DNA from: Candidatus Iainarchaeum sp.
Lineage (GTDB): Archaea > Iainarchaeota > Iainarchaeia > Iainarchaeales > DTGL01
Length of the DNA stretch: 27,284 nt
Reading direction: 5' to 3'
Assembly: GCA_038886995.1 (NCBI GenBank)
Contig: JAWALG010000012.1
Location: 1-27,284, forward strand
In this document: piece by piece, positions 1-27,284 of the stretch
Layout: each line of letters begins with the position of its first letter
Position numbering within the stretch: the stretch's first letter is position 1
The notes under the pieces: model-generated
Database searches by the model: none
What the model saw: only the letters and a program-made list of their open reading frames with translations
What the model was told of the DNA's origin: nothing
Made by a program: the position numbers and the translations under genes

Positions 1-7
1 CGCAACT

Positions 8-46
8 CGAAATTTTTGCCTTCGGCATCGTTGCACTAAAATTTCG
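8..46. repeat. Nested inverted repeat / cruciform
   Basis: CGAAATTTT (8-16) / AAAATTTCG (38-46) encloses TGCC-TTC-GGCA (17-27). The GCCTTCGGC core is the same as in the attC-like site. Confidence 0.6.
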
Positions 47-65
47 TCTTCCCTGTGGTCAGAGA

Positions 66-154
66 GCATAACATTGATTTAACGGTTTCTCTCACCTGCG
101 GTTCGCTTCACCCAAATCGCCTTCGGCGACTTCGTTAAATCGCAGACGTTAAGT
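66..154 (+). mobile_element. Integron attC-like recombination site (imperfect hairpin)
   Basis: GCATAAC (66-72, R''-like) and GTTAAGT (148-154, matches GTTRRRY) bracket a perfect 9-bp inverted repeat, GATTTAACG (76-84) / CGTTAAATC (133-141), and an inner TCGCC-TTC-GGCGA hairpin. The 89-bp length is in the attC range. No integrase is present in the window. Confidence 0.5.
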
Positions 155-265
155 CCAATAGCCAAAAACCTTAAACCCCCAACCGCCCGCCACTAAAATA
201 AGTGGTTGCCCACATCACTTCGGGACATATGGTTTCAGCTTCGCCTTGCAGAAAACTTCTCTTAA

Positions 266-474
266 CTAAGAAAAAGAGAAACAAATAATGTTATTGAAAG
301 ACTTCATGGACTCTTAAGGACAGACTAAAACCCATGAGAGGACTAAAAAGCGAGTAAACAGCCACATTTCTTGGTGGTTGGTTTGTTTTCTATAACTTCT
401 TTAGACTGCATCAAAGTCTTAATGGCAATACTGTGGCTAAAGTTTCTGGAGTAAATATTGAAGTCGAGAATTGA
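266..474 (+). pseudogene. Degenerate C-terminal fragment of an IS6-like / integrase-core DDE transposase
   Basis: Manual translation gives LRKRETNNVIERLHG, then a 1-nt frameshift at ~311, then LKDRLKPMRGLKSE*TATFLGGWFVFYNFFRLHQSLNGNTVAKVSGVNIEVEN*. This matches the NNxIERxxGTxKxRxKxMRG...YNFxRPHxxLxGxTPA pattern of archaeal IS6-like transposases. Stops occur at 355-357 and 472-474. Confidence 0.8.
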
Positions 475-586
475 AATTTATGATAAAAAAGCTACAGAAT
501 TCAGAGCTATCAACATTAAGTTAACAGAACCTCTTAAAGGTAACCTTTATATAATACCTCATCGTTTATTTTTTGATCTGTAAGTT

Positions 587-1114
587 GTGGCTCTTCTTGT
601 TATACAGCTGGTAACTCAATACATTAACCCACCTATGCAAAATTGTGAGCAAAAATTTCTTGACGCTAAAAGGGCTGCGGAAACAAAATGCATGTCTGCA
701 TGCAATTCTGCAAAGGCATCACCAAGCCTTAAAACAATTGCTGACTTCTGTAAAGAGACCATTGTTGGCACTGATAATGGCCTTGATCTAACCAAGGATT
801 GTGTATTGAGTGGCTATGACGAAAGTTTTCTTATAGGCACAGGCATATGCGAAGACACAATCTACTGTGCTCAGCTAGTAGAGTGCAATATCAGCGGCGG
901 CCCCATAACAATGGCTAGATGCAAAGAAATTCTATGCGAGTTTTGGCAGAGCCAAGGGATTAGCTTAGAAGAAAGAAATTCTAACTTATCTAAATTCATT
1001 AAGCCAGGCAGTTGCTACTCCTCTATTGCTGACAAGAGTAAACACTGGTACACAAGGCTTTTTGACAAGGACAAAGATGGCACGGTTTCTAAAGAAGAAG
1101 TCACATGTGGCTGA
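587..1114 (+). CDS. Cys-rich putative secreted/surface protein with C-terminal EF-hand-like Ca-binding loop; N-terminus possibly truncated
   Basis: 175-aa ORF with 12 Cys, a short hydrophobic N-terminus (VVALLVIQLV) directly after an in-frame TAA, and DKDKDGTVSKEE near the C-terminus. Confidence 0.65.
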   Translation: MALLVIQLVTQYINPPMQNCEQKFLDAKRAAETKCMSACNSAKASPSLKTIADFCKETIVGTDNGLDLTKDCVLSGYDESFLIGTGICEDTIYCAQLVECNISGGPITMARCKEILCEFWQSQGISLEERNSNLSKFIKPGSCYSSIADKSKHWYTRLFDKDKDGTVSKEEVTCG

Positions 1115-1201
1115 AATCTTTTATTTTGCGTTTGTTGGGAAAATCCTTTTTCTTCGCTGAAATTCAACTGTAGGCAGTTAAAAGTAAATATTTAATATAT
1201 G

Positions 1202-1216
1202 GAAACCTTTAATATA
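1202..1216 (+). promoter_or_regulatory. Putative BRE-TATA promoter of the HerA-like gene
   Basis: GAAACC-TTTAATATA lies about 35 nt upstream of ATG 1251. Confidence 0.5.
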
Positions 1217-1250
1217 TGGGTAAAACTATTAATTTTTTGCCGTGAGATAG

Positions 1251-4184
1251 ATGAGCGAGGAGAAAAGGGTTGAAGTTGAAAAGGATACACAAGAAGAAGA
1301 CCTGTTTGAAGATGTTTTTGGCTTAGATGACGAGCTGAAAGAGGCCAGGAAAAAGCTAAACGAGGTCGCTAAGAAAGAATCTGAGAAGATGCAAAAAAGC
1401 ATATATGCAAAGGAGCCTCAAACTACTGAATCAAAGGGTGGTGCAGCTGAAAAGGAAAAAGAGGCTGTGCAGGAAGATAAGTCCCAAAAAGAAGGCGCTT
1501 CTAAAGATGAGGAAGAAGAGCAAGCTAAGGAGCGAAAGAAGAGTCAGCAAAGCAAAAAGAAACCAAAACAAAAAGAGAAAAAAGAAGAAAAAAAAGAAGA
1601 ACAAGAAGCAGGGCCATTAGAGAGTGATAAAGAGCCGATTGATGGCCAAGAAGCTTCTGAAAAAGTGGAACCAAGCGAAGACGATTTAACAGATTTCGTT
1701 GACGATACTGCTGCTCCTGAAGGCAAGATATTTGTTTCTGAGCCGACCCTTGAAATATTGCCTAAGCTCAGCTTCTTAGAGGACTCCCAAGGCAATGCCT
1801 TTATTGGCAGAAGCAAATCAACTTTTGAGAAGTATGGCTCTGAAGCAGCACTGTTCATTGGCAGGGTTTCTGAGGAAAACTATCCTGAGAAGAATATCCT
1901 TATGGACAGCTTAGGGCCACATGTTGTTTTTGTTTGTGGTGCTAGGGGCAGTGGAAAGAGTTATGTGCTTGGTGTTGTAGCAGAAGAGTTGGCCCTTAAA
2001 AACAAAAATGTTGGAGTCATTGTTGTTGATCCAGTTGGGGTTTTCTGGAGCATGCGTTACGCTAACCGCGAAGAAAGGGAGCTTGCATCACTAAAGAGCT
2101 GGGGTCTTGAGCCAAAAGGGCTTGAGAATATCGTGGTTTTTATCCCAAAAGGTATGGAAAAGCAAACACCAGCAGGCACATATGATGCAACCTTTTCAAT
2201 AAAGCCGTCTATGCTGACTGCTCAGGACTGGTGCCTTACTTTTGGGCTTGAGCGTTTCAGCCCAACAGGCCTTTTGCTTGAAAAGGCACTCGATAAGGTT
2301 GCAAAGGGCTATATTACTGTCAATAAGGAGCGCATAAAAGGCACTAAGGATTATTCAATAGATGATATAATATTCTGCCTTGAGAATGATATTGAATTAA
2401 GCTCAAGAGACAAAGGTTTTAAAGTTGATTCAATACGCGCTTTAGTGAGTAGATTTGAAGCTTCAAAAGCATGGGGTGTTTTTGATGTACAAGGAACACC
2501 TTTGTCTGAGCTTAGCAGAGAGGGGCAGCTTACAATAATAGATACGAGCTTTTTGGATGATAATGTCACAGCGCTTGTTATTGGAATACTAGCAAGGCGC
2601 ATACTTGCTGCAAGAAAACTTGCGACAAGAAAGGAAGCCGCCAAGAGATTTGAGTCAAGCGAAGAGATGCTTGAGGTTGAAATACCGCCAACATGGCTTG
2701 TGCTTGATGAAGCACACACGCTAATACCAAGCGGAAACATTAAGACGGCCGCTAGCGACGCGTTGATAGAATATGTAAAACAAGGAAGGCGGCCTGGTTG
2801 CTCACTTGTTTTTGCAACGCAGCAGCCATCAGCCATTGATGTCAGAGTACTGAGTCAACTCGATATAATAATAGTCCACAAGCTTGTTTTCAACGATGAT
2901 ATAAAGGCAGTTTACAAAAGGACACCCGCAATAATACCACACAGGTATAAAACCGGATCTTTCATAAGAACACTGCCTGTTGGTGTTGCTCTAGTGTGCG
3001 ACCGCAGGGAAGAGACAAGCCGCGGCTTTGTGATGCGAATAAGGCCTAGGATGAGCCAGCATGAAGGTCGTGAAATAGAAACAGCCGAAACTAAGGTTTC
3101 GCTTAGCAATGAGCAAGTTTTGAATCTTATTACCTCAATGTATTGGTCTAGGCTTAAAAGGGATGGCCAAGCAAAACTAGCTGAAATTTTCAGGACTCTT
3201 AATTCGCTAAACGCAAAGTACAGCTCAAGCGTTGATAAAAGAGCACTTTTGTCTGAACTTGAAAAGAAAGGCGCCACGATACTTGAAAAAGAAGGCCTTG
3301 TTGTACTGGAAGACAAGATTCAGAGGCCGGGACCTGTAAAAAAAGAAGAGACCACTGCTGCTGTAGCTCCTAAAACAGAAGCACCAAAAGAGCCAGAACA
3401 GGCAGTGCAGAGAGAGCAGCCCATGCAAAGGCCTGTGCCACAGCATGGCACTATTGAGCTATTAAGCTTTCCAGCAAATGTGTCAAGGGAAGCCATTGAA
3501 GCAAAAATAAGGAAAAGGCTTTCCGGCTTTTTATTTTTTGGAGGTACTGAGAAACTTGTTGAGCTGAACCTCAAGCATATTCCTCTCTATAAAGTCGAGT
3601 TCAATTACTTCACTAAAGAACAGAACTTCAGGCAAGGTGTTCTCTTTGTAAACTCATTAAATGGCGAATTCATACACTTTGTAAAGGGTATCTTCGTACA
3701 TTCAAAAGGCCTTAAAGAACTTTACAACCTTTCAGCAGAGGAAATCTTTGTCCTCAATTTCCTGACAGAGCCACTGACAGCATACCATATAAGCAGGAGA
3801 TCATTCCTGGATGAAGATCGAGTAAAGAAGATACTTAAGCGCCTTTGCGATGCTGGTCTAGCAGAAATATTCAATAAGGAAGGCATGATACTCTACAGAT
3901 TGAGCAAAGATTTCGACCTACCACCAAGCCCAATGCATCCTTTGCATCAGTCGCTTCAGGATTTGCCTCTTGTTAATACTGATGTCCTGATGAAAGAGCA
4001 AGAAAAGTATACAAAGAATGAGGTAAAAGACCTTCTGCAAAGAATATGGAAACGAATGGTTATAACTGCAGTCAAAGATGTCTACTGGCCCGTTTATGAG
4101 TGCATAACCGAAAACTCGAAGACAAAAGTTAAGAAAAGATTTTTTATTGATGCAGTCACAGGCCATGTAGTTTATCCATTATGA
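1251..4184 (+). CDS. HerA/FtsK-superfamily ATPase (DUF87-type) with charged low-complexity N-terminus and C-terminal winged-helix region
   Basis: Walker A GARGSGKS, VVDPVG, Walker B LVLDEAH, KQGRRPG arginine-finger region and ATQQPS motif. The first ~150 aa are E/K-rich. LTAYHISRRSFLDEDRVKKILKRLCDAGLA is wHTH-like. Confidence 0.85.
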   Translation: MSEEKRVEVEKDTQEEDLFEDVFGLDDELKEARKKLNEVAKKESEKMQKSIYAKEPQTTESKGGAAEKEKEAVQEDKSQKEGASKDEEEEQAKERKKSQQSKKKPKQKEKKEEKKEEQEAGPLESDKEPIDGQEASEKVEPSEDDLTDFVDDTAAPEGKIFVSEPTLEILPKLSFLEDSQGNAFIGRSKSTFEKYGSEAALFIGRVSEENYPEKNILMDSLGPHVVFVCGARGSGKSYVLGVVAEELALKNKNVGVIVVDPVGVFWSMRYANREERELASLKSWGLEPKGLENIVVFIPKGMEKQTPAGTYDATFSIKPSMLTAQDWCLTFGLERFSPTGLLLEKALDKVAKGYITVNKERIKGTKDYSIDDIIFCLENDIELSSRDKGFKVDSIRALVSRFEASKAWGVFDVQGTPLSELSREGQLTIIDTSFLDDNVTALVIGILARRILAARKLATRKEAAKRFESSEEMLEVEIPPTWLVLDEAHTLIPSGNIKTAASDALIEYVKQGRRPGCSLVFATQQPSAIDVRVLSQLDIIIVHKLVFNDDIKAVYKRTPAIIPHRYKTGSFIRTLPVGVALVCDRREETSRGFVMRIRPRMSQHEGREIETAETKVSLSNEQVLNLITSMYWSRLKRDGQAKLAEIFRTLNSLNAKYSSSVDKRALLSELEKKGATILEKEGLVVLEDKIQRPGPVKKEETTAAVAPKTEAPKEPEQAVQREQPMQRPVPQHGTIELLSFPANVSREAIEAKIRKRLSGFLFFGGTEKLVELNLKHIPLYKVEFNYFTKEQNFRQGVLFVNSLNGEFIHFVKGIFVHSKGLKELYNLSAEEIFVLNFLTEPLTAYHISRRSFLDEDRVKKILKRLCDAGLAEIFNKEGMILYRLSKDFDLPPSPMHPLHQSLQDLPLVNTDVLMKEQEKYTKNEVKDLLQRIWKRMVITAVKDVYWPVYECITENSKTKVKKRFFIDAVTGHVVYPL

Positions 4185-4202
4185 TTTTCTTTTTTTAAGT
4201 TA

Positions 4203-4823
4203 CTAAAAGATTATCTCTCCGTCCTTAGCACTTTTCCTTACGAAAGTGCCTGGATAAACGATACAATTTTTTCCTATGATGACACCACAATTTATAACAG
4301 CATTTACTCCTATGCTTGTTTTGTCTTTTATCAATGCGCCAAGCTTTCTCCTGCCAGAGTCAACTTTATCACCAAAAAAATCCACTTTAACATTGGCAGA
4401 ATCCATTCTCAAGTTGGCAATTTTAGAGCCAGCGCCCATATTCACCTTCTTGCCTATTATGGAATCGCCAATGTAGGAAAAATGTGGCACTTTTGCTCCT
4501 TGCAGCAGTATGCTGTTTTTAATCTCGGAGTTTGAAATCTTGCATTCTTCAGCAATTATTGTGTTGCCCCTCAAGTAAGCATTAGGGCCTATTAAGCTGT
4601 TTTTTCCAATATAAGCAATGCCTTCAATATAGGTGCCAGATTTTATTAATGCGCCGCTATCCGCAAACAAAACCCCCTTAACAAAAACATTTTTTTCAAT
4701 ATCTGCCTTTTTACAGCAGTTTTTTATCTCTAAGGAGTCAAGAAGACCTATAACTTCCCAAAATTTTGGCTTGCTTTTTTCAATAATCTTCTCTGCTTCG
4801 TTTATTATTTTTCTTGCCTTCAT
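4203..4823 (-). CDS. Left-handed beta-helix acetyltransferase (C-terminal domain of archaeal GlmU; likely glucosamine-1-phosphate N-acetyltransferase)
   Basis: Hexapeptide repeats IGKNSLIGPNAYLRG, SEIKNSI, VPHFSYIGDSIIG, NMGAGSKIANLR and GRRKLGALI. It is the last gene of the glmS-glmM operon (4-nt overlap) and has no nucleotidyltransferase domain. Confidence 0.85.
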   Translation of the reverse strand: MKARKIINEAEKIIEKSKPKFWEVIGLLDSLEIKNCCKKADIEKNVFVKGVLFADSGALIKSGTYIEGIAYIGKNSLIGPNAYLRGNTIIAEECKISNSEIKNSILLQGAKVPHFSYIGDSIIGKKVNMGAGSKIANLRMDSANVKVDFFGDKVDSGRRKLGALIKDKTSIGVNAVINCGVIIGKNCIVYPGTFVRKSAKDGEIIF

Positions 4824-6166
4824 CCAACTTCACTCTTTATTGCAAAAGCTATTTTTTTTGCACTGTCCTTAACAAGCTTTTCCGACTTGCCCTCAACCAT
4901 TACCCTTGCCAAGTTTTCTGTGCCAGAGTATCTCACAAATACGCGACCATCTGAGCCAAGTGCTTCTTCAGCAACCTTAATTTCTCTTTTTACAGAAGCC
5001 ATTTTTTGGAATGGCTTTTTTTCCCTTACAGGAACATTTAACATAACTTGTGGAAAGAGTTTTATTTTTTCCTTCAGCTTGCTAAGTTTTTTTTGCTCAT
5101 CTTTTATAATTTTTGCAAGTTGCAATGCTGCAACTATTGCATCTGGTGTTTCATTGTATTTCCTAAATAGCAGATGCCCTGATTTTTCACCACCTAAGGT
5201 AACATTGTGCAAACGCATCGCATTGGCTACATTCCTGTCACCAACATCTGTCCTTATCATCTTAATGCCTCTTTCAGCTAGAAACTTTTCAAGGCCAATA
5301 TTGCTCATCTTAGTTGCAACTACTGCCTTATTTTTTATTGTGCCATTTTTTAACATGTTTTCTGCAAAAAGCCCAAGCAGTATATCGCCATCAGCCACAA
5401 CACCTTTTTCGTCGCAGACTATGAGCCTGTCAGCATCTCCATCGAAAGCAACGCCGAAATCTGCCTTTATTTTTTTGACAATCCTACACATGTTCTCTGG
5501 ATATAATGCTCCGCACCCTTTATTTATGTTCAAGCCATCCGGGTTAACGCAGATTGCCTGAACATCTGCGCCAAGCTCAGAAAAAACTTTTGGGGCAATT
5601 GCGTAAGCAGCACCATTGGCGCAATCAACAACTACTTTAAGCCCTTCAAGAGAGCGGTTTTCAATAGTGCTTTTCACAAACTCTATGTATCGGCCTCTTG
5701 CGTCATCAATCCTCTGTGCCCTTCCAACCTTAGCGCCATTTTTTTGTTTGGAGTTTCCCATAATTTCTAAAAATATTCTCTCTATGTTTTTTTCACAATC
5801 TTCAGAGAGCTTGAAGCCACATTCATCAAATACTTTGATGCCATTATGCTCTGCCGGGTTATGGGATGCACTTATCATTACTCCAGCTTCACAATTGAGG
5901 GATTTTATAAGGTGTGAAACACCTGGCGTTGGCATTGGGCCAACAAGCATGACATCACAGCCGCTTGACAAAAGGCCTGCTGTTATTGCATTCTCAACCA
6001 TGTAGCCACTAAGGCGAGTGTCTTTGCCAACCACTACACTTACTTTCTCATATCTTCTACTCAGGTGTTTACCAATGGCTTTGCCTATTGAAACAATTGC
6101 GTTTGGCTCTATTGGAAATTCATTTGCAATTCCTCTTATGCCATCAGTTCCAAACAGTTCACTCAC
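4820..6166 (-). CDS. glmM: Phosphoglucosamine mutase
   Basis: LFGTDGIRG, GKDTRLSGYM, phosphoserine loop VMISASHNP, metal loop DGDADR, GGEKSGH and VRYSGTE. Confidence 0.95.
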   Translation of the reverse strand: MSELFGTDGIRGIANEFPIEPNAIVSIGKAIGKHLSRRYEKVSVVVGKDTRLSGYMVENAITAGLLSSGCDVMLVGPMPTPGVSHLIKSLNCEAGVMISASHNPAEHNGIKVFDECGFKLSEDCEKNIERIFLEIMGNSKQKNGAKVGRAQRIDDARGRYIEFVKSTIENRSLEGLKVVVDCANGAAYAIAPKVFSELGADVQAICVNPDGLNINKGCGALYPENMCRIVKKIKADFGVAFDGDADRLIVCDEKGVVADGDILLGLFAENMLKNGTIKNKAVVATKMSNIGLEKFLAERGIKMIRTDVGDRNVANAMRLHNVTLGGEKSGHLLFRKYNETPDAIVAALQLAKIIKDEQKKLSKLKEKIKLFPQVMLNVPVREKKPFQKMASVKREIKVAEEALGSDGRVFVRYSGTENLARVMVEGKSEKLVKDSAKKIAFAIKSEVG

Positions 6167-6170
6167 ATAA

Positions 6171-7922
6171 TCACCTCACAGTTACCGATTTTGCCAAGTT
6201 TCTTGGCTTATCAGGATCCTTTTTGCGCTCAACCGCTAGGTGATATGCTATCAGCTGAAGCTGGATTGCCGCAAGCAAGCTGCTAAGCTGGCATTCTGGC
6301 ACCTTAACTAACCAGTCAAAGACATCATGGCTTTTTGTTGAAAGCCCTATCACAAACGCACCTCTTGATTTCACTTCATGGGCACTATGTACCGCAAAGT
6401 CATTTTTTTTGGTGCTTATCACAATCACTGGCACGCCTTTTTCTATAAGGGCAATTGTTCCATGCTTAAGTTCTTTGGCATGGAGGCCTTCAGCATGCAC
6501 ATAGCTTACCTCCTTAATCTTCAAAGCACCTTCTAGGGCAACAAAAGCATTTTCTTCTGCACCTATTACAAAAGCACTTTTTGCTTTTTTGAGCTTTTTT
6601 GCTATTTTTTTTGCATCTTCAATGCTCTCTTTTATCATTTCGTGCGCTTTTCCTGCTGCAAACGCAATTTCTCTTTTTGCATCACTGCTTCTGCCCGTGG
6701 CTGCCTTTGCAAGGAAGTAAAGCAAAGATATCTGTGCGGCATAATTTTTTGTTGATGCTACGCAGATCTCAGGGCCAGCATTCATGAGCATACTTATGCT
6801 GCTTAGCCGCGTTATCGTAGAGCCAAAAACATTCGTCATGCATAGCACCTTCGCGCCGTGGCTTCTTGCAAGGCGTACCGCATCTAGGACATCAGCTGTT
6901 TCACCGCTCTGTGAGAGTGCAATAACAAGGGCTTTGCTTTCAAGCTGATATGAAAAGTTTTTAAGTTCAGGGGCTAACACAGCAATAGCATCTTTTTTTG
7001 TTATTCTGCGGAAAAGCGAGGCGCCAAGAAGAGCGGCATGGTAACTGGTGCCGCATCCTATTAGATATATCTTTTTTGAACTTCTTATTTCTTTCAAAGC
7101 CAAACCAAGCAAATCTTTTGGCTGCATGCAAGCATTTCTCATTGCAATTGGGCATTCCTTTATTTCCTTAATCATGTAGTGCTTATGACCATTTTTGCTG
7201 TTTTCAAGGTTCTTAACTTCAATGCGCACAGCTTTCTTTGCCCGTGGCTTTCCGCTATTAATTGAGAGAAAGGTTATTTTTTCGCCAACCTCCGCAATTT
7301 CATTGTCGCCCAAAAAAATAAACCTCTCAGATTTTTTTGCTATTGCAACTAAGTCACTTGCTATAAATTTTTTTCCTTCAGAAAGGCCTATTACCAAGGG
7401 AAGGTCACGCTTTGCAGCTATCAGCCCATTATAATTTTTTGCAATTGCTATGACTGCGTAGCTTCCTTCGAGCTTTTTCAATGCAGACCTTGTTGCATCA
7501 GCGAAACTTTTGCCCTTAGACATGTAAAACTCTATAAGGTTTGGTATAACTTCAGTGTCAGTTTCACTTCTAAAGGAGAAACCTTTGCGCTTAAGAAATG
7601 CCTTTAACTCCTTAAAGTTTTCTAAAATTCCGTTGTGTACAACAAACACATTTTTGCCTTGTGATAGTTGTGGGTGAGCATTTTTTTCGCATACCCTACC
7701 ATGTGTTGCCCATCTCGTGTGCGCTAAAGCCATGTTGCCTTGATGCATCTTTTTTGGGAGCACACTTATCTTGCCTATGCGTTTGTGTAAGCTTATTTTT
7801 TTTCCATTTGAAACTGCAAGCCCCCAGCTGTCATAACCACGGTAATCTAGCTTTTTTAGTGCTTCATAAGCTAAATAACCAGCATCCTGTTTGTCAGAAA
7901 CAACGCCCACAATTCCGCACAT
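6171..7922 (-). CDS. glmS: Glutamine--fructose-6-phosphate transaminase (isomerizing)
   Basis: MCGIVG N-terminal nucleophile, YRGYDS, HTRWATHG, VVHNG, SETDTEV, SQSGETAD, ELKHG and PRNLAKSVT. Confidence 0.97.
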   Translation of the reverse strand: MCGIVGVVSDKQDAGYLAYEALKKLDYRGYDSWGLAVSNGKKISLHKRIGKISVLPKKMHQGNMALAHTRWATHGRVCEKNAHPQLSQGKNVFVVHNGILENFKELKAFLKRKGFSFRSETDTEVIPNLIEFYMSKGKSFADATRSALKKLEGSYAVIAIAKNYNGLIAAKRDLPLVIGLSEGKKFIASDLVAIAKKSERFIFLGDNEIAEVGEKITFLSINSGKPRAKKAVRIEVKNLENSKNGHKHYMIKEIKECPIAMRNACMQPKDLLGLALKEIRSSKKIYLIGCGTSYHAALLGASLFRRITKKDAIAVLAPELKNFSYQLESKALVIALSQSGETADVLDAVRLARSHGAKVLCMTNVFGSTITRLSSISMLMNAGPEICVASTKNYAAQISLLYFLAKAATGRSSDAKREIAFAAGKAHEMIKESIEDAKKIAKKLKKAKSAFVIGAEENAFVALEGALKIKEVSYVHAEGLHAKELKHGTIALIEKGVPVIVISTKKNDFAVHSAHEVKSRGAFVIGLSTKSHDVFDWLVKVPECQLSSLLAAIQLQLIAYHLAVERKKDPDKPRNLAKSVTVR

Positions 7923-8050
7923 AGATACACCGGCAGGAAGCTAAGGATATGTAAATTTATTCATTTTTGTATATAAAAGCCGCTAAAATACCTTAAAAAC
8001 CACTAAAAAACAATTATTAGTGCTGTTTTTGCAAATTAGCATATTAATAA

Positions 8051-8064
8051 AAAGGTTTTTATAC
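8051..8064 (+). promoter_or_regulatory. Putative BRE-TATA in the AT-rich glmS / HTH-gene divergent intergenic region
   Basis: AAAGG-TTTTTATA lies upstream of SD-like AGGTGG (8105-8110). Confidence 0.45.
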
Positions 8065-8106
8065 TATAATTAAAAATTATTTTTTAGTAGTAATAAAATT
8101 TTTTAG

Positions 8107-9069
8107 GTGGTTTCTTTGCAAGGCAAGATTTCTTTTGATAAGGATGGCAAAAGCTACCAAAGCTTTTGTGAGATTCTTCAGTCACCAGAAGCAATAAGGC
8201 CTCTTCTCAATGAGAAGTGCTGGCGGATATTTTGTGAGTTTGCCTCTGGCGAAAAATACCCTGCGGAGCTTGCCAAGAAACTAGGGCTTGGGCAACAGGA
8301 AGTTTACTATTACATAAATAAGCTTAAAAACGCAGGCCTTTTGGAGATCACAAAAAAAGAAGAAAAGCAAGGCGGTCTTGCAAAGTACTATGTTGCAACA
8401 AAAAAGTGTTTTGCATTTGTGCCATTCCCAGAGCAAAAGGTAAATATGGAGATAACAGGCCAGGAAAAGAGCATGCCAAAAGCGCTAGAGGGCTTTTTCC
8501 ACCCCTTCATAAGGAATGGTGTTTTGGATGCTAAGATTGTGATAGGCGCTCCAGATTCACATGGAGTATTCAAGGCAAGGGCCAGAGACGCGCATATTGC
8601 CGCAGAACTTTCATGTTTTCTTGGGCTTTTCTGCAACCGCATAAAGCAGCCATTTGTTTATCTTGACACAATGGTTGGGCCTATAAATGAAGAAAACGCA
8701 AACCTTATAGTTGTTGGTGGACCAATAACAAACAAGACAAGTGCTGAGGTTAATGAGCACCTAAGCATAAAATTTTGGCAGAAGAATGCACATTGGGTTA
8801 TAAAGAGCAAAAACTCGGATAAAGAGTATACAGAGGATTCAATAGGCATTGTTGAGAAAATTAAGCATCCTTTCTTTGAAGATCGCTCAATCTTATTCCT
8901 TGCTGGCAAGAGGAATGTCGGCACAAAGGCCTCTGTGCTTGCTTTGATGCTAAAGACAGCTGAAATGGCCATGCCGAACAGCTTCTCAGAGGGAAGAATT
9001 GCACACGTTGTTGAAGGCCTAGACCTTGATAGCGACGGCCAAGTTGACGATGTTGAGATTTTGGAATAA
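8107..9069 (+). CDS. ArsR-like winged-HTH protein fused to an S-layer-C-like domain (putative transcription regulator); start may be TTG 8116
   Basis: YPAELAKKLGLGQQEVYYYINKLKNAGLLEI..GGLAKYY is wHTH-like. NLIVVGGPITN resembles the S-layer C-terminal motif. The C-terminus contains DLDSDGQVDDVE. Confidence 0.75.
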   Translation: MVSLQGKISFDKDGKSYQSFCEILQSPEAIRPLLNEKCWRIFCEFASGEKYPAELAKKLGLGQQEVYYYINKLKNAGLLEITKKEEKQGGLAKYYVATKKCFAFVPFPEQKVNMEITGQEKSMPKALEGFFHPFIRNGVLDAKIVIGAPDSHGVFKARARDAHIAAELSCFLGLFCNRIKQPFVYLDTMVGPINEENANLIVVGGPITNKTSAEVNEHLSIKFWQKNAHWVIKSKNSDKEYTEDSIGIVEKIKHPFFEDRSILFLAGKRNVGTKASVLALMLKTAEMAMPNSFSEGRIAHVVEGLDLDSDGQVDDVEILE

Positions 9070-9101
9070 CTTAGCCAAAAAGTTTCTACCCAAGACTCAA
9101 G

Positions 9102-9115
9102 GAAAGTTATATAAA
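9102..9115 (+). promoter_or_regulatory. Putative BRE-TATA for the membrane protein-smc unit
   Basis: GAAAG-TTATATAAA lies about 30 nt upstream of ATG 9145. Confidence 0.55.
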
Positions 9116-9135
9116 CATTCAATTACTTATTAGAA

Positions 9136-9933
9136 TTGATAACTATGCTTGATGCTCTGGCTGGCTCACTTGGTGTGATGCTTAAAAGGCCTTTTGCTTT
9201 GGTGCCTATTTTTATTATGATGTTAGCGCTTGCTCTTGTCTCAGTTTTTTTCCAGCTCGAGATGCTTGAGTTCATTTACTTCATGTCAACGAGCGAAGCA
9301 CCTTTAAGCAATCCAATCCATGCAATGTCTTACTTTCTTAATACTAACCCAAAAGGGCTTTTTTACATTTTTGACTATGCCTTTTTAGGCCTTGCTGCTT
9401 TTTTACTTATCTCTATTTATTACTGCCGCCTTATACTTACCAAAGATAAAAAGGGCAGCATAATGAGCGCACTGGCTTTCGCATTTGGCTCTCTTTGGAA
9501 CATTATTGTGCTCCTTGGAACAATGCTGCTTTTCTTTGTCTCTGCTTCTGTGATCTTGTTTGTAATCACGTTATTGCCAATATCGAACATTTACCTTTAC
9601 TTTGCTATAATGTTCTTGTTCATGTTAATTTTTTTGGTTCTTTATATACGCCTGTTCGCGTTTGTAATTCCAGCACTTGCCGAGGAGAAAACAAACACTA
9701 AAAAGGCATTGAAGAAAAATTGGGGCTTTGTTAATAAACATTTTTGGGCTACGCTGTTGCTTTTCTTTGTGCTTCTTCTGGTCTTACTTTTGACAGGCCT
9801 TTTATACAATGCTGCAGTAGAACCCTTTGAGGATAACATAACAGTTTTTTCAATCTTTGCTTTGTTTGGGACATTCAATGCTGCTTATTGCCTTGGCACA
9901 ATAGCACTTTACTACTCAAAGCACGAAAGATGA
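9136..9933 (+). CDS. Polytopic membrane protein of unknown function (likely start ATG 9145)
   Basis: About six hydrophobic segments. ALKKNWGFVNKHFW resembles the amphipathic motif of GDPD-membrane-domain-like proteins. Confidence 0.75.
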   Translation: MITMLDALAGSLGVMLKRPFALVPIFIMMLALALVSVFFQLEMLEFIYFMSTSEAPLSNPIHAMSYFLNTNPKGLFYIFDYAFLGLAAFLLISIYYCRLILTKDKKGSIMSALAFAFGSLWNIIVLLGTMLLFFVSASVILFVITLLPISNIYLYFAIMFLFMLIFLVLYIRLFAFVIPALAEEKTNTKKALKKNWGFVNKHFWATLLLFFVLLLVLLLTGLLYNAAVEPFEDNITVFSIFALFGTFNAAYCLGTIALYYSKHER

Positions 9934-9950
9934 CTTCAAGTGGTTAGCGT

Positions 9951-12902
9951 ATGGTTGAAATAAAGAAACTTGTTCTCAAGAACTTTAAGTCATTTAGAAG
10001 TGCCGAGATACCTTTTAAAAAAGGCCTTACCGCAATAATAGGGCCAAATGGCTCAGGCAAAAGCAATCTCTTAGATGCATTGCTTTTTGTCCTTGGCGAA
10101 ACATCAATGAAAAGCTTGAGGATGGGCAAGATAACCGAGCTTGTGAATTACAATGCAGCTGAAAAATATGCAAAGGTTGAGCTCAAGCTTAAGCGCGACA
10201 ATGAAGAAATAACAATAAGCCGCCTTATTGACAACAAAGGTCGAAGCGAATGCAGGATTAATGATAAGAAGGTCACACTTAATGAGCTCGTTTCACTTGT
10301 AGAGGAACTTGGCCTCAAGAGCAAGCACAATTTCATAGCACAAGGTGATATAACAAGGATAATTGAGATGAACCCTGAGCAGAGGCGCACAATAATAGAT
10401 GAACTTGCAGGGATCGAAGAATTTGAAATAAAGCGCAAGGAGGCACAGGTTAACCTTGATAAGGTCAACGAAAGGATAAAAGATGTAAAACTTGTGCTGC
10501 AGGAGAAGCTTGCACGGCTTGAGCAACTCCAAAAAGAGCGCGAACAGGCAGAGCGTTACAAGAGCCTTGTTGAAAGGAGGAATATGCTTAAGGCAAGCAT
10601 CATAAATTCTGAAGCCGAATCCATAAGGCAGGAGATACAGAAGAACAAGGAAAAGCTCACAGCATTGCAAGAAAAGGCCTCCAAAAGGGCTGCTGAAAAA
10701 GAATCAATCACTAAAAAGATTGCTGAGTTTGAAAAGAAAAGCGAGGAGCTTAGCAGGAAGATTGTTGAGGAACAACAGCAAATATACCAAGAGTTTGGAA
10801 CAAAGTCAGAAGAGCTTAGGACTGAAATAAGGGTTTCAGAGGAAATAATAAGCGCAAATTCTGCATCTATTTTGAAGATTGAATCTCAGGAAAATTCACT
10901 TGCTGCAGAGCTTCACAACTTGCTCAAAAGGCAAGATGAAGAAAGCCAGCGAATAGAAGCAATAAAGCTTGAGATTGAAGAGCAAAATTCGCTAATTGCA
11001 TCTATTGAAAGCGAGATTCAGCAGAAGGAGAAAGATATTCAAGCGGAATCGTCAAGAAAGGCCGAAATAGAGCAAGAAATATTTTCACTTGAGCAGGAAA
11101 TTGAGAAATTGCAGAACAAAGTAAAGATTAAGCAGAAGGAATTTGGCGAGATAAAAGGCGAGAATGATGTAAGGGAGAAGCGCATAAAGGAACTTTCTGT
11201 CGAACTGGCCAACTCAGACCAGCTAAAGGCATCAATCTCAAAGCTAAAAGAGCAACTGAATGTTTTAGAGTCGAAATCCTTGGAAGAGAAACTAAAAAAG
11301 CTTAGGGAACTTGAGCTTGAAGCCATCACTAAGGATGGTTTGCAGGCAGGGCTGATAAGTCAGTTAAAAGAGTCCCTTGCTGGCATAGAAAGCGCGTCAG
11401 CAAAATGCCCCATATGCGAGAGCAGCATTAGCCCAGAAAAAAAGAAAAAACTGCAAGAGAAAAAAATTAAGGAGCTCAAGACGGCTGAAATGCAGAAAAA
11501 CTCTATAGCAGAAAAGCTCAAAGACATTCGTGCCAAGATAAAGGATACTGAGTCAGATTTAGAGACATTCTCAAAGCTTGCACAAGAACTGCAAGCCAAA
11601 GAAAAAGAACTTAAGAGAATAGACGAGATAAAGAAAAAGATTGATGAAGAAAAAGGCAGCATGAGGGACTTAAAAGGCCTTTCAAACGAAATAGCATCTC
11701 TTGAGCAAAAGATTGCATCGCTTAACAGGTTACGCTCAGAAAAAAGAACACTTCTCGAGGAGCTTTCTCAATCTACCCGGGCAGAGAAATACTCACAACT
11801 AAGCGAGCTTAAAGGCCAGCTTTCTCTCCTCGAAAGTGACTTGCGAATTGCTGAAAGCACAATAAAAAACATTGCTGAAAGGACATCAACCATAAGGTCT
11901 AGAATCAATGAACTCGCAGTTGAAAAGCAGCAGTTGAATAAGCAAAAAGAAGAGAAGATGAAGGCAATAGAAGGCCTTAAAAAAGAGCTTGCAAAGATAG
12001 AGGAGAAGAAGCTTAAAAGGAGTGAACAGATAGCTTCTCTTCTAGAGGATAAAGAAGGCCTTCTCGGCATGATTCAAAAGCTTAAGACAGAGCTTAGCAT
12101 TGTGGATTCTGACATGGTTAAGGCAGAGCGTGACGGCAGTGAGATAAGGATTGAAGTTGGCAAGGCAGAGGTGCGCTTAGCAGACCTCGAAGAAGAACTT
12201 AAGGAAATCCCTAAGACGCAAATCATAAGTGATGTCACAATTAAAGATATGAAAAAGATGCTATCAGATGTAGACCGCGAGCTAAATTCAATTGGTGCAG
12301 TGAATCTGAGGGCTAGTGAAGCCGTAAGAGAAGAAGAAGAGCTTCTCCTCGAAGTAAAATCAAAGATAGAGAAACTTGAAGAAGAGCAAAAAGCAGTTGT
12401 GGATATGATACAAAAGATAGAGGTCAAAAAGAAAGAGATATTCATGGATTGCTTCGAAAAGATAAACAAGAATTTCTCTGACATGTTTTACAATTTCTTT
12501 GGTGGTACGGGCAAACTCAGCTTAACAGATTACGAGGATATAAGCAATGCAGGCCTTATAATTGAGGCAAAGCACAAAGAGAATTTGCAATCAATTGATG
12601 CCATGAGTGGGGGTGAAAAAACACTTACTGCATTGGCATTTATTTTTGCAATTCTTGTATATTCGCCAGCACCCTTATATGTCTTGGATGAAACAGATGC
12701 TGCCTTGGATGAAGTTAATTCAATAAAGGTTAGTAAAGTACTCGAAGAACTCTCTAAAAAGTCGCATATAATAGTTATTACCCACAACAATGTTGTTGTC
12801 AGGTATGCTATGCAAGTTTTGGGAGTCACTCTAACAAAATCAGGATCCCAGATAGTTGGCCTTGACCTCACAAAGCACCTTTCCGAGGCAACCGGGCAAT
12901 AG
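9951..12902 (+). CDS. smc: SMC-family chromosome segregation ATPase, hinge-less, with central CxxC zinc hook
   Basis: Walker A GPNGSGKSNLLDA, Q-loop IAQGDIT, PEQRRTIIDELAGI, GAVNLRA, signature MSGGEKTLTALA, PAPLYVLDETDAALD and VITH. Long coiled coils flank KCPICES at aa 485-491. Confidence 0.9.
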   Translation: MVEIKKLVLKNFKSFRSAEIPFKKGLTAIIGPNGSGKSNLLDALLFVLGETSMKSLRMGKITELVNYNAAEKYAKVELKLKRDNEEITISRLIDNKGRSECRINDKKVTLNELVSLVEELGLKSKHNFIAQGDITRIIEMNPEQRRTIIDELAGIEEFEIKRKEAQVNLDKVNERIKDVKLVLQEKLARLEQLQKEREQAERYKSLVERRNMLKASIINSEAESIRQEIQKNKEKLTALQEKASKRAAEKESITKKIAEFEKKSEELSRKIVEEQQQIYQEFGTKSEELRTEIRVSEEIISANSASILKIESQENSLAAELHNLLKRQDEESQRIEAIKLEIEEQNSLIASIESEIQQKEKDIQAESSRKAEIEQEIFSLEQEIEKLQNKVKIKQKEFGEIKGENDVREKRIKELSVELANSDQLKASISKLKEQLNVLESKSLEEKLKKLRELELEAITKDGLQAGLISQLKESLAGIESASAKCPICESSISPEKKKKLQEKKIKELKTAEMQKNSIAEKLKDIRAKIKDTESDLETFSKLAQELQAKEKELKRIDEIKKKIDEEKGSMRDLKGLSNEIASLEQKIASLNRLRSEKRTLLEELSQSTRAEKYSQLSELKGQLSLLESDLRIAESTIKNIAERTSTIRSRINELAVEKQQLNKQKEEKMKAIEGLKKELAKIEEKKLKRSEQIASLLEDKEGLLGMIQKLKTELSIVDSDMVKAERDGSEIRIEVGKAEVRLADLEEELKEIPKTQIISDVTIKDMKKMLSDVDRELNSIGAVNLRASEAVREEEELLLEVKSKIEKLEEEQKAVVDMIQKIEVKKKEIFMDCFEKINKNFSDMFYNFFGGTGKLSLTDYEDISNAGLIIEAKHKENLQSIDAMSGGEKTLTALAFIFAILVYSPAPLYVLDETDAALDEVNSIKVSKVLEELSKKSHIIVITHNNVVVRYAMQVLGVTLTKSGSQIVGLDLTKHLSEATGQ

Positions 12903-12904
12903 CT

Positions 12905-15298
12905 TTAATCAACTTTGTTTTTATTTTTCCTTTTAGGCAAAATTTTTTCTGAAGTTTTTTCTGTTTTATTCTTTTGTTGTTCAGCAAGTTCTGATTCTTC
13001 TGATTCAGTTTTGCTTTTTATATCAACTTTTAGTTTCTCTACTTTTGCGTTGTACTCCTCAACAAATTTGTTGTAATCTTCATCGGTTATCTCCCCTTGT
13101 GCGTAATGCTGTCTTATCTGCTCCAGAGTTGTTGCAAGCCCCTTTATCTCTCCAACCTGCCTGTCAAGCTCAACGAGCTTTTTTGAATGTTTTGATATCT
13201 CTTTCTTCAAATCAGCGATCTGCTTTTCGTATTCTGCCTTCTTCACAGCGTATTCTTCAGGGCTTATCTTTCCCCTTGCATGCATTAGGTTTATCTTTGT
13301 AAGTTCATTCTCAAGCTTTTCAACCTTCCTTTTTAACTGCTTTTTTGCAGTGTGTCTTTTCAACTTTGCCTTGTGAAGCCAAAATAGCAAAATTAATATC
13401 AATAGTATCAGTAGTACCGCGACTGAAATAATGGCCAGCAAGTAGGCATAATCCAATATCTGCATAGTGCTCTTATCTGCGTCTTCTTTGCTTGTGCTTT
13501 GCTCATCTCTTGTGAGTGGGGTCTGACTTCGTGTATTTTCCGCAGGTGGCAACTTTATAGTTAACTGCTTTTTATCTGATTCTTGAAGTGACTTTATGAT
13601 TTCCTTTGATGACGCAAATGTTTGTTCTGCAAGATAAGCCAAGCTTAGCGCTGCTTTCGCATTCTCGACTGCTTTCGAATTCATTCCTTCTGCTTCGTAA
13701 TATTCAGCTGCCTTTTTGAAGTACTCTGCATGGTCAAGATAAAGCTCAGCCCATATCAATGAATTATCTTTGGTTATTTCATTGTAAATTTCCCCATTTT
13801 TTTCATCAACCATTTTCTTTATCTCAGAAAGGCCTTTTTTGCCCAAATCTTCAAGCGATTTGCATAAGCTGTACGCGCTTGCGGCGTCCATGATTGCTGC
13901 ATCGTACCAGCCGATTTCAATGCCTGCCTTTGCAGACCTTATGCGCCTATCTATGTCATCATCTTTATCAGGTAGCTTTGAATAGCAGTTTTCAGCTTCT
14001 ATGAGCTTCTTTCTTGCACTTTCTTTTAGGTCCGGCTTTGCAGTGAATTTATCTTTGGCTTCTAATGCAATATTGTAAAAATCTCCTGAAATTTTATACC
14101 AACCAGAGGCAAACTCATAGTCCTTTAGCTTCTCAGCAATTGTTGCTTTGCTTTCTATGCTCTTTAAGCTTGTTTCAGCCCATAGTATTCTTTGCTTTGC
14201 AGCAATAATCCAATCGCTTCTTTCCAAAGTGTAAAAGCTTTCTAGAACCTTTTTCCTCTCCTGAACTTTTTCCATTAGCTCTTCTTTCCAGAATGATATT
14301 GTGCTTGAGTCAGCATCTAGCAAAGATGGGTTTTTAGCTACATCCTTAACGAAACCGGCATAAACACAGGAAAGAAATGCATTGTTTGCTGCAGAATATA
14401 GGTAATTTGCTTCATAGAGCATGTTTGCGTCTTTCATAAGTTTTTCCGCGCTTGTAATCGACTCGAGAAGTGCACTCATTATTTCCACATCTGGGTTAGA
14501 CATCTCATTTAAGGCATCCTTCGCCCCCTTAATTTCTTCTTTGCATTCGCGTATGTATTTCATCGTCAATTCTTTCATCGACTTCATTTTCTCCTTTAAG
14601 GTCTTCATCTCAGGTGCAAACGGCTCTTGTTCCTTAATTTTTGTATTAACATCTATTTGGCTAAGGTCCATGAATGCATACTTCAGCGCTTCGTCAATAT
14701 CAGCAACCTCAACTACAATCAAACCCCAGTTTTTTGGCGCATATTCTACAAGGTTTACTGTTTTTATCCCATCTGGAAACATGTGTGTTTGGTAAGCGTC
14801 TCCTTTTGGTATGAGGAAAAGCTTCATCCCTGACTCATGCGCTTTTTGGGCTTTGAGATAAACACCGCCGACAGAGCCAACAGTGCCATCCTCGTATATC
14901 TGGCCTGTTATTGAAACGTAGCTTGGCAGCCGTTTGTCTTGAAGCATGGATATAAGCAGAAGTGCCATTGCTGCGCCCGCGCTCGGACCTTCAACAACGC
15001 TTGCATCTGATTTTATATCAAACATATAATCATATTTGTTAACATCCGTTGAATAGTTTGCTGCAACGCTTACAGCTACTTTTTCAGTGTGCTGTGTTGA
15101 TGTGCCTATAAGAGGTCCTACCGAACTCCATATCCTGCCGCTGCCTGGCACAATTTTGATGCCAAGGTCAGCCCTCACTGCCGAGGTCTCAGATTCTACT
15201 ACTGCAAATATTGGGATACTTCCATTTTCTACTATCGCATAACAGCTACTCATTAGGTAAACTATTGATATAAGCAACAGCAGCAATTTCCCTTTCAT
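12905..15298 (-). CDS. Membrane-anchored S16 (Lon-like) serine protease, lacking an ATPase domain
   Basis: Signal peptide MKGKLLLLLISIVYLMSSCYA, catalytic VEGPSAGAA and ITGQIYEDGTVGSVGGVYLKAQKA (Ser-Lys dyad), helical ectodomain, transmembrane helix YLLAIISVAVLLILLILILLFW, and cytoplasmic coiled coil. ATG 15298 follows GTGA; the ORF track start is 15307. Confidence 0.85.
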   Translation of the reverse strand: MKGKLLLLLISIVYLMSSCYAIVENGSIPIFAVVESETSAVRADLGIKIVPGSGRIWSSVGPLIGTSTQHTEKVAVSVAANYSTDVNKYDYMFDIKSDASVVEGPSAGAAMALLLISMLQDKRLPSYVSITGQIYEDGTVGSVGGVYLKAQKAHESGMKLFLIPKGDAYQTHMFPDGIKTVNLVEYAPKNWGLIVVEVADIDEALKYAFMDLSQIDVNTKIKEQEPFAPEMKTLKEKMKSMKELTMKYIRECKEEIKGAKDALNEMSNPDVEIMSALLESITSAEKLMKDANMLYEANYLYSAANNAFLSCVYAGFVKDVAKNPSLLDADSSTISFWKEELMEKVQERKKVLESFYTLERSDWIIAAKQRILWAETSLKSIESKATIAEKLKDYEFASGWYKISGDFYNIALEAKDKFTAKPDLKESARKKLIEAENCYSKLPDKDDDIDRRIRSAKAGIEIGWYDAAIMDAASAYSLCKSLEDLGKKGLSEIKKMVDEKNGEIYNEITKDNSLIWAELYLDHAEYFKKAAEYYEAEGMNSKAVENAKAALSLAYLAEQTFASSKEIIKSLQESDKKQLTIKLPPAENTRSQTPLTRDEQSTSKEDADKSTMQILDYAYLLAIISVAVLLILLILILLFWLHKAKLKRHTAKKQLKRKVEKLENELTKINLMHARGKISPEEYAVKKAEYEKQIADLKKEISKHSKKLVELDRQVGEIKGLATTLEQIRQHYAQGEITDEDYNKFVEEYNAKVEKLKVDIKSKTESEESELAEQQKNKTEKTSEKILPKRKNKNKVD

Positions 15299-15321
15299 AT
15301 GAATCACACTTATGGATAGCC

Positions 15322-15341
15322 AAAAGTTATTTTATATTTTA
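15322..15341. promoter_or_regulatory. Putative overlapping bidirectional TATA region between the protease and desulfurase genes
   Basis: AAAAGTTATTTTATATTTTA sits in a ~60-nt gap between divergent ATGs at 15298 and 15360. Confidence 0.4.
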
Positions 15342-15359
15342 TGCAATGACAATATTTTA

Positions 15360-16559
15360 ATGCTAAAACCCAAAAAGATAAGGTCTGATTTTCCAGTACT
15401 GCAAAGAAGAAAAATAGTTTACTTTGACAATGCTTGCACTACTCTCAGGCCAAAACAGGTTTTGGATGCAGTATCCTGGTACTATCAGAACAGTGGCGCA
15501 TGTGCAGAGCGTTCAATGCATGCGCTTGGCATTGAACTCACGGAAAGGTTGTGTAGGGCAAGGGAAAGCATATTGCGATACTTTAGGGCAGATGATTCAT
15601 ACTGCATAATATTCACAAAAAATGCAACAGAAGCAATTAATATTGTTGCAAACAGCTATGCTTTTGGAAAAAATAAAAAAGTTATTTTAAGCGACCGAGA
15701 ACATAACTCAAACCTTGTGCCTTGGTTGGCGCAAAAAAAACGCAAGGTTTCAGTTTCAGTTGTACCAAGCAAAAAGGATTTTGAGTTTGATATATCGGCG
15801 TTTGTAAAATTTGTTTCTAAAGGTGCCGGTCTTATGTCTGTGGTGCACATAAGCAACATAGATGGCTATGAACTGCCAGTGGAAGAAATAATAAGTGTTG
15901 CACATGATGAAGAGATTCCCGTAATGCTTGATGCTGCACAAAGTGCATTGCACAAAAGGCCAAATGTTTCTAAGTTAGATGCTGATTTTTTGGCATTTAG
16001 CGGCCATAAGATGTGCGGGCCCTCAATAGGTGGATTGATATGCAAAAAAGAATTTCTCTGCAAGCTGTCACCTTTGGTTTTTGGTGGCGGCGCTGTTGAG
16101 GAAGCCAAAGAATCAAGCTATAAGTTAAAGCAAGGTCATGCTGGGTTTGAGGCAGGCCTTCAAGATTATGCTGGTATAATTGGCTTAGAAGCAGCTTGCC
16201 AATACATTGAGAAGATAGGCCACAAAAATATAGAATCCTATGAAAGAAAACTTGATAAGGAGCTAACATCAGGTCTTTTAGGAATTAAAGGCGTGAAATT
16301 TGTTGGTGTTTCGGAGCCCACGAAGAAAATAGCCATTGCAAACTTTTGTGTTGAGGGTCTATCCTCAGCAGATGTTGCAATAATGCTAGACGAGCTTTAT
16401 GGTATTGCTGTCAGAAGTGGAATGCATTGTGCACATAACTGGTATCGGCGCAATAACTTGCAGCCAAGCGTGCGAGCATCCCTTTGCTTTTACAATACAA
16501 AAGAAGAGGTGGAACTGTTTTTAGAAGCGGTTGGCAAAACCGCTTCCATAAAGAAATAA
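15360..16559 (+). CDS. sufS: Cysteine desulfurase, SufS/CsdA type (class V PLP aminotransferase)
   Basis: IRSDFPVL, YFDNACT, FTKNATEAIN, EHNSNLVPW, LDAAQS, PLP lysine FSGHKMCGP and persulfide Cys RSGMHCAH. The start is placed at ATG 15360; the ORF track start is 15312. Confidence 0.9.
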   Translation: MLKPKKIRSDFPVLQRRKIVYFDNACTTLRPKQVLDAVSWYYQNSGACAERSMHALGIELTERLCRARESILRYFRADDSYCIIFTKNATEAINIVANSYAFGKNKKVILSDREHNSNLVPWLAQKKRKVSVSVVPSKKDFEFDISAFVKFVSKGAGLMSVVHISNIDGYELPVEEIISVAHDEEIPVMLDAAQSALHKRPNVSKLDADFLAFSGHKMCGPSIGGLICKKEFLCKLSPLVFGGGAVEEAKESSYKLKQGHAGFEAGLQDYAGIIGLEAACQYIEKIGHKNIESYERKLDKELTSGLLGIKGVKFVGVSEPTKKIAIANFCVEGLSSADVAIMLDELYGIAVRSGMHCAHNWYRRNNLQPSVRASLCFYNTKEEVELFLEAVGKTASIKK

Positions 16560-16567
16560 TAAAGGAG

Positions 16568-16876
16568 TTAGCCAAACAAAGAACTCAAGCCGCTAACTGC
16601 CTCTTCTTCTGTCTTCTTCTCTTCTTCTTCTGCTTTCTCTTCCTTCTTCGCTGCTATCTGTCCTGCAGCAGGAGTTGCTTGCACAGGTGCTGCCTGCATC
16701 AAAGCTGCGCTCTTTATGGCTTCGTCAATATTGACCTCCTTAAGGGAAGCTACCAATGCCTTAACCTTTGCTGCATCAGCCGCAACGCCTGCTGACTTCA
16801 GCACACCTGTAACTGCATCTTCTGTTATCTCTTTGCCTGCAGAATGCAGAAGCAATGCTGCATATATATACTCCAC
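16568..16876 (-). CDS. rpl12: 50S ribosomal stalk protein P1/L12 (archaeal)
   Basis: [19 protein letters not shown], Ala-rich hinge and acidic tail [16 protein letters not shown] 16876 follows SD GAGGTGA. Confidence 0.97.
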
Positions 16877-16914
16877 CTTTTTCACCTCACTTGTTTTTTA
16901 TTAGCATTTAACAA

Positions 16915-17760
16915 TCAATCAAGCTTGACCAAAGCGCTAACGCTTTGAGCACTAATATGTGCCTTTGCAAGCATTTCAGGTAGTGTTTCCTTAGTTATTA
17001 TCTTCCCTTCCCTGGCAACGTTCAATGCTTCTCTATGTGCTCTTTGTATCAATAGCCCTATGTTTTGTGGCGTGACATAGCATATGCTATAAGCAAGTGC
17101 AAATGCATTGCTATGGCACAGCTTCAAATCATTCAAGAACTTTTCAGTGTCTATGTCCAGTGCTTCCGCATTGTAAAGTGTTTTGCCGTCGCATGCTATT
17201 GAAATCTTAAGCATTATCTCATGCGGCTTTATGTCAAGCTTCATCAATGCATTTACTATTTCCTGTGTTGCTTCTTGCCCTTTTTTTAGAACAACAGTGT
17301 CCTTCAAAATCTTTATTGAAGAGCCCTGCATTGCAACAGGCAGGTTTGCTGCTTTGAGCATTGACAAATCAGGCCCTGGTGGAAGGTTTGTATCGCCCGC
17401 TTGCACCACAATATCGTGATCCGCAATTTCACCTACTTTTAGGTATGTTCTTATCTTGCTTTTCTTAAATAGGGAATAAAGCTCAAAAGGATCTGCATCA
17501 GATGCAATAATTGCTATCTGGCCTCTCAAATGTTCATCCCATGGAAAGCTCCTGAATTTGCTTTCAGCAAGAGCTTTCTTTATGACTCTGACTTTTGAAA
17601 ACCTTATTTGAGCTTTGTCAGCAAGTTTTGCTCTTAGCTCGTGTAGCATCCTTGCTGGCATGTTTTCAGCCCTGGCTATTGCTATTACTTTATGGCTGTC
17701 TATGAGCTCTTTTAGCCCTTTTAGTTGGGCCTCTTTCCACTTTCTTGTATGCTTTCTCAA
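16915..17760 (-). CDS. rpl10: 50S ribosomal protein uL10 (P0)
   Basis: RKWKEAQL, LHELRAKL, DIVVQAGDTNLPPGP and KLDIKP, located between rpl1 and rpl12. TTG start follows AGGTGA. Confidence 0.93.
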   Translation of the reverse strand: MRKHTRKWKEAQLKGLKELIDSHKVIAIARAENMPARMLHELRAKLADKAQIRFSKVRVIKKALAESKFRSFPWDEHLRGQIAIIASDADPFELYSLFKKSKIRTYLKVGEIADHDIVVQAGDTNLPPGPDLSMLKAANLPVAMQGSSIKILKDTVVLKKGQEATQEIVNALMKLDIKPHEIMLKISIACDGKTLYNAEALDIDTEKFLNDLKLCHSNAFALAYSICYVTPQNIGLLIQRAHREALNVAREGKIITKETLPEMLAKAHISAQSVSALVKLD

Positions 17761-17768
17761 AATTTCAC

Positions 17769-18419
17769 CTACATTATTTTTACAGCTGGGCTCATCGTCT
17801 TTTTTATGTAAACCGACTTTATATTGTGCTTTTGCCCAGGCAACGCGCTTAGAACGTCCTTGTAAACCTCAATGGCATTTTCTGCAATGTGCTCTGCTGG
17901 CATTGATTCGTCACCAATGACTACCTGCACTAAAGGTATGCCTTTGCCCTTTTTGTTTGTTACCCTTATTGATGATTCAGCACCAGCAAGTGCGCTTTCC
18001 ACAGCACTTTTTTCAGGGTTAACTGGCTTTGGCATCTTTCCAAGAGGTGCCAATGTTTGACCCAAATGTTTTGCAACAGTTAGCATCACCGGGCCTTCTG
18101 CAAGCAATATGTCATATTGCGCGATTTCTTGAACTTCTTTTTTTGAAAGGCCTTCAATCTGGTTTTCATATATTACGCGCTCAAACATATCCTTTACGCT
18201 TTCTATAAAAGAAGCTGTTTTTGCAAACAAAATTGCCTTAGCTTTCTCTTTACCAGTTGAATGCGGCAATACAACCTTTATGTCAATTAGGTTTTCTTGC
18301 TTTTTTACATCTAAGTTTTTGAAATTTATAATCAGCTCTACCTTTTGTTTGAAATTCCTTTTTTTGCCGCTTGTCTGCTCAAGGGCACTAATGATGTCTT
18401 TTTTTTCCATTTGAACCAT
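17769..18419 (-). CDS. rpl1: 50S ribosomal protein uL1
   Basis: KKRNFKQKVELIINFKNLDVKK, LPHSTGK, LGQTLAPLGKMPKP and VYIKKTMSPAVK. Confidence 0.96.
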   Translation of the reverse strand: MVQMEKKDIISALEQTSGKKRNFKQKVELIINFKNLDVKKQENLIDIKVVLPHSTGKEKAKAILFAKTASFIESVKDMFERVIYENQIEGLSKKEVQEIAQYDILLAEGPVMLTVAKHLGQTLAPLGKMPKPVNPEKSAVESALAGAESSIRVTNKKGKGIPLVQVVIGDESMPAEHIAENAIEVYKDVLSALPGQKHNIKSVYIKKTMSPAVKIM

Positions 18420-18480
18420 TGACCTCCTGCATAAAGCAGTATTAACGGCCTAAAAGCCGATAAAACCATTATCCTGTGAA

Positions 18481-18495
18481 ATATTTATATACCTT
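18481..18495 (-). promoter_or_regulatory. Putative internal promoter for rpl1-rpl10-rpl12
   Basis: On the minus strand, AAGG-TATATAAATA lies in the rpl11-rpl1 gap about 60 nt before the start, and SD GGAGGT is at 18422-18427. Confidence 0.5.
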
Positions 18496-18508
18496 GCGTT
18501 TAAGCTAG

Positions 18509-18997
18509 CTATTTCTTCTTGAGGCTCTCCTCTATTAGGGCATCATATTTTCCTTCTTTTATCTCTTTGGTTATCTGAGCGCCAGTCATGCCTTCAACAT
18601 ATACGCCCATGGCATTGCAGCTTCCAACTACCTGCAGCAACATGCTTTTGAGATATTTAAAATTCATATTCTTTGTTTTTTTCCTTGCTATGTCAATTGC
18701 TTGGCTTATTGTTATTTCACCGCTCTTCTGTGCTTTGGGGTTCGCTGAACCCTTTGCGCCTGTTATTTTCTTTATAAGCTCTGTTGTTGGTGGTGAGCCA
18801 ACCTCAATCTCGAACTTCTTTGTATAAGAGTCAACAATAACCTTAACCGGCACTTGCATTCCTGCAAATTCCTTGGTTTGCTCATTTATTTTTGCAATAA
18901 CCTCGCCTATGTTAACGCCTAATGGTGCTAACGCAGGGCCTAATGGCGGTGCAGCGCTTGCTTTTCCACCTTCAACGAGTGCTTTGACTTCTGGCAT
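18509..18997 (-). CDS. rpl11: 50S ribosomal protein uL11
   Basis: VEGGKASAAPPLGPALAPLGVNI, INEQTKEFAGMQVPVKV and VVGSCNAMGV. ATG 18997 follows GGTGAGG. Confidence 0.97.
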   Translation of the reverse strand: MPEVKALVEGGKASAAPPLGPALAPLGVNIGEVIAKINEQTKEFAGMQVPVKVIVDSYTKKFEIEVGSPPTTELIKKITGAKGSANPKAQKSGEITISQAIDIARKKTKNMNFKYLKSMLLQVVGSCNAMGVYVEGMTGAQITKEIKEGKYDALIEESLKKK

Positions 18998-19005
18998 AAA
19001 AAACC

Positions 19006-19455
19006 TCACCTTTCTAACCTTATGTTTTCGGCTTTTATGGTTACAGGGACTCTAACAGCAGCATTTACTAGCTCTATCGTGACCTCTTCCTTTGCGTTGT
19101 TAACCCTGATTACCCGACCAACTTCTCCTTTGAATGTTCCTGTTACAATCCTTACCTTGGCGCCTTCGGTAATGGCTTCCATAAGCGGATGTGCTTCAAG
19201 AAGTGAGCTAAGCTCTGAGATCTTAACTTCGCCAACAACAAGACCTTTTGTTTTTATGTGTGGCACATCTATTATTGCCCTTTTTATGGCCTCTTCAGTT
19301 TCTCCTTCAACCAGGATATAACCTTTAAAGTCAGGCACCACAAGTATTGCTGTCACGCCAGGGTTTTCTACATCGAGTTTTTTCTTGAGCATGTCTGCTA
19401 CTAAGCTTTCTTGGCCTGCAGTAACCCTTACGGTATAAATCATTTTTTTCACCAT
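19006..19455 (-). CDS. spt5: Transcription elongation factor Spt5 (NusG family)
   Basis: YTVRVTAGQE and KGYILVE (NGN domain), plus KOW motif GAKVRIVTGTFKGEVGRV. Confidence 0.95.
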   Translation of the reverse strand: MVKKMIYTVRVTAGQESLVADMLKKKLDVENPGVTAILVVPDFKGYILVEGETEEAIKRAIIDVPHIKTKGLVVGEVKISELSSLLEAHPLMEAITEGAKVRIVTGTFKGEVGRVIRVNNAKEEVTIELVNAAVRVPVTIKAENIRLER

Positions 19456-19541
19456 TTTTAACTAATTGGAAAGCATATATACTTTTTTAAAAAAGGGTTA
19501 AAATACTTTGCCTTGGCTTTTCCACTTTTTTAGCAGTTGTC

Positions 19542-19724
19542 TTATCTCAAGGCGGTTGGCCCAAAGTATACAAACAAAATTGCTACTATAAAGCCGATAA
19601 GACCAAGAATGATTACTCCAAGTGCAGTGATTTTAAGCATCTGAGTATACTCTTCAAGGTCTGGCTTTTTTGATACAGTTAGAACCCTTTTTGATGATTC
19701 TATAAAGTCACGCAGCCCCAACAC
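19542..19724 (-). CDS. secE: Protein translocase subunit SecE (Sec61 gamma)
   Basis: RVLTVSKKPDLEEY followed by one transmembrane helix (GVIILGLIGFIV), located between ftsZ and spt5. Confidence 0.93.
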   Translation of the reverse strand: MLGLRDFIESSKRVLTVSKKPDLEEYTQMLKITALGVIILGLIGFIVAILFVYFGPTALR

Positions 19725-19725
19725 A

Positions 19726-20853
19726 TCACCCAGTAAACTCTATCCCAAGGTCAATTGCTCCCTTGTCCTTTGTGCCTTTCTCAAAGTCATCCAAGTATGG
19801 AAATCTGCCGCCGGCAATCACAACCATTGCTTGTATCCTGTTCTTTGATAGTTCCTTGTCGACCATGGCACCCCAGATTATATGTGCATTGGAATCAATT
19901 CTTAAACTTACCGTTTCCACAACCATCTCTGCTTCGCGCAAGGTCATGTCACTGCCGCCAACAACGTTCACCAAAGCGCGCTTGGACTGGCTTATATCTA
20001 CATCAAGCAAAGGAGAATTTAAGGCATTTTCAACAGCTTCTAAAGCGCGGGCGTCACTTGCTTCTTCGCTGTGTGATTCCCCAAGCCCAATCATTGCGGC
20101 GCCGCCTTTCTTCAGTATTGTGCGCAAGTCAGCAAAGTCAAGGTTTATCAGCCCTGGCTTTGTCACCATTTCAGTTATGCCTTTTACTGCATTCGTTAAT
20201 ACTTCATCAGCAACCTTGAAAGCAGAATTTAGCGGCAGGTCAGGCGCAATCTCTAGTATTTTATCGTTTGGAATTACTATTATTGTATCAGCATGTTCCC
20301 TGAGCTTTGCAAGGCCTTCCATTGCGTTTTCAGCCCTGCGCTTTCCTTCAACTGTGAATGGCAAGGTTACAACAGCCACTGTTAGAGCGCCGACTTCTTT
20401 TGCAATCTCTGCCACAACAGGGCTTGCTCCTGTGCCAGTGCCACCACCAAGGCCACATGTCACGAAGAGAAGGTCTGTGCCTTTGAGCACCTCTGCAAGC
20501 TCATCAATGCTTTCCCTTGCTGAGGCCTCACCAACTTGTGGCTCTGATCCTGAGCCAAGGCCTCTTGTTGTCTCTTTGCCAATAAGTATGCGCTTGTCTG
20601 CAACAGTGTTTATGAGGTCTTGAGCATCAGTGTTTATTGCATAGGTTTCAGCGCCAACAATGCCAACTTCATGCATCCTTTCAACAGTGTTGCTTCCGCC
20701 ACCACCTATGCCAAACACCTTTATCTTTGCTTTTGAGCTTTCAAGTATCTTTTGAAGCTCTTCTTCCTCAATAAAATCTAGTTTCTTTGGCTTCTTTGGA
20801 GCATCTTCTTCCAATTGAGCCCTCTTAATTGCCTTCCTTATGACCGATTCCAC
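19726..20853 (-). CDS. ftsZ: Cell division protein FtsZ (FtsZ1-type context)
   Basis: GIGGGGSN, INTDAQDL, tubulin signature GLGGGTGTG, PFTVEG and GLINLDFAD. Confidence 0.98.
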   Translation of the reverse strand: MESVIRKAIKRAQLEEDAPKKPKKLDFIEEEELQKILESSKAKIKVFGIGGGGSNTVERMHEVGIVGAETYAINTDAQDLINTVADKRILIGKETTRGLGSGSEPQVGEASARESIDELAEVLKGTDLLFVTCGLGGGTGTGASPVVAEIAKEVGALTVAVVTLPFTVEGKRRAENAMEGLAKLREHADTIIVIPNDKILEIAPDLPLNSAFKVADEVLTNAVKGITEMVTKPGLINLDFADLRTILKKGGAAMIGLGESHSEEASDARALEAVENALNSPLLDVDISQSKRALVNVVGGSDMTLREAEMVVETVSLRIDSNAHIIWGAMVDKELSKNRIQAMVVIAGGRFPYLDDFEKGTKDKGAIDLGIEFTG

Positions 20854-20910
20854 AAAAATCCCCCTTTTAGGTTAAAAAATTATATTAAACGAATTTTTCC
20901 CATGAAACCC

Positions 20911-20924
20911 TTTAAAACCTTTTT
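20911..20924 (-). promoter_or_regulatory. Putative BRE-TATA of ftsZ
   Basis: On the minus strand, AAAAAGG-TTTTAAA lies about 58 nt upstream of the GTG start. Confidence 0.45.
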
Positions 20925-21057
20925 GTTTACTCGTTCCTGCCTTACCTATTTCTCTGTTCCTAAAATAACATTCCCTGAAAAAGATTAAAATACATTTGCA
21001 CATAATTTTGCGCCTATTAGCGATAGTATTTTAAAAATGCCAACCACTTAGTTTTAT

Positions 21058-22020
21058 ATGCGCTCTAAAAACAGAATAGTCTCTGAAACAGTTCGTAAGA
21101 TAAAGGCGCTTGAGATACAGGGCTCAAGCAATGTGCGCAAAGCAGTGCTTCTTGCAATTAGGGAAAGTGTTGTCCAGAGCAAGGCAAAAAGTATTAAACG
21201 CCTCAGGTCAGAGTTAGGCAAGAATATGCTTCTTCTTGCCAGTGCAAGGCCAACTGAGCCAGAAACTAGAAACGCTTTGATAAGCATTTGGCATATAGCT
21301 GAGCAGGATCTTCCTACTGAAAAAATTAAGGAAGAAATTGCCAATGCATGTGAGCGATTTGAAAAGAACCGCAACGAAGCATTAGAAAAAATTTGTGCTT
21401 ATGCTACGGATGAGCTTAAAAAATGTGAAACTATTTTCACTCATTGCCACTCAAGCACTGTGGAAAAAATAATAGTTGCAATGCACCAAAAAGGCACACT
21501 CAAGAAAGTTTTTTGCACTGAGACAAGGCCTTTGTTTCAGGGAAGGATAACTGCAAGAAACCTCGTAAAAGCAGGCATAAGTTGCACAATGGTTGTCGAT
21601 TCTGCTGCTAGGGCCTTTATTGGTGAAGCAGACGCTTTCCTCACAGGATGCGACGCTATTTTTTACAACGGCTCAGTTGTAAACAAGATAGGCACATCAA
21701 TGATTTCCCTTGCAGCAAAGCAAAAAAAGGTGCCACATTATGTTGCCACTGTTTCGCAGTGTTTCGATCCTGCCACATATTATGGCAAGAAGACCGAAAT
21801 TGAGGAGCGCAGTTACAAAGAAGTTTGGCCTGAAAAGCCAAAAGCTTTGCTTATAAGAAATCCAGCATTTGACATAACCGAAGCTAATCTTGTAAAGTCA
21901 ATAATCTGTGAATGTGGGGTCTTTAAGCCTCGTAGTTTTACTTCTTTTATGGTAAATAAGCTAGGGCTTAAGGGCAAAAAGTATAAGTCACTCGAAGAGC
22001 TTATAAGGCCCTATCTATAA
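21058..22020 (+). CDS. Ribose-1,5-bisphosphate isomerase (eIF2B-like family)
   Basis: IKALEIQG, ARPTEP, THCHSSTV (catalytic Cys), ETRPLFQG, GCDAI (catalytic Asp), NKIGT and RNPAFDIT. Confidence 0.85.
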   Translation: MRSKNRIVSETVRKIKALEIQGSSNVRKAVLLAIRESVVQSKAKSIKRLRSELGKNMLLLASARPTEPETRNALISIWHIAEQDLPTEKIKEEIANACERFEKNRNEALEKICAYATDELKKCETIFTHCHSSTVEKIIVAMHQKGTLKKVFCTETRPLFQGRITARNLVKAGISCTMVVDSAARAFIGEADAFLTGCDAIFYNGSVVNKIGTSMISLAAKQKKVPHYVATVSQCFDPATYYGKKTEIEERSYKEVWPEKPKALLIRNPAFDITEANLVKSIICECGVFKPRSFTSFMVNKLGLKGKKYKSLEELIRPYL

Positions 22021-22022
22021 GC

Positions 22023-22610
22023 TTAGATCCCAAAGAGCCCTTTAATGCCTGCACTTATCATTTCAATTGCAACCGCTGTTAAAAAAAGACCGAGGATTCT
22101 TGAAACAATGCCGACTGCTTTTGTATTTATTCTTGGTATCAAGGCAGCAAATATTGTAAAAACACCACCTACTAATATAAATGCAATTACCGTGTTTGGC
22201 AATATTTGCAGAACACCAAGTTCATATGTTTTTATTGTTAGGAACGAAATTGTTGCCGGCCCAGTAAGTAAAGGCGTAGCAATAAGCGAACTTAGTGCTT
22301 CTGCAGTATCAGGGCTCGCCTTAGTATCGTCGCTTCGCCTTGCAGTGCTTATGCCGAGCAGCAAAAGTATTATGCCACCAGCAACCCTGAATGAATCAAC
22401 GCTTACATTGAATATATCAAATAGGAAAGGGCCAACAACTATTATTGTTACTGCCAGTGCAAAAGCTATAATGGTTGCCCTTAGAGCAATATCCTTTACC
22501 TTCATCTTTTTTGAGTAGGCAGCAACCAAAACAGGCAAAGAAGATAGCGGATTTATAAGTACGAAGATCTGCAATATCAATGGTATGCTTATAATTTCAC
22601 TCATAACCAA
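22023..22610 (-). CDS. MarC family integral membrane protein
   Basis: FVLINPLSSLPV, SFRVAGGIILL, ATPLLTGPATI and RILGLFLTAVAIEMI. Confidence 0.9.
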   Translation of the reverse strand: MVMSEIISIPLILQIFVLINPLSSLPVLVAAYSKKMKVKDIALRATIIAFALAVTIIVVGPFLFDIFNVSVDSFRVAGGIILLLLGISTARRSDDTKASPDTAEALSSLIATPLLTGPATISFLTIKTYELGVLQILPNTVIAFILVGGVFTIFAALIPRINTKAVGIVSRILGLFLTAVAIEMISAGIKGLFGI

Positions 22611-22657
22611 AATAATAATATTTTCTTTTTAAATATTGTTGCTCTAAAGTGGTTTCT

Positions 22658-23101
22658 ATGCGATTGTGGAGCATAAGCCCAGCTTACTTGGATACAAAAG
22701 GACTTGTTGCTCTGTGGCGCGAAGGCCTTTTAGCAAGAAAGGTGCTAATGGGAAAAACAAAGGGTTACACCAGGCATCCGCAACTATTCAGGTTTCTCAG
22801 TTATAAGCAGCCTTTGGATGCAATAAACTCTTATCTCACTTACGTTTTTGAGGAGGGTAAAGAACGGGGCTATGATTTCAAGAAGGTAAAAATAAGGCCT
22901 TTGAAGATTCGAGGCATAATTCCTGTTACAAAGGGGCAATTAGAGTATGAGTTCAAGCACCTAAAGAATAAGCTTTGGGTTAGGGATAGAAAGGCATACA
23001 AAAAGTGCCTCATGGTGCAAGAAATAGAACCAAACCCTGTTTTTAAAGTAGTGCTTGGCAGCATTGAACCATGGGAAAAAATTATTGCAGAGAAGCGATA
23101 G
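22658..23101 (+). CDS. Pyrimidine dimer DNA glycosylase / T4 endonuclease V-like protein
   Basis: MRLWSISPAYLDTKGLVALWREGLLA, GYTRHPQL, RGYDF and GQLEYEFKHL. Confidence 0.85.
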   Translation: MRLWSISPAYLDTKGLVALWREGLLARKVLMGKTKGYTRHPQLFRFLSYKQPLDAINSYLTYVFEEGKERGYDFKKVKIRPLKIRGIIPVTKGQLEYEFKHLKNKLWVRDRKAYKKCLMVQEIEPNPVFKVVLGSIEPWEKIIAEKR

Positions 23102-23138
23102 CAAAATAAACCTTTTTTGGCTTAAGTTTAAAGCACAC

Positions 23139-25040
23139 ATGTTAGAGGTTGACTACAAAAAAATAGGCCTTAAAGCAGGTCTTGAGGTACACCAACAACT
23201 AGACACCGGAAAGCTTTTTTGCAGGTGTCCATCTAAGCTTGCATTGGGGAATGCGGACTTTTCGTTCAAGAGGAAATTAAGCTTAAGCGCTTCAGAGTTT
23301 GGCGAGTTTGACCGCGCCGCAATGGAACAAGCGCAAAAGCAAATAACTTATGAGTATCTTTTCTTCAATGATTGCTGCTGTCTTGTTGAATGTGACGAAG
23401 AGCCGCCTTCACGCATAGATGATGAAGCGCTTTCAGTAACTCTGCAGATTGCACTAATGTGCAATGCAAACATATTTGATTCTGCTTGCGTTATGCGCAA
23501 GATTGTGCTTGATGGCTCCAATGTTTGTGGTTATCAGAGAACTTTGCTTATTGCTGCAGATGGGTTTATTGATATTCCCAATAAGCGCGTACCGATTCAA
23601 ACAATTGTGCTTGAGGAGGATGCAGCAAGGCCTGTGCAAAAGGACTCTCAGAAAATAGTTTATTCTCTTGACCGCCTAGGCATTCCACTAATTGAAATTG
23701 CTACCGCGCCAGTTCTTCACTCACCCGAAGAAGTCAAAGAATGTGCTTTGAAAATTGGTGAGCTTATAAGGAGAACCTGCAAAGCCAAGCGCGGCCTTGG
23801 CACAATAAGGCAAGACATAAACATAAGTATAGAAAGTGGCGCAAGGGTTGAACTAAAAGGCGTGCAAGAGCTGGATATGATTGACAAATATGTTGAATTG
23901 GAGGTGCAAAGACAACTTGCACTTTTGCGTATAAAGGACGAGCTAATTAAAAGGAAGATAAGAGCTGAAGATATATCTTCCTCTTTTAAATTGCTAGATT
24001 CTGTTTTTGGCTCTACAGCCTGCAAGATAATCTCAGAGGCGCTGAAAAGTAATAAGCATGTTTTAGGTGCGAGGGTTAAAGGCTTCTGTGGAATTTTTGG
24101 CACTGAGTTGCAGCCAGGAAGGCGTTTTGGTACTGAGATTGCTGATTACCTGAGAGCAAGGCATGCCCTTTCAGGTCTTTTCCATAGCGATGAGTTGCCA
24201 AAGTATGGCATAACTAGCGAAGAAGTTGAATCTGTAAAAGCCGAGCTTGGTGTTTCGGAGCAAGATGCTTTTGTTTTAATTGTGGCTGATGAGAAAAAAG
24301 CAAAAGAAGCATTTTCAACTGTTTTTGAGCGTTGCCTTGTTGCTCTTAGTTCAGTGCCTGAGGAAACTAGGGAAGCTTTGCCAGATGGAAACTCGCGATA
24401 TTTAAGGCCTTTACCAGGAGCAGCACGAATGTATCCTGAAACAGATTTGCCAAAAATAATAATATCTGATAATTACCTGAGGGAACTTCGTAAAAAAATG
24501 CCGCTAAGCTTAGAGGAGCGCCTTGCTCTTTACAAAAAGATTGGCCTTAGCGATAAGCTTGCAGAAGAGATGAAACTCAGCAACTATGCGTGCTTTTTTG
24601 AAGAAGCAATAAGAAAAGGGGTGGATGGAAAAAGATGCGCTGTTATCCTGCTTGAAGAGCTTAAACGCCTTGAGAGGGAGGGATTTGATGTTTGTAATAT
24701 AAAAAGCGAAGATATCCTGGCTGTATTAGAAGCTGAAAAGAGTGGTCTTACCAAGGAGAGCACAATAGATGTGCTTAAGCATAAGGCCAAGGAGCCAACC
24801 AAAGATATCAAAGAAATAATAAGCCAATTTTCTAACAAAAAAGTTTCAGAAGATGAGATCAAAAATGTAATAAGGGAAATTTTAAGGAAAAATAAGGCGT
24901 TGGTTATGGAAAAAAGAGAGCGTTGCCTTAACGCTTTGATGGGTGATGCCATGAAAGAATTAAAAGGGAAGGCAGATTCAGGCACGGTTGCAAATATTTT
25001 GAAGGAGGAACTTACAGAGTTTATTGTTCGTAATGCTTAG
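23139..25040 (+). CDS. gatE: Glu-tRNA(Gln) amidotransferase subunit E
   Basis: DYKKIGLKAGLEVHQQL, DEEPP, MRKIVLDGSN, LEEDAAR, LDRLGIPLIEIAT, RGLGTIRQD, FHSDELPKYGI and RPLPGAARMYPETD. The start is placed at ATG 23139; the ORF track start is 23055. Confidence 0.96.
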   Translation: MLEVDYKKIGLKAGLEVHQQLDTGKLFCRCPSKLALGNADFSFKRKLSLSASEFGEFDRAAMEQAQKQITYEYLFFNDCCCLVECDEEPPSRIDDEALSVTLQIALMCNANIFDSACVMRKIVLDGSNVCGYQRTLLIAADGFIDIPNKRVPIQTIVLEEDAARPVQKDSQKIVYSLDRLGIPLIEIATAPVLHSPEEVKECALKIGELIRRTCKAKRGLGTIRQDINISIESGARVELKGVQELDMIDKYVELEVQRQLALLRIKDELIKRKIRAEDISSSFKLLDSVFGSTACKIISEALKSNKHVLGARVKGFCGIFGTELQPGRRFGTEIADYLRARHALSGLFHSDELPKYGITSEEVESVKAELGVSEQDAFVLIVADEKKAKEAFSTVFERCLVALSSVPEETREALPDGNSRYLRPLPGAARMYPETDLPKIIISDNYLRELRKKMPLSLEERLALYKKIGLSDKLAEEMKLSNYACFFEEAIRKGVDGKRCAVILLEELKRLEREGFDVCNIKSEDILAVLEAEKSGLTKESTIDVLKHKAKEPTKDIKEIISQFSNKKVSEDEIKNVIREILRKNKALVMEKRERCLNALMGDAMKELKGKADSGTVANILKEELTEFIVRNA

Positions 25041-25063
25041 TATGCATAAAGGTTGGTGATTTT

Positions 25064-26065
25064 ATGCAATATAAAAAGCTAATGGTGAGGTATGACAAAA
25101 AAAATATGCTTTTCCACATGCGCTCTTTTCCTGCGCATTGCAGTGAAGCTCTTGGAATAACCAACAAAAAGGCAGACGAATTTCCGAAAGGCACTTATTC
25201 AAACATATTTATACAGGGCATGGGGGGCAGTGGCATAAGTGGTGCCATAGCTAGAGACCTTCTGAGAGGTGTTTGTAAACTTCCTGTTTATGTGAGCAAT
25301 AGCTATGAACTTCCAGAGTTTGTAAACGATAAAACCCTTGCATTTTTTGTAAGTTATTCTGGCAACACTGAAGAAACTCTAGCAGCATTTTCAAAAGCAA
25401 AAGAGCGTGGCGCAAGCATAATTGGCATAAGCTCAGGGGGAAAGCTCCTTAAAGAATGCCCTTTTTGCATTAAAGTACCAGAAGGCAATTTGCCGAGAAA
25501 TATGCTTGGTTATCTCACAATTCCTGTGCTTGCAATGACTGAGCGCCTGGGGCTTTTAAACTCTTCATTAAATCTTGCCACAGCGGTTGATTTCCTAAGC
25601 AATGAATCACATACTGCAGAAAAAATTGGCAAAAAAATAGCCAAGAGCATTTACAACAAGATTCCTGTGCTATATTCTGCTGACTGCTATACTTCATTAG
25701 TTTGGCGTATACACGGCCAGCTTGCAGAGAACTCTGGCATCTTTTCACACTGCAATGTCCTTCCTGAAATGAACCATAACGAGATTGTCGGCTTTAGGTA
25801 TTACGAGAAAAAGTTAGTTTTCCTTTTTTTCAGAGATTATTGCGAAAACGAGAAGATGAAAAAACGCTTTGAGTTCACGAGGAAAATTGTGAGCAAGAAA
25901 AGCCGGGTTTTGGATATTGGCCTTAAAGGCAAAAGTGCTGTAGAAAGGTTATTCTACGGCATAATGGTTGGTGACTTTGCAAGCTACTATCTTGCTTTGC
26001 TCAACAAAAAAGACCCAAGCGAAAACGATAATATAACCAAGCTAAAGAAGATTCTTGCTGGGTGA
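25064..26065 (+). CDS. Bifunctional phosphoglucose/phosphomannose isomerase
   Basis: SIS motifs GMGGSGISG, SYSGNTEETL, SSGGKL and PEMNHNEI. Confidence 0.92.
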   Translation: MQYKKLMVRYDKKNMLFHMRSFPAHCSEALGITNKKADEFPKGTYSNIFIQGMGGSGISGAIARDLLRGVCKLPVYVSNSYELPEFVNDKTLAFFVSYSGNTEETLAAFSKAKERGASIIGISSGGKLLKECPFCIKVPEGNLPRNMLGYLTIPVLAMTERLGLLNSSLNLATAVDFLSNESHTAEKIGKKIAKSIYNKIPVLYSADCYTSLVWRIHGQLAENSGIFSHCNVLPEMNHNEIVGFRYYEKKLVFLFFRDYCENEKMKKRFEFTRKIVSKKSRVLDIGLKGKSAVERLFYGIMVGDFASYYLALLNKKDPSENDNITKLKKILAG

Positions 26066-26069
26066 TTAT

Positions 26070-26969
26070 TTGGCAAAAGCAGTTGGCGTTGATGTCGGTG
26101 GAACAAAGATGCTCTTCTTGCTTGTTGATGAAAAAGGCCGTGTGATAAGGAAGGAGAAGTTTTCTACTCCTTCTGATAAGAAACTTTTTCTTGAACTTCT
26201 TCTTAATGGTATTAAAAGAGTAAAGGGCAATGAAAGAATTGAAGGCATAGGTCTTGATTTTGCTGGCTTTATTGATAGTAGCACTGGCATAGTTCATTTT
26301 TCCCCAAACATGCCTTGGATCAACCGACTAAATTTTAAGGCATATTTGCAGAAGCATTTCAATGAACCTTTATTTTTCGAGAACGATGCAAATGCATTTG
26401 CTTTTGCAGAATATGCTGTTGGCTATAAGCGCAAATACAAAAACCTCGTTGGTATTACCTTAGGCACTGGGGTTGGTGGCGGGATAATCTGCAATGGTGA
26501 GTTATTTAAAGGCCGTGGCTACGGTGCTGAGCTCGGGCACATGATTATTGATCACTCTGCTGGAAAAGTTTGTGGTTGTGGTAACATTGGTTGCTTTGAG
26601 GCGTACTGCAATGGAAAGGCGCTTTTGGATAAGGCGAGAGAGAAAGGCCTTAACATAAGAAACAATGAAGAGTTGCATGGATTTCTGGAAAAAGGCGACG
26701 AAGCAGCCGTTGGAGCCATAGAAGATATTTCTAAGTATTTGGCAGTTGGCTTTGTTAATATAATAAATGTTTTTGATCCAGACGCAATTGTTGTTGGTGG
26801 CGGACTATCAAGGATTGGATTGCTCATTGAATTTGCAAGAAGGGAACTTTCAAATTATAAGCTCGTTAGGCAAGGCACAAAAATACTTCCTGCTAAATTA
26901 GGGGAATCTGCACCAGCCATCGGAGCTGCTATGCTTGCTTTTAAGCATAAAAAAAGCAAGCGCAAATAA
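26070..26969 (+). CDS. ROK family sugar kinase (probable glucokinase)
   Basis: GVDVGGTK, ENDANA, TLGTGVGGGI and ELGH..CGCGNIGCFE, with no N-terminal HTH. TTG 26070 follows GGTGA; the ORF track start is 26055. Confidence 0.92.
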   Translation: MAKAVGVDVGGTKMLFLLVDEKGRVIRKEKFSTPSDKKLFLELLLNGIKRVKGNERIEGIGLDFAGFIDSSTGIVHFSPNMPWINRLNFKAYLQKHFNEPLFFENDANAFAFAEYAVGYKRKYKNLVGITLGTGVGGGIICNGELFKGRGYGAELGHMIIDHSAGKVCGCGNIGCFEAYCNGKALLDKAREKGLNIRNNEELHGFLEKGDEAAVGAIEDISKYLAVGFVNIINVFDPDAIVVGGGLSRIGLLIEFARRELSNYKLVRQGTKILPAKLGESAPAIGAAMLAFKHKKSKRK

Positions 26970-26979
26970 TTCAGCTAAT

Positions 26980-27284
26980 TTATGCTGGCCTTCTATTAAT
27001 TCTATTTACTTTATTCGATCTTGGAATGTAGGGCCTTGGCTTTCTTTCAGGATACCTTGCTCTAAGTACTCTTTCAATTTCCTCGATAGGCACCCCTTTG
27101 CTCATTAGTTCCTTAACATCTTCCCTCGCCTTTAAAGCATTTTCAATCCTAGTGCCATATATGCTATCCCTTCTTCTTCGAATCCACTCCATTAAGAGCT
27201 GCATCTTTTCATGGCCTTCAACCCTTCTTTTATGCCAAAAAAGTATTTTTCTCAACTCCGCTTCAATAGCCCTTTTCTTTTTTG
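26980..27284 (-). CDS. Hypothetical basic protein, 5'-partial (frame open to window edge)
   Basis: The frame continues without a stop upstream of 27255 (KKKRAIEAELRKILF...). It is Arg/Lys-rich with no recognisable motif. Confidence 0.55.
   Translation of the reverse strand, partial: KKKRAIEAELRKILFWHKRRVEGHEKMQLLMEWIRRRRDSIYGTRIENALKAREDVKELMSKGVPIEEIERVLRARYPERKPRPYIPRSNKVNRINRRPA

Follow-up and report, generated by a model that had tools for sequence, protein, structure and literature searches.

The gene at positions 9951..12902 (+ strand) of the window, by which we mean the whole analysed stretch of 27,284 nucleotides, very probably encodes the only Smc of this organism, which would be the ATPase subunit of an Smc-ScpA-ScpB complex, and a Rad50-homologous zinc hook has taken the place of its hinge. 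The hinge is usually treated as a hallmark of SMC proteins and is credited with roles in DNA binding, gating and arm opening. The two exchanged modules differ in size, the hinge taking up about 230 model positions and the hook roughly 35 residues.

Architecture of the protein

The gene starts with ATG and encodes 983 amino acids. Its features are arranged as follows.

9951..12902, + strand: whole gene of the hook-bearing, hinge-less Smc; ATG start, 983 aa plus stop
9951..10445, + strand: N-terminal ATPase half-head, aa 1 to ~165, with Walker A and Q-loop; matches Smc heads in the PDB
nt 10041-10064, + strand: Walker A GPNGSGKS, inside the N-terminal half-head
within the N-terminal half-head, + strand: Q-loop Gln131, invariant in 77/77 relatives
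10413..11390, + strand: ascending coiled-coil arm, aa 155-480; AlphaFold2 (AF2) helices 155-205, 216-440 and 444-480
11385..11453, + strand: Rad50-type zinc hook IESASAKCPICESSISPEKKKKL, aa 479-501; CPIC at nt 11406-11417
11433..12293, + strand: descending coiled-coil arm, aa 495-781; AF2 helices 495-739 and 764-780
12294..12899, + strand: C-terminal half-head, aa 782-983, with GAVNLRA, signature, Walker B and H-loop His945
nt 12606-12623, + strand: signature SGGEKT, C-terminal half-head
nt 12675-12692, + strand: Walker B LYVLDE, C-terminal half-head

A first-pass annotation had described Smc heads, helical arms and an apical CPIC without a hinge, and all six sequence strings that it quoted are present in the protein. 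The head strings were located at aa 31-50 (GPNGSGKSNLLDALLFVLGE), 142-155 (PEQRRTIIDELAGI), 782-788 (GAVNLRA), 886-901 (SGGEKTLTALAFIFAI) and 906-920 (PAPLYVLDETDAALD), and the apex string AKCPICESSISPE corresponds to aa 484-496 with CPIC at aa 486-489. Just four cysteine residues occur in the entire chain (positions 101, 486, 489 and 834). The AlphaFold2 monomer (mean pLDDT 79.2) is helical from residue 155 to 850 with one apical loop at 481-494, shows a low-confidence break in the descending arm at aa 740-763 and contains no globular domain between the heads. SMC_hinge (PF06470) was matched in the protein neither by Pfam nor by a custom hinge HMM, and together with the AF2 model these searches found no hinge fold in aa 430-620. 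The Pfam profile that had been expected was recovered in part: SMC_N was present (3.3e-42) and SMC_hinge absent, but Rad50_zn_hook matched aa 469-511 with 20.9 bits and stayed under its cut-off of 24.3 bits.

Descent of the heads

The Smc-type ABC head motifs (Walker A, Q-loop, SGGE, D-E of Walker B and H-loop) are complete and invariant in 77/77 aligned relatives, and the same holds for K37, R57 and Q131. SMC_prok_A (TIGR02169) aligned to aa 4-452 with 502 bits, covering model positions 2-462, and SMC_prok_B (TIGR02168) aligned to aa 489-972 with 435.5 bits, covering model positions 691-1180. Both scores miss the NCBIfam equivalog cut-offs of 729.4 and 567.35 bits, respectively; what is missing lies in the hinge positions, at about 463-690 of the models. 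The top Rad50 model yielded 132 bits. Smc heads were also the top matches in the PDB, e.g. 5xei with 2.6e-83, compared to 1.9e-16 for Rad50. Walker B reads LYVLDETD in the hook-type Smc, whereas the genome's own Rad50 has LILDEPT.

The head-column tree separated 92 Smc-like rows from 6 Rad50 rows with a support of 100, which agrees with the earlier claim that the heads are those of Smc and not of Rad50. Within Smc the nodes above the studied heads received supports of 70, 98, 91 and 92. A clade of 55 rows (39 with a hook, 15 with neither module and one with a hinge) was recovered with an SH-aLRT of 92, and its union with a sister clade, in which 18 of the 19 rows carry a hinge, with an SH-aLRT of 91. 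This tree stems from a quick search on Smc-like and Rad50 sequences, and certain inner nodes are weak (21-69); a FastTree analysis of 174 rows gave the same picture. The head phylogeny that the first-pass annotation had proposed was thus obtained with Smc and Rad50 and places the heads inside Smc; the ASRP model gave 118 bits against a cut-off of 300. The heads are nested among archaeal Smc proteins that have a hinge, at a large distance from Rad50. Since it combines Smc heads with the lack of a hinge domain, the protein is an Smc by descent and not by textbook architecture.

Membership in a hook-bearing SMC-related family, either as a Rad50 paralogue or as one of the ASRP/ClsN/Sph proteins with a role in repair or compartment formation, would also account for a zinc hook without a hinge, as found in Rad50 and, according to PMC9389158, in ASRPs. 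The ASRP model (NF045487) does produce a match, but its 118 bits stand against a cut-off of 300 bits and the genome scan gave 45.8 bits. Rad50 models remained at or below 132 bits compared to 502 bits for Smc, the Rad50 split has a support of 100, Walker B is LYVLDETD and not LILDEPT, and a separate, full and hook-bearing Rad50 is present. This assignment is therefore very unlikely. No ASRP over the cut-off was detected in a scan of 215 genomes. Matches to the ASRP model of 90-123 bits (frames of 556-772 aa) were read as short-arm Rad50 and overlap the Rad50 matches where compared (e.g. G171 and G072).

Homology of the apex to Rad50 hooks

Among the 77 aligned relatives C486 and C489 are invariant (77/77) and are the sole invariant columns from L169 to G782; P487 is conserved in 76/77. 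The cysteines of the Cys-Pro-x-Cys motif are likewise invariant in 23/23 sequences of the apex profile, and CxxC is kept in 90 of the best 120 database matches, so that the conservation on which the first-pass annotation depended is found. A chance CxxC is ruled out by the invariance of both cysteines. No protein with both hook and hinge occurred among the relatives examined.

A search of the whole PDB with the apex profile (23 sequences) returned the Rad50 hook 1l8d on top (1.1e-12), followed by 6zff (8.8e-12) and, at lower ranks, 5gox (1.5e-4) and 9q9h (4.4e-3), before an unrelated chain appeared for the first time at 6.8e-3. Alignment of the apex with the hooks of the order's own Rad50 by hhalign reached a probability of 98.9 and a score of 81 with CPxC in register, compared to probabilities of 3-17 and scores of 15-20 for six coiled-coil control windows. 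The folded apex fragment (pLDDT 89.5) was compared with 350,542 chains by Foldseek. Chains A and B of 1l8d were the top two matches (TM 0.84, rmsd 2.1, 100 columns), with E values of 3.8e-3 and 4.9e-3 that fall short of the 1e-3 line and have prefoldin-like helical hairpins close behind. The Pfam cut-off for Rad50_zn_hook is passed by the relatives P0112, P0149 and P0071. Positions common in the flanks of Rad50 hooks are kept, namely L/I at +7, K/R at +12 and L/I/V at +15 from the first cysteine. The residue following the second cysteine is acidic (Asp/Glu) in 74/77 hook-type Smc proteins and Arg or Lys in 13/18 Rad50 proteins of the order. The apex is homologous to the solved Rad50 hooks.

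In the solved Rad50 hook 1l8d, a tetrahedral zinc site is completed by two chains. By the proposed mechanism, Cys486 and Cys489 from each of two protomers would hold one tetrahedral Zn2+ at the arm tips, and the shared ion would create the constitutive apical dimer that is normally supplied by the hinge. With the kleisin ScpA, together with ScpB, forming a bridge between the Smc heads, the usual ATP cycle would serve to entrap DNA and extrude loops. What the analysis shows is the architecture, the Smc descent of the heads, the relationship of the apex to solved Rad50 hooks, the partner genes and the conservation in an order; that this Smc binds zinc, pairs with itself through the hook and acts as a condensin is inferred.

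Partner genes, arm lengths and assembly

The same genome encodes ScpA (50.6 bits) and ScpB (E 4.8e-32), as well as a separate full Rad50 whose own hook scores 29.9 bits in Pfam. A six-frame scan of the genome, which is 88.6% complete, revealed no hinge in any frame at E<=1. This rules out a hidden hinge as a separate gene in the assembled part of the genome, while a second smc in the missing part is improbable. The question whether the genome contains a separate rad50 and a hinge-bearing smc was answered with yes for the former, whereas the latter was not found. ScpA was detected in 56/61 and ScpB in 57/61 sampled genomes of the order, and each in 29/29 high-quality genomes.

The antiparallel arms are long, belong to an allowed length class and are helical throughout in the AF2 model. 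The first cysteine stands 333 aa from the head anchor, and this distance is 333-335 aa in 88/106 hook-type relatives. From the second cysteine to the C-head anchor 293 aa were counted, and 299-300 aa in 67/106 hook-type relatives. The whole span between the head anchors is 629 aa as opposed to mostly 750-810 aa in hinge-bearing relatives. Among relatives, arm lengths step by about 90-94 aa, and the short forms differ by about one superhelical period of the coiled coil. The main arm-length mode of Burmann et al. 2017 (PMC5344682) is 341 aa, a comparison that is approximate as the anchors differ.

The source genome is a 38-contig metagenome-type assembly, which would be compatible with an assembly or binning artefact that fused an Smc gene to a Rad50 fragment. 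However, a contig of 16,695 bases that stems from the sequencing data of a different study covers all 3,051 compared bases with 158 substitutions and 0 gaps, and this independent contig spanning the gene contradicts the chimeric assembly against which the first-pass annotation had cautioned. The hook architecture was furthermore found in 90 of the best 120 database matches, which come from many sources, and in 22/22 further genomes, and the arm lengths flanking the hook are constant to within a few residues. An artefact is effectively refuted. With regard to architecture and descent, none of the analyses directed against a natural, hook-bearing and hinge-less Smc came out against it.

Distribution in the order and hook-deleted relatives

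The trait marks almost the entire order of small DPANN archaea, which the sources mostly label Diapherotrites/Iainarchaeum. A hinge was found in 2/196 genomes of the order, compared to 17/19 in sister orders, and the hook-Smc architecture was seen in all 22 further genomes in which the genes were read directly (22/22). The protein P0112 had been considered as an example from a second phylum. It was dropped, since it turned out to be identical to the gene in G023, which belongs to the order under study. A search for related loci with this divergent hook protein returned its own contig alone. Forms of 1082-1096 aa (family f9) have an odd middle region, for which a comparison with the hinge by hhalign gave a probability of 32% and an E value of 4.8e-4.

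Nested in the hook clade are hook-deleted forms of about 905-949 aa, which account for 11/48 rows of the clade core and have lost 40-60 residues including the hook. Families f4 and f23 possess such Smc proteins of 926-929 aa. An Smc of 928 aa is found in G019, a genome that is 99% complete and in which no hinge was found, and the sampled genomes of family f4 retain ScpA (3/3) and ScpB (3/3). The presence of these forms within the hook clade together with the retention of ScpA and ScpB indicates that some relatives can do without the hook.

These relatives bear on whether the CPxC apex, although derived from Rad50, still serves as a dimerisation device. If it did not, the arms might zip and the dimer would be held by heads and kleisin, while the cysteines could, for example, serve in redox switching, form a stabilising knuckle or bind another hook-bearing protein. 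The nesting of hook-deleted relatives in the hook clade, in near-complete hinge-free genomes such as G019, and the ScpA and ScpB genes kept by hook-deleted families (3/3 each in f4) point in this direction. However, both cysteines are invariant in 77/77 and 23/23 sequences amid about 600 surrounding residues without any other invariant column, the Rad50-like flanking positions +7, +12 and +15 are retained, and with two cysteines per chain, a second chain is needed to complete the tetrahedral coordination of zinc. A non-dimerising apex is thus improbable, and a hook that links two protomers is the preferred reading for the 983-aa Smc.

A broader scenario, which is rather speculative, is that the apical dimerisation module of Smc is plastic and finally dispensable. 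The hinge might have given way to a hook captured from Rad50, and this hook might in turn have been cut out in several sublineages (f4 and f23), leaving Smc-ScpAB with a bare hairpin apex and without any domain devoted to dimerisation. As a bolder extension, the hooks of Smc and Rad50 within one cell, with acidic versus basic residues after the second cysteine, could pair and thereby tether condensin to the repair complex.

The hinge has been replaced naturally in strongly reduced genomes that still retain ScpA and ScpB. If these proteins are condensins, Smc-ScpAB function in these organisms would need only a stable apical link, as suggested by a Bacillus subtilis chimera. The hook-deleted relatives raise the question of whether an apical dimerisation domain is required at all. 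In addition, with both arms constant to within a few residues, the family provides a natural dataset for arm-length rules, and its small hinge-free Smc proteins are material for structural work.

Comparison with known systems

Canonical Smc of Smc-ScpAB (TIGR02169/TIGR02168; Pyrococcus 5xei and 4i99) resembles the protein in head motifs, phylogeny, arm length and the partners ScpA and ScpB, but possesses an SMC_hinge and an anchor span of mostly 750-810 aa instead of 629 aa. The Rad50 hook (PF04423; 1l8d, 6zff, 5gox) shares the CPxC atop an antiparallel coiled coil as well as the matching flanks. It is carried by Rad50 heads, however, and has a basic residue after the second cysteine in 13/18 proteins, whereas Asp/Glu is found here on Smc heads. 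ASRPs (ClsN, Sph1/2; Yoshinaga et al. 2022, PMC9389158) are archaeal SMC-superfamily proteins that carry a zinc hook and lack a hinge. The model NF045487 comprises 593 positions in contrast to the 983 aa of the present protein, whose heads score as Smc.

A natural clade of 'hinge-less' SMC was described in marine Actinobacteria, and the authors state that CXXC is absent (PMC12153180, 2025). These bacterial proteins resemble the hook-deleted sublineages rather than the 983-aa Smc. According to Tatebe et al. 2020 (PMC6969161), fission yeast Rad50 carrying the MukB hinge demonstrates that the two dimerisation modules, hook and hinge, can substitute for each other; this protein was engineered, and the swap took the opposite direction to that in the present Smc.

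The literature searched contained no natural Smc with a hook in place of the hinge, but only engineered hinge-to-hook chimeras. The functional B. subtilis chimera mentioned in the first-pass annotation is real: with Smc(Zh), in which the Pyrococcus furiosus Rad50 hook was substituted for the hinge, cells grow normally on rich medium (Burmann et al. 2017, PMC5344682). The strain names of that paper contain junctions, smc(1-480, hook, 691-1186) for instance, that lie close to the points at which the model alignments stop (462) and resume (691) in the archaeal protein. In both proteins, the heads and arms of Smc are joined to an apical hook of the Rad50 type. Smc(Zh) is man-made, bacterial and laboratory-tested only, whereas the Smc described here is natural, archaeal and order-wide, and carries a hook signature of its own in the acidic residue after the second cysteine (74/77).

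Architecture of the Smc protein

The first-pass annotation described a condensin-type Smc in which the hinge is replaced by a zinc hook, and all motifs that it quoted were recovered in the protein at their positions. The features concerned are:

9951-12902, + strand: hook-type smc open reading frame, 983 aa, ATG start
11406-11417, + strand: CPIC motif, aa 486-489 of 983

The protein contains four cysteines in total. Pfam identified SMC_N (3.3e-42) and no SMC_hinge, both as expected, but the anticipated Rad50_zn_hook match at aa 469-511 stayed below threshold (20.9 bits, cut-off 24.3). The NCBIfam model SMC_prok_A aligned aa 4-452 with its positions 2-462 (502 bits), and SMC_prok_B aligned aa 489-972 with its positions 691-1180 (435.5 bits). 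Both scores lie under the equivalog cut-offs because the hinge positions are missing. At the sequence level, the hinge, about 230 positions of the Smc models, is replaced by about 36 residues. Rad50 models reached 132 bits at most, and the model of the archaea-specific SMC-related proteins (ASRPs; ClsN and Sph) 118 bits. The top PDB sequence matches were Smc heads (5xei, 2.6e-83), followed at a distance by Rad50 heads (1.9e-16). An AlphaFold2 model based on 77 relatives (mean pLDDT 79.2) consists of helix from residue 155 to 850 with a single apical loop at 481-494. It contains no globular domain between the heads, in agreement with the Pfam result and with the proposed absence of a hinge.

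Over positions 9900-12950, Logan contigs from four runs were compared. In the run that is probably the source, the hook is covered with zero differences. A chimeric assembly, raised beforehand as an objection, did not materialise, as a single 16,695-base contig from a run of another study spans the whole interval with 158 substitutions and no gaps.

Genomic context

The host genome comprises 866 kb in 38 contigs and is 88.6% complete. The gene content of the window is archaeal (Spt5, L10P, L1, L11, FtsZ, GatE and aIF2B-like proteins), and the closest relatives are mostly labelled Candidatus Diapherotrites or "ainarchaeum" by their sources. Besides the window gene, SMC_N matched two ABC ATPases and a protein of 796 aa encoded on contig 3. 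The latter is a regular Rad50, judged by its CPTC at residue 413, its Walker B motif LILDEPT and its Pfam matches (Rad50_zn_hook, 29.9 bits; SbcC_Walker_B), and its gene adjoins a HerA-like gene. Thus a separate rad50 is present, and no hinge-bearing smc was found in a six-frame scan of this 88.6% complete genome at E<=1. A model scan of the genome found no ASRP. ScpA (237 aa, 50.6 bits) and ScpB (E 4.8e-32) are encoded on contigs other than that of smc. Three further genes of the window were noted:

1251-4184, + strand: 977-aa protein carrying the HerA-type ATPase domains DUF87 and HerA_C and, near its C-terminus, a weak TrmB-type helix-turn-helix match (E 2e-4, below Pfam's cut-off)
8107-9069, + strand: 320-aa protein with an S-layer-like outer domain and ArsR/TrmB-type helix-turn-helix matches (E about 2e-4, each slightly below its Pfam cut-off)
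12905-15307, - strand: 800-aa protein encoded convergently to smc, the stop codons lying 3 nt apart; it has a Lon-type (S16) protease domain at its N-terminus, a hydrophobic stretch, a SHOCT-like motif and a helical tail that is long and charged

The apex as a Rad50-type hook

Among the 120 best database matches, 90 harbor a midpoint CP[VTIL]C (CLVC in one of these), 19 a hinge and 11 neither; none of the 120 combines hook and hinge. In an alignment of 77 of the 90 (five with inteins, six with short arms and two partial proteins were left out), C486 and C489 are invariant in all 77 and P487 in 76. Between L169 and G782, no column other than the two cysteines is invariant. The apex consensus is L-x-K-x-x-[SA]-x-C-P-[VTI]-C-[DE]-S-x-[LI]-x-x-x-[KR]-K-x-x-[LI].

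An 81-column apex profile was compared by hhalign with the hook region of 18 Rad50 proteins from the order of small DPANN archaea that holds the host genome. It matched with a probability of 98.9 and a score of 81, with CPxC in register; six coiled-coil control windows gave probabilities of 3-17 and scores of 15-20. A second apex alignment was built from genes taken directly from the window and 22 further genomes. The latter were picked for open frames of ~983-1037 aa and are thus a biased sample, in which all 22 contain CP.C. Searched against 177,635 distinct PDB sequences, this profile retrieved Rad50 hooks as its four top matches (1l8d, 1.1e-12; 6zff, 8.8e-12; human 5gox, 1.5e-4; 9q9h, 4.4e-3), the first unrelated chain following right behind 9q9h at 6.8e-3. 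The apex fragment was confidently predicted to fold as a helical hairpin (pLDDT 89.5), for which Foldseek ranked 1l8d chains A and B at the top of 350,542 chains (TM 0.84, rmsd 2.1 over 100 columns), with weak E-values (3.8e-3 and 4.9e-3) and other hairpins next. The hhalign comparison, the PDB profile search and the fold search link the apex to Rad50, and it is a Rad50-type hook. The residue after the second cysteine differs between the two families, being Asp/Glu in 74 of 77 hook Smc proteins and Arg/Lys in 13 of 18 Rad50 proteins of the order. The close match to the order's own Rad50 hooks suggests that the hook was captured from Rad50; as the segment lacks the length needed for a tree, we infer this from sequence likeness.

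Descent of the heads

The head tree was based on 168 proteins from two database searches, minus 10 that were partial, intein-bearing or without recognisable motif, and on 16 Rad50 proteins of the order, two with unclear starts being left out. Separate alignments were made for the N- and C-terminal blocks of the head. In the FastTree phylogeny of 174 rows, all 39 hook-type proteins fall into a single clade of 55 with support 0.97; this clade is nested among hinge-bearing Smc proteins, and a very long branch sets it apart from Rad50. A quick IQ-TREE search (LG+C20+F+G4, SH-aLRT, 358 columns) used 98 rows, none of them ASRPs: the clade of 55, 19 sisters, six Rad50 and 18 other Smc-like proteins drawn at random from 84, all hinge-type. 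Support was 100 for the separation of Rad50, 92 for the clade of 55 (39 hook, 15 neither, one hinge), 91 for its union with the sister clade of 19 (18 hinge) and 94 for a core of 48 (37 hook, 11 neither, no hinge); some inner nodes were weak (21-69). The heads are thus those of Smc and not of Rad50, as proposed.

The 11 proteins with neither apex in this core belong to a hook-deleted class of 905-942 aa in which both the hinge and the CxxC are absent (database proteins P0059, P0064, P0089, P0090, P0092-P0095, P0097, P0133, P0136, P0139, P0142 and P0146; loci L041, L046 and L047 of genomes G019, G016 and G164). In the alignment a deletion of 40-60 residues takes out the hook. These proteins occur in near-complete genomes retaining ScpA, ScpB and Rad50. 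Family f9 of the order has Smc proteins of 1076-1096 aa (P0156, P0119, P0167; locus L042 of genome G027) with no CxxC, no Pfam hinge and a middle region unlike coiled coil. This region matched the hinge in hhalign with a probability of only 32% (E 4.8e-4) and may be a degenerate hinge kept in one family. Inteins occur upstream of the hook in P0031, P0050, P0082 and P0143 (1538-1560 aa) and in P0078 and P0087 (1198-1206 aa), according to precomputed Pfam LAGLIDADG and intein-splicing domains.

Distribution in the phylum

In the searchable set of 215 species genomes of the phylum, the N-terminal head was found in 211 and SMC_hinge in 19. The hinge occurs in 17 of 19 sister-order genomes, whereas only two of 196 genomes of the order contain it. 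In one of these, G133 (about 3% contamination), the match lies on a small contig in a frame of 544 aa; G154, of family f18, is the other. Of the 150 head matches listed, about 100 lie, by our own reading, in open frames of 983-1058 aa.

Rad50, ScpA and ScpB in the order sample (all genomes; high-quality genomes)
Rad50: 60/61; 29/29
ScpB: 57/61; 29/29
ScpA: 56/61; 29/29

Rad50 proteins of the order fall into two size classes, one of about 780-800 aa and one of about 680-720 aa (e.g. loci L019-L028). With the ASRP model, members of the short class reach 90-123 bits, far short of the cut-off, and could be misnamed. One Rad50 match (G014:C11:87639-89980) contains many stops, eight TGA and two TAA in one frame; either the gene has decayed or the match is out of frame.

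Arm lengths

Arms were measured in 106 hook-type proteins with both head anchors found. In 88 of them the N-head anchor is 333-335 aa away from the first cysteine; the second cysteine is 299-300 aa away from the C-head anchor in 67 of the 106, and 289-301 aa away from it in 94. Nine short-arm forms of 772-810 aa (P0052, P0071, P0074-P0077, P0132, P0138 and P0147) show 223-241 and 191-210 aa, respectively, which gives steps of ~94 and ~90 aa, about one coiled-coil superhelical period per arm. In Burmann et al. (PMC5344682), natural arm-length modes lie ~100 aa apart, and the viability screen has a period of 91 aa, near the superhelical period of roughly 99 aa. The anchor-to-anchor span of long hook forms (629-638 aa, compared with mostly 750-810 aa in hinge forms) fits the earlier reading of full-length arms minus a hinge.

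Proposed mechanism and relation to known systems

By homology to solved Rad50 hooks, two Smc protomers would be expected to coordinate a single shared zinc with four cysteines at the tips of their arms, which would give a permanent apical dimer. The ATPase residues K37, R57, Q131, S886-E889, D913, E914 and H945 are invariant in the aligned relatives. Together with the retained ScpA and ScpB, this points to an ordinary Smc-ScpAB cycle; zinc binding, hook dimerisation and condensin activity are what we infer for this protein. The B. subtilis hinge-to-hook chimera mentioned in the first-pass annotation proved real: Smc engineered to carry the P. furiosus hook showed close to normal arm alignment and allowed normal growth on rich medium, and the authors concluded that it does not matter for chromosome segregation in B. 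subtilis which fold the dimerisation domain has (PMC5344682).

Full-text searches of the main text of openly accessible articles found no natural Smc with a zinc hook reported. The hook/hinge chimeras described there are engineered (PMC5344682, PMC6969161; both cited in the review PMC7752040). A survey that groups DPANN SMC with canonical archaeal SMC does not contain the word "hook" (PMC8665677). The hinge-less SMC of marine Actinobacteria (2025) differs in explicitly lacking a CXXC (PMC12153180), and the ASRPs constitute a separate hook-bearing family (PMC9389158).
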